Assembly (NCBI GenBank): GCA_964554125.1
Contig: CAZKNG010000005.1
Location: 1-59,392, forward strand
Reading direction: 5' to 3'
Source of the DNA: an uncultured bacterium
GTDB lineage: Bacteria; Krumholzibacteriota; Krumholzibacteriia; Krumholzibacteriales; WJIX01
DNA: 59,392 nucleotides
Part shown: piece after piece, positions 1 through 59,392 of the stretch
Position numbering within the stretch: position 1 is the first letter of the stretch
Layout of the letters: each line of letters opens with the position of its first letter
Program-made: the position numbers and the translations under genes
Notes under the pieces: model-generated
Seen by the model: the letters and a program-made list of their open reading frames with translations, nothing else
Database searches by the model: none
What the model was told of the DNA's origin: nothing

Positions 1-1106
<1,106 letters not shown>

Positions 1107-1121
1107 TCACCCCTTAAAAAG

Positions 1122-1409
1122 TTATATTGTGGCTAATATATCGCTCTCTCTCAAAATCAGATATTCAACTCCATCTACGGTAATTTCAGTTCCTGAATAT
1201 TTACCGTAAAGCACTTTATCACCTTTCTTAACTTCCATCTCGAGACGTTCCCCACTTGCTTCATTAATACGTCCCTTTCCAACTTCAACAACTTTCCCCT
1301 CTTGAGGCTTTTCCTTAGCGGTATCGGGAATAATAATCCCACCCTTTTTCACTTCGGTAGGATCAACAGCTTTAACAAGAACTCTGTCAGCTAAAGGTTT
1401 AATCTTCAC
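1122..1409 (-). CDS. groES: Co-chaperonin GroES
   Basis: [13 protein letters not shown]...[24 protein letters not shown]...[16 protein letters not shown]; GTG start with AGGAGG SD. Confidence 0.99.
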
Positions 1410-1441
1410 AACATCCTCCTTTCTACTTTCTTTTCAGTAAA

Positions 1442-1468
1442 TTAGCACTCTCACTATCTGACTGCTAC
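1442..1468. promoter_or_regulatory. CIRCE operator (HrcA binding site) upstream of groES-groEL
   Basis: TTAGCACTC-N9-GACTGCTAC versus consensus TTAGCACTC-N9-GAGTGCTAA (2 mismatches), lying between the promoter and the groES start. Confidence 0.88.
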
Positions 1469-1480
1469 TATCAGATTGAC

Positions 1481-1509
1481 AATATATTGACATCATAAAT
1501 AGAATGCAA
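1481..1509 (-). promoter_or_regulatory. Sigma70-type promoter of groESL
   Basis: Minus strand TTGCAT (1509-1504), 17 nt, TATATT (1486-1481), immediately upstream of the CIRCE. Confidence 0.6.
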
Positions 1510-1732
1510 GCAAAAATGTTAAATATACCGAAATTTTTTATCATAGAATCGATAACACAAGTATTGATAGATGGTTGCAGGAGAATAAGGAGAGATGGAG
1601 TTGATAAATAAATAATCTGATGTGGAGTTTTCCCGATAATTGAAGCAGGAATTTCATAATACCATGAATAAGAGGAGGTTATTAATATTGATAAGTGGAG
1701 TATCTATTCGGGACGTTTTATTATGAGATAAT

Positions 1733-2470
1733 TTACATATTCATATTATAGAGCATCAAAAGCCCCTTGGAAACAAGGTCTGGCTCGATCAGAAAGGAAC
1801 CCTTCAAATGAGAGGATATAACACTTATCCCCCCGCCTGTTAATATAATACGGGCATCTGATGATAAGGTCTCGAGGGACCGTTCTATCAGCTTTTCAAC
1901 CGCTCCAAGTATCCCCCAGAACGTACCGCTAGAGATAGCTTCACGAGTATCTTTCCCCGGCATCTTTCCCGGCCCTGATAAACTCCTTATAAAGGGCAGG
2001 ACCGCTGTTTCCCTATGGAGAGAATTTAGAATTATTTCAGCACCCGGGAATATAACTCCTCCTTCATACCCTTTCCTGCTAAGCACATCGACAGTGACGG
2101 CTGTGCCGAAATCAACTATTACAGCTTCTTTAACCCCTATTTGCATCGAACCGCAGGCAGCACACAACCTGTCCGCTCCAACCTCGGCATCGGAAGATAA
2201 AAGCACGGGGAAAGGAAATTCAGTCTTAGAATCAACATATAAAACACCTTTATATTTCTCGCGGTCGATCTTATCAAGAAATGAGTATGTCCATTCTGGA
2301 ACAACACTGCTGACCGCGACACCCTCCGGTGAAGAATTCCTCAGCACTTCTGAGACATATTCAAATCCCGTGTCGAACTTGAATCTCCATCTTTTTTCAA
2401 TCTTATCATCCCTGAAAAGAGCGGCTTTCAAACCGCCGTTTCCCATATCAATGGTCAACACTCGACTCAT
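1733..2470 (-). CDS. coaX: Type III pantothenate kinase
   Basis: IDMGNG, VSSVVP, GADR, VDFGTAVTVD, GGVIFPG and LTGG motifs of PanK-III. Confidence 0.95.
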   Translation of the reverse strand: MSRVLTIDMGNGGLKAALFRDDKIEKRWRFKFDTGFEYVSEVLRNSSPEGVAVSSVVPEWTYSFLDKIDREKYKGVLYVDSKTEFPFPVLLSSDAEVGADRLCAACGSMQIGVKEAVIVDFGTAVTVDVLSRKGYEGGVIFPGAEIILNSLHRETAVLPFIRSLSGPGKMPGKDTREAISSGTFWGILGAVEKLIERSLETLSSDARIILTGGGISVISSHLKGSFLIEPDLVSKGLLMLYNMNM

Positions 2471-3282
2471 CGGCCATTCCTCGTTAAACTAAGATCCCCT
2501 GAAGTAAGGACGTTAACACCATCTCCGCAGCGTAGTAAAATATAACCCTCATCGGTTATACCCAGAAACCTTCCGGCTTTATGAAAGCCCGCGTCTTCAA
2601 CGATTACATCTGTATTAATATATAAGAGCCTTTCTTCAACAGCCTCCCTGAATACACCAAAAGAAGAGAATTTCCACCGCGAATAATTCTTTTCAAACTT
2701 TTCAAGAATTCTGCACAGAATTATCCCCCTATCTAAAATCTTTCCGCCCGTAATCCTGAGAGAAGAGGCCAGCGGCGCTATCTCACCGGCGAAATCTTCC
2801 ATTTGCTGATTTATATTCAACCCCGCTCCAACTACCACATATTCATTCTTACCTTCAGCAAGTATCCCTCCTATTTTTTTCTTCTTGTAATATATATCAT
2901 TAGGCCATTTGATCATTATTCCTGAAGAGTAATCATCTAAGACTTCAATAATTGAATACGCCATAAGTGATGTCAAACCGGTCGGTATTTTGTCCGGTTT
3001 GAGAATCACTGAAAAAACAAGACTGCCCTTTATGCTTGAAAACCATTTCCGCTGCTTTCTCCCTCTTCCTTTCATCTGCTCTACCGCGGTAACAACAGTT
3101 CCCTCCGGAAACCCAGTGGCGGCCAGTTTTTCACACTCAGTATTCGTTGAATTGACCGACTCGTATAATACTACAACACCTCCCAATATATCAGATCTGA
3201 GATTTAATTTCAGTTTCGCCGGATGAAGTTCATTCAAGATCATCGAGCAGGGCTCCCTTTGGATACTAAACAACAGTTTCAC
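2467..3282 (-). CDS. birA: Biotin-[acetyl-CoA-carboxylase] ligase, apparently without the N-terminal DNA-binding HTH; start uncertain (GTG 3282 or ATG 3243)
   Basis: STN, Q-x-x-GRGR-x-x-R-x-W-x-S, IKWPND, KIGGIL and VGAGLNI motifs. Confidence 0.93.
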   Translation of the reverse strand: MKLLFSIQREPCSMILNELHPAKLKLNLRSDILGGVVVLYESVNSTNTECEKLAATGFPEGTVVTAVEQMKGRGRKQRKWFSSIKGSLVFSVILKPDKIPTGLTSLMAYSIIEVLDDYSSGIMIKWPNDIYYKKKKIGGILAEGKNEYVVVGAGLNINQQMEDFAGEIAPLASSLRITGGKILDRGIILCRILEKFEKNYSRWKFSSFGVFREAVEERLLYINTDVIVEDAGFHKAGRFLGITDEGYILLRCGDGVNVLTSGDLSLTRNGR

Positions 3283-4132
3283 CGATAATTAGACTTAGAT
3301 CCAACGCCGGCGCTGATGATGTTATGGAACCAACGGATATATAATTAACTCCGGGTATCAGATAATCATCTATAGTATCAAGAGAAATTCCACCTGACAC
3401 TTCTATTTCAGGCCTTTCCCCGCAGCATTTCTCGACCTCTCCCACCGCTCTCTCAACCATATCAGGTGTAAAATTATCCAGCATGATCCTTGCGGGAGGA
3501 TTCTTTAAAAGAAGAGATAATTCATCGAGCGAACCCACTTCAATTTCCGCTTTTTTCAGCCGCTCTTCACCCAACAGGTCCAATATATTAGCCAGGCCGC
3601 CGGCTATTGCTATATGGTTTTCTTTAACAAGAACCATTTCGCTCAGGTTAGATCTGTGATTCTCACCTCCGCCGTCACGGACAGCTTTTTTTTCAACAAA
3701 CCTCATTCCGGGTGTCGTCTTTCTCGTATCCAGTATTCTGATACCACTCCCCCTGACTTTTTGAGAAAAGGAAGCTGTTTCAGTCGCCACGCCGGAAAGA
3801 TGTCCAAGAAAATTAAGCGCCAGCCTCTCAGCACTCAGGATCGAAGAAACGGTTCCTTCAACAACAGCAACAATATCACCTTTCTGCACGCGAACTCCAT
3901 CTTCAACTCCGGGAGAATAAATAAGCGAGTCATCCACAAAGGAGAAAACACTTTCTGAGCATTCCTGCCCTGATATTACCCCTTCCCTTTTAGCGATTAT
4001 TTCTGCCGACCCTGAAGTATCACTATCAACGAAGATCGCGGTAGTAATATCGTTATTCACATCATCTTCGTCGAAAGCAGCCCGTATCAGATCAATCAAT
4101 ATCCCCTTTTTCAATTCTTCTTCTCCCTTCAA
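3266..4132 (-). CDS. nadC: Nicotinate-nucleotide diphosphorylase (quinolinate phosphoribosyltransferase)
   Basis: LSAERLALNFL, LSGVAT, DTRKTTPG, GGGENHR, IMLDNF, EVSGGI and ISVGSIT motifs. Confidence 0.97.
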   Translation of the reverse strand: MKGEEELKKGILIDLIRAAFDEDDVNNDITTAIFVDSDTSGSAEIIAKREGVISGQECSESVFSFVDDSLIYSPGVEDGVRVQKGDIVAVVEGTVSSILSAERLALNFLGHLSGVATETASFSQKVRGSGIRILDTRKTTPGMRFVEKKAVRDGGGENHRSNLSEMVLVKENHIAIAGGLANILDLLGEERLKKAEIEVGSLDELSLLLKNPPARIMLDNFTPDMVERAVGEVEKCCGERPEIEVSGGISLDTIDDYLIPGVNYISVGSITSSAPALDLSLIIGETVV

Positions 4133-6116
4133 GATTCATTCGTATTTCCTCAATTCTGTCTCTTATGCTTGCCGCCCTTTCAAAATTCAATGCCTCCGCC
4201 TCTTTTTCCATTTCCTCTTCAAGTTTTCTCAGAATGGCTGGATCATTTCCACTATCCGGAATATAAATTCTATCCTCGGTCTTCTCCTCTTCGATTTTCC
4301 TTTTGCCGCTGTCCGCTATCGAGGTTGATATCCTTACATCATCAACTGATTTTACAACCGACCTTGGAATTATTCCATGTTTTCTGTTATATTCTATCTG
4401 CTTTTCCCTGCGCCGGGATGTTTCATCCACAGCTTTCCTGATTGAACCTGTAATACGGTCCGCGTAGAATATTACTCTTCCCCCGACATGCCTTGCCGCC
4501 CTACCAGCGGTCTGTATAAGTGATACTCTTGATCTGAGAAAGCCTTCCTTATCAGCGTCAAGTACGGCGACCAGACTGACCTCAGGCAGATCAAGCCCTT
4601 CTCTGAGAAGATTTACACCGACGAGAACATCGAACTTTCCAAAACGAAGATCCCTGAGTATGCCAACCCTGTCAAGAGCGCGTATATCACTATGAAGATA
4701 GCGTACTTTTATGTTAAACTTATTAAGATAAGATGTCAGTTCCTCTGACATATTCTTCGTCAGTGTAGTTACAAGAACCCTTTCTCCTCTCCTTATACTC
4801 TCGCGAATTTCATCAAGCAGGTCATCTACCTGTCCTCCGGCAGGCCTTATTTCAATCCTGGGATCAACAAGCCCTGTCGGTCTTAAAACCTGCTCTGTGA
4901 TTTCCCCCCCGCATTTCTCTATCTCGTAATCTCCCGGAGTAGCAGAAACAAATATAAAGCTGTCTATTATTCTCTCAAACTCTTCATACTTGAGCGGTCT
5001 GTTATCCAGGGCGGAGGGAAGTCGAAACCCGTGTTCAACCAGTGTCATCTTACGGCTGCGGTCTCCGCGGTACATAGCTCTTATCTGTGGTAATGTTACA
5101 TGTGATTCGTCAATTACTACTATAAAATCATCACCAAAATAATCAATAAGGGTAGCGGGTCTTTCTCCCTCTTTCCTTCCGGAGAAATAACGGGAGTAAT
5201 TTTCAATACCGCTGCAGTAACCAACCTCCTTCATCATTTCAATGTCGTAAAGAGTACGGCTTCTCAGCCGTTTGGCTTCAAATTCTTTACCCTCTTTCTT
5301 CATCTCCCTGCATCTGATTTTCAATTCTTCTTCTATTCCCGATATCGCAGAATCCAGCTTTTTTCTGGAAACTACAAAATGTGATGACGGGAAGATATTT
5401 AATTCTTTAACACCCCTGATAATCTCACCTGAACCGGGGTTAAATATTGAGATTTTTTCAACATCATCATCAAAAAGTTCTATTCTTATCCCCTCTTCCA
5501 TAAAAGCTGGGCGCAGTTCAATCGTATCTCCTCTTACCCTGAAAGTAGCGCGTTCAAATTCTATATCATCCCTCCGGTACCACAAATCAACCAGCTTTCT
5601 GACTATTCTGTCCCGCTCTATGCTTTCTCCCTCTCTCAAACAGAATGAAAGCTTACTGAACTGTTCGGGTGAACCAAGTCCATAAATACACGAAACACTG
5701 GCTACTACGACTACATCCTTTCTGGTCATGAGAGAACCGGTCGCCTTGAGCCTCAGTCTGTCTATACTTTCATTGATCGATACATCCTTCTCGATGTATG
5801 TGCTTGTCGCGGGAATAAAGGCTTCGGGCTGGTAATAATCATAATAACTGATAAAGTACTCTACCGCGTTTTCAGGAAAGAAATTTTTCAACTCTCCGTA
5901 TAGTTGAGCGGCCAGTGTTTTATTATGTGAAATTATCAGCACAGGTTTATCTGATCTGGCTATGACATTGGCTATAGTAAATGTTTTTCCAGAACCTGTA
6001 ACTCCAAGAAGTGTCTGAAACTTCTTTTCCATTTCCAGACCGCTAACGAGGGAATCTATTGCCTCCGGTTGATCACCTGTCGGTTTATACGCTGATCTGA
6101 GCTTGAAAATAGACAT
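4092..6116 (-). CDS. uvrB: Excinuclease ABC subunit B
   Basis: PTGDQP, GVTGSGKT, YFISYYDYYQPEA, DESH, GFRLPSALDNRPL, GLDLPEV, QTAGRAAR, C-terminal UVR domain. Confidence 0.99.
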   Translation of the reverse strand: MSIFKLRSAYKPTGDQPEAIDSLVSGLEMEKKFQTLLGVTGSGKTFTIANVIARSDKPVLIISHNKTLAAQLYGELKNFFPENAVEYFISYYDYYQPEAFIPATSTYIEKDVSINESIDRLRLKATGSLMTRKDVVVVASVSCIYGLGSPEQFSKLSFCLREGESIERDRIVRKLVDLWYRRDDIEFERATFRVRGDTIELRPAFMEEGIRIELFDDDVEKISIFNPGSGEIIRGVKELNIFPSSHFVVSRKKLDSAISGIEEELKIRCREMKKEGKEFEAKRLRSRTLYDIEMMKEVGYCSGIENYSRYFSGRKEGERPATLIDYFGDDFIVVIDESHVTLPQIRAMYRGDRSRKMTLVEHGFRLPSALDNRPLKYEEFERIIDSFIFVSATPGDYEIEKCGGEITEQVLRPTGLVDPRIEIRPAGGQVDDLLDEIRESIRRGERVLVTTLTKNMSEELTSYLNKFNIKVRYLHSDIRALDRVGILRDLRFGKFDVLVGVNLLREGLDLPEVSLVAVLDADKEGFLRSRVSLIQTAGRAARHVGGRVIFYADRITGSIRKAVDETSRRREKQIEYNRKHGIIPRSVVKSVDDVRISTSIADSGKRKIEEEKTEDRIYIPDSGNDPAILRKLEEEMEKEAEALNFERAASIRDRIEEIRMNLEGRRRIEKGDID

Positions 6117-6144
6117 TTCAGTTTGATGAAGATGGTTGAAGATA

Positions 6145-7047
6145 TCAAATATTTCCCAGGGCTATACTGTCTCTGCTTAAATATATATTCTTCAGCACTT
6201 CGCCGGTTTCCCCGAGAGGAGCTATTTTCTCTCCATTGAATTCTATTCTGAACCCCGCGGCATTACCAATCTTTCTAAATATAAATGCGTCTGTTGCGGT
6301 CAGTTCCTTTTCCCCGCCGGGCAGCAGAATGAAGTCATAATAGGCTGTATCGGGTTTTTGATTATTCTTTGAGATTGAAATAATATCAAACCAGGTAGTA
6401 TCTGTTTTATTAGCGATTATCTTAAGCTCAAGGGGGAGAATCTTCTTCTTGTCCGGTTCACCGTGTGAATTTTCTTCTGCATTTTCGGAATTGCTTATTT
6501 TAAGGCTGTCTTTGTGAAAAGACTGATTAATCTTCTTTTTTCCAACAAATTCTTCCACATCGGGGATTGCACTCTGTGGACTCACATCCGGACGGTCTTC
6601 TCCACGGAACACAAAGACAAAAATTAATATCATAACCGTTAATACTGACACTATCAGGAGAAGGGTTTTCGGGATAGCTGTGGAAGTTCTTTTCTCTTCA
6701 ATTGTCTTTTCCTTTACTTCCCAGAAATCACCTTTGCTTTTATGAGTCTGCCCCGTCTGAACCTCATATTTTTCAAGAAGATGTTCGACATCCAATCCCA
6801 GCTCGCCCGCGAAATTGCGAATGAAACCTCTGACATACACCCTTGCGGGAAGCATGTCAAAATTGTCTGTCTCAAGGTATTTCAAAGTCTCTTCAGGGAT
6901 TCTCGTCGATTCACTTATCTGAGCCCTGGTGACACCGGCCTTTTTCCGTTCTGAAAACAGGGTTTCACCAACTGTTTCTTCGCCGCTCAATGGATCCCGG
7001 CTGTCAACCTCACCATTGTCACCGGTGGTCTTCTCATTATCGCTCAA
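6145..7047 (-). CDS. rodZ: RodZ-like cytoskeletal protein (N-terminal HTH, one TM helix, C-terminal DUF4115-like domain)
   Basis: HTH segment ending LPARVYVRGFIRNFA..LGLD, one hydrophobic helix, C-terminal KIGNAAGFRIEFNG; TTG start overlaps the valS TGA. Confidence 0.8.
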   Translation of the reverse strand: MSDNEKTTGDNGEVDSRDPLSGEETVGETLFSERKKAGVTRAQISESTRIPEETLKYLETDNFDMLPARVYVRGFIRNFAGELGLDVEHLLEKYEVQTGQTHKSKGDFWEVKEKTIEEKRTSTAIPKTLLLIVSVLTVMILIFVFVFRGEDRPDVSPQSAIPDVEEFVGKKKINQSFHKDSLKISNSENAEENSHGEPDKKKILPLELKIIANKTDTTWFDIISISKNNQKPDTAYYDFILLPGGEKELTATDAFIFRKIGNAAGFRIEFNGEKIAPLGETGEVLKNIYLSRDSIALGNI

Positions 7048-9764
7048 TCTAAATCCTCCAGGATAGTTTTCATCCTTTTTTCACGATCTTTCATATCACG
7101 GATTCTTTCTCTTTCTCTTCTAACTACCTCTTCGGGGGCTTTCTTCAGGAATTGATCATTATTAAGTCTCTTTTCAATAACATTGATCTGACTCTCAAGT
7201 TTATCTATATCCTTAGTAAGTTTTTTCTTCTCCCCGGTCAAATCCACAATTTCTTCTAAAGGCATATATATTTCAAATGAAGAATGTCCTGAAGCGGCAC
7301 ATTTTTGTGGCTTGGAGGCGCCTTTCCTTATATCCACTTCGGTAATCTCCGCCTGGAGCCGAATCTGTTTTACAAAAGGAGATAATATTTCCTTTAACCT
7401 GCTTCCAGGTTTGCAATTTACTATGATTCTTACATCTTTCGAAGATGATACATCAAAGGTATGTTTCAGATTACGTATTCCGGTAATTACTTCCATCACT
7501 ATCTTAATATCGTGTTCCAGTTCCGCGTCTTTTAAATCTCCGTTTGGATCCTCGAACTTATACATGGAAAGAGGTTTTGAGTCAGGAGCAAGCATACTCC
7601 ATATCTCCTCTGTAATAAAGGGCATAATAGGATTAAGGGCGATAATACACGCGCCAAGTACGGCACGGGAAGTTAGAAGGACACCCGCTGCTTTACTCTT
7701 CTCTTCTGACAGAATAGGTTTGGAAAACTCCATATACCAGTCACAGAATTCATGCCAGAAAAAATCGTAGAGTGTTTTTATCGCTTCATCAAATCTGAAT
7801 GAATCTATATATCTTTCATAATCATCCAGCATACCGGAAAGACGGCTGGCTATCCATCTGTCTTCAAGATTGAACTGATAATCGATCTCAGGTATAAAGC
7901 CAAAAATAGATTTAAATAGAAATATAATAGCCTTTCCATCATCACTCTCCGGAACTTCACCCGGGTCACTGTTGAATTCAAACTTATACCCCAGGGTATC
8001 ACTCTGACTGAGTACAAATCTCGCAGCGTTCCATACTTTATTTGCAAAGTGCTTTCCTACTTCCACCTTCTTTTCATCAAACATAATATCCTGTCCGGGA
8101 GGTGAAAGTCTCATAAGAGCAAATCTCAGCGAGTCCGCTCCATACCGATCAATTATATCTATCGGATCGGGTGAATTCCCGAGAGATTTACTCATCTTTC
8201 TGCCACTGATATCCCTTACGATACCTGTTATGTAAACCGTCGAGAAAGGAGGTTCATTCATAAACTCCATAGAAGCCATAATCATTCTTGCAACCCAGAA
8301 GAAAATGATATCGCCACCGGTAACCAGGACATCTGTGGGATGGAAAGTTTTAAGATCATCCGTTTTTTCCGGCCATCCAAGGGTTGAAAATGTCCATAAC
8401 CAGGAGGAAAACCAGGTATCGAGAACATCGGGATCCTGAACAAGTTCGGTGCTGCCGCAGGAAGAGCATTCGGAAGGAGTGCCGACAGATACAACCGCTT
8501 TGTCACATTTAACGCAATACCATACAGGTATCCTATGCCCCCACCACAGCTGTCTGGAAATGCACCAGTCTCTGATCTCCTCCATCCAACTGAGATAAAT
8601 ATTTTTCCATCTCGAAGGCAGAAAACTGACATCTCCATTCCTGACAGTTTCAATCGCCGGTTTTGCCAATCTGTCCATTTTCATAAACCACTGCTTTGAA
8701 ATAGCGGGTTCTATAACGGTTCCGCATCTGTCGTGGTAACCGACGGAATGATTATAATCTTCGATTCTACGAAGCAATCCTTTATCATCCAGGGCTTTCA
8801 GAATCTTCTTTCTCGCGTCATACCTGTCAAGCCCCCTGAATTTTCCGGCCTCTTCTGTCATCTTGCCATCACGTCCGATTACAACAACATCATCCAGGTC
8901 ATGCCGCCGTCCTATTTCGAAATCAGTAGGATCATGTGCCGGAGTTACTTTAAGGCAGCCTGTGCCGAATTCAGGATCAACAGCCTCATCAAATATTACA
9001 GGTATCTTCCTTTCGACAAGAGGCAGAATGAGCCTCTTGCCCTCATATTGAGTTCTTTTTACGTCATCCGGATTCACAGCTACGGCTACGTCTCCAAGCA
9101 TAGTTTCAGGTCTTGTTGTACCAATAACTACCTCTTTGTCAGATCCCTCAAAGGGATATGCAATATAATATAATTTTCCATCTGTATCCTTGAATTCAAC
9201 CTCTTCGTTACTTATAGCCGTCATACATGAAGGACACCAATTGACTATATAATTATCTCTGTAAATAAATCCTTTCTCGTATAACCTCACAAAGACTTCT
9301 CTAACAGCTTCTGATACTCCCTCATCCAGAGTAAACCTTTCCCTCGTCCAGTCGAGAGACGCGCCTAACTTATTGAGCTGCTCAACAATTCTGTCGTGAC
9401 ATTTATCTTTCCACTCCCAGCATTTTTCAAGGAATTTTTCTCTTCCAAGCGATTCTTTGTCAATCCCTTCTCTCAGCAGATTATTTTCAACTACTTTCTG
9501 AGTCGCTATTCCGGCATGATCGGTTCCGGAGAGCCAGAGAACATTGTATCCTTTAAGCCTCTTCCATCTAACCAGAATATCCTGTACAGTAGTGCCCAGT
9601 ACATGTCCTATGGTTAAAGTTCCCGTCACATTAGGAGGGGGCAAAATTATAGTGTAAGGATCGGCATCTGATTTGCTGTCCGCTGTAAACGCGCCAGTTT
9701 CACTCCAGTTCTTCCTCCACCTGGGATCTATTTCGCTTGGATCAAAAACCTTTTCAAGCATCAT
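7044..9764 (-). CDS. valS: Valine--tRNA ligase
   Basis: PPPNVTG, GTDHAGIATQ, TTRPET, DPEFGTG, WCISRQLWWGHRIP, KMSKS, C-terminal coiled coil. Confidence 0.99.
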   Translation of the reverse strand: MMLEKVFDPSEIDPRWRKNWSETGAFTADSKSDADPYTIILPPPNVTGTLTIGHVLGTTVQDILVRWKRLKGYNVLWLSGTDHAGIATQKVVENNLLREGIDKESLGREKFLEKCWEWKDKCHDRIVEQLNKLGASLDWTRERFTLDEGVSEAVREVFVRLYEKGFIYRDNYIVNWCPSCMTAISNEEVEFKDTDGKLYYIAYPFEGSDKEVVIGTTRPETMLGDVAVAVNPDDVKRTQYEGKRLILPLVERKIPVIFDEAVDPEFGTGCLKVTPAHDPTDFEIGRRHDLDDVVVIGRDGKMTEEAGKFRGLDRYDARKKILKALDDKGLLRRIEDYNHSVGYHDRCGTVIEPAISKQWFMKMDRLAKPAIETVRNGDVSFLPSRWKNIYLSWMEEIRDWCISRQLWWGHRIPVWYCVKCDKAVVSVGTPSECSSCGSTELVQDPDVLDTWFSSWLWTFSTLGWPEKTDDLKTFHPTDVLVTGGDIIFFWVARMIMASMEFMNEPPFSTVYITGIVRDISGRKMSKSLGNSPDPIDIIDRYGADSLRFALMRLSPPGQDIMFDEKKVEVGKHFANKVWNAARFVLSQSDTLGYKFEFNSDPGEVPESDDGKAIIFLFKSIFGFIPEIDYQFNLEDRWIASRLSGMLDDYERYIDSFRFDEAIKTLYDFFWHEFCDWYMEFSKPILSEEKSKAAGVLLTSRAVLGACIIALNPIMPFITEEIWSMLAPDSKPLSMYKFEDPNGDLKDAELEHDIKIVMEVITGIRNLKHTFDVSSSKDVRIIVNCKPGSRLKEILSPFVKQIRLQAEITEVDIRKGASKPQKCAASGHSSFEIYMPLEEIVDLTGEKKKLTKDIDKLESQINVIEKRLNNDQFLKKAPEEVVRRERERIRDMKDREKRMKTILEDLD

Positions 9765-9847
9765 TCCACCTTTGAAATTATGAATTACTCTCGCGAATTC
9801 TTAAATTAACACAGGGAAAAGCCCTGGTCAATAACCACTTGCATATT

Positions 9848-10672
9848 TTAAAAATAATAAAACCAGCCGGCGGCTATTATCCCGGCGGGAATCAGATAGT
9901 AAGAGAAACGATGAAAGGATCCTCCTTTAAGTATGTGCAGAAGGAGTTTCAACGCTACTAAACCGGAAAGAAATGCCGTCACACTTCCTACAATGAGGAT
10001 AACACCGGAGGCCTCATTCAAACCATGTTCCAAATGCTGAAACTCAAACAGAAAAGCACCAATAATAGCCGGCACAGATAACAAGAATGAAAATTCAGCT
10101 GCCCTGTTGAAACCTACACCTAAAAGAAGCGCTGTTGTAATAGTCCAACCGCTCCTGGAACAACCGGGTATAATTCCTATCACCTGAGCCATCCCTATTA
10201 ATAACACAACTCCCAGAGTAAATTCCCCGCTACCCTCTTTCCCCCTCGCGAATAACAGGAAAACCCCAGTGACTATCATCGAAACTGCCACAAGTAACGG
10301 TAAATTGAAAGCCTTCGATACAGCATCGTGTAATACTACACCGAATACTCCGGTTGGAATACTTCCCAGAATAATCCATCCCACATAGGAAATATCATCG
10401 CTGATATCTTCTTTTCTTCTAAACCCTCCTCGCGCCCATGATATAATCGCCTTAAATAAGTTGAGCAGTCTTCTCCTGTACACAACTATAACGGCGCCGA
10501 GCGTACCCACATGAACGGCAGCTTCGAAAATAATCCCGTTCTGGAAGATCGTTTCGCTTTCGCTCCCGATTATTGTTTTAAACAATGCTATGTGGCCCGA
10601 AGAGCTTATGGGAAAAAATTCTGTCAACCCCTGTATTACCGCTAGAATTATAACAATGAGAAATTGGAACAC
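9848..10672 (-). CDS. uppP: Undecaprenyl-diphosphate phosphatase
   Basis: IQGLTEFFPISSSGH, HVGTL, PGCSRSG, AAEFSFLLSVPAI motifs. Confidence 0.97.
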   Translation of the reverse strand: MFQFLIVIILAVIQGLTEFFPISSSGHIALFKTIIGSESETIFQNGIIFEAAVHVGTLGAVIVVYRRRLLNLFKAIISWARGGFRRKEDISDDISYVGWIILGSIPTGVFGVVLHDAVSKAFNLPLLVAVSMIVTGVFLLFARGKEGSGEFTLGVVLLIGMAQVIGIIPGCSRSGWTITTALLLGVGFNRAAEFSFLLSVPAIIGAFLFEFQHLEHGLNEASGVILIVGSVTAFLSGLVALKLLLHILKGGSFHRFSYYLIPAGIIAAGWFYYF

Positions 10673-10771
10673 AAAACCCTGCTTCCCGGTAAATTAGCAA
10701 TTAGAAAAACAAATCCCGTATTGAACAATCACAGGAAATAACGCTTACTGATGTAATTATTAAACATAATA

Positions 10772-11587
10772 TTATACAGCGTAATAGAAAGCTATAATTC
10801 CAAAAAATAGTCCAATCTTCAGAAGTAAACTGATAAGTCCAGGGCGTTTCGCCCTATATGCCAGCAGAAAAGATAGTATAAGTATAGGTATTATCGAAAA
10901 GCTAATTATAAAAAGATAAACTTTGGTGTAAATCCCTGTAAAAAAAGGGATAGGAAAAGAAATTATTAGAAGCAGAAAAATAACAGCCGCAATTCTCATA
11001 GCTTTTTTCTTCCCGATAATAATCGCGATTGTCTTTGATCCAAAGAAATAATCGCCTTCTATATCCTCACAATCTTTAACGATCTCTCTTCCAAAAATAA
11101 ACAGGAAGGCAAATAACGAAGGAATTACACCCGCTTCAATGTTGCCACCGCAGTAGGAACCCAGCAGAAATCCCGATCCTGTGACAGATGACACAACAAA
11201 ATTTCCGATCATATATCGACGTTTAAAAATACCCGAATACAGATGGAGCAGAACAACCCAGATAATTATCCAGATTACTACTTCCTGTTTAAAATCGGTT
11301 AAAATAAAACTGAGAAATGCCAGAAGAATAACATACAGGTAAAGAGCCTGCCTTCTAGACAATATACCAGAAGGAAGAGGCCTGTTAGGACGATTGACCC
11401 TGTCGATATCAATATCGTAATAATCATTTATTACGTTGCCCGCGGCTGTTGTTAATCCCACGGCAGTGAGAAGCATCAGCGGGAACAGTTCACCCCCGCC
11501 AATTGAGAAGCCCGCGGCAACAGCCATGACCGCCGCGGCGATGTTATGTAATCTGAATATAGAAAAGAGACTCAGAATTTTTCTCAT
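10772..11587 (-). CDS. UbiA-superfamily prenyltransferase, geranylgeranylglycerol-phosphate geranylgeranyltransferase (DGGGP synthase)-like
   Basis: AAGNVINDYYDIDIDRVNRPNRPLPSG and REIVKDCEDIEGD Asp-rich motifs; multiple TM helices. Confidence 0.8.
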   Translation of the reverse strand: MRKILSLFSIFRLHNIAAAVMAVAAGFSIGGGELFPLMLLTAVGLTTAAGNVINDYYDIDIDRVNRPNRPLPSGILSRRQALYLYVILLAFLSFILTDFKQEVVIWIIIWVVLLHLYSGIFKRRYMIGNFVVSSVTGSGFLLGSYCGGNIEAGVIPSLFAFLFIFGREIVKDCEDIEGDYFFGSKTIAIIIGKKKAMRIAAVIFLLLIISFPIPFFTGIYTKVYLFIISFSIIPILILSFLLAYRAKRPGLISLLLKIGLFFGIIAFYYAV

Positions 11588-13143
11588 TAGATATCCAACA
11601 ATAATTTAAGATAAGCAAACCCTTCAGAATCGGAAAGGTCAGCATCGAGCCACCTCATTCCCGTCCCCGCGTAAAGAATAGATCCACCTGTAAAATCAAA
11701 TGAAGCTGAAACTGATAATTCTTTCTCCTCAGTTACAAGTCCGCTCGGAAAGGGCAGATCAGGTTCATGTTCCTGCGGGCTCCAGGAACGCAAATCATTA
11801 CCCTCTCCGTACCTGCTGTCACTCCCGTTTAAATCCATAACTCTATTCGGACTGAGAGCGGCCGAAAAACGAAATCTCCACCTGTCGGCATCGGGCCCCA
11901 GATAAGAACCGATAATCCTGTCCTTATCCGTATCACCGCCACCCGTTATGTACCCGGTAAGAGAACCTGTGTGGGAATATGTATAAATATCTATATATGT
12001 GTAATCAAATAACGCCTCGATATCGTGTCCACCAGCCGTAAGAAGTGCTTCAGCGGTCAAATTCAACGCGATCTTGTCTGGAGCCGTTTCCCTGTTCTCA
12101 TACTGAAAATCATCAACAAGAAATTCGCCGTAAAAGAGCAGGCCTCTGCAAGCCGGAATCTTCCAGTCAATACCCCACAAAATATTATTATACTCATTTT
12201 CATTCTCATTATATTGATTGGCGTAGTATGACCCGGCCGGCAGCAGATAGGCAAAATCCAGCCCCCTGCCGGAATATACAACCGTCTCGCTTATTCCAAT
12301 GTATATATCTCCCGGAAGCTTGACAGACAGCCTGTGCCCCGCGAGTTTCCTCGGACTAACCGCGTCCGAATCAAGGATAGAATGAAGCAAACTCAGTTTA
12401 AAGATCCCCAGCTCCATGTATGCGCTCAGATGGTCCAGAGGTCCGGCGCCGGATGAAAGAATCAGACCGTCATCCCTGCTGTTGCCCCAGTGAATGTAAT
12501 CACGCCCCATAATAATACCCCACCAATTACGATGCACTGAAATATAACCTCTTTCAAACTCAGAGGTTAATCCCCTGAAACTCTTCTCCCTGGCACTCAC
12601 TTTCCTATGTGTGACATTATTATTCCATTCGGGGCGCAATCTTAATTTATAAACCGTTTCATATGTAAACCCGCCTCCGGAATCAATCAGAATATCCGGT
12701 GAAAGAAGTCCGTCGAGTTCACCCTTCTTATATTCTATTCTTTTTCTAAAAGAGAGGCCGGCGCCCATATCAAAACTCAAAAATCTTCTTCCCTTCTGGT
12801 ATAACCACACGGGGCTGTCTTCCCGGTCGCGGGGCCTGTGAGACCTCCCCTGAAACTCCTGCCTCAACCGCCTCAGTAAAAAGTTCTGTCTCGGGCTCAG
12901 TCTGGTGTCGGCATCTTTTAAATTCTGCAATATTCTATCCAGATAGAATTCGATCATTTTCCGTGAATAAGGTATTTCCGGTGAGAGATGAATTAACCCT
13001 TTAAGTTCAAATGTCCGAAGAGCGGAATAAACCCAGCTTTCGGGGCTGATATTTTCGTCGGAACCGCTCAGCTTCAAGGGAGAGATGACAAAAAAACACC
13101 CGAGGAGCAAAAACAGCAAACCAGATTTAAAGCGAAATTTCAC
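11587..13143 (-). CDS. Capsule assembly Wzi-family outer-membrane protein
   Basis: Signal peptide; N-terminal W-x-Y..L..F...GLI...P.SR; GRDYIHWG, LILS, GHRL, ISETVVY and YGEFLVDD motifs; TAATG overlap with the UbiA gene. Confidence 0.75.
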   Translation of the reverse strand: MKFRFKSGLLFLLLGCFFVISPLKLSGSDENISPESWVYSALRTFELKGLIHLSPEIPYSRKMIEFYLDRILQNLKDADTRLSPRQNFLLRRLRQEFQGRSHRPRDREDSPVWLYQKGRRFLSFDMGAGLSFRKRIEYKKGELDGLLSPDILIDSGGGFTYETVYKLRLRPEWNNNVTHRKVSAREKSFRGLTSEFERGYISVHRNWWGIIMGRDYIHWGNSRDDGLILSSGAGPLDHLSAYMELGIFKLSLLHSILDSDAVSPRKLAGHRLSVKLPGDIYIGISETVVYSGRGLDFAYLLPAGSYYANQYNENENEYNNILWGIDWKIPACRGLLFYGEFLVDDFQYENRETAPDKIALNLTAEALLTAGGHDIEALFDYTYIDIYTYSHTGSLTGYITGGGDTDKDRIIGSYLGPDADRWRFRFSAALSPNRVMDLNGSDSRYGEGNDLRSWSPQEHEPDLPFPSGLVTEEKELSVSASFDFTGGSILYAGTGMRWLDADLSDSEGFAYLKLLLDI

Positions 13144-14303
13144 TCGAGAATTCCTCTTTTTATCGATTTCTGCCTCACTTCCCTTCCACTGGCCGCTTTT
13201 TTATAACACTCACGGGCTTTCCCCGTATATCCCTGTTTTTCATATGTTACAGCAAGACTGAAATAGGCTTTCCTGTCATGGGGGTTTATATTGACAACTT
13301 CTTTATAATATCCAAGTGCTTCTTCGGAACGCTCCAGGTTGTTAAAACATTCCCCCACGTAAAACAGTATTTTAGCGTTTCCGGGATTCAACTCAGAAGC
13401 ACGCCGGAGATAATTCAACGCCTTCCCATAGAGGCCCTTGCGATAGTATAAATATCCTATATAGAAAAAAGCATTAACATTATCCGGTTCGAGCTTTAAG
13501 ATTTTTTTAAATTCCTCCATCGCCTCTTCATAATGACCTTCATTAACAAGTGCCATTCCAAGGTTGTAACGTCCTTCAACACAGGTTGGTGAAAGTTCAA
13601 GACCTACACGGAATTCATTAATAGCCTGCTGCTTGTTTCCGTCATCCCCGAAGAGAGCACCGAGATTAAAATGAGCCTCCGCGCTCTTTGGATTGTGCTG
13701 GACTGCCTTCAGGAATTGCTGCATGGCAACATCCTGCCTGCCGTGCATATCGAGTATATAGCCAAGATTTGTATATGATTTAGAATGAGTAGGATCAAGT
13801 GTAATTGCCTGTCTATAGCACTTTTCAGCTTCTTCGTACTGATGGTTTTTTGTATATGCCACTCCTAACCTGAAATAACACTCCGGATTGCCGGGTTCAG
13901 CGGATATAGCTTCACGATGCAATCTTATAGCGTCTGATAACTTGCCCTCAATCTCATGAATTTTACCCATACAATAAATCGGGTAGGCGTTCGTTTTATC
14001 TCTGTTTCTTAATTCCAAGTAACCCTTATAAGCCAACTCGTAATTACCGATTTCCTGAAGAAGATCAGATACCTTTGACAGATCTGATTCGCTTATATCC
14101 GGGTGTGATATAAGGTTCACGAATAATTCTTCAGCTTCACCCCTTTTTTTTCTTTCGAGTAGTTCTTCGGCAAAGGAAAGTATTTCTTCAGGTGTTGTTT
14201 TTCCCTCAACCGGTTTCTTTTCAGTCGCGGAATATTTATTTCTCTTGCTTTGCTTCTCAGTTCCCCGGGCAAGCTCAAGCAATTTCTCCCAACGCAGCTT
14301 CAT
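13140..14303 (-). CDS. Tetratricopeptide-repeat protein (about 8-9 TPRs); start reassigned to ATG 14303
   Basis: Repeated A/C-Y-x-x-LG...A...P motifs (ECYFRLGVAY, SYTNLGYIL, AHFNLGALF, GRYNLGMAL); GGGGG SD before ATG 14303. Confidence 0.88.
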   Translation of the reverse strand: MKLRWEKLLELARGTEKQSKRNKYSATEKKPVEGKTTPEEILSFAEELLERKKRGEAEELFVNLISHPDISESDLSKVSDLLQEIGNYELAYKGYLELRNRDKTNAYPIYCMGKIHEIEGKLSDAIRLHREAISAEPGNPECYFRLGVAYTKNHQYEEAEKCYRQAITLDPTHSKSYTNLGYILDMHGRQDVAMQQFLKAVQHNPKSAEAHFNLGALFGDDGNKQQAINEFRVGLELSPTCVEGRYNLGMALVNEGHYEEAMEEFKKILKLEPDNVNAFFYIGYLYYRKGLYGKALNYLRRASELNPGNAKILFYVGECFNNLERSEEALGYYKEVVNINPHDRKAYFSLAVTYEKQGYTGKARECYKKAASGREVRQKSIKRGILE

Positions 14304-14537
14304 GGCACCCCCCAATCGGGAAATCATATTGACACGCGGCACATATCTATCCGAAAACTAAAGCAGATACACAACAACTGTCAAGTCTATTTATCCTTGT
14401 TTTTCCGGAAAAAACAGACAAGAATTTGCCGGAACAAAGATCTTCTTTTTCAATAAAATATACGCTTATAAAATAAGGGGAGATCAGATTATTCCTGCTT
14501 AAAATTATCTAAATTATCATTAGTTAAAATCTGGGGC

Positions 14538-14555
14538 GGGTTTTCACAAAAACCC
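14538..14555 (-). terminator. Possible intrinsic terminator downstream of the FISUMP gene
   Basis: GGGTTTT-TGTG-AAAACCC perfect 7-bp hairpin 11 nt after the stop; weak U-tract. Confidence 0.4.
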
Positions 14556-14566
14556 TGGCATTTAAT

Positions 14567-15616
14567 TCAATCTTTTACACAACGTACCGAAAAACCGGAA
14601 TTCTTAACTCTACCGGTACGCGTAATATATCCATCAGATGAACTCAGCATTCTACTATATGCGGCATTTTCACTTATCGATCTAGTAACCCAGAAAAGAG
14701 CCGAGTTGTAGATACTCGAATAATCACCTTCAGGTCCCCGGTAACCTCCCGGTAAAGCTGTAAAACCGCTTTCGTTAGTAGCTGCAGTGTTGGGAGTTGC
14801 CCAATTTTCAGTTCCGGCTTCCTTCAGTTTGCCCCCTTCATCCGTTCCGCGATATCCTGTATCTCCAGCCTCTGAAGGGTCCATGCCGATAAAGATTTCC
14901 AGTTCCTGCCATTCCTCGTCGCTAGCCACATGCCAGCCCTCGGGGGCTAATCCGCGGCTGTCATTTACAGCAAACCAGTTGTACAGTTTCCCGTAAGTAC
15001 CTACGTAACTTTCATTATTGCCGTAATTACAGCACGCGCCACCTGCCAGACCATCCCATTCCGCTGCGTCTTCTACTTCAGCTATCGAATCCCCGTTCAG
15101 GTAATGGGTTACTTTAAGATTCTCTGTCATCCACCACTGATCTCCAATTCTTCTTGTTTCATAAATGTTGCCGTCAATATCGGTCACCGTACCGAATACT
15201 GTAGTAGAAAACTCCTTTGTGTCTCCGTAACCCGTTCCAGCGCTGTTTACTGCATACGCCCTTATATAATATTGGGTTTCAGCTGTCAGCCCTGTTATTT
15301 CACTGGTAAAACTGCCTGTCCCCGTCCCGTCGTTTGTCGTACTATCCTCCAGGGAGGGGAGCTCGTCAACACTCCAGCATACTCCCCGCACCGTAACACT
15401 TGCTCCTCCGCTGGAGGTAATAATTCCTCCGCATTTCGCGGTAGTACCTGTTATATCAGTAACTTCAGCAGTGGTCAATTCAGGAACTGAATTAGACGGT
15501 TCAGTACTGTCCTCAGAACAACTGAATAAAATAGATGCCGCGGCAGAAAGAAGTACAGTTTTGACAAAGATCCTGCCGGTTAACTGATCTCTTATAAAAT
15601 GTTTATACATTATCAT
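14567..15616 (-). CDS. Lipoprotein with an Ig/FN3-like domain and a Fibrobacter succinogenes major paralogous (FISUMP) domain
   Basis: Lipobox ILFS-C; ARGVCWS-like Ig module; TVTDIDGNIY, IGDQWWMTENL, YGKLYNWFAV, GWHVASDEEW, FTALPGGYR, GFSVRCVKD. Confidence 0.9.
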   Translation of the reverse strand: MIMYKHFIRDQLTGRIFVKTVLLSAAASILFSCSEDSTEPSNSVPELTTAEVTDITGTTAKCGGIITSSGGASVTVRGVCWSVDELPSLEDSTTNDGTGTGSFTSEITGLTAETQYYIRAYAVNSAGTGYGDTKEFSTTVFGTVTDIDGNIYETRRIGDQWWMTENLKVTHYLNGDSIAEVEDAAEWDGLAGGACCNYGNNESYVGTYGKLYNWFAVNDSRGLAPEGWHVASDEEWQELEIFIGMDPSEAGDTGYRGTDEGGKLKEAGTENWATPNTAATNESGFTALPGGYRGPEGDYSSIYNSALFWVTRSISENAAYSRMLSSSDGYITRTGRVKNSGFSVRCVKD

Positions 15617-15915
15617 ACCCTTTCATAATCAGATTCTTTGATTGTCTTTTAAAAACTGCCTGGAATTACAGGAATTCAACCATCTGAATATTATGAACTT
15701 TTATATATAATCTTCAGCCGCATAAAATTTCTACACCTGTCTTACCAGTTTACCGCAATAAGGGAATAAATCAAATACTCTTCTCTGTGATAAACCGGCC
15801 CGGGACAAGAAACCAATCCCAATAAGCCTACTTAAACACCGGCATTTACAATTACGGGCGCCTTGTTTTTAAGGGAGATTTCTAAGATATTCTTATTATA
15901 AAATGAATCCCGCAA

Positions 15916-16353
15916 CTATCTCCACCTGCTGTATCTATATCCGTAAAGCGATCTATACTGACGAAACTGCAGCCGCAGCTTAAAATTACTGCCCGGAGGA
16001 TCGTATGTAAGGTCAATATTCGGGATAAAAACTTCAGGGGAAGTCCTCTGCGAATGTTGGGCAAAAACAGAACGTACACCGACATCAAGATTCAAATCCC
16101 ATGATTGACCAAACCCGTAGTTGAAATGACCCATATAGTAACCCATACTTTGAGATTGATTCCCGTTTGAAGCGAATGAAACACCCATCGAACTCTTGAA
16201 ATCAAGACCCGGTATACAGACAGACCCCTCTGTTACGGCATTATTAAGATAATCGGAAAAAACACTTGGCTGTGTATCTCTATTCTGTGCATTAGTCTGC
16301 GCTGAGAATAAACTAATCAGAAATGGAAGAATTAACAGTGACCGAATCTTCAC
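15916..16353 (-). CDS. Hypothetical exported protein (beta-rich)
   Basis: 145-aa ORF with a signal peptide (MKIRSLLILPFLISLFSAQTNA), 7 nt downstream of the response regulator stop. Confidence 0.7.
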   Translation of the reverse strand: MKIRSLLILPFLISLFSAQTNAQNRDTQPSVFSDYLNNAVTEGSVCIPGLDFKSSMGVSFASNGNQSQSMGYYMGHFNYGFGQSWDLNLDVGVRSVFAQHSQRTSPEVFIPNIDLTYDPPGSNFKLRLQFRQYRSLYGYRYSRWR

Positions 16354-16360
16354 AGCAGAC

Positions 16361-16720
16361 TCATTTCTGTTTCCGGAGTAATTCTTTTACCTTCTCTTTC
16401 AGGGGCTCGAAATCAACAGATTTAACTATATATGCGTCGGCAGCCCAGGTTTTGAAATTCTCTTTATATACAGAATACGCGGAATTTATTATTACCGGAA
16501 TATCTTTGCGCCTTTCTACGATTTGTACAAGCGCGTCGATTCCACTCTCATTCTCAAGCTTTATATCGAGAATAATAAGATCGGGTGGATCTTTTTCCAC
16601 TGAATCAATAGCACCCTTTACATCGCCAACGCAATCTACCTCATACCCTTCATTCTCAAATTCCTCTTTGTAGAGTTTCCTTACATTAATTTCATCATCT
16701 ACAACAAGTATTCTAGACAT
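16361..16720 (-). CDS. Single-domain CheY-like response regulator
   Basis: ILVVDDE, PDLIILD (phospho-acceptor Asp present), PVIINSAY, AYIVKS; GGGTGAGG SD. Confidence 0.95.
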   Translation of the reverse strand: MSRILVVDDEINVRKLYKEEFENEGYEVDCVGDVKGAIDSVEKDPPDLIILDIKLENESGIDALVQIVERRKDIPVIINSAYSVYKENFKTWAADAYIVKSVDFEPLKEKVKELLRKQK

Positions 16721-16824
16721 ACCTCACCCTTCTATACTCCATTAACACTCTTCTCCCCCAACTGAATAGTTGTATTAAATCATTAAATGGTCAAGTGTTT
16801 TTTTGTGATTTTTTACTGGAAATT

Positions 16825-17943
16825 CTACTCAATTGATAAGTCAACAATTATCTGCATCTTTGAAAGGTTTTCTATATCAACTTTTGATAGTTTAACCGGT
16901 ATTCTTACTGTATTTTCAGTTTCATGTAACTCAGGGGTTTCTTCGCCGTCCTTCTCCTCACCTGTTGACTCCTGTCCCAGCTGAGCAAGTCTTTCGAGTG
17001 GATCATTTATAAACTCCGTGGCTACAGAATTCCCCGCTTCCTCACTTCTCTCCTCAGGTTTATTATTGCTGTCATCAGGGAAATCTACAACACGACCATA
17101 ATTTCCATATTCACCTGCTGAAGGTTCAAACTCAACGCTTTCTTCATTCTCGCTGAGGACATTATCCACAAACTCAGAGACAGACTCATGCTCCTCTTTT
17201 TTCTCCTCTGCGCTATTATTTAAAGACTCGCTTTCGTCCGCCTCTGAGCTGATATCATCCAACTTCGTATTGGGCACAACCTCGGCTTCAACATCTGTCT
17301 TTTCTTCTTTATTTTCAGTATCATGAGTTTCACTAGAGCTGCTGGATCTATTACCCGGTATATCTTTCTCTATACTTCTCATGACCAGCCCTACTATCGA
17401 TTCGAATGTCTCATATACCCCTGTTCCTTTCGTGGCAATTGCTCCGAAAGAGTTTTTATGAGATTTGTTTAATTTTTCATCCATTATCTCTTTGTTTAAA
17501 GCTCCGCCGATATCCTGTTTGTTATATTGAAGAACCCAGGGTATCTCATCAAGATTTTTGCCCGTTTGACGAAGATTTTCTTCCAGATTGGCCAAACTTT
17601 CCATATTGTCGTCCATCTTGCCCGGAGAGGAATCCGCGACGAATACTATCGCGTCTACACCTTTTAGAACAAGTTTGCGGGTTGCATTGTAGAATACCTG
17701 GCCCGGCACTGTGTATATAAGGCACTTGACCGATATATTGTTAAGATGTTCAATTTTCATCGGCAGGAAGTCGAAAAACAGGGTACGGTCGGTTCTGGTC
17801 TTCATGGAAACCATTTTACCCTTGTTTTCTCCGGGCAATTTCGAGTATATGTGTTCCAGGTTTGTTGTTTTTCCGCTTAATCCGGGACCATAATAAACGA
17901 TCTTAACGGTTACTTCTTCATCTTTCCTGTTATAAACAGCCAT
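16825..17943 (-). CDS. MglA-family small Ras-like GTPase with a long acidic C-terminal extension
   Basis: KIVYYGPGLSGKTTNL, TDRTLFFDF, YTVPGQVFY, LVLKGVDAIVFVADS and QYNKQD match the myxobacterial MglA signature; followed by about 175 aa of E/D/S-rich tail. Confidence 0.93.
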   Translation of the reverse strand: MAVYNRKDEEVTVKIVYYGPGLSGKTTNLEHIYSKLPGENKGKMVSMKTRTDRTLFFDFLPMKIEHLNNISVKCLIYTVPGQVFYNATRKLVLKGVDAIVFVADSSPGKMDDNMESLANLEENLRQTGKNLDEIPWVLQYNKQDIGGALNKEIMDEKLNKSHKNSFGAIATKGTGVYETFESIVGLVMRSIEKDIPGNRSSSSSETHDTENKEEKTDVEAEVVPNTKLDDISSEADESESLNNSAEEKKEEHESVSEFVDNVLSENEESVEFEPSAGEYGNYGRVVDFPDDSNNKPEERSEEAGNSVATEFINDPLERLAQLGQESTGEEKDGEETPELHETENTVRIPVKLSKVDIENLSKMQIIVDLSIE

Positions 17944-18088
17944 AATAATAGATCCTTTAGGTGCTTAGCAGATACTGATCTCCGCTTTTATAAATTCTCC
18001 AGACTGCCGAATTATAACCGCGGCATTTATACTTTTCCTGTCAAAGCTGTCTGATTCACAATAAAAATTACACTCACGGTTTTAATAA

Positions 18089-18105
18089 GGCAAATAACAT
18101 GCCAG
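18089..18105 (-). promoter_or_regulatory. Sigma54 (-24/-12) promoter upstream of the MglA-like gene
   Basis: CTGGCATGTTATTTGCC versus consensus YTGGCACGNNNNTTGCW; AT-rich region upstream contains an IHF-like site TAACAATAAGTTG (18140-18152). Confidence 0.65.
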
Positions 18106-18272
18106 TAGAGTGTTTTAATTATTTATATAAGTTATTATATAACAATAAGTTGCGATGCTTGTTTTCGGTTTCGTCCAGGGTGATTCAGCAAATGGAAGGG
18201 AGATCTCTTAAAATGCAAACAATAATGATAATAAGGCCTGAGCCACGAACTATATTTTATAAGTACAAATAA

Positions 18273-18310
18273 ATATATGCAACGCTAACCTCCGTCAGCG
18301 TTGCATATAT
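18273..18310 (-). terminator. Intrinsic terminator after the PPC-domain lipoprotein gene
   Basis: Perfect 14-bp inverted repeat ATATATGCAACGCT/AGCGTTGCATATAT; on the minus strand it extends by GAC-GGAG-GTT and is followed by TTATTT. Confidence 0.75.
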
Positions 18311-18335
18311 AGATAGTTCAGATCACTGAAGCTTT

Positions 18336-19118
18336 TTATGGAGAATACGTTCTCCACAACAGGTCATACTCATTACCAGAGTCATCTCCATATACCCTGA
18401 TATAGTAAGTTCCGCTCGATGTAACAGGACAACTTATGAACTCATCGTCTGAGGTCACTGTTGAGGAATCAGAATAACAGATGACATTATCCGGAGAATC
18501 ATAAAGTTCTATATCTATATCTCCTTTATAATGGGTAAATTCACAAGTAACTTCAACCAGAGTATCCCCTGAAGCTACATATATCTCGTACCAGTCATCA
18601 TCGAACTGTAATCCATAACCATCTATCAATTCCAGCCTTCTACCTTCATCCTCAGTAAAATCATATGCCGCACTGTAGCTGTCATTCTCTTCATATTCGT
18701 CGTCAATCCAGGGTACAGAATCAAGCATAGCGCTGTCACAATCGAGTTGTACCGTAGGAGCACGATCAGCTTCTGCCTCGATCTCCTTTTCCCATTGTAT
18801 AAGGACTTTGCAAATAGGATTTTCTTCATCATCAAAAACTATAACACCGCCGTTGCTTTTAGCTGAAAGATGGTGCGTTCCCGGAGACAGGTTCAATAAA
18901 GCGGGTTCATCTGAGGAGATCATTCCAAGGGGAACTGGGTCATGATCAATGTGAATATATAATCCGATTGGATAACAATTTACTCCTTTAAGAACAACAT
19001 AGCCGCCGGCATTTTCATCTCCCAGCTCGGTTGCATAAGGATTTATTTTCATCACTGAGTCTTCCTCGCATCCCAAAAGAAAAACTAACCCTACAAATAA
19101 TAATACAATTCGCCTCAT
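18336..19118 (-). CDS. Lipoprotein with a C-terminal bacterial pre-peptidase (PPC) domain; start reassigned to ATG 19118
   Basis: MRRIVLLFVGLVFLLG-C lipobox with GGAGG SD; DEYEENDS, DDDWYEI, GDIDIELYD and GTYYIRVYG PPC motifs. Confidence 0.8.
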   Translation of the reverse strand: MRRIVLLFVGLVFLLGCEEDSVMKINPYATELGDENAGGYVVLKGVNCYPIGLYIHIDHDPVPLGMISSDEPALLNLSPGTHHLSAKSNGGVIVFDDEENPICKVLIQWEKEIEAEADRAPTVQLDCDSAMLDSVPWIDDEYEENDSYSAAYDFTEDEGRRLELIDGYGLQFDDDWYEIYVASGDTLVEVTCEFTHYKGDIDIELYDSPDNVICYSDSSTVTSDDEFISCPVTSSGTYYIRVYGDDSGNEYDLLWRTYSP

Positions 19119-19241
19119 TACAACCTCCATATGAACCAAGTATCTGAATCTCCAGTATATGGTCAATATTATATCACATCTATAAATTAATGAATCGGGA
19201 TGGAACATACAAACAAAAAATTTACATTATAGAGGGGGTTT

Positions 19242-19652
19242 CTACAATTTCTTGCCGCACCATGGACAATATCTGTAACTTTTGCTGAACCTCTTTCCGC
19301 ATTCACACTCAAAAAGGGAATCTTCCGAAGACGAAAAGGTTTTAACCGGATTATTCCTGAGTAGATAGAGGTGATCATATAATGTCGATGCTTTTGGGAG
19401 TACAAATTGATAATCCTTGTCAGCTACAGTTACGATTACAGCCGGGTGCAGATTTCCTCCGGCTATTCTTACAGAAGATATCGTACAAACATCCAAAGAA
19501 ACATTCTTCATTCCGAAGGAGGAATCCAGCGCTGAAACTTGAAAATTAAGGTTTCTGTCAGTTAACTCCAGAATTCCCCTTGCGGCAACCAGACTGGTAA
19601 CGTAATAAATCGCTTTTTGCATAAAAATTGTTTTTTCATCACAAAGCTGCAT
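19242..19652 (-). CDS. Hypothetical protein, PH/GRAM-like domain plus C-terminal zinc ribbon
   Basis: RGILELTDRNLNF, a beta-rich PH-like pattern, and C-terminal CECG...YCPWCGKKL; AGAGGGG SD. Confidence 0.65.
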   Translation of the reverse strand: MQLCDEKTIFMQKAIYYVTSLVAARGILELTDRNLNFQVSALDSSFGMKNVSLDVCTISSVRIAGGNLHPAVIVTVADKDYQFVLPKASTLYDHLYLLRNNPVKTFSSSEDSLFECECGKRFSKSYRYCPWCGKKL

Positions 19653-19687
19653 TGATCCCCTCTTCCGCTTAATACTGAATTAGATAA

Positions 19688-19703
19688 AGCCAGAAGTATG
19701 CCA
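19688..19703 (-). promoter_or_regulatory. Candidate sigma54 promoter for the PH/zinc-ribbon gene
   Basis: TGGCATACTTCTGGCT: TGGCA at -24 and GC at -12 with GG-N10-GC spacing, about 35 nt upstream of the ATG. Confidence 0.45.
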
Positions 19704-19808
19704 TTTATAGCATTATACTCAAAATATTTTCTAAAAGTGGATTTTATGTCAATTGATCAGTGGTGATATTATTCGAACGGCATTATATCCCGGTTCGAGA
19801 TTGTTATC

Positions 19809-19824
19809 TGGTCTCTTTTTTGCT
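19809..19824 (+). promoter_or_regulatory. Candidate sigma54 promoter for the 146-aa orphan gene
   Basis: TGGTCTCTTTTTTGCT: GG-N10-GC with a TTGCT -12 element, 57 nt upstream of the ATG. Confidence 0.4.
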
Positions 19825-19881
19825 TGTTTTTCAATATGAATATCCGGATTTAATCTTTATTTAAACACAGGGAGGTTTCGA

Positions 19882-20322
19882 ATGGAAATTACGGAAAAGA
19901 TATTAAGAGAGGTTTTCCACCGCCTCCTTAATATTGAACCGAATGAAAAGAAATTAAAGAAACTCAGAGTTATCATAGATGGAATGATTGACAAATTTCA
20001 GGAAACTTTTGATTTGGATTCAGTCCAGAAACAGAATACATTCAGAGCAATTATATGCAGCATGTTCGTTCATGGATGGGGAATGGGAATGCACCCTTAT
20101 AACAGTCCGGACAAAAACCTTGACGACAACAGTATCGAAGTCAGAGTGAGCAAGGATATACTAACGCCTCTCGAAAATATCAAAGCATTAAGATACGTTA
20201 AGAAAGACCGTGAGGGCAGAGTCAGAAAAGCTCTTTTTGAACCTGATCAGAATAAAAGAATACGCACACAGATTGATAGTCTGCTTGAGAAAATAACAAA
20301 GGAGAAATGGGGAGAAAAATAA
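19882..20322 (+). CDS. Hypothetical protein (no recognised family)
   Basis: 146-aa ORF filling an otherwise empty interval, with strong SD GGGAGGT 5 nt before the ATG. Confidence 0.75.
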   Translation: MEITEKILREVFHRLLNIEPNEKKLKKLRVIIDGMIDKFQETFDLDSVQKQNTFRAIICSMFVHGWGMGMHPYNSPDKNLDDNSIEVRVSKDILTPLENIKALRYVKKDREGRVRKALFEPDQNKRIRTQIDSLLEKITKEKWGEK

Positions 20323-20470
20323 ACTTAAATCGATTCATGCATGGCATAGCTATGAATCGCCTGAAAATATATAACGATCTCTGCTCCCGGTGTTTCCGAT
20401 TTCTTGCTTACTCATAACTTTAAAAATCCCTCAGAATTACAGCCCGATGATCGCGTTTGAATCTATATTA

Positions 20471-21295
20471 TCATTTGGAGTTTTTGTTGCTCATCTCCAT
20501 CTCAATCACCCGTCCGCCATTCTTGAAATCCACACGATCCATGATCTCCCTTATAATATATAAACCCCTTCCGGAATCATTGTAGATCTTCCCTTCACCT
20601 GTTGGATCCTCGATTTTGTCCTGGTCAAATCCTACACCCTGATCTTCTATCTGAATGATCACGCGGCTGATGCTGATATAAATCCGTATATGCACCTTAA
20701 GTTCCTTCTTGTTACTATTACCGTGAACAATGGCGTTGCTTAAGGCTTCATCCATCACCATTGGAAGGTTTACCCTGCAATCTTCCGGGGCGTATCCAGC
20801 TTCGGCGGTCAAAAAAGAGACAAGGCGGTTTACACCGACAATCCTCGACAGTTTGCTCGGTATGAGAAAATCCAGACGAATCTGGCCTTCCCTTATCAAC
20901 TCTCTGCTGCGGGGAAAATACAGGTGGTCGCGGCCGGATAGATCGACAAGATATTGATAATCACTCTCGCTGAAAGGAGGAGTAATAATATTCTTAATGC
21001 CAGCGGACATATATGTAAGATAAGTCCTTTCATCACACTCATCAGTGACAATATGCACGGGTGTGTCGATCAGTAAAAGGCAGATCTGACGAAGCTTTGC
21101 GGGATTGAACCTTTTCTGTGGTAAAAACAGAATAACCCTGGGCGATTCTCTCTTTACCTTTTGCAAGGCTTTTAGAAATCGAGGGAAAGTAGTATAGGAA
21201 TTCTTTTCAACATTATCCGGTAATTCCATTTTTTTGAAAAATTCCAAATGGAGTTCCGGATTCAGATTTAGAGTAATAATCAGAACTTTATCCAC
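20471..21295 (-). CDS. RsbW/SpoIIAB-type anti-sigma factor kinase (HATPase_c) with an N-terminal degenerate receiver-like domain; start reassigned to GTG 21295
   Basis: EALSNAIVHG (N box), DQGVGF (G1), GRGLYII (G2); GTG lies 4 nt after the upstream stop. Confidence 0.85.
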   Translation of the reverse strand: MDKVLIITLNLNPELHLEFFKKMELPDNVEKNSYTTFPRFLKALQKVKRESPRVILFLPQKRFNPAKLRQICLLLIDTPVHIVTDECDERTYLTYMSAGIKNIITPPFSESDYQYLVDLSGRDHLYFPRSRELIREGQIRLDFLIPSKLSRIVGVNRLVSFLTAEAGYAPEDCRVNLPMVMDEALSNAIVHGNSNKKELKVHIRIYISISRVIIQIEDQGVGFDQDKIEDPTGEGKIYNDSGRGLYIIREIMDRVDFKNGGRVIEMEMSNKNSK

Positions 21296-21299
21296 ATCG

Positions 21300-21875
21300 T
21301 TAGAAAATCTTCTGCCCGTCGGCGAGAATTTCGTTGAGGGCATCTTTAAAATAATCACTTGACTGTGCTATTCCGGGTCCAATTTTCTCCTTGTAACCCT
21401 CCCAGCCTTTTTTAATCTCAGGCCCAAGAGCTGACATAAGGTTTCCTTCAGAAAGTGCTTTGTCTCTCTTTTCCTGATTATAGACAAGTATATCACTTAC
21501 AAAAACTCTGGCAAGTCTTTTCGCCCTTTCTTTCTTATTCCTTTCTTCATTTGTATCTTGTTGACAGGTATGCTCTTCAGAAGGCGCGCTCTCTTCGAGA
21601 TCAACCTCTTCGAAACCAGACCCACGCTCTATTTCTCCACCCGCTGAAACCTCTTTATCCTCTATTTCATCATTCCAGACCTCGGCGTTAACCGTTTGAG
21701 AGGACTCTGTGTTAAAACCGCCCGTACTCCTGTCAAAATCCGGTTTGTTTGAATAGGCAGCTTTCAGCTTCCACACAAATTTACATTTTGGACAGCGCAC
21801 CCGAATTCCCTTTACAGGTACATTTTCGTCAGGAAGGCTGTATTTTGTCTCACATCCATTGCATGCAACAATCAT
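21300..21875 (-). CDS. MJ0042-type zinc-ribbon protein with an acidic linker and a C-terminal RomX-like helical domain
   Basis: N-terminal MIVACNGCETKY...RVRCPKCKFVW; C-terminal AKRLARVFVSDILVYNQEK...NL...L..EI..G...YK...YF..ALNEIL. Confidence 0.8.
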   Translation of the reverse strand: MIVACNGCETKYSLPDENVPVKGIRVRCPKCKFVWKLKAAYSNKPDFDRSTGGFNTESSQTVNAEVWNDEIEDKEVSAGGEIERGSGFEEVDLEESAPSEEHTCQQDTNEERNKKERAKRLARVFVSDILVYNQEKRDKALSEGNLMSALGPEIKKGWEGYKEKIGPGIAQSSDYFKDALNEILADGQKIF

Positions 21876-21905
21876 TGATAAGGCTCCTTTGAATCCAGCT
21901 CACAT

Positions 21906-22454
21906 CTACAATCCTAAATCCTCGGAGATACCTCTCATTGCATTTAGCGAAAGATGCAGAAAATCATGCAAATCAATTCCAAGTTCACTGCAACTCGCGA
22001 TTGCTTCACGATCGGCACCCGCGGCAAATCTTTTTTCTTTAAAACGTCTTCCCACAAACTCGTCATCCATTCCTGAAAGACTCTTTGTAGGATGCATTAA
22101 CGCTGATGCAACAATCAAGCCAGTCACAGGGTCACTGCAGTATATAGCATGGTCCATCGGGCATTCCGGTTCAACATGTCCCACATGAGCTAATATTGCG
22201 TGTTTTATTTCCTCTGAAACATCGATCCCTTCAAGTAATTTCAATGTTTTATATCCATGCTTTTCGGGATTTTCCTTCGTACTTTCATAGTCCAGATCAT
22301 GCAGTAAGCCTGCCAGTCCCCATACATCCGGATCACCGTCAAATTTATCCGCCAGAGACCTCATAATCGCCTCTACTGCAAGAACATGCTTAATAAGATT
22401 CCTGTTGGTCATATGTTCTTCAACCAGTTTCAGTGCTTCCTCTCTCGAAATCAC
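21906..22454 (-). CDS. HD-superfamily (HDIG-type) metal-dependent phosphohydrolase
   Basis: SREEALKL, KHVLAVE, WGLAGLLHDLDYE, HG, AILAH, D.VTGLI, KRFAAG. Confidence 0.9.
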   Translation of the reverse strand: MISREEALKLVEEHMTNRNLIKHVLAVEAIMRSLADKFDGDPDVWGLAGLLHDLDYESTKENPEKHGYKTLKLLEGIDVSEEIKHAILAHVGHVEPECPMDHAIYCSDPVTGLIVASALMHPTKSLSGMDDEFVGRRFKEKRFAAGADREAIASCSELGIDLHDFLHLSLNAMRGISEDLGL

Positions 22455-22479
22455 AATTACCTCCCGTAATTGAAGTTAA

Positions 22480-24579
22480 TCATCCAATTTCAGCAATTTC
22501 CATTCTTTCTTTATAGTACAATCTAAAATATTTCTCGACAACTCTGTTTTCCGGTTTATTCAAGTGCGGGTCAATCTCAAGTAATTTGTCACTTTCTTCC
22601 CACGAACACTTTACTATCATATTATCACTTATTGGATTTATTAAACGAAATAGAGGGTACCCAGATTGCCTGAATCCCCATATTTCACCCGGTCCTCTGA
22701 TCTGAAGGTCCTTCTCAGCCACCGCGAATCCATCATTTGTCTCAGCGAAGAATTCAAGTCTATCCAAACTTTTCTTTCCAATATTCTCACCTGTAATCAA
22801 AAAACAAACCCCTTTCCTTCCCTCTCTTCCGATTCTCCCCCTCAGCTGATGAAGCTGAGCAAGCCCGAATCTTTCGGGATTGTTTACGATCAGCATTGAA
22901 GCGTTTGGAATATCAACGCCGACTTCAATAACAGTAGTTGTTATCAGAGCAGCTATTTCACCGTTTACAAACATATCTACCGCTTTAGATTTTTCCTCAA
23001 AACTCATCCTCCCGTGAAGAAGACCTATAGGAAAATCCTTAAACAGATCCCTCTGCAGTCTTTCGAACTCAGCCGTTGCCGCTTTTAAATCACTTCTGTC
23101 ACTATCTTCTACTACAGGATATACTATAAATGCCTGCCCGCCTTCCCTGAATAATTTTCGCGCGAAGGAGTAACAATCGCTTTTCCTCTCCTCTTTAACG
23201 AGTTCTGTTTTAACTTCTCTTGTGCCGAAAGGAAAACTGTCGATAACTGATAATTTGAGGTCCCCGTATACTATCTGCGCCAGACTACGGGGAATTGGAG
23301 TTGCTGTCATAACAAGAAAGTGCGGCAGTTCATTTTTCTTGCCGAGACTTGCTCTCTGTTTAACACCAAATCTGTGCTGTTCATCTATAATAGCCAATCC
23401 GATCTGTTTAAAAGATATCCCTTCCTGTATCAAAGCTTGAGTACCGATAATAATATCAATACTTCCGCGCTCCAGTTCGGAGTATAATCTTTCCTTTTCC
23501 TGCTTTTTCAACGCTCCGATTAAAAGCTCCACATTTATAGGTAAATCTTTGAGATATTCCTTTATTTTTTTATAATGCTGCCGGGCCAATATTTCAGTTG
23601 GCACCATCATAGCTGTTTGATATCCATTATCAACGGCCATTATCATGGAAGCTAATCCGACTATCGTCTTGCCTGAACCAACATCGCCCTGCAGCAGTCT
23701 TCCCATCCCTCTGCTATTTTCAACATCGCCCCTTATTTCATGAAGAACCTTCTTCTGAGCTTCCGTCAGCCTGAATGGAAGAGATTTAAGAAATTTCTTA
23801 AGTAGCCCGTACGGAGGCGATATTTTAGGCCGTGGATTATTCTCACATATCTTCTTCCGTCTCATTTTCAATAAAAGATGAATGAAGAAGACTTCCTCAA
23901 ATTTCAGCCTTCGGACAGCCTCGTCAAGATCTTGAAATGTTTCAGGATAGTGGATCTGCTGTAAAGCCTCCTGGCGCCCTATAAATTTCAAAGAATCTCT
24001 CAGCGGCTCTGGTATATTTTCTTCTATCCTTCCTTTTGCCTTCTCGAGAGCTGCTTTGATGATTATTCTCATCATTCTCTGGGAAATTCCAGAAGTAAGC
24101 GGATATACCGGAACGATTCTGTTGGTATGAATGAATCCGCCGTCAGGATCATCTGAATAAAACTCAAAATCAGGCGCTGAAATCTGCTTTACTCCTCTGT
24201 ATAGATTTACTGTTCCGCTTACGATAATCTTTCTTCCCTGACGGAACATCTTCTTTAGAAAGGGCTGATTGAAAAAAACCAGATCTATTCGTCCAGTCTC
24301 ATCCCCAACTGCCACCTTTAAAATAGTTCTTCCACCCCGCAATTTTCTTAGAGAGACAACCAGAACAATGCCCGCAAAAGTCGCTTCACTCTCAACCTCT
24401 ATGTCACATATCTTTGTCATATTACTTCTGTCATAATAACCGCGGGGATAATGCATAAGAAGATCCTCAACTGTTTCTATTCCTAACCGTTGCAGTAACA
24501 ACTGCCTTGAGGGACCTACACCCTTAATAAATTGGCTGCTCATCTTAAGAATATTTCTGTTATTTGGATTGTTTTTCAT
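22480..24579 (-). CDS. recG: ATP-dependent DNA helicase RecG
   Basis: IKGVGP, QGDVGSGKT, DEQHRFGV, MTATPIPRS, TTVIEVGVDIPNA, FGLAQLHQLRGRIGR, DLQIRGPGE. Confidence 0.98.
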   Translation of the reverse strand: MKNNPNNRNILKMSSQFIKGVGPSRQLLLQRLGIETVEDLLMHYPRGYYDRSNMTKICDIEVESEATFAGIVLVVSLRKLRGGRTILKVAVGDETGRIDLVFFNQPFLKKMFRQGRKIIVSGTVNLYRGVKQISAPDFEFYSDDPDGGFIHTNRIVPVYPLTSGISQRMMRIIIKAALEKAKGRIEENIPEPLRDSLKFIGRQEALQQIHYPETFQDLDEAVRRLKFEEVFFIHLLLKMRRKKICENNPRPKISPPYGLLKKFLKSLPFRLTEAQKKVLHEIRGDVENSRGMGRLLQGDVGSGKTIVGLASMIMAVDNGYQTAMMVPTEILARQHYKKIKEYLKDLPINVELLIGALKKQEKERLYSELERGSIDIIIGTQALIQEGISFKQIGLAIIDEQHRFGVKQRASLGKKNELPHFLVMTATPIPRSLAQIVYGDLKLSVIDSFPFGTREVKTELVKEERKSDCYSFARKLFREGGQAFIVYPVVEDSDRSDLKAATAEFERLQRDLFKDFPIGLLHGRMSFEEKSKAVDMFVNGEIAALITTTVIEVGVDIPNASMLIVNNPERFGLAQLHQLRGRIGREGRKGVCFLITGENIGKKSLDRLEFFAETNDGFAVAEKDLQIRGPGEIWGFRQSGYPLFRLINPISDNMIVKCSWEESDKLLEIDPHLNKPENRVVEKYFRLYYKERMEIAEIG

Positions 24580-24649
24580 AATTACCTTGCCAATTAAAGC
24601 ACAACGTACTAATTTATATCAAACGCGGGAAAGAATATGGAGGAATAAA

Positions 24650-24841
24650 ATGAGTAAAAAATGCGCGATATGTGGAAGAAAACCGATTGTGGGACATAAT
24701 GTAAGTCATTCTCATAATCTCAATAAAAGAAGGTTTATCCCTAATCTACAGAAAATAAAAGTAGAAATAGATGGTAAATGCCAAAAAACCTACGTGTGCA
24801 CCAAGTGTATTAAGAGCGGCTTCGCAAAGAAAGTTCTCTGA
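24650..24841 (+). CDS. rpmB: 50S ribosomal protein L28 (zinc-binding CxxC form); start reassigned to ATG 24650
   Basis: MSKKCAICGRKPIVGHNVSHSHNLNKRRFIPNLQK...VCTKCIKSG; GGAGG SD at 24639-24643. Confidence 0.97.
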   Translation: MSKKCAICGRKPIVGHNVSHSHNLNKRRFIPNLQKIKVEIDGKCQKTYVCTKCIKSGFAKKVL

Positions 24842-24969
24842 ATCCGCCGGGGTACCTACTCGAAAAGATATTATACTATATTGAACCAGGTGGAAAGCTT
24901 TATCCATATCCCTCCTTTGGACGGTAATATTGTTTCTTCCAATTAAACGTTAGTTTGCTGTGTATAAAA

Positions 24970-26535
24970 TCAACCCGTTAGATTTATCAGATCTTCGAAT
25001 CTCTTAAACAGATAATCCCGTTTTGTTTTCCCTGTGATATGATCCCATGGGAAAAATTCAAAGAGACGTTTTTTATCATGTATAAATTCAGGGTCAACAT
25101 TACTGTTTCTGAGTGCCTTCTTCCATGATATACCTCCCCTGCCGTATTTGATTACAGCCTTACCTACATCTTCATCCCCCAGGGACAGGACTGCCTGTCT
25201 GAAAACACCTCTTATTGATTTAACTCTGACATTCCCGGTGATACTTTCGCAAATTTCTGCCAGCTTTCCCAATCTCATTTCCAGATTCTTTTTTTCCGGT
25301 AAGGCATAAAACTGAAGAGGTGTCTGCGCTTTTGGAACGACAACATTTATATGTACGGACAGAGTTGCCTTTCCTATCACTCTCTTGAAATTCTTTATAA
25401 ACAGCTCAGTTTCCCTTATTACTTTTTCTGATTCACCGGGATATCCCGAAATCAAATAAAGTGTAAACTTACTTATGCCCTGCGTGCTGAGAAGTCTTGC
25501 GGCGTTGAAATAGGCTCTGTCCGGAACTTTCTTACCTAAAATATATCTTATATCTTCACTGCCCGTCTCCGGAGCCAGAGCAACACTGTTTGCTCCGGCC
25601 TTCCCGATCATTAATGCCTTATCAGCATCGATATCTTCAGCTTTCAAAGAACTGAAGGAGGTCTTAATACCCCTCTTGATTAACTCCCCTACGATTCTAT
25701 TGAAATCGGGATGCGAAGTTACTGAAGTACTTACAAGACCGACTTTCCGGACAAATTCGGGGATCTCACCCAGCACTGCCATAATTGATTCATACCTTTG
25801 AATCCTGAGAGGACTGTAAATTGCCGAAGCAAGACAGAAACAACAATTTCCCGTGCATCCCCTGCTTATCTCCATAAGCAGCATATCAGAAAATGCTGTA
25901 TTGCTTGAAAGAACCGCAGAAACCGGAAATCTGTCAATATTTCCCGGATGAGCTAATTCTACCCCCTCAGCAGATTGTCCTGAAACAAATATCCCTTCAA
26001 TTCCTCTGAGCTTATCAGCAATCTTCTCACATCCCTCTCCGCCATATCTGTCCACAAAATCAGCTATATCGTTAATAACCTCCTCTCCCTCGCCTATAGC
26101 TATAATATCGGCTACTTCCGACATTGGCGCAGGATTGGCGCTTACGGCCGGCCCCCCCAGAATAATAATTGGCCGGCATCTTCTTTTTTCCCTTGATGGT
26201 TCTATTTCCGATTCTATTAATATCCTTACAAGATTCAAATAGTCTTCCTCATAAGAAAGGGTAATGAAGAGAGCGGTTGACGAGGAAATCTTCAATCCCG
26301 ACTCAAAAGTAAAAGGGGATGTATCGGTAAAGAAACGCTCTACCCTCATAAGGCGTCTCGACTTCAATTTCTTGAATATAAAATGAAACCCTAGATTAGA
26401 CATCCCGGTTCGATATGAAGAAGGATAACCAACAAAAATATTATTGGCCATCCTGGCAGGTTGCTGAAAGTTTACAATAAACTTTTCTTTAAACCTTCTG
26501 TTATCTTTTCTATTTTTCCCGGGATTTCGAGACAA
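24970..26535 (-). CDS. Radical SAM protein (B12-binding/YgiQ-TIGR03960-like uncharacterised family)
   Basis: YP-x-x-Y-x-x-GMSNLG, EISRGCTGNCCFC (CxxxCxxC), ALAPETGSE, VPKAQTPLQ, PWDHI. Confidence 0.88.
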   Translation of the reverse strand: MSRNPGKNRKDNRRFKEKFIVNFQQPARMANNIFVGYPSSYRTGMSNLGFHFIFKKLKSRRLMRVERFFTDTSPFTFESGLKISSSTALFITLSYEEDYLNLVRILIESEIEPSREKRRCRPIIILGGPAVSANPAPMSEVADIIAIGEGEEVINDIADFVDRYGGEGCEKIADKLRGIEGIFVSGQSAEGVELAHPGNIDRFPVSAVLSSNTAFSDMLLMEISRGCTGNCCFCLASAIYSPLRIQRYESIMAVLGEIPEFVRKVGLVSTSVTSHPDFNRIVGELIKRGIKTSFSSLKAEDIDADKALMIGKAGANSVALAPETGSEDIRYILGKKVPDRAYFNAARLLSTQGISKFTLYLISGYPGESEKVIRETELFIKNFKRVIGKATLSVHINVVVPKAQTPLQFYALPEKKNLEMRLGKLAEICESITGNVRVKSIRGVFRQAVLSLGDEDVGKAVIKYGRGGISWKKALRNSNVDPEFIHDKKRLFEFFPWDHITGKTKRDYLFKRFEDLINLTG

Positions 26536-26550
26536 GAGTTCCTCAAATCA

Positions 26551-28191
26551 TCATGCTTTATCAATATTCAAGGGGCCCTCTCCGAAAAGATTACGCGCGG
26601 CCACATTATCAGGCTGAATTTCAATCAGCTTCTTGATAACTGATTGAGCCTTTTCACTTTCACCTTTATTCCTCAATACAATAGCAAGAGAGAGCAGAAC
26701 ATCAGTATATTCTGAATTTACTTCCAGACTCTTTCTGTAAAAATTCTCCGCTTTTTCATAATTCTTCCTGTAATTCTGAATATCTCCCATAATCTTATAA
26801 ATATCAGCGTACCCTTTTTCATTATCACCTATGATTCTTTCAGCTTCTTCGTAATTCCCCTTTTTAATCATAATATATGTCAGTTTTTCTCTTGCTCTTA
26901 AATATTCGTTATTTACCTCAAGAGCTTTCCGGTAATAAGCTTCCGCTTCTTCGTTTCTGCCGGTTCTCAAATAAACTTCACCGACGAAATAATAAACATC
27001 AGCGCTCTCAACCCCTGCTTCGATTATGTTTCTCAACGTTACCATCGCCCCCTCCATATCACCGGTGCGGATCTGGATCAGGGCTAGATTAATGTTATCC
27101 CCCCCCTTCTTTTCCCCCTCTTTCATCCCTTTCCGAAGGATCTGAACCGCCTTGGAAGTCTCGCCGGTAATATAAAGCAGGAGACCGTAATAATAAAGAG
27201 CCTGTGAATAACGAGGAGCATCCATTACTACCTCTTCGAATAAAATCCTCGCTTCTTCGTAACGTCCAAGATAAAGCAATGTGGCGCCCAGGTAAGACTT
27301 CATATCGGTATAATTATCTGTCTTACTGACAGCCTCTTTAAAGTGCGGGAGAGCCTCGATGAATCTTTTCTGATCGAAGAGTAGTATTCCCAGATAGAAT
27401 CGTGCTTCAGTATAATCCGGATTAATCCTCAATGCCGCTTTAAACTCAGCGTCGGCTCTGCCGTAGTTACCTGCCTTCATATGGGAAAGAGCCAGTTTGA
27501 AACGTATATCCGCGTAATCCGGATGTATTTCCTTTATTTCTTCAAAGCTTTCTACAGCTTCACTGAATTTTCCCATATTGAATTTTTCCACACCATTTTT
27601 TACCATCGAATTGAACTCATCGCCGGCGCCAAAGACACCTTTCAGAGAAGAAATAGTAGGAATATCGGTTTTGCAGCTCGCAAGGTGATTACTTAAAAAC
27701 TTGCTTACAGGGGTTTTTCTATCAGCTGAAAGCTCAAGAGCCTTTTTAAACTGTATATCCGCTTCATCTTTCCGGTCATCCTCGTAGAGAACAATTCCAA
27801 GATAACATACAGCTTCAAAATAGGCGGGGTTCAGTTCAATAGCCTTTTCGAGCATTCCCAACGCCTTTTCTTTATTACCCTTACAATGATAAATCACACC
27901 CATCCTGTAATAAAGATCAGGGTATGTGGGATTTTCTTTTACAGCCCTTTCAAAATGTTTTAAGGCTTCGTCATTATCTCCGGAAAAGTACAGGGCTGTA
28001 CCAATATGAACATGGGCTTCCGCGGCGTAGAACATCCCGAGAGCATAAGTTGGGTCGTCGTGCCCTATCGAATCTGTAGCTTTCTCAAGCTGTTCAACAG
28101 CCTTTTCATAGTTCTGTTCATTATAGAACTTTATCCCTTTTTCATATTCGGGATTTTTCCCCAACCCGAATATCCTGCCCCAGAAAGACAA
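26551..28191 (-). CDS. Large TPR protein (about 13-14 repeats) directly downstream of ftsZ
   Basis: Repeated TPRs with NPTYPDL, NPAYFEA, HPDYADI and NPDYTEA boundaries; 14 nt from the ftsZ stop. Confidence 0.9.
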   Translation of the reverse strand: MSFWGRIFGLGKNPEYEKGIKFYNEQNYEKAVEQLEKATDSIGHDDPTYALGMFYAAEAHVHIGTALYFSGDNDEALKHFERAVKENPTYPDLYYRMGVIYHCKGNKEKALGMLEKAIELNPAYFEAVCYLGIVLYEDDRKDEADIQFKKALELSADRKTPVSKFLSNHLASCKTDIPTISSLKGVFGAGDEFNSMVKNGVEKFNMGKFSEAVESFEEIKEIHPDYADIRFKLALSHMKAGNYGRADAEFKAALRINPDYTEARFYLGILLFDQKRFIEALPHFKEAVSKTDNYTDMKSYLGATLLYLGRYEEARILFEEVVMDAPRYSQALYYYGLLLYITGETSKAVQILRKGMKEGEKKGGDNINLALIQIRTGDMEGAMVTLRNIIEAGVESADVYYFVGEVYLRTGRNEEAEAYYRKALEVNNEYLRAREKLTYIMIKKGNYEEAERIIGDNEKGYADIYKIMGDIQNYRKNYEKAENFYRKSLEVNSEYTDVLLSLAIVLRNKGESEKAQSVIKKLIEIQPDNVAARNLFGEGPLNIDKA

Positions 28192-28205
28192 TTTACACCT
28201 TCCAT

Positions 28206-29348
28206 TTAATCATGATGTTTTCTCAGAAAAGTGGGGACATCCAGATCTACTTCTCCGGAAGCAGCTCCCACACTCGCAAACTCATTCATATCAATCTCTG
28301 ATTCTTCCAAGTCCTTATCAGTACTCACTTCGGGCTCGTTTCTGATTCCAAGCCTGGCTGCCTCAATTCGAGTCGGTTTTATTATAGACTTGCCGGAGTC
28401 AAAACCTGTTGCAATAACCGTGACATGTAATTCACCGTCAAGGTTTTCATTCACAACAGCACCGAATATGACATTCGCGTCATCTCCTGCCTCTTCACTG
28501 ATAATTGCTGTCGCCTGTGATACTTCATGCAGCGACATCTTCTCATCACCCGTAATATTTACCAGTACTCCTCTTGCCCCTTTAATCGAAACATCATCCA
28601 GTAATGGACTGTTCAATGCCAATCTGGCAGCCTCTACAGCTCGTTCTTCACCGCTTCCAACTCCCGTACCCATAAGCGCGTCACCCATTTTGCTCATTGT
28701 AGTATTCACATCGGCAAAGTCAAGGTTTATTAATCCGGGAATCGTTACAAGATCAGAAATGCCTTTTGTAGCGTGGTGGAGAACAGCGTCTGCAGTTGAG
28801 AACGCTTCTGTAAGCGGTGTTTCCCTCGATACGAGTGATAACAGTTTGTCGTTTCGTATGACAATTAAGGTATCAAGTTCTTCCTTTAATTTCTCAATTC
28901 CCTCCTTCGCCAGTCTTTCGCGGCACTTTCCCTCAAAAGAGAAAGGTATAGTTACTATCCCGACTGTCAGAGCGCCTTTTTCACGCGCAACACGGGCAAT
29001 CATCGGACTCGCGCCCGTACCTGTTCCGCCCCCCATTCCGGCGGTGACGAAAACCATATCAGAATCTTCGAGCATTTCACTTACAATATCGGCATCTTCT
29101 TCTATTGCCTTTTCTCCAATTTCCGGTTTTCCGCCTGATCCAAGCCCTGAAGTCAAATTGCTTCCAATCTGAATTTTTTTATGGGCTTTTGAATACTCGA
29201 GAACCTGAGCATCTGTATTCACAGCCAGAAACTCAACGCCCTTAAGACCCTGATCTACCATTCGGTTAACGGCATTACCTCCTGCCCCGCCTACACCAAT
29301 AACCTTGATCTTAGCCAGTTCAGAACCTTCATCGAATTCGAACCTCAT
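28206..29348 (-). CDS. ftsZ: Cell division protein FtsZ; start reassigned to ATG 29348
   Basis: IKVIGVGGAGGNAV, NTDAQ, GMGGGTGTG, INLDFADV, C-terminal LDVPTFLRK; AGGAGG SD. Confidence 0.99.
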   Translation of the reverse strand: MRFEFDEGSELAKIKVIGVGGAGGNAVNRMVDQGLKGVEFLAVNTDAQVLEYSKAHKKIQIGSNLTSGLGSGGKPEIGEKAIEEDADIVSEMLEDSDMVFVTAGMGGGTGTGASPMIARVAREKGALTVGIVTIPFSFEGKCRERLAKEGIEKLKEELDTLIVIRNDKLLSLVSRETPLTEAFSTADAVLHHATKGISDLVTIPGLINLDFADVNTTMSKMGDALMGTGVGSGEERAVEAARLALNSPLLDDVSIKGARGVLVNITGDEKMSLHEVSQATAIISEEAGDDANVIFGAVVNENLDGELHVTVIATGFDSGKSIIKPTRIEAARLGIRNEPEVSTDKDLEESEIDMNEFASVGAASGEVDLDVPTFLRKHHD

Positions 29349-29349
29349 C

Positions 29350-30591
29350 TTAGACCTCCTCCTTGTAAAAAGGGTTACCAACCTTTTTTAAACTGTCAAT
29401 TACCAAATTAAAGTAATTCCTTCTACTTCTCTTCTCTTCATAATTTTCCTCTAATATCTCACTGCCCCGCTGAAGCAAACCCAGACTGACAATCCAACTC
29501 TGATCAGTTACAAGCTCACTCAACCCTGTAATATCAGGTATGTAGCCTCGAAGTACCCTGAAGCCAAAAACCTTCCCGGCAACACTTTCAATCCCCTTGA
29601 GTTTGCTTCCTCCTCCGGTTAACAGGGTGTTTCCTTTTATCTTTTTAAAGCAGGGGTCAAGTTCTACGTCCTTTTTAACAAGACTGAATAATTCTTCACA
29701 TCTGGGTCCGACAATCCCCGCGATCTCATCCATTCCGACAGTAATCGAGTCACCGCCGGTTAATATTTCAAACTTATCCGATCTATCCGATTCTGAAGAT
29801 AATAGACTCTTATCAAAATTCTCTGACTTGATTTCCTCCGCCTTTTCTATCGGAATCCCAAGCCCTATAGCAAGGTCGTTTGAAATATTAAATCCGCCTA
29901 CCGGAATTACACCGCTGCTTCTGACAACACCTCCGTGATAAAGAACATACGTTGTGGTTTCACCCCCTATATCGATTACAAATGCCCCTTCCATCTTGTC
30001 ATATTCCTTAAGAACTGAATCTGCCGCTGCAAATGGACTGAAAATCATATCGATAATTTCTATATTGTTTCTTTTTATTATTCTCTCGAGACTTTCCGCC
30101 TCAGATTTAACCGCTGTAACTACATGGATGTTCTTTTCAAGCCTCGAAGCCTCCAAGCCAAACGGATCTTTGATATTTTTGTTTTCATCAACATTAAAAC
30201 CCTGTTCCAACATATGGAGAACGTACCTGTCGGAAGGGAGCGGTATTTTCTCGGCGTTCTTCGTTACATGCTGAATTTCTCTATCAGAGATCTGCCTTCC
30301 CATATCCAGGTTTAGAACACCCTGACTGCTGAAACTCCTTATGCCGGCGCTTGAGAAAGACAAACAGGCTCCCTCGACATTGACACCCGCCATCCTTTCC
30401 GCTTCAATTATACATCTTGACAATACCTTTGACGCTTTCTCCTCATCTGTGATTCTACCCTTTTCAACACCACCGGACGGCCTGTCGGCCACCCCGACTA
30501 TTTTCGCTCCTCCTGATTCAGCTATCTCCGCAATGAGAACCCTTGTTCTCGCTGATCCAATGTCTATACTCACTATGAAATCAATTTCCAT
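29350..30591 (-). CDS. ftsA: Cell division protein FtsA
   Basis: IDIGS, IDIGGETT, IPVGGFNISNDLA, LTGGGS actin-fold motifs; position between ftsQ and ftsZ. Confidence 0.95.
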   Translation of the reverse strand: MEIDFIVSIDIGSARTRVLIAEIAESGGAKIVGVADRPSGGVEKGRITDEEKASKVLSRCIIEAERMAGVNVEGACLSFSSAGIRSFSSQGVLNLDMGRQISDREIQHVTKNAEKIPLPSDRYVLHMLEQGFNVDENKNIKDPFGLEASRLEKNIHVVTAVKSEAESLERIIKRNNIEIIDMIFSPFAAADSVLKEYDKMEGAFVIDIGGETTTYVLYHGGVVRSSGVIPVGGFNISNDLAIGLGIPIEKAEEIKSENFDKSLLSSESDRSDKFEILTGGDSITVGMDEIAGIVGPRCEELFSLVKKDVELDPCFKKIKGNTLLTGGGSKLKGIESVAGKVFGFRVLRGYIPDITGLSELVTDQSWIVSLGLLQRGSEILEENYEEKRSRRNYFNLVIDSLKKVGNPFYKEEV

Positions 30592-30619
30592 ATTATAGCC
30601 TCACCTTCTTGCCATACTC

Positions 30620-31375
30620 TTATCTGATTACAACTTGACTGCTGAAACGAAGATCAATCATCTCTGGAAATATTTCCTGTTCCTTAAGCACTTTGTAAAC
30701 ACTCTTCAATTTGTGAACACGCTGTTCTAAACTGTTTTTTCCGAGGCGTATTATCGATCCATTCCCCATCCACACCAGAGCAACTTCCTCTCCTTCAACA
30801 TGAATCTCGGACAATTGATGGGCGGGTGAAAAACCGGATTTCTTAAATAGATCCAGAACCTTCAGGGCTTTCTTCAACTCTTTCCTGCCTGTTTCATCAT
30901 CTATATCCGTGATCCCTGTAATCAGAGGGAGATCCACACTTTTATCTGTAACTTTTGTCGAAAGAAACACCCCGTTTTCGTCAACTTCACGGAGCTCACC
31001 GCTAAGCACAGCTGCAACAGGGTTTCTGGCTTTCAAATAGCAATTGATGCGGTGGAAAGAATTCCGCTTGAAAACTACATCTTCCACATCCGGACACTCG
31101 AGGATATCCATCTTTAGTTCATCAAGTGGAATTGTAAAGATATTACATCCAATATATTTTTCTTTACACTTTGAGAGTGAATCAACAGGCAAGTTTGTTC
31201 CCTCATAAATATATATTTGCCGAACAGTAAAAACTCCGGTAAAAAACCAGAGATATACCCCCCCCCCCGCTATGAAAATCGCCGCGAGGAGCAGGATCAA
31301 ACGAGATCTGTGATTCTTGTTGACCTTTGAATTGCGAGAAGCCATAACTGATTTACTATTTCTTTTCATATTCAA
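30620..31375 (-). CDS. ftsQ: Cell division protein FtsQ/DivIB (start TTG 31375 or ATG 31369)
   Basis: Basic N-terminus, one TM helix, POTRA-like segment, LPLITG, C-terminal IDLRF. Confidence 0.9.
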   Translation of the reverse strand: MNMKRNSKSVMASRNSKVNKNHRSRLILLLAAIFIAGGGVYLWFFTGVFTVRQIYIYEGTNLPVDSLSKCKEKYIGCNIFTIPLDELKMDILECPDVEDVVFKRNSFHRINCYLKARNPVAAVLSGELREVDENGVFLSTKVTDKSVDLPLITGITDIDDETGRKELKKALKVLDLFKKSGFSPAHQLSEIHVEGEEVALVWMGNGSIIRLGKNSLEQRVHKLKSVYKVLKEQEIFPEMIDLRFSSQVVIR

Positions 31376-32742
31376 GCCCTTTTTTCTTTGAGGATTTCCT
31401 CTCCTAAACGCCAGATATCACCGGCTCCAAGTGTTAAAACCAGATCACCTTCCTTTATAAAATTCGACACTGAGCTCTTCAAATCCCCTCTGTCCGGCAG
31501 ATAATCAACAGCTCCTGTACTATTTTTCATAACAACCCTGTATATGAGTTCGCCGCTTACACCGGACAGTGCCTTCTCACCCGCGGCATAGACGTCGGTA
31601 ATAAAGACCTGATCCGCCTTACTGAAACATGTGTTAAACTCCGAATATAAATCCCTTGTGCGCGTATACCTGTGTGGTTGGAAGACGACAACAATTCTCC
31701 TTGAGAAATTCTCCCGGGCTGTATCGATTACAGATTGAATCTCCGTGGGATGATGAGCGTAATCATCAATAAAAAGGATCCCCCCGGTCTTTCCTTTAAA
31801 CTCAAATCTTCTGCCTACACCCTGGAACTTTCCAAGCCCCTTCTTAAGGGCTTCGAAATTAATCCCAATCTCCTCGGACAGGGCACAAACACCAAGCGCG
31901 TTCAAAACATTATAACGCCCGGGAAGATTAATAAACAGGTCCCCTCTTCTCTCTCCATCTATATAAAGGGTGAAACTTGTGCCCTCCTCAAAATATTCTT
32001 TGATAACTCCTCTAACATCAGCATCTTCACTTAACCCGAAAGTTACTACTCTACGGTCTATTTTAGGAATAATCGTCCTGACATGGGAATTGTCTATACA
32101 ACAAAGGACAGCTCCGTGAAAAGGAACACGCCCGGCGAAAGTTATAAACGCGTCATATATATTCTCGATACTCCCGTAACAATCTATGTGTTCCCTGTCA
32201 ATATTTGTAATCAAAGCGATAACCGGAGATAATCTGACAAAATATCCGTCACTTTCGTCAACTTCCGCGATGATGAATTTACCTTTGCCAAGCCTCGCGT
32301 TCGCTTTCAAAGACTTTACCTTTCCTCCAACAACTACTGTAGGGTCCATCCCCGCCCTGCTGACAACCTCAGCCGCGATTGATGTTGTTGTGGTTTTACC
32401 GTGCGCGCCCGCAATCGCGATACCCTCTCTTATAGTCATTAATTCACCAAGCATATCTGACCGGGGAATAATAGGAATATCCCTTCTGCCGGCCTCTACA
32501 ACTTCGGGGTTCGAAGGAGATACAGCGGAAGAAACAACAACCACATCACTCTCTGAAACATTCTCTTTCCTATGCCCTTTGCATATTTTCGCTCCCAGGG
32601 ATTCGAGATGTCTGGTAACCGCGGTACTTTTCAAATCGGACCCTGTAATTTCAAATCCGAGATTTATTAATACTTCCGCTATTCCGCTCATACCAATCCC
32701 GCCGATACCGATAAAATGAACATGTTTTCTCTTTCCCAGCAT
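31372..32742 (-). CDS. murC: UDP-N-acetylmuramate--L-alanine ligase
   Basis: HFIGIGGIGMSGIA, GAHGKTTT, EVDESDG, RRFE, DDYAHHPTE, FQPHRYTRT. Confidence 0.99.
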   Translation of the reverse strand: MLGKRKHVHFIGIGGIGMSGIAEVLINLGFEITGSDLKSTAVTRHLESLGAKICKGHRKENVSESDVVVVSSAVSPSNPEVVEAGRRDIPIIPRSDMLGELMTIREGIAIAGAHGKTTTTSIAAEVVSRAGMDPTVVVGGKVKSLKANARLGKGKFIIAEVDESDGYFVRLSPVIALITNIDREHIDCYGSIENIYDAFITFAGRVPFHGAVLCCIDNSHVRTIIPKIDRRVVTFGLSEDADVRGVIKEYFEEGTSFTLYIDGERRGDLFINLPGRYNVLNALGVCALSEEIGINFEALKKGLGKFQGVGRRFEFKGKTGGILFIDDYAHHPTEIQSVIDTARENFSRRIVVVFQPHRYTRTRDLYSEFNTCFSKADQVFITDVYAAGEKALSGVSGELIYRVVMKNSTGAVDYLPDRGDLKSSVSNFIKEGDLVLTLGAGDIWRLGEEILKEKRA

Positions 32743-32754
32743 ATATAACTCTTT

Positions 32755-33885
32755 CTATTTAGATTTTTTAAAACTAAAACGTTTCTTTGCAGCACCCTCT
32801 GATTTTCTTTGATAGAACCCCAACATATCATCCACTATTCTACGGGAAGCATCTCTGACTCCTATATCAAGGGCCGATCTCTTCATCTTTTCAAACCTTT
32901 CAGAATTTCCGATAATTTCTTCCAGAGCAGTTTCAAGATGCTTTCCATCCAGCACTGAATCATCTATAACTACAGAGGCGCCGGCGTCGGCCATAAAACG
33001 GGCGTTACAGATCTGGTGCTCATCTACAGAATGAGGATAGGGTACAAGTATTGACGGTATCCCTACGGCGGCAAGTTCTGAAACACTCAGTGCTCCAGCT
33101 CTCGACAGAGCAACATCAGCAACTTGATAAGCGTCGCGAATATCTATTATGTAATCGGTGACAAATACTCCTTCCACCTCTCCTATTCTCTCCTTTACCC
33201 ACCGGTACCCCCTGGAACCTGTCTGTACTATCCCCTGCATATTATTACCCGCCAGGAAATACTCTACAGCGGCCTGGTTGAGAGATCTCGCTCCCTGACT
33301 ACCCCCGAATACGAGTAGAGTCGGAATATTCTTTTTCAACCCAAAAGATTCATATGGTCTATTGCTGTATTCTTTCGTTATTGTTCTTCGCAGCGGGTTG
33401 CCTGTTATAACAATATTATCCTTCCTTTTGAAATATTCCCCGGCACTTTCAAAACCCAGATATACGCGGTCTGCCAACTTCGATAATACCCTGTTTGTAA
33501 TTCCGGGAATCGAATTCTGTTCCTGCAGCATTACTCCGCATTTTGATAAACTCGAAGCAATTACAACTGCGGCACTTGCATACCCTCCAAATCCAAAAAC
33601 TATGTCCGGTTTAAACCTCAATCGAATGACAAGAGCCTGTATTATGCCCAGGACAAGACTGAACGCGGTATTAACCAGGCCGAGAATATTCTTACCCCTC
33701 ATTCCCCTCGAGCTTATAAACTTTATATCATATCCGTACTTCTGAACTATTTTCGATTCCATACCTGCCTTTGTCCCAACAAACAAAGCTTCTAAAGGCA
33801 GACTTCTTGCTTTTATTTCATCCACAACAGCAAGAGCGGGATAGAGATGCCCTCCAGTACCTCCTCCAGAAAAAATAATCCTCAT
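32755..33885 (-). CDS. murG: Lipid II GlcNAc transferase MurG
   Basis: GGGTGGHLYPA, GGYAS, EQN, TGNPLR, GGSQGA, RAGA, HQ..NA. Confidence 0.99.
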   Translation of the reverse strand: MRIIFSGGGTGGHLYPALAVVDEIKARSLPLEALFVGTKAGMESKIVQKYGYDIKFISSRGMRGKNILGLVNTAFSLVLGIIQALVIRLRFKPDIVFGFGGYASAAVVIASSLSKCGVMLQEQNSIPGITNRVLSKLADRVYLGFESAGEYFKRKDNIVITGNPLRRTITKEYSNRPYESFGLKKNIPTLLVFGGSQGARSLNQAAVEYFLAGNNMQGIVQTGSRGYRWVKERIGEVEGVFVTDYIIDIRDAYQVADVALSRAGALSVSELAAVGIPSILVPYPHSVDEHQICNARFMADAGASVVIDDSVLDGKHLETALEEIIGNSERFEKMKRSALDIGVRDASRRIVDDMLGFYQRKSEGAAKKRFSFKKSK

Positions 33886-35066
33886 TTAATCATCCCCTTC
33901 CCCCTATTTTCGACTCGTCTCGCGAATACAGGACTGCCTTTCTTGCCGGTAGTCTGGAAAAGACCGGGGCTGGTTTTCTTCTTCGCGCTTCCTGAAATAT
34001 TCAGCAAGACACCAACAGCGGCCATAGTAGTTACAAGAGAAGTGCCTCCATAACTTACAAATGGTAGCGGAAGCCCTACCGTAGGAAGCAGCCCTATACT
34101 CATTGTTATATTAATCAGTGCCGTGGATAAAATAACAAAACCTATCCCTATAGCCAGAAAACGGCCGAATGTGTTTGGCGCGTTTCTTGTTATATTCATA
34201 ACTCTCAGGAATATGAAAAGGAAAATTCCGAGAACCAGCAGTGTGCCGATTATTCCAAACTCCTCACCGATTATAGAAAAAATGAAGTCTGTATGGGGAT
34301 CGGGCAAAAAGTTGAATTTCTGATGTCCGTTTCCAAGGCCACAGCCGAAAATAAATCCGGAACCCAGTGAGATCAGAGATTGTCTAACGTGCCAATTCTG
34401 AGAAAGAGCAAACTCCCCTCGGTTTAATATAGCCAGGAATCTGTTGTAAACATGCGGCCTCAAATAAACATATGGCGCTGAAGCGATAATAATAGCTCCA
34501 TAATAACCCGCCAGATGAACAAATTTACAATTCCCCAGAAAAAGAAGAGTTATGGAAAGTATAATAATCAGAGTGGCATTGCTTATATTGGGTTGCAGGA
34601 CCAGCAACCCCGCAATCACAATCGAAAACACAAATACGGGAAGGAACCCCTGTTTAAACCTTCTGATTCCGCCTCTTCCCCTTGCAATCATATCAGCAAT
34701 GAATATTACTAAAGAGTACTTAACCAGCTCGACCGGTTGAATCGTAATATTATAAATACTGAGCCATCTCCTTGCTCCTCTTATTTCCTTACCCCATATC
34801 AAAACAGCAATTAGTAGAAATATTGAGATAATAAGCATCATCGCTGAAATCCTTCTGTAAATCTCAAAGGGAATTTTCATACAAACAAGGAGACAAAGAA
34901 TTCCCATACCCAGGTGCATAGCCTTGCGCTGCATAAAGAAATATGGACTTCCATACTTCTCTTTAGCAATTATCTGAGTTGCAGACGAGACCATAACCAT
35001 TCCCAGAACGGCGAGAAGAATCACGGCGCAAAGCAAATGTATGTCGTATCTCTTTCTCGCTTTCAC
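33882..35066 (-). CDS. ftsW: SEDS peptidoglycan polymerase FtsW (start GTG 35066 preferred; ORF track gives TTG 35081)
   Basis: GARRWL, IQPVEL, LQPN, GSGFIFG, FLPDPHTDFIF, LPFVSYGGTS. Confidence 0.96.
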   Translation of the reverse strand: MKARKRYDIHLLCAVILLAVLGMVMVSSATQIIAKEKYGSPYFFMQRKAMHLGMGILCLLVCMKIPFEIYRRISAMMLIISIFLLIAVLIWGKEIRGARRWLSIYNITIQPVELVKYSLVIFIADMIARGRGGIRRFKQGFLPVFVFSIVIAGLLVLQPNISNATLIIILSITLLFLGNCKFVHLAGYYGAIIIASAPYVYLRPHVYNRFLAILNRGEFALSQNWHVRQSLISLGSGFIFGCGLGNGHQKFNFLPDPHTDFIFSIIGEEFGIIGTLLVLGIFLFIFLRVMNITRNAPNTFGRFLAIGIGFVILSTALINITMSIGLLPTVGLPLPFVSYGGTSLVTTMAAVGVLLNISGSAKKKTSPGLFQTTGKKGSPVFARRVENRGKGMIK

Positions 35067-35070
35067 TAAA

Positions 35071-36426
35071 TTACACCCCAATCTGATTTACTATATCTTT
35101 AAATAGATTTCCTCTTTCTCTGAAATCTGTAAACATATCAAAGCTCGCGCAGGCTGGTGACAGGACAACACAAGTTCCGTCTTTGCTTACATCACGCGCT
35201 TTATGAACTGCCCCGGCCATTGTCTCTGCGTGAGAGACAGGCACAACTCCACGTAGTGCTTCTTCAATCAAATCAGCGGCACTGCCGATTAATACAAGAT
35301 GCTGAATATTGCCCGCAACCTTGAGCAGTTTCTTAAAATCGCTTCCCTTGTCGAGTCCACCCGCGATAAGAACAACCGGACACTTAAGATTAGCCAGGCT
35401 TTTTACAGTCGCTTCAACATTCGTTGCTTTAGAATCATTAAAATATGCTACATTTCCAACCGTTCTAACTTTCTCCATCCTGTGCTCAAGCCCTTCAAAA
35501 CCAGACAACGCCTCTCTGCAGGATTTCGCTGATACACCAAATACCTTCAGCGAAGCAATAGCGGCAAGCGCGTTTTCAACATTATGAAGCCCAACAACCT
35601 TCAGGTCGGAAATATCCATGATTTCTTCACGGCCCTTTTCATCCGACACTCGGACTATAGTCGAACCATCCAGAAATACTCCCTCTTTAAGATGAGTTGA
35701 TGACGAAAACGCAACTACCCTTCCCCTGAATTTAGACGCGACCATGGCGCACCTTTTATCATCGGCATTGTAGAAAAACCAATCGTTGCCGTCATTATTC
35801 GCGGCAATTCTTTCTTTTGCCCTGTAATAATAAGCGGCATCCGGATACCTGTCCAGATGGTCGGGGGTCATGTTTAGAATCCCCGTAACATCCGGTTTGA
35901 AATCTGATACAAGTTCAAGTTGAAAACTGCTGACTTCAATTACAAATATACCTTTAGAATCAAGATCTTCTGTTACCTTACTGAACGGTTTCCCTATATT
36001 TCCGGCTGCAATCGCTTTATGACCGGATTCAATTAATATTCTTTCTATCATCTTAACAGTTGTAGATTTTCCGTTTGTTCCCGTAAGAGCTATTATCTTT
36101 CCTTCCGCGAAGCGGTACCCCAGCTCAAGCTCTGAAACTATCGGTATCGATCTATTAACTGCTTCTAATACAATCGGATGGCTTGTACTAATCCCGGGGC
36201 TTAGAACTACCTCATCACAATTCTCAAGGAGATCGGCTGAAAAGGGTCCGAGATGAATATTCATATCTTTGAATCTGCCCGGCAACGAAATATCCCTGTT
36301 CTCATCAGCTGCTATAAGATTGACTCCCTTTTTCAGAAGCAGGTCAATCGCGGCAAGACCGCTTCTGGCAAGCCCTAAAATCAGAATCTTTTTATTTTGA
36401 TAATCCGTTTTAAAATTATCAGTCAA
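35071..36426 (-). CDS. murD: UDP-N-acetylmuramoyl-L-alanine--D-glutamate ligase
   Basis: LGLARSG, TGTNGKST, EVSSFQLE, DHLDRY, NDSKATN, GGLDKG, LSPACASFDMF. Confidence 0.99.
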   Translation of the reverse strand: MTDNFKTDYQNKKILILGLARSGLAAIDLLLKKGVNLIAADENRDISLPGRFKDMNIHLGPFSADLLENCDEVVLSPGISTSHPIVLEAVNRSIPIVSELELGYRFAEGKIIALTGTNGKSTTVKMIERILIESGHKAIAAGNIGKPFSKVTEDLDSKGIFVIEVSSFQLELVSDFKPDVTGILNMTPDHLDRYPDAAYYYRAKERIAANNDGNDWFFYNADDKRCAMVASKFRGRVVAFSSSTHLKEGVFLDGSTIVRVSDEKGREEIMDISDLKVVGLHNVENALAAIASLKVFGVSAKSCREALSGFEGLEHRMEKVRTVGNVAYFNDSKATNVEATVKSLANLKCPVVLIAGGLDKGSDFKKLLKVAGNIQHLVLIGSAADLIEEALRGVVPVSHAETMAGAVHKARDVSKDGTCVVLSPACASFDMFTDFRERGNLFKDIVNQIGV

Positions 36427-36447
36427 ACCGTTCTCCCAGATCTGCGC

Positions 36448-37533
36448 TTATCGCAGTTTCAGAGTACTCATTCCAATCAACATAAAGAGAGCAGCCAGAA
36501 TCCAGAATCTCACAACTACCTGCTCTTCACTCCAACCCTTCAGTTCAAAGTGGTGGTGAAGAGGCGCCATTCTAAATATCCTCTTCCCCCTGAGCTTATA
36601 GGAAACCACCTGCAAGATAACCGAAGCAGCTTCAATAACGAAAATGCCCCCGATTATCAAAAGCAAAAACTCGCTTTTAAGCAGAACTGCAATCGTACCA
36701 AGCGCTCCGCCTAGAGCTAAAGACCCTGTATCTCCCATGAAAATCTTGGCGGGATGAGTATTAAACCATAAAAAGCCCATAGCCGCCCCAACAACTGACA
36801 TACAGTATATAGCAAGCTCTCCACTGCCCTCCTGATAAAATATATTCAGATAATCGGCGAAAACGGCGTGCCCCGAGAGATACGCGAGAATAGCAAATGA
36901 CAGAAAACAGAATGTAGTAACACCTGTCGCGAGACCGTCGAGCCCATCAGTCAGATTAACCGCGTTCGATGTACCGGTAACCACAAGCATAACAAAAGGG
37001 ATATAAAAAATATTCCAATCCAGGTATGTGTCTTTTAAGAATGGAATAGCGGTACTTGTCGCGTTCTCCTGTATAATAGGCGTGAAATATAGAAATACTC
37101 CCAGTGCCGCCCCGAAAAGCAGCTGGCCAAAAAGCTTATATCTACCGACAAGACCTTTGGCTCGTTTTTTTACGACACTCAGATAGTCATCCCAGAACCC
37201 AATCAACCCGATCCATACTGTAACTACTAAAACAAGCTGGATATAGGGATTCTTAAGATTTGCCCATAGTAAAGTGGGGATTATCGTCGCGGCTATAATT
37301 AATACTCCCCCCATCGTTGGTGTACCCTCTTTACTCGAATGCCGCTTTGGAACATCTGCCCTGATTCTCTGTCCGATCTGCATCTTCGCCAGCCATCCTA
37401 TCATTCTGGGACCGATAACAAAGCTCATAACCAAAGCTGTAATAGTCGCGTAAGCGGCTCTGAAAGTTATGTATTTGAAAACATTGAACGCGAATAAATA
37501 TTCTTTCAGCGGATAGAGAAGGTGATAAAGCAT
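36448..37533 (-). CDS. mraY: Phospho-N-acetylmuramoyl-pentapeptide transferase
   Basis: TPTMGG, DDY, NAVNLTDGLDGL, FMGDTGS, MAPLHHHFE. Confidence 0.99.
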   Translation of the reverse strand: MLYHLLYPLKEYLFAFNVFKYITFRAAYATITALVMSFVIGPRMIGWLAKMQIGQRIRADVPKRHSSKEGTPTMGGVLIIAATIIPTLLWANLKNPYIQLVLVVTVWIGLIGFWDDYLSVVKKRAKGLVGRYKLFGQLLFGAALGVFLYFTPIIQENATSTAIPFLKDTYLDWNIFYIPFVMLVVTGTSNAVNLTDGLDGLATGVTTFCFLSFAILAYLSGHAVFADYLNIFYQEGSGELAIYCMSVVGAAMGFLWFNTHPAKIFMGDTGSLALGGALGTIAVLLKSEFLLLIIGGIFVIEAASVILQVVSYKLRGKRIFRMAPLHHHFELKGWSEEQVVVRFWILAALFMLIGMSTLKLR

Positions 37534-38936
37534 CAGTCGACTCTCCTTTTTGGAGTTTCCCTGAGTATTTCAATCTCATCGATTAACTTCCACATTCCCA
37601 TATTCCTCGATCCCTTAATTAATACGGCGTCTCCCTCTTTTAACAATTCGTTCAGATAACCCGACAACTTGACTATGTCCATGAAGTGACTGATAATATC
37701 CGGCGCTTTTCTCTGAATAGATGCTTCTCTGCTAATCTCGACACTTTCTTTTCCCATAGTAATCAATCCATAAACTCCGGCTCTGCCGCAAAATCTACCA
37801 ACTTCTCTGTGTAACTCCCCGCTCTCAGGTCCCAGTTCCAGCATATCTCCCAGTACCAGCCAAGCTCTTCCCTCTACAGGCATCTCCATAAAAGCTTCAA
37901 CAGAAGACTTCAGCGATAAAGGGTTGGAATTGTACGAATCATTTACAAATACAATCCCCTCCACATCGAATATCCTCCCTCTTCTCTCAACAGCTCTGAA
38001 ATCGCCTATGGCGCGGGCAATATCTGAAATTGAAACGTCAAGACAAGCGGCAGCCGCCGCCGCGGCAACCGCATTCAACAGATGGTATCTCCCATAACTA
38101 TTTATCCGCATCGCCTGACCTCCAAGGAGAAACTTATACCCCCCTCCATATACTGTTTCAACCTCCCTCGGAGACCACTGGGCGTCATCAGAAAAACCGA
38201 AGCTGACAATATCCGCTCTGGTTTTCTCTTTCAGGAATTCAAAGAAATCGTCATCTGCCGGCAATACAGCTCTATTTTCTTCAGAAAATGAGCTTATTAA
38301 TTCCGATTTTGCCTCCGCTACACCCTTTAAAGACCTGAAGAATTCAAGATGTCCGGGGCCGATATTAGTTATGATTCCAATATCCGGCTTACCTATCTCT
38401 GCAAGGAGCTTGATCTCACCCCTGCGGCTGGCTCCCATTTCAATTACCAGAATCTCTGTTTCTTCATCCATGCTCAATATCGTTAAAGGAAGCCCTATAT
38501 GATTATTATAATTTCCCGGGGTCGCGTGGACCCTGTATTTCTCGGCGAGTATTGAAGCAAGCATCTCTTTTGTTTCTGTTTTACCGGTGCTGCCCGTAAC
38601 ACCTACCGATCGAACTCCTATCTTATCTTTATAGTCAGAAGATAATCTCTGAAGAGCCTTTACTGTATCCTCGACTTCAAATACAGGAAGTTCTAATCCC
38701 GCCCATTTATTTCTCTTCTTTTTTGAAACGAGAAGCGCTTTAGCACCTGACGTTACCGCGTCTTCAAGATAATCATGGCCGTCGGCATTTTCACCTTCAA
38801 TGGCAACGAAGATAGTTCCGCCGCAGTCATCTCTTGTATCTATAGAAACCCCTTCCACTGTTCCCGCGAGGGGGATTTCCTTTTTATAGGCCTCCCGCCC
38901 CAGTGATTCTGCTAACCATTCAAGCTCAACTTTGAT
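37533..38936 (-). CDS. murF: UDP-N-acetylmuramoyl-tripeptide--D-Ala-D-Ala ligase; probable non-canonical ATC start at 38936 (ORF track starts at GTG 38858)
   Basis: SIDTR, TGSTGKT, NYNNHIGLP, EMGA, NDSYNSNP, LGDMLELG, KGSR; the frame stays open upstream to a TAG at 38940-38942 and reads IKVELEWLAESLG after a GGAGG SD. Confidence 0.95.
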   Translation of the reverse strand: MKVELEWLAESLGREAYKKEIPLAGTVEGVSIDTRDDCGGTIFVAIEGENADGHDYLEDAVTSGAKALLVSKKKRNKWAGLELPVFEVEDTVKALQRLSSDYKDKIGVRSVGVTGSTGKTETKEMLASILAEKYRVHATPGNYNNHIGLPLTILSMDEETEILVIEMGASRRGEIKLLAEIGKPDIGIITNIGPGHLEFFRSLKGVAEAKSELISSFSEENRAVLPADDDFFEFLKEKTRADIVSFGFSDDAQWSPREVETVYGGGYKFLLGGQAMRINSYGRYHLLNAVAAAAAAACLDVSISDIARAIGDFRAVERRGRIFDVEGIVFVNDSYNSNPLSLKSSVEAFMEMPVEGRAWLVLGDMLELGPESGELHREVGRFCGRAGVYGLITMGKESVEISREASIQRKAPDIISHFMDIVKLSGYLNELLKEGDAVLIKGSRNMGMWKLIDEIEILRETPKRRVD

Positions 38937-40410
38937 AACCTACCTCCCTTGATTTTATAGCTCTCTGAGCTTCACTTACATCACTGAACTTGAATCTCTT
39001 CCGTCCGACTATCTGAATCTCTTCATGACCCTTCCCCGCTATGAGCACAAGATCATTATCACCCGCTTCCAACACTGCTTTTCTGATAGCATCTCTTCTG
39101 TCGACCACTACCTCTACTTCAGATCTGTCTTTTTCTATCCCTTCCAGAATTTCATCAATTATTCGGTGTGGATCTTCTGTGCGGGGATTATCGGTCGTAA
39201 CATAAACTGAATCGCTGAATCTTACAGCTATTGCCCCCATAATAGGCCTCTTACCTCGATCCCGGTCACCACCGCATCCGAAGACTGTAATAAGTCGCTC
39301 GGAATCAAGATTAACGCAGAATTTCAGAACATTCTCCAGCGCATCCGGGGTGTGCGCGTAGTCTACAACAACTGTCGGCCCTTTTCGCGAGGGTACAACC
39401 TGAAAACGTCCGGGAATAGATTCAACCCTTCTCAATCCTGATCTTATATCATCAGAACTGATATCTAGAGCGTAGGAAGCGGCAGCGGCTGATAAAGCGT
39501 TATATACAGAAAACTCTCCAAGGAGGTTCAACCCTATGCTCACCGTTTCATCTTCAGCTTCAAGATCAAAAGAGGTGCTCTTCAGATTCGTCTTTACATT
39601 AACAGCCTTAATATCGGCATCATCTTCTACTCCAAAGGAAACTTTCCTGCCATAAAATTCTTCACCAATTTCCCGCACAACAGGATCATCCGCGTTGTAT
39701 ACAAATTTTCCTTCTTCTTTGACCCGTTCTCGCTCCGCGAGAGATAAAACGAATTTCTTTTTTGCGTCAAGATAACTCTTAAACGTTTTGTGGTAATCGA
39801 GGTGATCCCTTGAAATATTAGTAAATATCCCGACATCAAACTCTACCCCTGTAATCCTGCCCTGAACAACACCGTGTGAACTTACTTCCATAACAACAGC
39901 CCTGCATCCTTCATCTCTAAATGCGGCTAATTTACGGTTCAGGTCCGAAGCCCCCGGGGTTGTTCTTTGCGAAGAAAACATATTCTTTCCACTTCCGTAA
40001 CCTACCGTTCCTATGATTCCGACAATTCCAAAGGATTCTTCGAGAATCGATTTCAGCAGGAAAGCTGTAGAAGTTTTGCCGTTTGTACCTGTTATTCCAA
40101 TCATAAGCATATCCCGCGCGGGATTGCCGTAATACCGGGCCGCCAGAAGCCCCTCGGCTAAAAGGGTATGACGAACAACAATCAAAGGAACTTCTGACTT
40201 GACTATTTTTTGTGTAACAACTGCCGCCGCTCCGGATTTAACGGCATCATCTACAAAATCATGCCCATCATATCTTTCCCCTTTTACTGCTATAAACAGG
40301 TCACCTTTTTTGACAGTCCTGGAATCTGTTGAAATTCCAGAGATACTAACATCGGTAAAACCTCTGTCTTCCAATATATTTACGGCTTCTATTAATTCTG
40401 ACAATAACAC
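38926..40410 (-). CDS. murE: UDP-N-acetylmuramoyl-L-alanyl-D-glutamate--meso-DAP ligase
   Basis: TGTNGKT, TTP, MEVSSH, DHLDYH, DYAHTPDA, FGCGGDRD, DNPR (meso-DAP specificity motif), AGKGHE. Confidence 0.99.
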   Translation of the reverse strand: MLLSELIEAVNILEDRGFTDVSISGISTDSRTVKKGDLFIAVKGERYDGHDFVDDAVKSGAAAVVTQKIVKSEVPLIVVRHTLLAEGLLAARYYGNPARDMLMIGITGTNGKTSTAFLLKSILEESFGIVGIIGTVGYGSGKNMFSSQRTTPGASDLNRKLAAFRDEGCRAVVMEVSSHGVVQGRITGVEFDVGIFTNISRDHLDYHKTFKSYLDAKKKFVLSLAERERVKEEGKFVYNADDPVVREIGEEFYGRKVSFGVEDDADIKAVNVKTNLKSTSFDLEAEDETVSIGLNLLGEFSVYNALSAAAASYALDISSDDIRSGLRRVESIPGRFQVVPSRKGPTVVVDYAHTPDALENVLKFCVNLDSERLITVFGCGGDRDRGKRPIMGAIAVRFSDSVYVTTDNPRTEDPHRIIDEILEGIEKDRSEVEVVVDRRDAIRKAVLEAGDNDLVLIAGKGHEEIQIVGRKRFKFSDVSEAQRAIKSREVGYQS

Positions 40411-42516
40411 TCAGCCACTCCCGTTTTCAGACCCATAGATGGAAGATTCGGATAATTTCAAACCTTTTTTACAAAACAGCCTGATATTCGATCCTACTCT
40501 CAGCAGGTTACCCGGCCCGGGGTTCTGTCTCTCAACTATACCAAAACCGGATATTGTGCTTTCAAATCCGCATTCTATTAGAATTCTTCTAGCCTTTCTG
40601 AGCGTAAGTCCTCTCAAATCCGGAACGCGTGATTTTCTTTCACCGGATTGTTTCTCTCTGAAAAGCAGAGTTATTTCTGTTCCGGTCTCTACAAGTGTTC
40701 CAGGCCCTGGAATCTGAGAGTATACTCTCCCTTTATCATCTGAACACCTCACCCCGATACCAGACCTTGAAGCCATTCTATAAGCCTCAGAAGAAGTCAT
40801 TCTATAAAAACAGGGTGTTTTTATTTTTTGATCTTCCCCTTCTCCCAAAGCGAGCATCTTTCCGGAATCTTGTGTTATATAGTCGGTAGTTAGACAAATG
40901 CTCTCTATAACTCTATTGAAAACAGGTGCCGCCGAAAGTCCTCCGTAAGTATAGGGATAATCGGGTTCGTCAAAAAGAACAAGGCAGGCAACCTGCGGGT
41001 TCTCTACGGGAGCAAATCCAATGAAACTCGATATATATTTGTTCCGCAGATATCCGTTTCTACCAGCTTTCTGAGCTGTGCCGGTTTTTCCGCCCACGGA
41101 AACCATTTCTGTTGAAGCTCTGCCTCCGGTTCCTTCCCTGACAACATCCCGGCAAAAATCCTTTATTGTATTTGATATTTTAGGGGGGAAAGCCCTTCTT
41201 ACTTTTACTCTGGGAATTTCCTCAATCCAGCCGTCTTCGCCCCTGATCTTCAGGGCAACCCGGGGAACGTACAATTCACCTCCATTGGCAAGAGCGCAAT
41301 AGGCGGACAAAATCTGAAGCGGGGTAACTCCTATTTCCTGACCAATCGCTATACTCGCTAGAGATCTCCTGGACCATTCCTGCGGCTCACGTAAAAATCC
41401 CTCGGATTCAACAGGCAGGTCCACACCGGTCTTTTCACCAAACCCCATCTTCAAAATATATCTATAGAATTCTTCCCTGCAGGATTTGGAAAGTGCTTTA
41501 ATTGTGCAAATGTTGCTTGAAAAAACAAACGATTCCCTGAAAGTCAACCAGCCGTGAGGATGATCATCACGGAAAACCCCAAACTCAAACTTTGCCTTAC
41601 CTTCTTCTCCATAAAAAGCGTCATATGGAGCCACCTTCCCGGTATTTAAAAGATAAGCATCGGTTATCAGTTTAAAGGTTGAACCCGGTTCATAATAACA
41701 GCTTGTTGAATATAATGAATGTTTGTGTTTGTCCGAAAAATATTCTGAAAGAGCCAATATATCACCGTTGGAAGGATCAGCTACGATTATAACTCCTCCT
41801 TCCGCCCCATATTTTCTTACCGCCTTCTTTAATTCAAAATTTACTATCGTCTGTATATTTGAGTCGATCGTCAAATATATATCTCTGCCGTTAACAGCCT
41901 CCCTGTGGGGAGCGTCAATAGGCCTGAACGGTCCGTTTCTGGCGTCCCGGTTTACGACAACCCACCCGTCCCTGCCGGTCAGGACATCGTTGAAAGCGCT
42001 TTCAATGCCGCCAACAGCTTTCTGTTTGTGATTGACAACACCAATAAAATTTTTATCAATGGCCTGCAGAGGCATCAATCTCTTGTGAACGGAATCAAGA
42101 CGAACTCCCGGCAGCAGATAGAGTTTAGACAACTGGCCGGCGCTTAGCCGAAGCCCTTTTTTTATAAGAATATAATCTTCGTCTTTAGTAAGAAGTCCTC
42201 TTATTTGTGAAGGCGTACTATCTGCCAGTTTTGCAATATATTCGATAACTTCTTTTTTTTCAGGTAGATCCCTTGGAGTAACACCAAGAGTGTAAGTGCA
42301 GTATGTTACGGCCAGAGGCCTGCCTCGTCTATCGAGGATTTTCCCTCTTTTAGCGGATATCTTGAGTTTGTTGTGCCATTGCTGTTTAGCGATATTCTTA
42401 TATTTTTCGTGCTGAATTATCTGAACTTTTACAATTCTAAATACAATAACGGCCACTACCGCACTCAGAAATACAACAATAAACCTCAAACGGCCTCTTG
42501 ATAGTTTACGGATCAT
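40411..42516 (-). CDS. ftsI: Class B penicillin-binding protein (FtsI-like) with two C-terminal PASTA domains
   Basis: RGKILDR, GGIE, EPGSTFK (SxxK), SSN (SxN), KTGTAQ; C-terminal VYSQIPGPG and VPDLRGL...QNPGPG PASTA repeats. Confidence 0.95.
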   Translation of the reverse strand: MIRKLSRGRLRFIVVFLSAVVAVIVFRIVKVQIIQHEKYKNIAKQQWHNKLKISAKRGKILDRRGRPLAVTYCTYTLGVTPRDLPEKKEVIEYIAKLADSTPSQIRGLLTKDEDYILIKKGLRLSAGQLSKLYLLPGVRLDSVHKRLMPLQAIDKNFIGVVNHKQKAVGGIESAFNDVLTGRDGWVVVNRDARNGPFRPIDAPHREAVNGRDIYLTIDSNIQTIVNFELKKAVRKYGAEGGVIIVADPSNGDILALSEYFSDKHKHSLYSTSCYYEPGSTFKLITDAYLLNTGKVAPYDAFYGEEGKAKFEFGVFRDDHPHGWLTFRESFVFSSNICTIKALSKSCREEFYRYILKMGFGEKTGVDLPVESEGFLREPQEWSRRSLASIAIGQEIGVTPLQILSAYCALANGGELYVPRVALKIRGEDGWIEEIPRVKVRRAFPPKISNTIKDFCRDVVREGTGGRASTEMVSVGGKTGTAQKAGRNGYLRNKYISSFIGFAPVENPQVACLVLFDEPDYPYTYGGLSAAPVFNRVIESICLTTDYITQDSGKMLALGEGEDQKIKTPCFYRMTSSEAYRMASRSGIGVRCSDDKGRVYSQIPGPGTLVETGTEITLLFREKQSGERKSRVPDLRGLTLRKARRILIECGFESTISGFGIVERQNPGPGNLLRVGSNIRLFCKKGLKLSESSIYGSENGSG

Positions 42517-42944
42517 TAATTCTCCACATTGTCATCACCAAAAATCAAGATTTCTTTTTTGGCTATGCTCGTAACTTTCTCGGGGTCTTCACTTATGTTC
42601 CTGAACAGCCGCTTATTCCTATAAAGAGTGAGCTTGTTTACATCCATGGACGATCCCTGTTTCATCCCCATTCTTTCCACTTCCGGGATAATCCTTTCAG
42701 GAGCTATAAGTCTGTTATAATCAGCAAGCAGCCATACTTTTTTCTCTCTTAAGAAGGTGCGCTTCTTTAAGGATCCGCTTATTTCTTCAGAAAGTGAATA
42801 CGAATAGACGTGAAGTCCGATATATAACATAGCGAGGCTGGCCGTCAATCCCAGGAGTATCAGAAAATTCAGCTGACTTATCTTCCCTGAGAGCATCCTG
42901 CTTACTAATATCTGCAAACTGTAACATTTCTTATTACTGCTCAT
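42516..42944 (-). CDS. ftsL: Cell division protein FtsL-like
   Basis: One TM helix followed by a coiled-coil-like segment and L..PERI...GM motif; position between rsmH and ftsI. Confidence 0.7.
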   Translation of the reverse strand: MSSNKKCYSLQILVSRMLSGKISQLNFLILLGLTASLAMLYIGLHVYSYSLSEEISGSLKKRTFLREKKVWLLADYNRLIAPERIIPEVERMGMKQGSSMDVNKLTLYRNKRLFRNISEDPEKVTSIAKKEILIFGDDNVEN

Positions 42945-42945
42945 A

Positions 42946-43857
42946 TCAAATCCTTTCAGCTACGCGCAGTTTAGCGCTCCTTGCTCTCCTGTTATTCTCA
43001 ATCTCCGAAAAAGAGGGTAAAACCGGTTTATTCGTTATGATCTTTAATTCTGAGCGTTTATCGCAGACACAAACCGGAAAATCCGGCGGGCAAACACAGC
43101 TCTTCGCCTGGTGGATGAAGAATCTCTTAACGATCCGATCTTCGATAGAATGGTATGAGATAACAGCAATCCTCCCATGCGGACTTAAAAGCCTCAATGC
43201 CTGGGGCAGAAAAATCTTCAGATTTTCAATCTCATCATTGGCCCAAATCCTGAAAGCCTGAAAAACTCTCGAAAGCGTACTGTAAAGCCTGTTAGGACTG
43301 ACAACCTTCTTGACGGCTTCTACTAATTGTCCCGTCCTCTCGATTGCCTCCGAACCCCTCATCTTAACTATACTTTCTGCTATGATTCCGTGTTTTCTTT
43401 CTTCACCATAGACTTTTATAATCCTGCTGATTTGTCGTCTGTCTGCGCCGGAGAGCATTTCGCTGACCGAATTTGCGTCCTCTCCCATTGCCATATCAAT
43501 TGGACCGTCCTTCATATAACTGAACCCGCGGCAGCTATCGTCGAGCTGCAGTGATGAGATTCCCAAATCCAGAAGGAATCCGTCATATCTCCCTCCGGCC
43601 AGATATTCTTCTATCTCCCGGAAATTCCCCTGAATCAACTTTACCCGTTCTCCGTATCTCTCTAATCTTTTCCGTGCAATATCCAAAGCCATACCATCTC
43701 TGTCTATCCCGACCACCGAAATATTCCGATTTCCTTTCGCTTTGAGAATGCCCTCCGTGTGTCCTCCTGTTCCGACCGTACAGTCCACGTAAATACCTTC
43801 CGGATTCTTTATCAGGAGATCTAAAATCTCTTTCTTCATAACGGGTACGTGAAACAC
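42946..43857 (-). CDS. rsmH: 16S rRNA m4C1402 methyltransferase
   Basis: HVPVM, DCTVGTGGH, DLGISSLQLD, RGFSY, FQAFRI..NDE, ISYHSIEDR, RARSAKLR. Confidence 0.99.
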   Translation of the reverse strand: MFHVPVMKKEILDLLIKNPEGIYVDCTVGTGGHTEGILKAKGNRNISVVGIDRDGMALDIARKRLERYGERVKLIQGNFREIEEYLAGGRYDGFLLDLGISSLQLDDSCRGFSYMKDGPIDMAMGEDANSVSEMLSGADRRQISRIIKVYGEERKHGIIAESIVKMRGSEAIERTGQLVEAVKKVVSPNRLYSTLSRVFQAFRIWANDEIENLKIFLPQALRLLSPHGRIAVISYHSIEDRIVKRFFIHQAKSCVCPPDFPVCVCDKRSELKIITNKPVLPSFSEIENNRRARSAKLRVAERI

Positions 43858-43905
43858 TCAAATTCCACTCCGGCCTGGTGTGAAACAAAATATCGGCGAA
43901 TTTTA

Positions 43906-44340
43906 TCAATATTCCCATTCCAGTTTTTGGAAATCATTTTCGATCTTCATGCTTATATCTCTGTAATCATCAAAAGACCATATTTCCATATAGTTTAGGA
44001 GTCCGACTGCAACTACCTTCCCGGGATTATTTATTACCTCAAGGAATTTTCGCGGTATGGCGATCCTGCCAGACTTATCAGATTCGACATGACGAGACAT
44101 CTTGCTGTAAAAACGTATAACCTTTCTTTTCTTCAGGCCCGGAGGAAGCTGATGAAGTCTCTTCTCGACATCATCTCTCCATTCGTTCAGGGGATACAAA
44201 TTAAGACACTGTTCCTTTCCGAGACTGATAACAAATTTATTATCGTTATCCGCCGGAATAAGGCGCCTGAATCTGGAAGGGATGAGCATCCTGCCCTTCG
44301 AATCTATTGAACATTCATAATCACCGAGGAAATTCTGCAT
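43906..44340 (-). CDS. mraZ: Division/cell wall cluster transcriptional repressor MraZ
   Basis: Two AbrB-like repeats with DSKGR and DKSGRI; first gene of the dcw cluster. Confidence 0.96.
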   Translation of the reverse strand: MQNFLGDYECSIDSKGRMLIPSRFRRLIPADNDNKFVISLGKEQCLNLYPLNEWRDDVEKRLHQLPPGLKKRKVIRFYSKMSRHVESDKSGRIAIPRKFLEVINNPGKVVAVGLLNYMEIWSFDDYRDISMKIENDFQKLEWEY

Positions 44341-44432
44341 TTACAATCCAATCTATGCTTTATTCAAATAAAAATACCGGCGCTGAATTCTGTCATTCTA
44401 TCTCTTTTACCCAATACTTTACTCCATTTCCC

Positions 44433-44465
44433 CCCACTCTACCCCACTTCCTCCCACCATGTCAA
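44433..44465 (-). promoter_or_regulatory. dcw promoter with three MraZ-binding GTGGG boxes at exact 10-bp spacing
   Basis: Minus strand TTGACA-TG-GTGGGAGGAA-GTGGGGTAGA-GTGGGGGAAA; boxes at 44453-57, 44443-47 and 44433-37; -35 TTGACA at 44465-60; -10 candidate TAGAGT (18-nt spacer). Confidence 0.88.
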
Positions 44466-44671
44466 GAGATAAACCGATTTTTTTTAAATATTTATGCACC
44501 TCTTATCCTATGCTATAAAACAAGTTACAGCATACATGCAAAAATAATTTAAAAAAGTTTTAATTATTTTTATGGGAATCTTTCCCACTGCGGGAATTAA
44601 TGAACCTTTCAGAGATAATCCTTCGAAGGGGATTAAGAGGGATAAATATCAGGTTTAAAGATGCCGTATTA

Positions 44672-45574
44672 TTACGGACCGCTTTCGAAAGGTTCTATAT
44701 GTACAACTACATCAATGATGTCGGGGCCCCTATTTAATATCTCATCTTCAACCTCCTGAGAAATAGAATGACCCTCTCGAACTGAAATATCCGGATCAAT
44801 AAGTACGTGGAGATCCACCGCAAGCTTAGAGCTGAACTTACGTGTTCGTATTGCGTGTACATCCTTTACGCTTTCTATATTCATAACTATATTCTTTATC
44901 AATTCATGATCCTTCTCAGACGCTCCATGATCTGTCAACTCAATTAGCGACGGCCTGACTATATCCCAGGAAACCTTCAGTATCAAAATTGAAATTATCA
45001 GGGCGCCGATATCATCGATATATGACAGCTCCGGATTAACAGAAGCTACCGTAACAGCGATTAACGCGGGCAATGAACTTAAAGCATCGGAACGATGGTG
45101 CATCGAATTTGCAATCACAGCTGTTGATTTTACGAGGTTACCTATTTTCAAAGTCCATCTGTAGAGAATTTCCTTGAAAACTATCGATAGAAGAGGTCCA
45201 ATAACGGCGATCCAGCCTGTTTGCTCTCTTTCTATTCCCCGCACTGAGACAAAAGAGTTGTATCCCAATCCGACAGCAATAAACGCCAGGATGATACCGA
45301 TCGCGAGAGTTATTAATGTTTCAATACGCCTATGGCCGTAAGGATGGTTTTTATCCGGCGGAGCGCTCCAGTATTTTACTCCCAGTAGAACGGCAAGATC
45401 AGTAGAAAGGTCTGAGATACTGTGGACCGCGTCAGCAATTACCGCGTGACTCGCTCCAATAAAACCAAACAGGAATTTAATAAACGCCAGAAATAAGTTT
45501 ACGGCAATCCCTGTACACGTAATCTTCTTTATCTCTTTTACATTTCTATTATTATTTCTTTCATCCATATTCAT
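44672..45574 (-). CDS. Cation diffusion facilitator (FieF-like) metal transporter
   Basis: ADAVHSISD (TM2 HxxxD), HPYGHRRIE, HHRSDA (TM5 HxxxD), C-terminal dimerisation domain ending VHIEP. Confidence 0.93.
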   Translation of the reverse strand: MNMDERNNNRNVKEIKKITCTGIAVNLFLAFIKFLFGFIGASHAVIADAVHSISDLSTDLAVLLGVKYWSAPPDKNHPYGHRRIETLITLAIGIILAFIAVGLGYNSFVSVRGIEREQTGWIAVIGPLLSIVFKEILYRWTLKIGNLVKSTAVIANSMHHRSDALSSLPALIAVTVASVNPELSYIDDIGALIISILILKVSWDIVRPSLIELTDHGASEKDHELIKNIVMNIESVKDVHAIRTRKFSSKLAVDLHVLIDPDISVREGHSISQEVEDEILNRGPDIIDVVVHIEPFESGP

Positions 45575-45758
45575 ATTTATGAAATTTAATTAAATTAATC
45601 CCGTTTTCTTCTAAGCTGTTTTTAACCAAAAATCTTTTTCAGCTAATTCGAAGATAGCAACCCCCGCTTATAAATTTACACCGTAAAATAGCTGCCCCTC
45701 TCTTCTTAAAAAAGATTTATATCAATCCTGATCATCCGCCCCTTTAGTAATCCCGCCT

Positions 45759-47246
45759 TTATTCGAGCCGGTAGAGTGTATAAACAACCGGGTCTGATTT
45801 GCGTATACCCCGCGTTGAAATTGTATCGCTCATTAAAGGTATAAACTCTACACCCCTGATAATTTTACCGGAGAATCTCCGGGCTGAGGGGTTTCTGTCA
45901 ATTAGATAATCCGGATCGTATTGAAGAAAAAAACCTTCAGATACGATCCTTTCAACAGTCAGTGAATCCCGCATTCTGTTTATTCCCGGGGTTACAAGCC
46001 CGCCAAGGTCCAGCACTTCTCTTTCAGAATAATAACCTATAGCTCCTATATCGGGGGTTGCAACAACGGCTTCCCCGGCAGTATTATCACGCATCCACCT
46101 TCCCATCGGAATGAGAACCTCATTGATATCATCGGTAAAATCTCTTGTCGGCGGCACTACGATAAGGAAATAGAAGATGACGTTCTGGAGTACAACGAAT
46201 ATTGTAAAAATTCCAAGAATCAACCGTTCAAATTTGAGGCTGCTGTCAAAATATGAGATTAACCGGCTGACCGAAACTACTCCGAGAACGATAATAGCAG
46301 GCGCGGTCGGCACAAGATATCTGGAAAGAATAGTAAAGTCTAATAGAAGATAAGCCATTGGCAGAAATACAGCCCACGCAAGAGGAAAGAGAAGATTATT
46401 TGAAATCATATCCTCTTTCAGAGCTTCGGTCCTTTTTACCCAGTAAAATATTACCCAGATAATAAGGGATGCTGCAGGTATAATTAAAGTGGCTCCTATA
46501 ATTTTCAGCGGCAATAATACCCTCTTCAAATTAGCCGGATCGAAAAAGAGCCAGCCCCGTTTAGCCCCCGCGGTAAGTGGAAAGAAAGTGCCTGTGTGAT
46601 TCTTGATGAATATAAGCCAGAGAAAATAAGTTGAAACAAACACAATCAGCCACATTAATCTGACGGAATATTTCTCTTTTTTTCTAAAAAGGAAAATAAC
46701 TGCAGCGATTGGAACAAGAAGAATTATTTCCGGCCTGGCGAGGACTGATAAAAAGAGGGATAAACCGAATAAAGATGAATATACTATAGATTTTAATGTT
46801 TTAACAGACAGGATAAATACGACAAGGACCATGAAAACGGCAAGTGAAGTCTCCATACCCACCGAACTCCACCTTACAAGCCAGGCTTCCACAGACATAA
46901 TAATAGCGGCAGCAGCGGCCGCTGTCCTTTTTTTTTCAACCATTAAAAGATAATAATAAATAAGTACTATGGACAAAACGGCGAATACTCCCGACAGAAT
47001 ATGAGACAGAAGCAGAAGATCGATCCCCATCTTATAACCCAGGGAAAGAAGAAAAACCCACAGCGGGCTTGTTGCCCCGTAGGACGTTTCGCCCTTATTA
47101 AAAGCTAATTGATTATCAACAGCCAGGTTGCGCGCATATTGAATATGTATATAGGTGTCATCAACAACAGAATCTTTTAATGGTGCGCTGATAACCAGAA
47201 AAAGTATTACAGCGCTGATGATTATCAGGGCATTCTTACTGTTCAT
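45759..47246 (-). CDS. Polytopic membrane GT-C-fold glycosyltransferase (ArnT/arabinofuranosyltransferase-like)
   Basis: DDTYIHIQYARNLA, FNKGE.SYGATSPLW, GMET, RPE, RYLVP, DIGAIGYY, LDLGGL. Confidence 0.7.
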   Translation of the reverse strand: MNSKNALIIISAVILFLVISAPLKDSVVDDTYIHIQYARNLAVDNQLAFNKGETSYGATSPLWVFLLSLGYKMGIDLLLLSHILSGVFAVLSIVLIYYYLLMVEKKRTAAAAAAIIMSVEAWLVRWSSVGMETSLAVFMVLVVFILSVKTLKSIVYSSLFGLSLFLSVLARPEIILLVPIAAVIFLFRKKEKYSVRLMWLIVFVSTYFLWLIFIKNHTGTFFPLTAGAKRGWLFFDPANLKRVLLPLKIIGATLIIPAASLIIWVIFYWVKRTEALKEDMISNNLLFPLAWAVFLPMAYLLLDFTILSRYLVPTAPAIIVLGVVSVSRLISYFDSSLKFERLILGIFTIFVVLQNVIFYFLIVVPPTRDFTDDINEVLIPMGRWMRDNTAGEAVVATPDIGAIGYYSEREVLDLGGLVTPGINRMRDSLTVERIVSEGFFLQYDPDYLIDRNPSARRFSGKIIRGVEFIPLMSDTISTRGIRKSDPVVYTLYRLE

Positions 47247-48531
47247 CTTTATACACCACCTCAGAGAGAAGACTATTCAATCTTTCCGCTTCAGATCTCC
47301 TTGAATATTTCGGCACATCTTCGAGCGAATAGCTGCTGTCGAGTTTCCGTGTTTTATAGAGATCAAACAGGATCTCAATCTTACCGGCAATATCTTCCGG
47401 GTCATTAACCTGCGCTGTTTCACCTCTGTCAAGATCCTGTACAATATTCTTAGCTTCCCCATCCGGAACGACGGCGAGTATGGGGCGCGCCGCGCCAATA
47501 TATTCATAGAGTTTTCCGGGAATAAGACCATTATACCTGTTATCGTCGTGTTTTATCAATAAAAGGACATGACTGCTCTTTTCGAGCCTGACACATTCGC
47601 GGTGAGGGAGATTATCTTTGAAAACAACGATATTTTCCAACCCCAATTTACTTACCCACTTCTCATTAGCTGATTCTCTTCCGCCCGCGAAGATAATTCT
47701 GAGTAATCCTTTCGCATCTTCAGTTCGATTTAAGAACAGGGAAACTCCTTTGAGGAACTTTTCTGACTTTCTTTCAAGTGTCAGCATACCCGCATGCAAT
47801 ACAGTGAATTTCTCCGGGTCGGGGTTAACATCTTCGAGCCCGGCAAAATCTTCTTCTTCGTATCCGTTCGGGATTTTCTCCACACTGCATCCCGGGTATA
47901 ATTCAATAAGTTTCCTCCTCTGCCAATCGGTTGTCACCAGAATCCTCTCAGCTTCAACGGTGTGCCTTTCCATCATTTGATGCAACTTCCTGTGAACCGG
48001 GGTTATGGGATCTCTTAGATAAAGTGATATCCATGGATCCCTGAAATCCACAACCCAGGGAATTCTATACTTACGTGAAATCTTTCCCGCAGCGAGATGT
48101 GTGCTGTCGGGAGGACTTGTAGAGAGTATAACATCAAAATCCTCCCTGCGGCACAGTTTCGAAGCGGCCCTGTAGGCAAAAGGTGCCCAACCGACATATG
48201 TATCAGGGATTAGAAATAGTTCTCCGAGTCTTCTCAGGAGCTCAAAACTGCCCGTTGACCTCTTCGGACCGGCCTGTCCATTTTTCTTTCTGACAGCACT
48301 TAAAAAACGCGGCGGAGAAACTGATAATGTTCGCACTACTTTAACGCCGTCCGGTATCTGGTTTAAAAGCCCGGGGTCTGAAATCCAGAATTCACCCGCT
48401 TTTGGTGTAAGAACGGTAACATCCCAGGAAAATCGTGCTAAATACTTTACAAAAGAAAGGGGGCGGTAGACCCCCCCGCCTCCGGCGGGAGGGAAAAAAT
48501 TCACAATTACTAATATCCGTTTTTCTTTCAT
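47236..48531 (-). CDS. Glycosyltransferase family 4-like (GT-B)
   Basis: FPPAGGGGV.R, STSPP, DFRDPW, IPNGYE, PGKLYEY. Confidence 0.9.
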   Translation of the reverse strand: MKEKRILVIVNFFPPAGGGGVYRPLSFVKYLARFSWDVTVLTPKAGEFWISDPGLLNQIPDGVKVVRTLSVSPPRFLSAVRKKNGQAGPKRSTGSFELLRRLGELFLIPDTYVGWAPFAYRAASKLCRREDFDVILSTSPPDSTHLAAGKISRKYRIPWVVDFRDPWISLYLRDPITPVHRKLHQMMERHTVEAERILVTTDWQRRKLIELYPGCSVEKIPNGYEEEDFAGLEDVNPDPEKFTVLHAGMLTLERKSEKFLKGVSLFLNRTEDAKGLLRIIFAGGRESANEKWVSKLGLENIVVFKDNLPHRECVRLEKSSHVLLLIKHDDNRYNGLIPGKLYEYIGAARPILAVVPDGEAKNIVQDLDRGETAQVNDPEDIAGKIEILFDLYKTRKLDSSYSLEDVPKYSRRSEAERLNSLLSEVVYKDEQ

Positions 48532-50078
48532 ACTATTTCAGACTGAAAAAACCATCCGGCAATCCTCTTGCCCCACCGGAATTTTATCAAACTAAAAATC
48601 TGCTCCACATCATCGGGTTTAAACAAACCTGACTGCCCGAAGACAAATCTGCATAAAAAAGGAAAGACAGCAATGGACAACAGGGATACCCACAGCCCCC
48701 AGAGAGTCGCTGCTGAAATACCAGCAGGTATTATAATCGCGACTATAACTATAACGCGTATAACACCCTTCCCTATTCCCCCGTAAAAGCCCTTCTTTCG
48801 GGCTATCAGGACGGCAGATAGCATCTGTGCGATAGAAGCAGCCAGCTGGGCGACCGCCATTCCCTTCAATCCCAAAAGGGAAACAAAAATTGGAAATCCT
48901 CCAAAATAGACGATCATCCAGATTAGATCGCAAAGAAGTGCCCATTTTATATAATGCAGCCCCTTCATCGTTACCAGAAGGGGGGCAATGAAAGCGGCAA
49001 CAGGTACTGTCGGCAAAAGGATCAATAAGATTGTATAGGCATCCCCATATCCTGCGCCGGCGATTAACAATATAACATCACGCCCCGTAATTGCAACTAT
49101 AGCAACCATTAGTAACGAAGCGACAAATGTTCCTTTTGTAAAGAGAACGATCTTCCTTTTGAATTCACCCCACCTGCCTTCTTCATAAATCCTGGTCACT
49201 TCAGGCTGAAGGGCAATAATAGGAAATCCCAGGAATCTCTTCAGAAACATATTTATCCTTGAAGCTATGTGAAATACGGAAATCATAGCTACAGGGAGCA
49301 TCGATGACATTGCAAAACGGTCAATATCGGTGAAAGCAAGCGCTACAAGGCTCAGGAGAAGACAATTTCCCCAGTATGGAAATAATTTGGGAAGGATGAT
49401 ATTGTCTTTTTTGATTATTTCTTTGCCGATAAGACGTTTTGACAAACTGATATAGAAAGGGAATCCAGTCAGGCAGACAAGAAAATTAATTACAAAAAGA
49501 GCGCGGAACAGGGAAACAGCACTCAGGCTGTTCCGTGTAAAGAAAATATATGCCGTAAAGAGACCCAGGCAGGAAAGCTCCAGAACCATCTGGGCGCTCA
49601 TAACCCTTAAACCTTTGAATGCCCCGTAAAGCAGCAACTTAAGCCCGAGTGTTATAGAAGCAAGCGTCAGCCAGAATATAATATCCCGGCTGATAAGGGA
49701 TTCCGTCAGTCTCGAAGGTATCCATCCCTTCCAGAGATCTGCTGAAGAATACAGCAGTGCGCCTAGAAATAGAACAATCCCCGTTGAGGTAAGGAAAAGA
49801 AGATAAGCCTTTTTCCTCATCCCTCTTCCCTGATAGGAAGGTATAAATCTCATAAGTACCTGCGGCAATCCAAGGAGAATCAATGTGGCAAGAAGAATAT
49901 GCAATCCTCTAAGAGCGATAAAGAGGCCGAACTCTTCTCCCCCCATAAAACGGCTGAGAAGTCCAAGCTGTGTCAGGGTAAAGACAACACTGAATATACC
50001 TGACACAGTAAGAGATACTGTGTTTTCCACTAACCTTGATTGCCCTGGTTCTATAGTTTTTTTATCCATTCGAACCAT
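48528..50078 (-). CDS. Polysaccharide flippase / oligosaccharide transporter (MOP/Wzx-like)
   Basis: About 12-14 hydrophobic helices, LSRFMG.EEFG, DIDRF; context among glycosyltransferases. Confidence 0.75.
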   Translation of the reverse strand: MVRMDKKTIEPGQSRLVENTVSLTVSGIFSVVFTLTQLGLLSRFMGGEEFGLFIALRGLHILLATLILLGLPQVLMRFIPSYQGRGMRKKAYLLFLTSTGIVLFLGALLYSSADLWKGWIPSRLTESLISRDIIFWLTLASITLGLKLLLYGAFKGLRVMSAQMVLELSCLGLFTAYIFFTRNSLSAVSLFRALFVINFLVCLTGFPFYISLSKRLIGKEIIKKDNIILPKLFPYWGNCLLLSLVALAFTDIDRFAMSSMLPVAMISVFHIASRINMFLKRFLGFPIIALQPEVTRIYEEGRWGEFKRKIVLFTKGTFVASLLMVAIVAITGRDVILLIAGAGYGDAYTILLILLPTVPVAAFIAPLLVTMKGLHYIKWALLCDLIWMIVYFGGFPIFVSLLGLKGMAVAQLAASIAQMLSAVLIARKKGFYGGIGKGVIRVIVIVAIIIPAGISAATLWGLWVSLLSIAVFPFLCRFVFGQSGLFKPDDVEQIFSLIKFRWGKRIAGWFFQSEIV

Positions 50079-51004
50079 CTTTTCCCTGATCTTACCACCG
50101 GATAGTTGAATTCTCTTCCACCCATCGACTCTTTAAAATAGATCAACCCTTTGTCTCCCCCGCTGCTTCCCATATTAAAGAATTTCATCTTTCTCCTGTA
50201 TGCTTCTTCTATAGCACGGAGAACAAGATAAGGGGAAACTCCATAACTTTTAGCTTCTTTAGAAACGCCGGCCTGCCATGCCTGTGCCATATCTCCATAA
50301 TAAAAATCCACGTGCCCTCCCAATAACCTGTTGTCGAGAAAGGCGCCCAGCATCAGAACATTGCTGTCCCCCTTCATGAACAATTGCATAAAAAGACTGA
50401 GGGGAAAAGGATGAACACCTCCCCATCCGGCTGCCATACCTGTGTAGATATCGTAAAAGTTTCGAACTTCCCCCTTTGTTTTCAGAGTTCTTACAACAAT
50501 ACCTGCTCTCTGGCAGCCATTGCATGCTTTTCTTTTGGAACTGTTCAGCTTGCTCATTCTATAATCCTCAAAACTACCCTTCAAATCAGCAATTCTGCAT
50601 TCGGCAACTTCGTACGGCCCGGCAGAAGAAAGCCATTCTTCCCAATCCGGATCAAATACTACAGCGGCCGCGTCAAGACACCTGAAAGATGTTGAGAGCT
50701 TTAGAAACCGCCCTACCAAACTCCTTGAAATATCTCCACTTTCTGCTATCGGTGTTCCGTATGTTCCGAAAGGGAGGCTGCGAATAAAATAAAAGATATT
50801 CCTTTTGATGAAAACAACAGGCATAAATCCTAAAAGGGTTTTTCCTGTTCTGGCTGTAATCCAACGAGCTGAAAACTCACTGAACGATGACTCAAGAATA
50901 TCAATCCAGATGGGAGTATTAAAAAAATTGCGGAATTTAATCTTATCTAGAAGTTTGTATATCTCCTCTTCTTCAACTCTTTCTTCAATCTCTATTTTGA
51001 CCAA
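50051..51004 (-). CDS. FemAB-like GNAT-family protein
   Basis: SLPFGTYG, KR..CN..QR.GI, FNMGSS...GL..FKESMG, typical of the double-GNAT FemAB-related family. Confidence 0.8.
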   Translation of the reverse strand: MVKIEIEERVEEEEIYKLLDKIKFRNFFNTPIWIDILESSFSEFSARWITARTGKTLLGFMPVVFIKRNIFYFIRSLPFGTYGTPIAESGDISRSLVGRFLKLSTSFRCLDAAAVVFDPDWEEWLSSAGPYEVAECRIADLKGSFEDYRMSKLNSSKRKACNGCQRAGIVVRTLKTKGEVRNFYDIYTGMAAGWGGVHPFPLSLFMQLFMKGDSNVLMLGAFLDNRLLGGHVDFYYGDMAQAWQAGVSKEAKSYGVSPYLVLRAIEEAYRRKMKFFNMGSSGGDKGLIYFKESMGGREFNYPVVRSGKRWFEWIKKL

Positions 51005-51031
51005 AATATTACTTCTCCGGAATGAATAATA

Positions 51032-52447
51032 TCAAGTATGTAAACCGGGCACTAGATTTCTTAGGCTCTCCAACATCTGATTTTTCTTTCCCTCTATGGC
51101 TGATTGAACCATTTTTTCTATCTTTTTATCCAATTCAGCGGGGATTTGTGACGAGGATCGAGCGAGGAATATCTTCTCCTGTTCAGATGAAACCAGATTT
51201 TCCTCCACATTTACAAGCTCTTCGAGGAGCTTCTCTCCGGGACGCAGTCCCGTAAATTCGATTGGTATTTCCTCATCCGGGATATGCCCTGTAAGTACAA
51301 TAATATCTTTTGCCATTTCAAGAATATTTATTGCCTCTCCCATATCAAGAATAAATATCTCTCCTCCAAGCCCCATTACAGAAGCCTCCAGCACTAGAAG
51401 TGCCGCTTCCTTTACTGTCATAAAGTAGCGGGCGGCCTGAGGATGGCTTACCGTAACAGGACCTCCCCTTTCAATCTGTTTTAGAAACAGGGGAACAACA
51501 CTACCCGAGCTTCCTATCACATTACCGAAACGCACAGATATAAAACGGCAATTATCGATGCACCCGTGAGCTGAGAAATACAATTCCATAACACGTTTAG
51601 AGGCCCCCATAACACCCCGGGGATTCGCTGCTTTATCTGTAGAGATAAACACAAAACGCTCAGTCTTAGCGTGCGCGGAAGCCCTTGCAAGATTCAGAGT
51701 TGTACCTACATTATTTATAATTGCTTCCTCGGGATCTTCCTCCATATAATGCACATGTTTATGGGCGGCTGTATGATATATGATATCGGGGGAAATGGTA
51801 CTAATCAGTCTTTCAGTCCTCTCCGGATTCCTCAGATTGTTGATGACTGTCGATATCTTGATATCTTTGAATTTCGTTTTCAATTCTTCTTCAATCTCAA
51901 ATATCCTGTTCTCACCCCTCCCCAGAAGTACAAGTTCAGCGGGCTTTACATGAGAAATATAACGGCAGAGTTCACTCCCTATCGTTCCACCGGCTCCAGT
52001 TACCAGAACTCTCCTTCCGGATAGAGCGGGTTTGATATAATCGAGTTCAAAATCAACCGTCTCTCTTCCCAGAAGATCTTCAACACGAACCTCACGAATC
52101 TGATTAATGCTGACATCACCCTTGATTATCTCCATAACACCGGGAACTATCTTATAGGGAGTCTTCGCTCGACCGCATAGATGTATCATATTCCTTACAA
52201 ATGAGCGGGGAGCTGTCGGGATCGCGATTATAATCTCATCGATCCTTTTATCCAGCACAAACTCTTCCAGACGTGAGGTCTTTCCGAGAACCGGAATACC
52301 GTCAATTTTCATGCCGTCAAGGTCGGGGTTATCATCCAGCAGACCAATAACAACCAGTCCAAGTTCTTTATTTTCCTTTATCCTGGAAACTACCATTCTG
52401 GCAGCTTCACCCGCCCCCACGATGAGAATTCTTTTTCTCTTAATCAC
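51032..52447 (-). CDS. Nucleoside-diphosphate-sugar 4,6-dehydratase (CapD/PglF-like), soluble form
   Basis: IVGAGEA, EDLLGRE, TGAGGTIGSEL, HTAAHKHV, ISTDKA.NP.GVMGASKR, VRFGNVIGSSGSVVP, GLRPGEKL. Confidence 0.93.
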   Translation of the reverse strand: MIKRKRILIVGAGEAARMVVSRIKENKELGLVVIGLLDDNPDLDGMKIDGIPVLGKTSRLEEFVLDKRIDEIIIAIPTAPRSFVRNMIHLCGRAKTPYKIVPGVMEIIKGDVSINQIREVRVEDLLGRETVDFELDYIKPALSGRRVLVTGAGGTIGSELCRYISHVKPAELVLLGRGENRIFEIEEELKTKFKDIKISTVINNLRNPERTERLISTISPDIIYHTAAHKHVHYMEEDPEEAIINNVGTTLNLARASAHAKTERFVFISTDKAANPRGVMGASKRVMELYFSAHGCIDNCRFISVRFGNVIGSSGSVVPLFLKQIERGGPVTVSHPQAARYFMTVKEAALLVLEASVMGLGGEIFILDMGEAINILEMAKDIIVLTGHIPDEEIPIEFTGLRPGEKLLEELVNVEENLVSSEQEKIFLARSSSQIPAELDKKIEKMVQSAIEGKKNQMLESLRNLVPGLHT

Positions 52448-54732
52448 CTTACAACCGCAACCTTTCTTATCTCTGAACTGTTACTTCCGATAACCCTAAC
52501 AATATATATGCCGGAGACGGCTTTAAATCCATTAATTGTGAGAATATCCCATATCGCTTCCCCGTCAGAAATATTCTTCTTTTCGTGCACGAGCTCCCCT
52601 TCGATATTGTAAATTTTCACATCCACACTACCAGATATACCGGAAATCCTTAGTTCATCATCACCGTTGTAACAATTTACCGGATTCGGATAGAGAAATA
52701 ATTCCGAAAGGGGTCTTTGTTCCAGCGAAAGAATTCCCATATCAATACAGGCGAGGCCTTTTCCCGTTCCAACCCACATTTTGTTGTTCACTCTATCGAA
52801 AGCGAGAGATTTGCAATAAGCATCGGGCAGCGGTGAAATCACTGAATTGGGATATTTGATCTGAAGATTAGATCTCCAGTAATCATAGGTCGTATATATC
52901 CCCTTAACTTCACCATCCCTGTCGATAATATTCAATCCGGCGCTTGTTGCAACCCATATATTCCCGAAATCATCTTTCTCTAAATCATTTACCTCATTGT
53001 TTAATATCTTCCTCTTCTCATCGGTTAAACCGCTTGTGTAGATGAACAAGTTCCCACTACCATCCTGCTTCAGTAATTCTCCCCCGGTCGCTACCCATAA
53101 ATTATCTCCAATAACCTCCAGAGCGTTCAGTTCAGTGCTTGCAAGATCCGTTTGATCAACAGCGGTATACCAATAATCATCACTTTGGTCCTTAAGCGAC
53201 GACCATTCAAATCCACCTGTGTTCCACACCTGGACACCGTCATCATTGATAGCCAGATAAGCACTGGAACCGTCAAAAACACAGTCCCTTACATTGGGTC
53301 CATCGATATCACTGTTAGCAGGTGTTATACTTATCCACTCGGTTAAAGACGCGTTTACAATATCTATCCCCCATCCTTTCGAAGGATAATCGTCATCAGA
53401 AAGAAACCAGATATTACCAGCGGGATCTTCCGCGATATTTATATGCCTTGAAGATATTCCGTCGTCATCTCTGGTAAATCTATTCCAAATGTCATCTTCA
53501 GCAATAAGCCGTTCTCCAAGTTCAACCATATCAAGTGGTCTTTCAAGCGCGCTACTCCACAGCCTCCCGTTTGAGTCACAGATAAGTGCAATATTATAAT
53601 CGAGATAGGAGAGGGAATCTGTATATGAAATCCATTCGTTATTACCTGAATTATAACAAACTCCAAAGAAAGTCGTACTCACCCATACCCCTCCCTCGGG
53701 ATCCATATCGACCCTTCTGATTATATTAGAATTAAGTCCCCCCGGATCCCCCGTTATCCACGCACCTCCGTCATAAGAGCAGATATGCACTCCCCTCCCG
53801 GGTCTTACAGCGCTTTCACCACCAATCCAGGGCATACCCTCATCGTCAATACCAAGGGCCCTCAGATCGAATCTCCCCCATAATTTATATTCGGAATAGA
53901 ATAAATCCTCCATTCCCCCGGGATCAACGCTCCGCCATACAGATGATGAAATGTCCCAGTTATAAAGTCTGTCAACTGTTATACAAAAAAGCTCCCCGCC
54001 TCCTGAGGCTACAGCAACAAAGGGATATTTGTCGGGACCGGCGGGAAATCCCAACACGGACCATATTCCGTCATCTAAAAACTGTATGCTGCTGTCTGTG
54101 GCGCAATAGATATTACCGTTAAAAAAAGATAGAGAAAGAGCATTGCCGATAGGGAAGAAATCATAATCAAAAGTTTTTCTATTGAATCTCGACACACCGT
54201 CCGAACCAGCTACCCATAGAATAGTATCGTTAACAGAAAAAATATCATTTATATTTGTACCGTCCAGACTGTCAGTAAGTACTATTTCCCCTGAAGGAAT
54301 CTTTTCCGCAAATTTACCTATACCTCTTACTGTCCCATAGTATATTTCATTATCGACGTTGGTTATACAGGTTACACTGTCACTTATTAAACCGTAATCT
54401 TCTGTAAACCAATTCACCTCCTGATCTGTAATCCTTATACGGGCTACTCCGTATCCTCTGAATCCCGCCCAGATATCATTATTCGCGTCAACAGTAACCG
54501 CTTCTACATTACTCGATCGTAATTCAAGGCCGCTTAAATAAGAGGTATAGACCGAATCACTCTTGTCAAAGAGCATAATTCCGCCGCCCGTAGCACACCA
54601 CAGACTATCCCCCACCACCTCTATCTCGTTCACCTTGCTTTGAGATATATAAACATCCCAGTTTATATCAGCTTGGGCTGCTGAACCGGGAAATATAACT
54701 GCCGCGGCAAATAACAGAATAAAATATTTCAT
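52444..54732 (-). CDS. Secreted beta-propeller protein (two-component-regulator propeller repeats) with a C-terminal T9SS-type/FlgD-like Ig domain; PorZ-like
   Basis: Signal peptide; repeated D..G..W..T..G motifs; C-terminal LFLYPNP...VKIYNIEGELV...WD...SGIYIVRV...KVAVVR. Confidence 0.75.
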   Translation of the reverse strand: MKYFILLFAAAVIFPGSAAQADINWDVYISQSKVNEIEVVGDSLWCATGGGIMLFDKSDSVYTSYLSGLELRSSNVEAVTVDANNDIWAGFRGYGVARIRITDQEVNWFTEDYGLISDSVTCITNVDNEIYYGTVRGIGKFAEKIPSGEIVLTDSLDGTNINDIFSVNDTILWVAGSDGVSRFNRKTFDYDFFPIGNALSLSFFNGNIYCATDSSIQFLDDGIWSVLGFPAGPDKYPFVAVASGGGELFCITVDRLYNWDISSSVWRSVDPGGMEDLFYSEYKLWGRFDLRALGIDDEGMPWIGGESAVRPGRGVHICSYDGGAWITGDPGGLNSNIIRRVDMDPEGGVWVSTTFFGVCYNSGNNEWISYTDSLSYLDYNIALICDSNGRLWSSALERPLDMVELGERLIAEDDIWNRFTRDDDGISSRHINIAEDPAGNIWFLSDDDYPSKGWGIDIVNASLTEWISITPANSDIDGPNVRDCVFDGSSAYLAINDDGVQVWNTGGFEWSSLKDQSDDYWYTAVDQTDLASTELNALEVIGDNLWVATGGELLKQDGSGNLFIYTSGLTDEKRKILNNEVNDLEKDDFGNIWVATSAGLNIIDRDGEVKGIYTTYDYWRSNLQIKYPNSVISPLPDAYCKSLAFDRVNNKMWVGTGKGLACIDMGILSLEQRPLSELFLYPNPVNCYNGDDELRISGISGSVDVKIYNIEGELVHEKKNISDGEAIWDILTINGFKAVSGIYIVRVIGSNSSEIRKVAVVR

Positions 54733-56807
54733 TATTCCCCATCCTCAATATAAAACCATTCGGGATAACTCCCTGACAAGGATACTTGAAACGATTTAAA
54801 TATTAATAATATATAATTTGTTAAAGACTGCTTCTGCAGTTCAACTATCTCATCTTCAATTAAAGCGGGAAAACTGCCGGTGTGCAAAATTCTCCATCGT
54901 CCAGTGATTCCCGGTTTGTAATAAGCGCCTTCTAAGCCGAAGCGAGTTATACTATTCTCGGAGAGAAGAGCCGGAGCCCCTACAAAACTCAACTTTCCTT
55001 TCAAAACTGAGGAGTATAATCCGGGTTTGAAAATATCACTTGCTTCCCTACCCGACCCGAGTACTATCCTCGGCCACAATATTCCCCTTTTACCTCCCGC
55101 GAATCTCCTCTCGCTGTAAAAGGAGATATTACCTCTGCACTTTCCGTACAACTTCAAAAATAAAAAAAGTACTGTTGAAATAGGTAATAGCAAAGATGAC
55201 AGGAAAATGTCAAAAACACGTTTTATCAACTTTCTCAATTGAAAGGTAGAGCCCCTCTCAACAGAGAACAGATAATCTCCTCCTATATTGTCAACCCTTA
55301 CTCTGGAGCTCAGGAAACGAGCAACAGGCGAAACAATTCTTATCTGGATAGTACTGAATTTATTGCTTGATACTAAAGTGAACATTATATCGGTGTTCTC
55401 GAATGACGGAAAAATAAATATTTCATGAATTTTAAATCTATCGATAATTTCAACAATTTCATCAGGTCTGCCCAAAGAATCCTCTTCATAATTAATATGA
55501 CCCGCTATATCCAACCCCAGCTCAGGGGAAGAAGAAACAGATTCGAGAAAAGTTTCTGTTTCTTCCCTTTCGGCAACCAGCCCCACCCTTTTGCGGTCAA
55601 ATCCGGCTTTAACAAATACCCGATGTACTGTTCGAACAAGTTTTCTGAAGGTAAAAACAATAATAATTCCTAGAACACCCTGGCCCAGTATAACTACCCT
55701 TGAATATATTCTAATACGAAGCAGATAGGTCGAGGTCATTATCACAGTCAACGACACAAGGACTGCTTTTATGATTCTGCTGAACTCCTCTATGGAACTT
55801 GTTTCACGCCTGATACTGTAGAGCTTTCCGAAAAAGAAGGAGAATAAAAATATAATGTTATAGAAATAGATGAAATATTCATACCAGGATAACGGGTACA
55901 AGCCATGCGCGAAAAGGGGGTCCGCGAGCGCGCGAAGCCAATATGCCAGGAAGAAGCTTCCGTTAATTGCTAAAATATCGACAATAACAAAAGTCAGTGA
56001 TTTTATCACCGACCTGTGTCTCTTTAAAAAATAGAATACTACATTCCATTTATCATAATATTTCAGTAAACTGAGAAGATGAATCAAGAAGGGCTTACGG
56101 AACATGGAGCGTGAACTCGATCTCATATATAAATGGGTCATAACGGACTTAGGCAGATAATAAACATTCCATCCAGACTGTTTTATCCGGTAACACCAGT
56201 CAACATCTTCAAAATAAAGGAAAAACCTTTCATCCATCATTCCGATTTTTTCAATTACTTCAGCTCTGACCATCATGCAGGCTCCGAGAATCCAGTCCAC
56301 GCACCTGACTTTTTGATGATCATAATCCAGCAGGAGATGCTTACGCAATGACTTAGCTCTTGGAAACAGCTTGCCTAAGAATGTCCGCCGGAGGAAAAGA
56401 GCCTTTATCGTATAGAAAGAGCGGCAGGAATATTGCAGAGACCCGTCAGAGTTAAGCAGCTTTGACCCTGCCATAGCCGCATCCGGCGTGTTCTCCATAA
56501 AATCAAATAATCTGTCTATCGATTTTTCTCCCACTACTATATCGGGGTTAAGGATCAAAACCATACGTCCTTTTGAAAGAGAAACCCCCTGATTTACTCC
56601 CCTTGAATATCCTTTGTTTCTACTGTTTGCTTCTACTCTGACATTATTGAATTCGCTGCTCACAAAATCAGGCGTACCATCTTTACTGGCATTATCTATT
56701 ACTATTATTTCATAATCACAGGAAGGAGGATATTCTTTAAGACTGGAAATGCATTTTCCAATTACATTCTTGCTGTTGTAAGTAACAATAACTATTGAAA
56801 GATCCAT
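54732..56807 (-). CDS. Fusion of an N-terminal GT2 glycosyltransferase with a WcaJ-like membrane domain and a degenerate phosphoglycosyltransferase domain
   Basis: SIVIVTYNS, DNASKDG, N.GYSRG.N, LNPD, GACMM, FFLYFEDVDWC; then TM helices, KRVFDI and KPGITG. Confidence 0.85.
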   Translation of the reverse strand: MDLSIVIVTYNSKNVIGKCISSLKEYPPSCDYEIIVIDNASKDGTPDFVSSEFNNVRVEANSRNKGYSRGVNQGVSLSKGRMVLILNPDIVVGEKSIDRLFDFMENTPDAAMAGSKLLNSDGSLQYSCRSFYTIKALFLRRTFLGKLFPRAKSLRKHLLLDYDHQKVRCVDWILGACMMVRAEVIEKIGMMDERFFLYFEDVDWCYRIKQSGWNVYYLPKSVMTHLYMRSSSRSMFRKPFLIHLLSLLKYYDKWNVVFYFLKRHRSVIKSLTFVIVDILAINGSFFLAYWLRALADPLFAHGLYPLSWYEYFIYFYNIIFLFSFFFGKLYSIRRETSSIEEFSRIIKAVLVSLTVIMTSTYLLRIRIYSRVVILGQGVLGIIIVFTFRKLVRTVHRVFVKAGFDRKRVGLVAEREETETFLESVSSSPELGLDIAGHINYEEDSLGRPDEIVEIIDRFKIHEIFIFPSFENTDIMFTLVSSNKFSTIQIRIVSPVARFLSSRVRVDNIGGDYLFSVERGSTFQLRKLIKRVFDIFLSSLLLPISTVLFLFLKLYGKCRGNISFYSERRFAGGKRGILWPRIVLGSGREASDIFKPGLYSSVLKGKLSFVGAPALLSENSITRFGLEGAYYKPGITGRWRILHTGSFPALIEDEIVELQKQSLTNYILLIFKSFQVSLSGSYPEWFYIEDGE

Positions 56808-56833
56808 AAAGAATTTGTCTTTTCAAATTAGAA

Positions 56834-57559
56834 TTATTTAAACTTTCTCAGATGCCTAATACTCATAAACCTTAAACGCCATACCAGAAAAACAGCTTCC
56901 CAAACAATCTTTTTCGACATTTTAGAGACGCCAACTCTTCTATCTGTGAAAACTACAGGGATCTCTTTGATCCGGAAACCCTTTTTCCAGCACAGGTAAT
57001 TCATCTCGATCTGAAATGAGTACCCATCACTGTGGACCCTTTCGAGGGGCATTTCCTCCAGGACTTCGCGCCTGAAACATTTAAAACCCCCCGTTGAATC
57101 TGTGAGCGGAAGCCCCGTAATAATTCTTGTATATAAATTCGCCCCATAACTCAGGATCAATCGGCGCAGGGGCCAGTTGACAACTGTTATCCCCTTCAGA
57201 TATCGGGATCCAACCACCAGATCGTTATTTCGGATTGCGTCGAGAAACCGGAGGATATCCTCCGGGTTATGAGAAAAATCAGCGTCCATCTCAAAAATAT
57301 ATTTTGCGGGAGTGTTGGCTAAAGCCCATTTGAACCCGGCTATGTAAGCTGACCCCAAACCCATTTTACCCTGTCTGTGAATGACATTAACTCTTTCTTC
57401 TCCCTCTGCTATTGTTTCGGCAATCTCGCCGGTTCCATCGGGAGAGTTGTCATCAACAATCAATACTCCGAGATTGTCCGAAACTCCCAGAACAGCATTT
57501 ATTATCTCCCGAACATTCTCCTCTTCATTATACGTGGGAATTACAACAAGAGCATCCAA
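56834..57559 (-). CDS. Polyprenol monophosphomannose synthase (DPM1-like GT2)
   Basis: VIPTYNE, VDDNSPDGTG, GLGSAYIAGF, EMDADFSH, GSRY, D.TGGFKCFRR, GYSFQIE, F.DR..G.SKM. Confidence 0.93.
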   Translation of the reverse strand: MDALVVIPTYNEEENVREIINAVLGVSDNLGVLIVDDNSPDGTGEIAETIAEGEERVNVIHRQGKMGLGSAYIAGFKWALANTPAKYIFEMDADFSHNPEDILRFLDAIRNNDLVVGSRYLKGITVVNWPLRRLILSYGANLYTRIITGLPLTDSTGGFKCFRREVLEEMPLERVHSDGYSFQIEMNYLCWKKGFRIKEIPVVFTDRRVGVSKMSKKIVWEAVFLVWRLRFMSIRHLRKFK

Positions 57560-57561
57560 TT

Positions 57562-59392
57562 TTAACCGACCTTTCTTTTGAATACTAAAAACCCGGCTAT
57601 AGACAAAAACAGTGATAATATAAAGCTTATAATCGAGATTGTTAACGAAGCTTTTATTACTCTGGGTTTATAATCAAATTCGATCTTATGATCACCCTCT
57701 TTTAACTGTAACGCCCGCAGACAGTAATCAGCCCTTAGAATCTCTTTTTCTTCACCGTCAACTTCAACTCTCCAGTCAGGATAATATACCTCGCTTAAAA
57801 CCATTATACATGAATTTTCAACGTGGGCATCTATTTTTATCGAATTCAATCCGTAACTTTTTATCTCAGCATGGCTTCCCTGTGCTGATCCATTCTCGAG
57901 TGGTATATCTTTTTCCAGAAGCACCTGCTTAGCCGGATTAAATCCACTTGACGCTATAAAATCAAGCATCTTTTCCGACTCTAAGACTTTTATCCTGTCA
58001 ACGAAGAATATTCGGGGAAGAGCCCCCGTGTTCTCGTAGATACATTTTGAGCCTTGCTTCCACACAAGCGGGAAAGTTGAGTTTTCATTAAAGAGAGGAT
58101 TATAAGAAAATATATACTTTACATTAAGCATATTGAGAATCTGCAGAGGAACCGTCCTGCTGTTGAATAATTCAAACATTTTATCCATAACATCCTGATA
58201 TATCTGGAGTTTTGCCGCATGATATCCGCCGGTAGAAAATAATCCCGATATCATATACTTATTCTCGCTGAAAGGAAAAACGCTGTGAGACCATCTGCCT
58301 AACCCGGCAGCCGGAGCCGGAAATATTCTGTAGAATGACTCGTCTTTCTTTAAAAATCTTATCGCTTCGTCGGGTTCTTTATATTTTTCTCTTTCTTCAC
58401 CTGATTCCACAATCCTCATATCTTCATACCCCCATGTTTTTTCAGGATGAATTATAGAATCGCTCAGAAGAAAAAGATCTAAGAAGAGGACAGCTGCAAG
58501 GGCTGATATTAAATATCCTTTTCTAATTTTCTTTATAGAAGCAAACAGCAGAATAGCGGCAACTGCTGTAAGAAAGAAAACTCTTGTTATCAGGTCCTTA
58601 GTGAATCCTTCAGCAGCTTTGTCGGGAAAACGAACTTTATCCGCAACTGAACTGTTTAATATTCTCTCCTGTATCGGGCTGCTGGCTACAAGAACAATAG
58701 AAAGAACTGCAGCACAGGTGATAATAGAATATCTGAAAATCTTTCTGCTTCTTGGACTGAACAAAACACCTTCACTATACAGGTTGATGACCTTTTGAAT
58801 ACCAAGCCCCATGAGAACGACAACCATAAGCTGTTGAACGATAAGCACCATTACCGGAACCCTGAACTTGTTGAAATACGGAAAGTATTTAAACATGAAT
58901 CCAAAAAGAGGGAAGAATTTTCCGAAACTCAATAAAGTTGACAACAACGCTGTAACGGCGAGAAACCACTTCCATCTATTTTTTATAAGAAATAGCGCCG
59001 CTCCGGAAAAAAGAGCGGTTACAATTCCCAGATAATTGGGATAATCTGTAAACGGCATGTATCCCCAGTAGGTTATCTTTCCGAACCCGAAAGCCCATGG
59101 AAACACAAAGGTCAGCATTTCCTTCGGATGCAAGCTCCAGCTCGTGGCATATCCGTATTCCAGTCCTCCCCCCGAGCCTCCGCCTCTGATAGAAAACTGA
59201 GCGTAATGTTTCAGGGGCATAATGAGGACAGAAGCTATACCGGCAGCAATGACAAAGGAGAGGAATATCAGGATCGTGTTAACGGTTAAATCCTTCTTCT
59301 TACCCTTCCGGAACAAATATACAGTCTCGAAGATAAAAAGAAGCCCGACGACAAGATAGGTATAGTAAGAAATCTGAACATGACCGCGAAGC
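57562..59392 (-). CDS. YfhO-family polytopic membrane protein (GT-C-like); partial, 5' end lies beyond the window
   Basis: Frame is open from the window end (LRGHVQISYY...) through YATSWSLHP, PYFNKFRVP, GGYHAAKL, LSEVYYPDW and RADYCLRA. Confidence 0.88.
   Translation of the reverse strand, partial: LRGHVQISYYTYLVVGLLFIFETVYLFRKGKKKDLTVNTILIFLSFVIAAGIASVLIMPLKHYAQFSIRGGGSGGGLEYGYATSWSLHPKEMLTFVFPWAFGFGKITYWGYMPFTDYPNYLGIVTALFSGAALFLIKNRWKWFLAVTALLSTLLSFGKFFPLFGFMFKYFPYFNKFRVPVMVLIVQQLMVVVLMGLGIQKVINLYSEGVLFSPRSRKIFRYSIITCAAVLSIVLVASSPIQERILNSSVADKVRFPDKAAEGFTKDLITRVFFLTAVAAILLFASIKKIRKGYLISALAAVLFLDLFLLSDSIIHPEKTWGYEDMRIVESGEEREKYKEPDEAIRFLKKDESFYRIFPAPAAGLGRWSHSVFPFSENKYMISGLFSTGGYHAAKLQIYQDVMDKMFELFNSRTVPLQILNMLNVKYIFSYNPLFNENSTFPLVWKQGSKCIYENTGALPRIFFVDRIKVLESEKMLDFIASSGFNPAKQVLLEKDIPLENGSAQGSHAEIKSYGLNSIKIDAHVENSCIMVLSEVYYPDWRVEVDGEEKEILRADYCLRALQLKEGDHKIEFDYKPRVIKASLTISIISFILSLFLSIAGFLVFKRKVG

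Follow-up and report, generated by a model that had tools for sequence, protein, structure and literature searches.

The 372-residue protein encoded by an ATG-initiated open reading frame at positions 16825..17943 on the minus strand of the window (the whole 59,392-nucleotide stretch of Krumholzibacteriota DNA that was analyzed) is, judged by its sequence, a genuine and catalytically complete MglA with a long acidic tail. Together with its homologues it forms what is, by placement in a G-domain tree, a separate and so far unclassified subfamily of hairpin-tailed MglAs. MglA serves as the bacterial model of a Ras-like polarity switch, and its control is known almost wholly from Myxococcus and Thermus, where the regulators act in trans. 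Full-text literature searches turned up neither a description of tailed MglAs nor one of an MglA from Krumholzibacteriota, and the literature searched on motility in this phylum yielded nothing useful.

Results

The G domain

A near-identical protein (P0001) is known from a Krumholzibacteriaceae MAG. Residues 1-193 (17365..17943, minus strand) were assigned to an MglA-type Ras-like G domain by alignment and with Foldseek. Residues 3-193 aligned without gaps both to M. xanthus MglA (5ymx, E 6.2e-60) and to Thermus MglA (3t12, E 3.1e-56). An AF2 model of the domain, built on 108 homologues, was confident and matched MglA-GTPgammaS (6h17) with a TM of 0.93 in Foldseek; its top structural matches were 14 MglA chains, with TM values of 0.86-0.93. 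The only Pfam match of the tailed protein was a weak one of the Arf type, as is usual for MglA.

The P-loop (G19-PGLSGKT-T27, pattern GxxxxGK[ST]) and the G4 motif (N141-K142-Q-D144, pattern [NT]KxD) were invariant in the 108 homologues. The same was true of the Arg53 finger (TDRTLFFDF) and of Thr78 and Gln82 (TVPGQ), each of which was found in 108/108 sequences, with Thr78 standing in place of the switch II Asp as in MglA. The intrinsic Arg finger and catalytic Gln that the first-pass annotation had read as an MglA signature thus hold for the whole set. Alignment, fold match and invariant catalytic residues together argue that this is a real MglA with its catalytic machinery complete.

In comparison with the M. 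xanthus and Thermus proteins (5ymx, 6izw, 6h17, 3t12), the G domain corresponds end to end at ~49% identity and shares the Arg finger, the Thr at the switch II Asp position, the catalytic Gln, the NKxD motif and the fold. It differs from them in a total length of 372 aa with a conserved 180-aa tail, in that mglB is not adjacent, and in its membership of a separate clade with clade-specific changes at alpha5 and beside switch I.

The acidic tail and its motifs

The tail (residues 194-372; 16828..17364, minus strand) is predicted from its composition and from the AF2 model to be mostly disordered. Its 179 residues include 36 E and 15 D (51 D/E), 22 S and 15 K/R, giving a net charge of -36, and pLDDT remained below 50 except in a helix at residues 255-263 (~56) and over the last ~30 residues (61-75). 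Pfam and PDB profile searches at E<=10 matched nothing to the tail, and a Roadblock/LC7 domain (PF03259, MglB structures) was likewise not found there in these searches at that threshold.

In the alignment of the 108 homologues (44-85% identity), six motifs with conservation of 0.57-0.85 were separated by variable linkers with values of 0.31-0.54. All lie on the minus strand. Motif 1 (residues 219-224; 17272..17289; conservation 0.79) has the consensus D-V-E-V-V-A with an invariant E221, and motif 2 (residues 233-240; 17224..17247; 0.75) reads SExxESES, with S233 and E234 nearly invariant. Motif 3 (residues 245-265; 17149..17211), AEExxEEHESVSEFVDxVLxE, is a predicted acidic amphipathic helix that includes the modeled helix at residues 255-263, and its S254, V255 and S256 are invariant. 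Motif 4 (residues 277-288; 17080..17115), EGYEEYGHxVEL, contains an invariant G283. Conservation of motifs 3 and 4 (0.85 and 0.83, respectively) is on a par with that of the G domain (0.82). Motif 5 (residues 310-317; 16993..17016), EFINDPLE, was delineated from the alignments, as was the terminal motif 6 (residues 343-372; 16828..16917), for which the hydrophobic moment was also used.

Motif 6 has a strand-turn-strand pattern, VxVPVxLSxxxI....KVILDIxV, and the greatest beta-type hydrophobic moment within the tail. The C-terminal end of the protein reads TVRIPVKLSKVDIENLSKMQIIVDLSIE, in agreement with the hydrophobic, beta-like ending that had been reported for it. In the AF2 model the pLDDT of this terminal stretch was raised to 61-75, and DSSP assigned no strands to the C-terminus.

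By this pattern of conservation, the tail motifs are under strong purifying selection. The first-pass annotation had called the tail a D/E/S-rich low-complexity region; it is indeed acidic over its 179 residues, but the presence of six conserved motifs argues that it is not plain low complexity. One refuting observation named there, a tail motif not conserved among homologues, is contradicted by the retention of the motifs in the 108 sequences. Its proposal of a built-in regulatory or targeting module stands as far as conservation shows, with regulation, targeting and condensate formation as candidate functions.

Distribution of the tail

A homologue search limited to proteins of 205-651 aa gave more than 120 matches, all of 361-450 aa, with 100% query coverage and 44-85% identity; those with names came from Krumholzibacteriota or from MAGs labeled Latescibacteria. 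A profile made from the tail only located it in 39 species-level genomes. The informatively named ones among them were Krumholzibacteriota or bore older or looser labels (Latescibacterota, UBP1), and one was labeled Patescibacteria and is probably mis-binned. The carriers of the tail are all attributable to Krumholzibacteriota.

The tail occurs only fused to MglA. At every locus found with the SVSEF motif, tail and MglA G domain were encoded in one ORF, and a search for the tail by itself among proteins of 98-313 aa gave a single match, a 154-aa fragment. The tail profile had only 23 matches among 1.84 billion representative proteins, and each one inspected looked like a gene fragment or a longer protein of MglA plus tail. 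A stand-alone tail protein, or use of the tail as a domain of other proteins, was rejected on these grounds, the PDB also having none.

Four of the 23 matches were MglAs of 480-591 aa, with even longer, Pro/Ala-rich tails. These carry motifs 4, 5 and 6 in order, as DVGRLVELD, PEFITDPM and LxVPVVISRSQVxKTIPLKLxLEIxVVDD, together with a helix like that of motif 3, DVTETLDSVLREV. Motif 4 is common to the sister classes, in the forms DVGRLVELD and DYGREIEL. In further classes, of 319-337 aa, the tail is otherwise dissimilar but closes with the strand-turn-strand pattern of motif 6, which is the most widely shared tail element among long-tailed MglA classes.

Phylogenetic position

A maximum-likelihood tree of the G domain was built from a small sample of 44 sequences and rooted at its midpoint. 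It was divided, at 100/98 support, into a hairpin-tailed clade and a group that holds M. xanthus MglA, the MglB-coupled short protein P0230 and the long MglAs of the Zixibacteria type. Within the hairpin-tailed clade the Krumholzibacteriota class was monophyletic (99/99) and sister to the class of 480-591 aa (99/92), and the tailed MglA did not branch with canonical group 1 MglAs.

Changes diagnostic of the clade lie in alpha5 (F177Y, D178E and L180F, plus E181 versus K181 in Myxococcus) and just before the Arg finger, where S/A48K and E50R amount to two added basic residues beside switch I. No change was seen across the tailed family in TLFFDFLP, the beta2 sequence that touches MglB in solved complexes.

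The reference classification explains why tailed forms were never analyzed: the survey of MglA group 1, with 488 sequences in the MglA subclade and 449 analyzed, took single-domain proteins of 150-240 aa and excluded those of more than 240 aa (Wuichet & Sogaard-Andersen 2014). At 372 aa, the tailed MglA lies outside this range.

Search for MglB

An mglB gene (Robl_LC7) was counted as coupled to mglA if it lay <=4 genes away. M. xanthus MglB, verified against 6h5b and 6izw, and two Zixibacteria MglBs served as queries. Six-frame phmmer with these three queries detected no Roadblock or MglB gene in the whole 59-kb window, and over 575 kb in total it detected no MglB in any hairpin-class locus. 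Pfam scans of all small neighboring ORFs at E<=10 gave no Robl_LC7, and none was present within 7-10 kb in the seven Pfam-annotated hairpin-class loci. At a positive-control locus of the Zixibacteria type (L047), two Robl_LC7 genes were recovered (phmmer E 3e-39). The Pfam scans and the six-frame search of the window confirm the earlier statement that no Roadblock/LC7 gene flanks the tailed mglA.

Two candidates for a cryptic MglB were considered. The product of orf146 (19882-20322), which is highly conserved (78% mean column identity), had no Pfam or PDB signal, and its low-confidence AF2 model (pLDDT 55) was mostly helical and unlike a Roadblock fold; it was rejected, though weakly. The gene of ~125 aa upstream in relatives was set aside as well, since it encodes a lipoprotein with homology to the N-terminal region of the PPC protein in the window.

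One of the best-scoring short relatives of the G domain is encoded on a metagenome contig (L048, not tied to Krumholzibacteriota) with the order dnaX-ybaB-recR-Robl_LC7-mglA, and this MglA groups with that of M. xanthus in the G-domain tree. The canonical arrangement on this contig weakens the idea, implied by the first-pass annotation, of a tail that compensates for the absence of MglB. On balance, genomes with a tailed MglA probably carry a canonical mglBA too. If such a pair is present elsewhere in the genome, the tailed protein would be a second, specialized paralogue.

Long tails also occur in the Zixibacteria-type MglAs (e.g. P0179), where a tail of ~140 aa follows a G domain that is 55-58% identical. 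That tail, however, is P/A/S-rich, carries a YRPYPGS motif and has a polybasic amphipathic end; two Robl_LC7 genes lie on either side of the mglA, beside pilB/pilT/pilC, and the type groups with canonical MglAs in the tree. SofG, an orphan MglA paralogue of M. xanthus, is likewise described as uncoupled from mglB and as exceeding the core G domain; it differs in being given as 239 aa, and the likeness is one of description alone (PMC4316618).

Gene neighborhood

A stand-alone receiver (REC) response regulator of 119 aa (16361..16720, minus strand; PF00072, E 6e-22) is encoded 104 bp downstream of the tailed mglA. The gap contains no terminator-like site, REC follows mglA in 42/42 Krumholzibacteriota-type loci, and the two genes are probably co-transcribed. 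The best solved relative of the REC protein is Thermotoga TrrA (3a0r, E 3e-28). Its reading as a RomR orthologue was not supported, with FrzS matching only at E 8e-9 and no specific affinity for RomR or FrzS. The third gene of this trio, which begins 7 nt after REC in a conserved arrangement, encodes a 145-aa signal-peptide protein (15916..16353, minus strand) that had no family match in Pfam scans. On the other side, a terminator hairpin with a 17-pair stem and a T tract (18273..18310, minus strand) lies between an upstream lipoprotein gene and the mglA unit.

The gene 3.4 kb upstream of the tailed mglA (21300..21875, minus strand) encodes a 191-aa protein in which profile matches identify a zinc ribbon of the GltJ/AgmX type fused to a RomX domain (ZnR-RomX). 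The RomX part matched 8zna (E 1.1e-9) over residues 114-185, a 72-residue stretch corresponding to the RomX three-helix bundle, and the zinc-ribbon part matched the AgmX ZnR (7zok, E 6.8e-4) and the GltJ N-terminus (NF033761, E 4.5e-7). Neither this gene nor REC had been connected with the tailed mglA in the first-pass annotation.

Gene order in the 42 Krumholzibacteriota-type loci runs from a PH-like/zinc-ribbon gene through a lipoprotein gene (in many loci), the tailed mglA, REC and the 145-aa secreted protein to TPR and Wzi-like genes, with RecG, HD, the 191-aa zinc-ribbon protein, an RsbW-like kinase and orf146 farther upstream. Loci of the sister class have the same block (RecG, ZnR-RomX, RsbW-like, orf146, MFS/GT4/LpxL, TPR, Wzi, UbiA and BacA) with neither REC nor the 145-aa gene, so the pairing of the MglA tail with ZnR-RomX predates the insertion of REC. 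Envelope genes (Wzi-like, TPR, UbiA, BacA, LpxL-like and GT4) are abundant nearby. Since the whole region from RecG through ValS is collinear across the phylum, synteny alone is no proof of functional coupling.

Motif 3 and the alpha5 pocket

Published work shows that MglB has an acidic helix at its C-terminus (residues 147-157), which binds a pocket on MglA made of alpha5 (K181, K185) and the beta2-beta3 loop (L64, I67) and stimulates nucleotide exchange; the Glu-rich C-terminus of RomR can substitute for this helix (PMC6785124). Motif 3 resembles these elements as a predicted acidic amphipathic helix, and it shares with MglB an ending of the form phi-D-x-phi-phi-x-[DE]: VDNVLSE in motif 3, IDNLFSE in M. 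xanthus MglB, the C-terminus of which was verified as ...EISDDDIDNLFSE, and LDDIFQD in a Zixibacteria MglB. The pattern, which was defined post hoc, was found in motif 3 of 90/108 tails versus 3% of composition-matched shuffles. It differs from the MglB helix and the RomR C-terminus in being internal to the GTPase's own tail, where theirs end a Roadblock or a REC protein.

The hydrophobic pocket residues are kept in the tailed family (V/I64 and I/L67), whereas conservation fails at the two alpha5 lysines to which the MglB helix binds in Myxococcus: Glu occupies position 181 in 99/108 sequences, while position 185 is basic (K/R) in only 76/108, the 372-aa protein having Gly there. Docking of motif 3 in cis exactly as in Myxococcus is disfavored by these two positions.

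Two further partners known from Myxococcus bear on the neighborhood. The zinc ribbon of GltJ, which recognizes short disordered motifs, recruits MglB, and in an AlphaFold model it sits on the second MglB Ct-helix (PMC11135422). RomX bridges the REC domain of RomR and MglA-GTP; RomR itself consists of REC, a disordered region and a conserved C-terminal tail, the latter two being needed for polar localization (bioRxiv 10.1101/2024.02.20.581209). The tailed MglA parallels RomR, in architecture only, as a folded signaling domain followed by a long disordered linker and a conserved C-terminal element, and genes for a RomX-domain protein and a stand-alone REC lie near its own. The arrangement differs from that of RomR and RomX, the MglA GEF of M. 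xanthus, in that the disordered output is on MglA and not on REC, RomX is fused to a zinc ribbon, and the local REC is nearest to Thermotoga TrrA.

Discussion

Our preferred reading, which we hold tentatively, is that the tail is a docking and regulatory platform tethered in cis to a working MglA switch. The tail would hold regulators or effectors at the GTPase and might fold back against it as well. Motif 3 would mimic the acidic C-terminal helix of MglB and RomR; it is a likely handle for the neighboring ZnR-RomX protein, for the remodeled alpha5 pocket or for both, because an MglB-type helix binds the alpha5 pocket and also provides the modeled site for the GltJ zinc ribbon. Motifs 4-6, an older module ending in the hairpin, may bind a second partner or serve localization, and GTP hydrolysis probably still relies on an MglB encoded elsewhere. 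At the level of sequence, the intact catalytic set, the conserved motifs, the obligate fusion, the distinct clade and the conserved block with ZnR-RomX all argue for a platform of this kind.

Other features count against it. The helix of motif 3, the putative docking element, was modeled with a pLDDT of only ~56. The alpha5 lysines are not kept, the helix pattern is post hoc and the REC is not specifically RomR-like. Synteny with ZnR-RomX may reflect the phylum-wide collinearity of a housekeeping region rather than functional coupling, since RecG through ValS is conserved as well.

Alternatively, the tail might replace MglB in cis and provide built-in GAP or exchange control, so that the switch is self-contained. 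Motif 3 would then fill the alpha5 pocket, and the terminal hairpin would bind the beta2/beta0 surface normally covered by MglB. Such an arrangement would fit the lack of a Roadblock gene in the 59-kb window and within 7-10 kb of the seven annotated loci, as compared with two at the control locus, and it would fit the likeness of motif 3 to the MglB Ct-helix, the clade-specific remodeling of alpha5 and the raised pLDDT at the C-terminus. It nevertheless appears unlikely. The MglB-contacting TLFFDFLP sequence shows full conservation, which continued use of MglB would predict, and a canonical Robl_LC7-mglA arrangement exists on contig L048; in addition, E181 replaces K181, DSSP gave no strands at the C-terminus of the model, and the tail is without a Roadblock fold.

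We consider it similarly improbable that the tail is primarily a device for localization or assembly, in which the hairpin and motifs 4-5 would anchor the GTPase to the pole, the envelope or a cytoskeletal scaffold, or oligomerize it, with the acidic region mainly a spacer. Comparable elements would be the membrane anchor in the tail of the Zixibacteria type, SofG's extensions and RomR's polar-targeting output region. The high conservation of motifs 1-4 argues that the acidic region is no passive spacer, and the hairpin is not an amphipathic membrane helix, although it is the most widely shared element among otherwise different tails and a related class ends in the polybasic helix KKRGFFKRLFGLK. 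The need of RomR for its disordered region and C-terminal tail in polar localization is also consistent with a targeting function, as is the abundance of envelope genes in the neighborhood, but that linkage may be inherited synteny only.

The further suggestion of the first-pass annotation, a condensate-forming region, here taken as one that would drive phase separation at a pole, would suit a long, charged and disordered tail but received no specific support and is very improbable, with a net charge of -36 and few aromatic or cationic stickers disfavoring self-association and with conservation lying in discrete motifs and not in overall composition. A non-functional extension or gene-call artefact, which nothing but the low-complexity look of the sequence would favor, is ruled out, as frame and motifs recur in over 100 homologues and across 39 species genomes.

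A bolder version of the platform reading, which we regard as rather doubtful, is that hairpin-tailed MglAs are self-addressed and self-regulated polarity GTPases whose tail carries in cis what Myxococcus supplies in trans. The MglB/RomR-type motif 3 would work the remodeled alpha5 pocket or recruit ZnR-RomX, while the terminal hairpin would dock at the beta2/beta0 edge, which is nucleotide-sensitive, or at a polar landmark. Nucleotide state would control exposure of the tail, by an Arf-like interswitch mechanism acting at the C-terminus.

The phylum-wide subfamily joins short regulator-like motifs directly to the GTPase, with ZnR-RomX encoded nearby, and so presents the polarity module in a naturally rearranged form. 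It could serve to probe how the allosteric pocket, RomX and zinc-ribbon adaptors function outside the myxobacteria and, in addition, how an MglA is controlled when no mglB lies next to its gene.

Genes flanking the tailed mglA

Two genes in the neighbourhood of the tailed mglA encode a receiver-domain (REC) protein (16361-16720, minus strand) and a lipoprotein with a C-terminal PPC domain (18336-19208, minus strand). Approximately half of the REC residues are identical to those of Thermotoga TrrA (3a0r), and the two proteins have in common the unusual segment AYSxYxxxxxxWAADxY[IV]VKS. No kinase gene adjoins the REC gene at the window locus. The lipoprotein, encoded upstream of mglA, is 290 aa long in the window versus about 115-127 aa in most relatives; because most relatives carry only this shorter form, the PPC domain is a local addition.

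Few proteins encoded in the block are as strongly conserved as the product of orf146 (19882-20322, plus strand), which has a mean column identity of 78% and an invariant HGWGMGMHP motif. Searches of Pfam, NCBIfam and PDB returned zero matches, and an AlphaFold2 model was mostly helical, at low confidence.

Related proteins and loci elsewhere

A near-identical database protein (P0001), from an 8-kb contig of a Krumholzibacteriaceae MAG, differs from the window MglA at a single tail position, with D in place of E at residue 338 (window 16930-16932). In a single MAG (assembly CAVVEY01) the whole tailed-mglA block occurs twice, on separate contigs (L014 and L017), which could reflect duplication or two strains binned together. 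At a further locus (L033:5314-7518) the reading frame of the tailed mglA is 734 aa long, overlapping the region of the REC gene, probably because the stop codon has been lost or the contig was misassembled.

Robl_LC7 genes were found beside mglA at two other loci. A Zixibacteria-type long-tailed mglA (L047:5621-7523), whose product has a YRPYPGS motif in the tail and ends in KKRGFFKRLFGLK, is flanked by two of them, with a PatA_N protein gene upstream and pilB-pilT-pilC-pilS downstream. On a metagenome contig (L048:51-3696), the gene row dnaX-ybaB-recR-Robl_LC7-mglA includes an mglA encoding 194 aa.

A conserved gene pair and invariant tail serines

The 191-aa ZnR-RomX protein (21300-21875, minus strand) consists of a GltJ/AgmX-type zinc ribbon joined by an acidic linker to a RomX domain. 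The 295-aa product of the neighbouring gene (20471-21358, minus strand) combines an unassigned N-terminal half with a Ser kinase domain of the RsbW/SpoIIAB type (HATPase_c_2). This pairing is kept phylum-wide, and also in sister lineages. Within the MglA tail, S254 and S256 are invariant; speculatively, these serines are candidate phosphorylation sites.

Follow-up and report, generated by a model that had tools for sequence, protein, structure and literature searches.

Among bacterial models of Ras-like polarity control, the MglA switch has been studied best, and what is known about its regulators comes nearly all from Myxococcus. The stretch of DNA analysed here (59,392 nucleotides, called below the window) raises the question of how such a switch might be built in another lineage. 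According to the original prediction, an MglA-like gene in a non-myxobacterial, FCB-related host lies about 3.4 kb from the gene for a 191-aa protein that joins an N-terminal zinc ribbon to a RomX-like domain, the two domains potentially coupling activation and inactivation of MglA. The host is indeed a member of Candidatus Krumholzibacteriota, and both open reading frames were found, 3357 bp apart.

The ZnR-RomX fusion protein

The 191-aa protein is encoded on the minus strand (21300-21875, stop codon included), and its start, MIVAC.GC, agrees with the family consensus. It consists of an N-terminal MJ0042-type zinc ribbon (aa 1-36, 21768-21875), an acidic disordered linker (aa 37-108, 21552-21767) and a C-terminal RomX-like three-helix bundle (aa 109-191, 21303-21551) that ends in ...ALNEILADGQKIF. 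Residues 114-185 align without gaps with residues 5-76 of RomX from M. xanthus (PDB 8zna; phmmer E=1.1e-9), and the comparison of a profile from 28 family members with RomX, which had been called for at the outset, was significant (E=5.9e-17). The bundle is modelled by AlphaFold2 with pLDDT 79-89, and its first-ranked Foldseek match in the PDB is again RomX 8zna (E=9.9e-4, TM 0.73 on the target), with an rmsd of 1.6 Å over 74 columns and 35% identity. The RomX motif on which the prediction was based was thus correct; the match is far beyond chance, and the C-terminal domain is a true RomX homologue. Neither this domain nor RomX itself is covered by a model in Pfam or NCBIfam, both of which were checked.

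In helix 1, R120, R123 and D128 correspond by alignment to R11, R14 and D19 of RomX and are invariant in 42 homologues. These RomX residues are required for MglA-GTP binding and for stimulation of nucleotide exchange (bioRxiv 10.1101/2024.02.20.581209), the RomX-MglA interface in Myxococcus being described in the same preprint by an AlphaFold model and mutants rather than by a solved complex. The RomX residues that contact the RomR receiver have no such counterparts: A185-D186 occupies the position of the Leu-Arg pair, with the charge reversed, and the chain stops six residues further on, with no equivalent of the segment containing Trp87 of RomX. The GEF role of RomX, taken as established when the prediction was made, is now disputed. 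RomX binds MglA in the GTP form only, and a 2026 study reports that RomRX acts as an effector of MglA-GTP, with no GEF activity (PMC13408092).

The ribbon was also recognised correctly. Its CxxC-(about 19)-CxxC pattern, formed by C5, C8, C28 and C31, fits the curated MJ0042 models, with scores above the cut-offs for both Pfam Zn_ribbon_4 PF13717 (E=6e-13, 48.9 bits; curated cut-off 30.3) and TIGR02098 MJ0042_CXXC (E=6e-9, 35.4 bits; cut-off 20.9), and the four cysteines are invariant across 42 homologues. Residues 4-37 match the solved GltJ ribbon 7zok (E=7e-4), and Foldseek returned the ZitP zinc finger 2nb9 together with 7zok. The GltJ equivalog model NF033761 reached 29.4 of the 450 bits set as its cut-off and aligned only with residues 3-95, so the protein does not have the full GltJ architecture. 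The linker, with a net charge of -14, is predicted to be disordered (pLDDT below 50 for residues 43-107 in the AlphaFold2 model), and its sequence and length differ among homologues except for the near-invariant W67 and for E90 and E107.

The tailed MglA GTPase

The 372-aa ORF (16825-17943, minus strand) consists of a GTPase domain (aa 1-195, 17359-17943) and a C-terminal tail (aa 196-372 plus stop codon, 16825-17358). Residues 3-193 match the MglA structures 5ymx, 6h17 and 3t12 with E=6e-60 to 3e-56. The G motifs are the P-loop GPGLSGKTT, switch-1 TDRTLFFDF, G3 TVPGQ and G4 NKQD, where G3 has the MglA-specific Thr instead of Asp, and by these group 1 motifs the GTPase is a canonical MglA. The equivalents of Arg53 and Gln82 are retained, so that it probably needs some GAP. 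The AlphaFold model of the preprint places three acidic MglA residues against RomX helix 1 (bioRxiv 10.1101/2024.02.20.581209); of these, D111 and E115 are kept and E108 is replaced by Gly. In databases, this GTPase is labelled 'ADP-ribosylation factor-like' or 'SRP receptor beta'.

The tail, 177 aa long, acidic (net charge -35 for residues 196-344) and disordered, carries conserved short motifs and ends in the motif TVRIPVKLSKVDIENLSKMQIIVDLSIE (16828-16911). Homologues of 361-450 aa, in at least 120 clusters, span the full length of the protein, so the tail that had been pointed out in the window is conserved among homologues, and its terminal motif is common to true MglA and to the divergent MglA-like GTPases of related loci.

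Conservation of the locus

Clustered at 50% identity, the ZnR-RomX family forms 1602 clusters, and species-representative genomes contain at least 544 of its loci. More than 600 full-length homologues of about 190 aa, mostly from Candidatus Krumholzibacteriota, bear no other name than 'zinc-ribbon domain-containing protein'. Synteny was counted in the best 80 loci, of which 64 have an MglA-family GTPase gene on the same strand 1.1-6.7 kb away, while the intervening genes vary. As the GTPase is kept at such a distance, the predicted association with MglA is not accidental. Represented in the syntenic loci are Krumholzibacteriia, Latescibacterota, Eisenbacteria and Fibrobacteraceae-labelled MAGs, among others. 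The link has exceptions, since three Gemmatimonadota loci with ample flanks contain the fusion and no MglA within reach. Moreover, recG (45/80 loci) and rpmB (29/80) are conserved neighbours too.

At the position equivalent to R11 of RomX, all 32 loci that contain a true MglA have Arg, and 26 of the 28 whose GTPase is divergent and MglA-like have Met; the E115-equivalent position of the GTPase switches in parallel, a covariation that is statistically weak because it probably reflects one or a few ancient clade splits.

No Roadblock/LC7/MglB or RomR protein was found in the window (Pfam, nearly all minus-strand ORFs of at least 90 aa), and among these ORFs no mglB lies within four genes of mglA. 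An exploratory phmmer search, a weak negative, found no MglB among the ORFs of the 80 loci.

Other genes and elements

The next gene begins before ZnR-RomX ends, overlapping its 3' end. It encodes a 295-aa protein (20471-21358, minus strand) with a receiver-like N-terminus and an RsbW/SpoIIAB-type HATPase_c_2 domain (PF13581, E=6e-17, residues 171-287), to which the anti-sigma F and RsbW models give weak matches. The N-terminus has no acceptor Asp, and its comparison with receivers by hhalign (P=1e-3 over 105 columns, probability 20%) makes the assignment a weak one. This kinase gene is directly downstream of ZnR-RomX in 34/80 loci.

Convergent with this unit is the gene for a 146-aa protein, p146 (19882-20322, plus strand), with an HGWGMGMHP motif. 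It has no match in Pfam, NCBIfam, PADLOC or the PDB, its AlphaFold2 model is poor (pLDDT 60.6) and gave no fold match, and its 290 homologues are all named 'hypothetical'. Conserved in position, it is found between ZnR-RomX and the GTPase, on the opposite strand, in 69/80 loci with 52-79% identity.

The CheY-like and TPR proteins noticed at first sight are real by Pfam. Directly downstream of mglA lies the gene for a single-domain CheY-like receiver of 119 aa (16361-16720, minus strand; PF00072, E=6e-22), for which the PDB yields the Thermotoga single-domain regulator 3a0r as the best match (E=3e-28). About 12 loci have a similar gene at about +1.1 kb relative to MglA (61-69% identity), and two more have one at 45-48%. 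The receiver was considered as a candidate RomR and rejected, being a single domain nearest to 3a0r, without the Pro-rich linker and the Glu-rich C-terminal domain. A 400-aa protein with seven or more TPR repeats (13140-14342, minus strand) is a candidate MglA effector; most of the 64 loci that have the GTPase also have a similar gene 0.9-2.5 kb downstream of it, in the same orientation, with 53-58% identity in close relatives. Between a PPC-domain gene and mglA, a hairpin with a 17-bp stem followed by a T-run (18273-18310, minus strand) resembles a terminator and, as a consensus match only, suggests that mglA and the receiver gene may form their own transcription unit.

A possible role in MglA control

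We propose, with a probability of about 55%, that the 191-aa protein is a RomX-type, RomR-independent adaptor for the GTP-bound form of the neighbouring tailed MglA, so that one polypeptide would stand in for the two proteins, RomR and RomX, that form a pair in Myxococcus. Helix 1 of the bundle, through R120, R123 and D128, would bind MglA-GTP near the nucleotide pocket, and the domain would stabilise or recruit MglA-GTP as RomX does, whether this is termed an effector or a weak GEF function. The zinc ribbon, on its acidic disordered tether of about 70 residues, would provide a second protein contact, taking the place of RomR as the anchoring or regulatory arm. Candidate ligands of the ribbon are a motif of the MglA tail, p146, the adjoining receiver-like kinase or, as in GltJ, a site within the protein itself. 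ZnR-RomX, p146, the tailed MglA, the CheY-like receiver and the TPR protein would together constitute a conserved MglA module of Krumholzibacteriota and related candidate phyla. This reading is favoured because the homology to RomX holds by sequence, profile and fold, the three helix-1 residues are invariant and a canonical MglA is nearby that retains D111 and E115; because 64 of the 80 loci keep the linked GTPase and the R11-equivalent residue co-varies with its type; and because this type of ribbon has precedents as an interaction module of polarity proteins in GltJ (PMC11135422) and ZitP.

It must be taken into account that the conserved order beside recG could keep the genes close without functional coupling, that MglA is out of reach in the three Gemmatimonadota loci, and that the RomX-MglA interface is itself modelled. 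If mglA were near merely through inherited gene order, the fusion would be a generic zinc-ribbon and helical-bundle protein with an unrelated role, and the conservation of recG and rpmB, by which the whole region is syntenic, would fit this as well as the Gemmatimonadota loci do. We regard such a coincidence as quite improbable, since the homology is specific to RomX, the only characterised protein of the fold and an MglA-GTP binder, with invariant contact residues; moreover, the link is found in several phylum-level lineages, although the genes in between differ, and helix 1 co-varies with the type of GTPase. It is also unlikely that the bundle docks mainly on the receiver-like N-terminus of the kinase or on the CheY-like protein, in a phosphorylation or partner-switching pathway with MglA as a mere neighbour or downstream target. 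The overlapping gene does open with a receiver-like domain, in an arrangement found in 34/80 loci, and a CheY-like gene follows mglA; however, the residues with which RomX contacts the RomR receiver are lost (the A185-D186 charge reversal, and an end before the Trp87 region), the kinase gene, unlike the nearly constant GTPase and p146 genes, is missing in over half of the loci, and the receiver assignment of the kinase N-terminus has an hhalign probability of 20%.

The model with which this work began, in which the RomX-like domain is a GEF and the ribbon recruits an MglB-type GAP, could draw on the finding that the GltJ ribbon, of the same type as the one described here, binds the C-terminal helix of MglB and raises GAP efficiency about fourfold (PMC11135422), as well as on the probable need of this MglA for some GAP. 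It now appears doubtful: no Roadblock/MglB gene was found among the scanned ORFs of the window, the exploratory search of the 80 loci, a weak negative, gave none, ZitP has the same type of ribbon and binds unrelated ligands, and RomX binds MglA-GTP only, with no GEF activity seen in the 2026 study (PMC13408092).

Returning to the RomX-type adaptor, a more far-reaching version of it may be put forward tentatively. In this version, ZnR-RomX, p146, the tailed MglA and the TPR protein would be a self-contained polarity or motility switch without MglB and RomR, common to Krumholzibacteriota, Latescibacterota, Eisenbacteria and Fibrobacterota-like lineages. The protein p146 would be a new MglA regulator, for example the missing GAP, and the terminal motif of the tail would act either as the ligand of the ribbon or in autoinhibition, so that an intramolecular switch like that of GltJ would be distributed over two proteins.

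Comparison with known systems

RomX bundles that retain the residues for MglA-GTP binding are widespread outside Myxococcota, where they are usually fused to a ribbon of the GltJ/ZitP type and genetically linked to MglA, with no RomR and no MglB gene next to it. ZnR-RomX is thereby a simpler natural system for the dispute over RomX as GEF or effector, and p146 and the conserved MglA tail are two new candidate components. Two annotations can also be corrected: the GTPase is an MglA, and the 'zinc-ribbon domain-containing' fusion carries a RomX domain for which Pfam and NCBIfam have no model.

With RomX (MXAN_3350, 8ZNA) the fusion shares the three-helix bundle, at 35% identity over about 72 residues and with identical Arg/Arg/Asp in helix 1, and a canonical MglA in the same genome region. 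However, RomX is a free-standing protein of 89 aa and not the C-terminus of a 191-aa protein with ribbon and linker; its contacts with the RomR receiver are made by helix 3 and a C-terminal Trp, residues which are altered or absent here, with no RomR nearby, and it has Arg where the ZnR-RomX family has a conserved Trp (W158). Fusions of this kind have already been listed, although without further analysis: the Foldseek hits of RomX include 'Zn finger/thioredoxin' and 'zinc-ribbon' proteins (bioRxiv 10.1101/2024.02.20.581209), and the 191-aa protein very probably belongs to the 'zinc-ribbon' categories. Response regulators that combine receiver, zinc-finger and RomX-like domains (e.g. AlphaFold A0A2N6E6P0) have the same domains; the RomX-like fusions of the preprint are deltaproteobacterial response regulators, reported without gene neighbourhood, FCB lineages, a tailed MglA or p146.

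In the orphan MglA family (SofG of M. xanthus, Bdellovibrio MglA; PMC4316618) there is likewise no mglB within four genes, but the MglA described here has a conserved acidic tail of 177 aa with a terminal strand-like motif and is partnered by conserved ZnR-RomX, p146 and TPR proteins. ZitP of Caulobacter crescentus (2NB9), the second-best structural match, also has an N-terminal ribbon that docks on a polar organiser; its ribbon binds PopZ and ZitP regulates pili, with no RomX-like domain or link to MglA. GltJ (AgmX; ribbon 7ZOK, linker and GYF) has an N-terminal MJ0042-type ribbon, a flexible segment and then an element that binds MglA-GTP, and the ribbon binds its own linker or the C-terminal helix of MglB (PMC11135422). 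Unlike the fusion, GltJ is a membrane protein of 671 aa that belongs to the gliding machine; it has a GYF domain and MglB as ribbon ligand, and binds MglA-GTP through a short motif of the linker instead of a RomX bundle. The logic of a ribbon beside an MglA-GTP sensor is the same in both, which suggests that this pairing is a recurrent design. The conserved clustering of the fusion with a long-tailed MglA suggests that the Myxococcus-type polarity switch occurs, in a differently wired form, across several candidate phyla.

The ZnR-RomX fusion protein and its host

The 191-aa protein encoded at 21300-21875 on the minus strand, here called ZnR-RomX, begins with a zinc ribbon of the MJ0042 type (residues 1-36), which is matched above the curated cut-offs by Pfam Zn_ribbon_4 (E=6e-13) and TIGR02098 (E=6e-9), and also by the solved GltJ ribbon 7zok (E=7e-4). 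Its residues 114-185 align without gaps with residues 5-76 of M. xanthus RomX (PDB 8zna, E=1.1e-9), and a profile of 28 diverse members of the family matches RomX at E=5.9e-17, with no other significant match. In the AlphaFold2 model, for which 42 homologues were used, a small beta ribbon (pLDDT ~70) is followed by a disordered stretch at residues 43-107 (pLDDT <50), and residues 107-184 form a helical bundle (pLDDT 79-89). When this model was compared with the PDB using Foldseek, the best match was RomX (E=9.9e-4, TM 0.73 on target, rmsd 1.6 Å over 74 columns), with the ZitP zinc finger in second place and the GltJ ribbon in fourth. The RomX motif given in the original prediction is thus correct by sequence, profile and fold. 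Neither the C-terminal domain nor RomX itself is matched by any Pfam or NCBIfam model, and for this reason "zinc-ribbon domain-containing" is the only name that databases give to the protein.

The window is core chromosome, with groES, uvrB, valS, recG, the full dcw cluster from mraZ to ftsZ and polysaccharide genes, and almost all genes in it are on the minus strand. The close homologues of its proteins bear the names Candidatus Krumholzibacteriota or Krumholzibacteriaceae, and therefore the expectation of an FCB-related, non-myxobacterial host was right. A lipoprotein with a Fib_succ_major domain (14567-15616, minus strand) and a protein with a T9SS C-terminal sorting domain (52444-54732, minus strand) are consistent with a host of the FCB group. 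The literature yielded nothing useful on motility in Krumholzibacteriota.

Size and spread of the family

When the C-terminal 83 residues were used in an exhaustive HMMER search, they retrieved 1602 cluster representatives at E<=1e-3 (646 at E<=1e-10), in almost all of which the RomX-like domain lies at the extreme C-terminus. Among the best 149 representatives, 97 have a CxxC...CxxC ribbon at the N-terminus; the others include many fragments. Other architectures also occur: in five homologues of 760-990 aa (P0121-P0123, P0129 and P0138), four or five RomX-like domains stand in tandem behind an N-terminal zinc ribbon, P0262 joins a TIR-like N-terminus to a C-terminal RomX-like domain, and P0233, from a Nitrospiria MAG, is a receiver-domain protein that ends in such a domain. 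With one genome scanned for each GTDB species, at least 544 loci carrying the terminal motif of the family were confirmed. The best 80 of these, taken with flanks of up to 10 kb in either direction and searched with the proteins of the window, come from Krumholzibacteriia, Latescibacterota, Eisenbacteria, MAGs labelled Fibrobacteraceae, Gemmatimonadota, Binatia and a "Deltaproteobacteria" MAG.

A conserved neighbourhood with a tailed MglA

In the window, the fusion gene and the 372-aa GTPase gene (16825-17943) lie on the same strand, minus, with 3357 bp between them. Residues 3-193 of the GTPase match MglA crystal structures (E=6e-60) and contain the P-loop GPGLSGKTT, the switch-1 sequence TDRTLFFDF, the MglA-specific TVPGQ and NKQD. 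The remainder is a tail (residues 196-372) with a net charge of -35 over residues 196-344 that ends in TVRIPVKLSKVDIENLSKMQIIVDLSIE, and it is kept with full-length coverage in at least 120 homologue clusters (361-450 aa) whose public names are "ADP-ribosylation factor-like" or "SRP receptor beta". The tail (16828-17358) is more than low-complexity acid, with the conserved short motifs ...EEHESVSEFVDNVL and EFINDPLERL and a terminal motif, VxVPVxLS...IIVDLSIE, that resembles a beta hairpin. The window encodes no Roadblock/MglB, nor any RomR-type protein. The criterion that Wuichet and Sogaard-Andersen set (PMC4316618) makes this GTPase an orphan MglA. A phmmer search of the window and the 80 loci with an M. 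xanthus MglB sequence was also without matches, a weak negative.

An MglA-family GTPase was found 1.1-6.7 kb downstream of the fusion gene, on the same strand, in 64 of the 80 loci; those that lack one are mostly bounded by contig ends. The genes in between vary by lineage, and the PPC-domain gene of the window (18336-19208), rejected as a member of the module, recurs in only one of the 80 loci; the linkage of fusion and GTPase therefore survives rearrangement. The link is strong but not universal, since MglA is missing from the vicinity in three Gemmatimonadota loci despite their ample flanks. A perfect hairpin with a 17-bp stem followed by a T-run (18273-18310, minus strand) separates the PPC-domain gene from mglA; it is the sole strong terminator-like site in a promoter and terminator scan of the region whose counts otherwise equalled the level of shuffled controls.

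Judging by its identity of 52-79% across several candidate phyla, the best-conserved gene of the cluster is p146 (19882-20322, plus strand), with a homologue between fusion and GTPase, on the opposite strand, in 69 of the 80 loci. The HGWGxGMHP motif of this 146-aa protein is invariant. It had no sequence match in Pfam, NCBIfam, PADLOC or the PDB, its AlphaFold2 model (pLDDT only 60.6) is too poor for fold assignment, and Foldseek gave no match below E=2; on these grounds p146 was rejected as an MglB or Roadblock protein. In about 10 closely related loci, a gene for a 136-aa protein with an N-terminal domain of no assigned family and a zinc-ribbon-like C-terminal end, CxC...CxxC (19242-19652, minus strand), is kept between p146 and MglA.

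Upstream of the fusion gene lies recG (45/80 loci), and after it an RsbW-like gene (34/80). In the window the latter encodes 295 aa with an RsbW/SpoIIAB-type HATPase_c_2 domain (20471-21358, minus strand), and the start of this gene shares 44-59 nt with the fusion gene's 3' end. The N-terminal domain of this putative kinase aligns end to end with receivers but misses the acceptor Asp, and the weak hhalign match (P=1e-3, probability 20%) makes a receiver-like domain a lead only; the window showed no STAS-domain partner. In most loci the GTPase gene is followed, on its own strand, by a gene resembling that of the 400-aa TPR protein (13140-14342, minus strand), and a CheY-like gene (16361-16720, minus strand, in the window) follows MglA in about 14 of 80. 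The nearest relatives of the CheY-like protein are generic single-domain regulators, not RomR or FrzS, and it was rejected as a RomR-like receiver. After the receiver gene comes, here and in eight close relatives (39-44% identity), one for a 145-aa protein with a signal-peptide-like N-terminus (15916-16353, minus strand), which had no family match. Compared with close relatives, the Fib_succ_major lipoprotein gene is an insertion that separates the TPR gene from the MglA-receiver unit. A defence system was also considered and rejected, PADLOC giving no match for any of the five core proteins.

Conserved RomX residues and GTPase classes

According to the preprint on the RomX structure (bioRxiv 10.1101/2024.02.20.581209), RomX binds only the GTP form of MglA, R11, R14 and D19 of its helix 1 are required for this binding and for exchange stimulation, and the receiver of RomR is bound by the L75/R76 pair of helix 3 and by W87. 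In ZnR-RomX, R120, R123 and D128 align with R11, R14 and D19 and are invariant across 42 homologues. The Leu-Arg pair, on the other hand, aligns with A185-D186, which reverses the charge, and since the protein stops six residues further on, it lacks a Trp87 segment. The fusion has therefore kept the MglA side of RomX but not the RomR side.

Two classes can be told apart among the neighbouring GTPases. The 33 true MglA proteins contain TVPGQ and are 51-67% identical to the MglA of the window; the 30 divergent ones (for example L047, 10867-11826, and those of loci L027, L029, L043 and L053) are 27-34% identical to it, lack TVPGQ and have GKR in the P-loop where MglA has GKT, and thus may be pseudo-GTPases. 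Tails of both classes end in one common strand-like motif. The equivalent of R11 is Arg in 32 of 32 true-MglA loci and Met in 26 of 28 divergent-GTPase loci, while the equivalents of R14 and D19 are constant across both classes. The GTPase position equivalent to E115, which is among the MglA residues facing RomX helix 1 in the published model (bioRxiv 10.1101/2024.02.20.581209), is kept in the true MglA class and lost in the divergent class. Such covariation is the pattern expected from a direct helix-1 contact, but it is supporting evidence rather than proof, because very few evolutionary events probably underlie it.

ZnR-RomX as a proposed adaptor for MglA-GTP

Szadkowski et al. in 2019 reportedly found that RomX stimulates nucleotide exchange. 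A 2024 preprint also reported exchange stimulation (bioRxiv 10.1101/2024.02.20.581209), whereas another study saw no GEF activity, only stabilisation of the GTP state and effector-like binding (PMC13408092); the labels GEF and effector are thus disputed even for RomX itself. In the best-supported reading, ZnR-RomX serves MglA-GTP as an adaptor. Its RomX-like bundle would bind MglA-GTP via helix 1, and the zinc ribbon, on its flexible acidic tether, would make a second contact in the place of RomR.

The domain combination had already been listed as one category among Foldseek hits (bioRxiv 10.1101/2024.02.20.581209). We found no published description of the size of the family, its presence in candidate phyla related to the FCB group, the conserved linkage that joins it to p146, a TPR protein and a tailed MglA, its loss of the RomR-binding features or the covariation of helix 1 with GTPase type.

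A precedent for a ribbon beside a sensor of MglA-GTP is GltJ, in which a linker holds the ribbon until binding of MglA-GTP frees it to recruit MglB (PMC11135422). The original prediction had proposed that in ZnR-RomX a ribbon of the MglB-binding type may couple GEF and GAP functions in one polypeptide. ZnR-RomX has no MglB at hand in the window, and ZitP, whose ribbon is of the same type, shows that the partners of such ribbons can differ widely; the coupling was therefore not adopted, though it keeps a small probability.

Follow-up and report, generated by a model that had tools for sequence, protein, structure and literature searches.

The window, a 59,392-nt stretch of DNA from an uncultured bacterium of the Krumholzibacteriota, carries the peptidoglycan genes murE and murF on its minus strand (Table 1). 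Read directly on that strand, the 3' end of murE gives ...AIKSREVGYQS-TGA. The last six MurE residues, E-V-G-Y-Q-S, are encoded by the ribosome-binding site and proposed start codon of murF. At its far end, the stop codon of murF overlaps the ATG of mraY (37533) by 1 nt.

Table 1. Features of the murE/murF junction, in window coordinates
Feature	Position	Strand	Remarks
murE (UDP-MurNAc-L-Ala-D-Glu:meso-DAP ligase)	38926..40410	-	494 aa; GTG start at 40410, TGA stop at 38928-38926; MurE-named homologues and three Mur ligase Pfam domains
Shine-Dalgarno (SD) sequence GGGAGGT (core GGAGGT 38947-38942)	38942..38948	-	within murE, 5 nt 5' of ATC
TAG stop in the murF frame	38940..38942	-	two codons ahead of ATC; shuts off upstream starts
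ATC, proposed murF initiation codon	38934..38936	-	would be read as fMet; straddles murE codons TAT-CAA
murE/murF overlap, ATCAAAGTTGA	38926..38936	-	11 nt; register common to all ATC, GTG and ATG relatives
N-terminal 26 codons of murF, M/I-KVELEWLAESLGREAYKKEIPLAGT	38859..38936	-	omitted by gene callers
GTG, first canonical in-frame start	38856..38858	-	start of the 441-aa database protein P0002; no SD; not conserved
murF, re-annotated	37533..38936	-	467 codons plus stop at 37535-37533

From 38942 onward, the murF frame runs TAG, GTT, ATC (38936-34), AAA, GTT, GAG, CTT, GAA, TGG, and so on. Its translation beyond the TAG, V-I-K-V-E-L-E-W-L-A-E-S-L-G...GTVEGVSIDTR, is as the initial annotation gave it, and on the minus strand the first in-frame ATG, GTG or TTG is indeed GTG 38858-56, 27 codons past the TAG. 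The TAG is identical in strain variants of the window, and the related lineage L132 has the same one. Two further stops (TAA, TAA) lie upstream. Because the TAG and then the two TAA codons close the frame, an upstream murF start is impossible; stop-codon read-through into murF was rejected, with three stops upstream. With the TAG two codons ahead of the ATC and no canonical start until 26 codons past it, the conserved N-terminus of the protein cannot come from a canonical start.

The initial annotation placed the start at ATC, behind an SD sequence ending 6 nt before it. That SD, AAGGGAGGT (38950-38942, minus strand), does lie inside the end of murE; the spacer, however, is 5 nt (AGGTT) from GGAGGT, and becomes 6 nt only when counted from the GGAGG core. 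Among the long open reading frames of the window, only murF has a 5' stretch that lacks starts yet contains an ATH codon behind an SD. The motif GGAGG-N6-ATC was observed once against 2.6 expected in shuffles and is not significant by itself; what makes it significant is where it lies and that relatives conserve it. No significant RNA structure was found around the murF start (z = -1.35), and no tRNA genes were found in the window.

The identity of the product is clear. PF01225, PF08245 and PF02875 (Mur_ligase, Mur_ligase_M and Mur_ligase_C) all score above cut-offs, and E. coli MurF 1GG4 is matched with an E value of 2e-60 over residues 27-453. In related junctions, the N-terminus follows the motif I-[KR]-[VIA]-[ED]-L-x-W-[LIV]-A, and third-position variation in the murF frame sets in immediately after the aligned ATC; upstream of it, the translation of that frame is unconserved, with stops in five lineages. 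An AF2 model of MurF has a mean pLDDT of 91; over residues 1-10 the value is 89, and the N-terminus is predicted to contain a strand and a helix at 5-12. For the N-terminal 26 residues, conservation is of the coding type and the predicted fold is confident. A genome-contig scan, in which generic MurF motifs were picked, yielded only distant MurF loci (31-40% identity), which served purely as a control. In all of about 120 such loci, the DTR motif is preceded by a canonical start 20 or more codons away, which makes an N-terminal segment this long the norm.

These observations bear on the start preferred by gene callers, GTG 38858 (P0002), with which MurF would have 441 residues and the 26 codons ahead of it would be a relic that is not translated. 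A truncated MurF is not impossible in principle, since some solved MurF structures have a shorter N-terminus, among them Thermotoga 3ZL8, whose residue 14 aligns to residue 36 here. However, the 26 codons in question are conserved as protein, with third-position variation, and their product is predicted to fold. Nothing resembling an SD precedes the GTG, and its codon is not a start in relatives, being GTC in L128 and L132 and ATC in L082. In L128 and L137, moreover, no canonical start precedes the DTR motif except a TTG or CTG that touches the SD. We consider initiation at GTG 38858 quite unlikely.

Initiation at ATC was next judged by comparison with relatives. We compared 15 distinct related murE-murF junctions (50-73% protein identity, GC 0.44-0.69); a metagenome scan supplied five useful loci. 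In 12 of the 15 (L128, L132, L137, L133, L082, L083/L116, L084, L085, L135, L138/139, L141 and L142), the junction reads GGAGG[T/C]-N5-ATC-...-T(G/A)(A/G) in the same register. The SD, the 5-nt spacer and the ATC are invariant at every ATC junction, the window included (13/13), and (G)GG AGG is unchanged in 11 aligned junctions; GGAGG[T/C]-N5 persists over a GC range of 0.42-0.69. Two lineages carry a canonical start at exactly the ATC codon, GTG in L134 and ATG in L140, and L129 has an ATG one codon downstream of that position; the SD of L140 is visibly weaker. The recurrence of SD-N5-ATC in 12 other lineages, together with the GTG and ATG swaps, strongly supports the start at ATC 38936-34 that was first proposed from the window.

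The surroundings of the ATC differ among these lineages. Five of them (the window, L132, L137, L135 and L142) have a closed upstream frame devoid of canonical starts. In L128 and L133, the sole canonical start between the upstream stop and the ATC is a TTG abutting the SD. In GC-rich relatives, the frame is open upstream to an ATG, 16 codons away in L082-L084 and 6 in L138, and these lineages could use that ATG instead of the ATC.

The same alignment distinguishes the ATC from other non-canonical codons nearby, namely GTT 38939-37, CTG 38903-01 and ATC 38876-74. The N-terminus of E. coli MurF, M-I-S-V-T-L, lines up with V-I-K-V-E-L and would place the methionine at GTT 38939-37, and CTG is a known weak start. 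Against this, the codon before the ATC varies across relatives (GTT, GTT, GAC, GTC, GTA, AAC, GAC, GCG, GAC, ATC) and is never a start, and the position of CTG 38903 is occupied by CTT, ATA, ATC or CTC with no SD. Only ATC 38936-34 is both invariant and correctly spaced from the SD, and a start at one of the other three codons is very unlikely. Orthologues place the start neither at GTG 38858 nor at CTG 38903, the competitors named by the initial annotation, where GTC, ATC, CTT and ATA, among others, are found instead.

The bases of the ATC are also genuine. ATC is one base from ATG and the window derives from a metagenome assembly, and the initial annotation had accordingly raised the possibilities of a sequencing error and of a recent single-base change from ATG. 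The same junction, however, recurs without change in L001, an independent JGI contig, and in Logan contigs from four runs of different studies and habitats (soil, sediment and salt-lake metagenomes). Two of these runs represent divergent strain variants, with 8 and 17 differences over the 501 nt compared, none of which falls between 38911 and 38974. These independent samples, which show ATC and not ATG, refute a sequencing error as far as contigs can tell, and retention of the ATC in 12 other lineages, down to ~50% MurF identity, refutes a recent change. We therefore assign a negligible probability to an error of sequencing or assembly and to the recent inactivation of an ATG by mutation. Given that a dozen distant relatives share the ATC together with its ribosome-binding site, the ATC appears to be an old, selected feature.

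Since the site lies within murE, constraints on MurE must also be weighed. The T of the ATC is the synonymous third position of a murE NAT codon. GC-rich genomes prefer NAC, yet this codon keeps its T, which is present in 10 of 10 junctions tested; multiplying the expected T fractions gives 6e-5, a figure to be read with the caveat that the lineages are not phylogenetically independent. The C is the first base of the penultimate murE codon (Q/R/H/P), and the A is the second base of the neighboring codon. Part of the conservation of the ATC could therefore stem from MurE, or from a requirement for isoleucine, although L134 and L140 tolerate E at the penultimate codon. More broadly, MurE tails of the form [HYDN]-[QHRP]-x occur in ~80 of 120 homologues, are preceded by E-V in 70 of these, and are scattered across the whole MurE tree. 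Because [HYDN] can be encoded by NAT or NAC, such tails show no more than compatibility with A(T/C)C. We read this pattern as a probable footprint of an SD followed by A(T/C)C, which supports the ATC start but does not prove it.

A different use of the junction would be to join the two proteins. Natural MurE-MurF fusions exist: that of Bordetella pertussis (PDB 8F5D; PMC10214165) consists of these two enzymes joined end to end in this order, MurF here matches the second half of the 8f5d_A chain, and MurE and MurF have been reported to form a complex (PMC10214165). A fusion could be made here if ribosomes shifted frame by +1 (or -2), in a programmed manner, between TAG 38942-40 and TGA 38928-26. 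As at the +1 frameshift site of prfB, an SD-like element lies upstream of an in-frame stop and the downstream frame is +1, here relative to murE. However, the shift would have to fall within the four codons GGT TAT CAA AGT, none of which re-pairs in the +1 frame. The corresponding codons differ among relatives (GGA CAT CAG AAT; GGA CAT CAG GGT; TGC GAT CAG GGC) and thus offer no conserved slippery site. The stop follows the SD at 13 nt, versus 3 nt in prfB, and sister lineages have canonical starts: replacement of the ATC by GTG in L134 and by ATG in L140 fits initiation, not frameshifting. Unlike the single continuous frame of the Bordetella protein, murE and murF occupy different frames. Given these frames, a stop in each and no frameshift site, two separate proteins are expected, and we regard a frameshifted fusion as highly improbable.

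We thus consider it very likely that initiation of murF is directed to AUC by the SD, probably in coupling with termination on murE, and that the output of MurF would be low. The use of AUC, the coupling to murE, the low output and any dependence on IF3 are what we infer from the sequence. In the proposed scheme, GGAGGU within the last murE codons would set the P site of the 30S subunit on AUC, 5 nt downstream. Initiator tRNA would pair there with one mismatch, giving a 467-residue MurF that starts with methionine and includes the conserved N-terminal strand-helix. In E. coli, AUC initiates with an N-terminal methionine at 1-2% of the AUG level (Hecht et al., 10.1101/063800), so that synthesis of MurF would be kept well below, and tied to, that of MurE. 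By analogy with infC, MurF output could also be IF3-sensitive. The initial annotation had suggested deliberate down-tuning of MurF. Selection on the ATC is indeed indicated, since a single-base change would give ATG, which is tolerated elsewhere, and yet the ATC has persisted; the down-tuning itself we only infer.

Coupling to murE is likely because the murF start lies inside murE, 8 nt before its stop. The TGA is 8-10 nt 3' of the A of the ATC, a position that allows termination-coupled initiation, and ribosomes ending murE would thus terminate atop the murF initiation site. These ribosomes would probably feed murF either by termination-reinitiation or by holding the site unfolded. The 11-nt overlap is just beyond the range of -8 to +10 nt that Huber et al. 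(PMC10666635) regard as predictive of termination-reinitiation; its register is kept in all relatives.

We propose tentatively, and with slightly more doubt than confidence, that purifying selection has maintained the AUC start across a large part of the Krumholzibacteriota as an attenuator through which MurF output would depend on murE translation and perhaps on the activity of IF3. If so, it would join infC as a second system with deep conservation of a near-cognate start, the first to use AUC, and the ribosome-binding site of murF, rather than MurE function, would dictate the last six MurE residues. Confirmed bacterial genes with AUH starts are very few, and they are the main natural handles on start-codon proofreading by IF3. 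An AUC start shared across the clade, on an essential peptidoglycan gene, would provide a natural, evolutionarily replicated test case, in which the site is otherwise the same in ATC, GTG and ATG lineages. Our literature search for an ATC start in murF or the dcw cluster found no report, and the sole bacterial ATC-start example it returned was a Sinorhizobium uORF.

There would also be consequences for annotation. In the Krumholzibacteriota, murF would be systematically mis-annotated, its probable ATC start being missed by public annotations. Database MurF proteins of this phylum are 424 to 499 aa long; their starts are assigned to a TTG inside the SD, to internal GTG or ATG codons, or to upstream ATGs that look out of frame. 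Gene callers limited to ATG, GTG and TTG would thus cut real proteins short. The junction would also illustrate how the C-terminus of an upstream protein can be fixed by an initiation site that overlaps its gene.

Finally, it is useful to set the murE-murF junction beside better-known systems. Like known termination-reinitiation pairs (PMC10666635), murE and murF are unidirectional and encode consecutive enzymes of one pathway, with the SD in the upstream gene and the second start just upstream of the first stop. Unlike those pairs, they overlap by 11 nt instead of the common 4 or 1 nt, and the restart codon is non-canonical. Another comparison is with infC, which encodes IF3, and pcnB; Hecht et al. 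(10.1101/063800) count no other confirmed non-canonical starts in E. coli. Both of these start at AUU and murF here probably at AUC, and all three would have an SD-preceded near-cognate AUH start that is retained though one base from AUG; initiation of murF is likewise expected, by analogy, to be inefficient and IF3-sensitive. In contrast to infC and pcnB, murF encodes a peptidoglycan ligase rather than a translation or RNA factor, its start lies within the upstream gene, 8 nt before the stop of that gene, and no autoregulatory logic is evident for murF. With its closed frame, its SD spacing and an ATC that is swapped only for canonical starts at the same position, the putative murF start adds a conserved case to the infC-type class of near-cognate starts.

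Initiation of murF at ATC 38936-34, as first proposed in the initial annotation, is supported by a murE-murF arrangement that is conserved in related junctions. The gene belongs to part of a dcw cluster on the minus strand of the window, comprising genes for a PASTA-type PBP, murE, murF, mraY, and murD. The 3′ end of murE reads ...AAA TCA AGG GAG GTA GGT TAT CAA AGT TGA, and in the +1 frame these bases read TAG (38942-40) GTT ATC (38936-34) AAA GTT GAG CTT GAA TGG. Because two additional stops lie in the murF frame upstream of the TAG, there is no possible murF start farther upstream. The earliest in-frame ATG, GTG, or TTG is GTG 38858, 26 codons past the ATC. The minus-strand layout described initially holds, except that the spacer between GGAGGT and ATC is 5 nt and not 6 nt. 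The dcw genes are tightly packed head to tail, with zero gap between the PBP stop (40411) and the murE GTG (40410) and a 1-nt overlap between the murF stop and the mraY ATG (37533). Several genes of the cluster have GTG or TTG starts (murE GTG, murD TTG, ftsW TTG).

Features of the murE-murF region in the window
Feature	Position	Strand	Detail
PASTA-type PBP gene	42516..40411	minus	
murE	40410..38926	minus	GTG start 40410, stop TGA 38928-26
GGAGGT Shine-Dalgarno (SD)	38947-42	minus	5-nt spacer, then ATC
murF frame	ATC 38936 to stop 37535-33	minus	467 open codons
mraY	37533..36448	minus	ATG start 37533

The ATC is not a single-assembly error, an option that had been raised with the proposal. An independent JGI contig, identical to the window at the junction, also carries the gene for the database MurF protein (P0002, 441 aa, with the GTG as its start), and the site is covered by Logan contigs of four public metagenome runs from different studies (two from soil and one each from sediment and a salt lake). 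Strain variants in two of these runs show 8 and 17 differences across 501 nt and zero within 38911-38974, leaving SD, TAG, and ATC unchanged, although this check of the bases uses contigs, which may mask rare variants.

We compared 16 junctions, the window's and 15 distinct ones from relatives (L numbers). In 13 lineages with GC contents of 0.42-0.69 (the window, L128, L132, L137, L133, L082, L083/L116, L084, L085, L135, L138/L139, L141, and L142), GGAGG[T/C] is followed by 5 nt, ATC, and two codons, with the murE stop overlapping as GxTGA or ATTAG. L134 has GTG at exactly the ATC codon with the same SD spacing, L140 has ATG at exactly that codon, and L129 has ATG one codon 3′ of it with its own SD. 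The ATC and GTG lineages retain a perfect GGAGG at 5-6 nt; the ATG lineage L140 (1985-2003) has a weaker SD farther away (AGAGGA, 8 nt), a single case that may reflect compensation between codon and SD strength. No canonical start lies between the upstream in-frame stop and the ATC in the window, L132, L137, L135, or L142, and the sole upstream candidate in L128 and L133 is a TTG abutting or overlapping the SD. In the GC-rich L082-L084, the murF frame is open upstream to an ATG 16 codons before the ATC, which exists because murE's conserved F-x-D-A (GAT+G) creates it; it is missing in L085 (GAC) and L135. Across an 11-junction alignment, the SD (G)GG AGG is invariant and the start position is ATC in 10 and GTG in one, while codons -1 and -2 vary. 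As for the other starts weighed initially, neither GTG 38858 nor CTG 38903 is conserved among relatives, nor is GTT 38939; initiation at GTG 38858, which lacks an SD, would leave the D of the DTR motif preceded by 6 residues.

Several signs indicate that this conservation reflects initiation. First, the T of ATC is the synonymous third base of a murE His, Tyr, Asp, or Asn codon, and it is T in 10/10 tested. GC-rich genomes favor NAC, with NAT fractions of 0.20-0.45; the product of the expected T fractions is 6e-5, for lineages that are not independent. Second, a C-to-G change would yield ATG at the sole cost of a penultimate Q-to-E change in MurE, which is tolerated, since L134 and L140 carry exactly this E; nevertheless, most lineages lack it. 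Among the Ile codons of murE and murF in the window, moreover, ATC is the least used (11/68). Third, variation 3′ of the ATC concentrates at murF-frame third codon positions in the 11-junction alignment (for example, with per-position entropies of 0.44/0.44/1.57 for codon +3 and 0/0.44/1.68 for codon +8), and 5′ of it the murF-frame translation is unconserved, with stops in five lineages. Finally, GTG or ATG takes the place of ATC at exactly that codon in L134 and L140, as initiation predicts and a +1 frameshift yielding a MurE-MurF fusion does not. Such a frameshift is worth considering given that natural fusions are known (8F5D; PMC10214165), but the four candidate shift codons are non-slippery and variable among relatives, and the SD lies 13 nt from the stop.

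The MurE C-terminus reports the junction type, because SD and ATC in the murE frame encode its tail, E-V-x-[HYDN]-[QHRP]-x-stop. The [HYDN]-[QHRP] tail occurs in 80 of the 120 best-matching MurE homologues, 70 of them with E-V too; this tail indicates A(T/C)C only, and all 13 DNA-verified cases are ATC. Four of the 120 have the ATG-type [HYDN]-[ED], and the GTG type is a small clade. In a midpoint-rooted MurE tree computed without the tail, ATC-type tails fall on both sides of the root and the ATG and GTG types group in a five-member nested clade, a pattern that suggests an old ATC in this group with a few later replacements. The last six MurE residues, E-V-x-[HYDN]-Q-x (38926-38948, minus), are conserved clade-wide, apparently only because the murF start codon and its ribosome-binding site specify them. 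The initiation site of a downstream gene would impose sequence on the C-terminus of the upstream protein.

The N-terminal segment opened by the ATC is part of MurF, in which Pfam recognizes three Mur ligase domains. Residue 23 of E. coli MurF (1GG4) aligns to residue 27 of a query beginning at GTT, one codon before ATC, so the N-terminal lengths fit a start at or next to the ATC. An AlphaFold2 model from 28 homologues has a mean pLDDT of 91, and residues 1-10 (pLDDT 89) are modelled as a short strand that leads into helix 5-12. Of 135 MurF loci, just two, those of the window species (as L001, the JGI contig) and L137, have no canonical start 20 or more codons ahead of the DTR motif; such a start is present in every one of about 120 distant MurF genes.

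Public annotations miss this ATC start, which a wide Krumholzibacteriota clade has conserved. The nearest proteins are annotated MurF of Krumholzibacteria/Krumholzibacteriota MAGs (50-73% identity), with chaotic starts and lengths of 424 to 499 aa: the annotated start is an internal M or V right before the DTR motif in some and the V of W-V-A in others, and some have an Arg-rich upstream extension. Wherever annotation extends far enough, x-I-[KR]-[VIA]-[ED]-L-x-W-[LIV]-A is present, and a few homologues start M-K-A-D-F-A-W, with M exactly at the window's I. In L128:2001-2003 (JAGHBT010000149.1) and L133:2001-2003 (CP070727.1), the NCBI start is the TTG abutting or overlapping the GGAGG SD (GGAGGTTG), which leaves no space for SD spacing; it is almost certainly a forced choice, because the gene caller disallows ATC. 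Other relatives' murF annotations have 7 to 44 residues cut off or extend into murE. GC-rich relatives contain spurious ORFs of 300-530 codons in alternative frames across murE and murF (L084:1433-1435, L085:1231-1233, L134:1876-1878, and L135:2056-2058), and because of these ORFs gene callers can push murF far upstream.

Judged from this one window, the ATC start is gene-specific and does not reflect a generally relaxed choice of start codon, since no long ORF in the 59 kb other than murF has a start-less leader that contains an SD-preceded ATH codon. Stop-to-stop ORFs 56834-57667 and 57562-59391 (minus), the latter reaching the window edge, have start-less 5′ stretches of 36 and 25 codons, in which no SD-preceded ATH codon was found.

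The best-supported reading of murF is SD-directed initiation at AUC, where the initiator tRNA would start the protein. Coupling to murE termination, by termination-reinitiation or by unfolding of the site, is plausible: with the murE UGA 8-10 nt 3′ of the AUC, a ribosome terminating on murE would cover the murF site. The 11-nt overlap falls slightly beyond the interval of -8 to +10 that Huber et al. (PMC10666635) take as predictive of termination-reinitiation, and no significant local RNA structure was found around the murF start. In E. coli reporters, AUC yields 1-2% of AUG and produces N-terminal Met (Hecht et al., 10.1101/063800). By analogy with infC, MurF output may be low, murE-linked, and possibly IF3-sensitive. 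The predicted murF start adds a new member to the near-cognate start codons already known in bacteria, and its interest lies in the depth of its conservation, in an essential gene, and in a natural ATC/GTG/ATG series.
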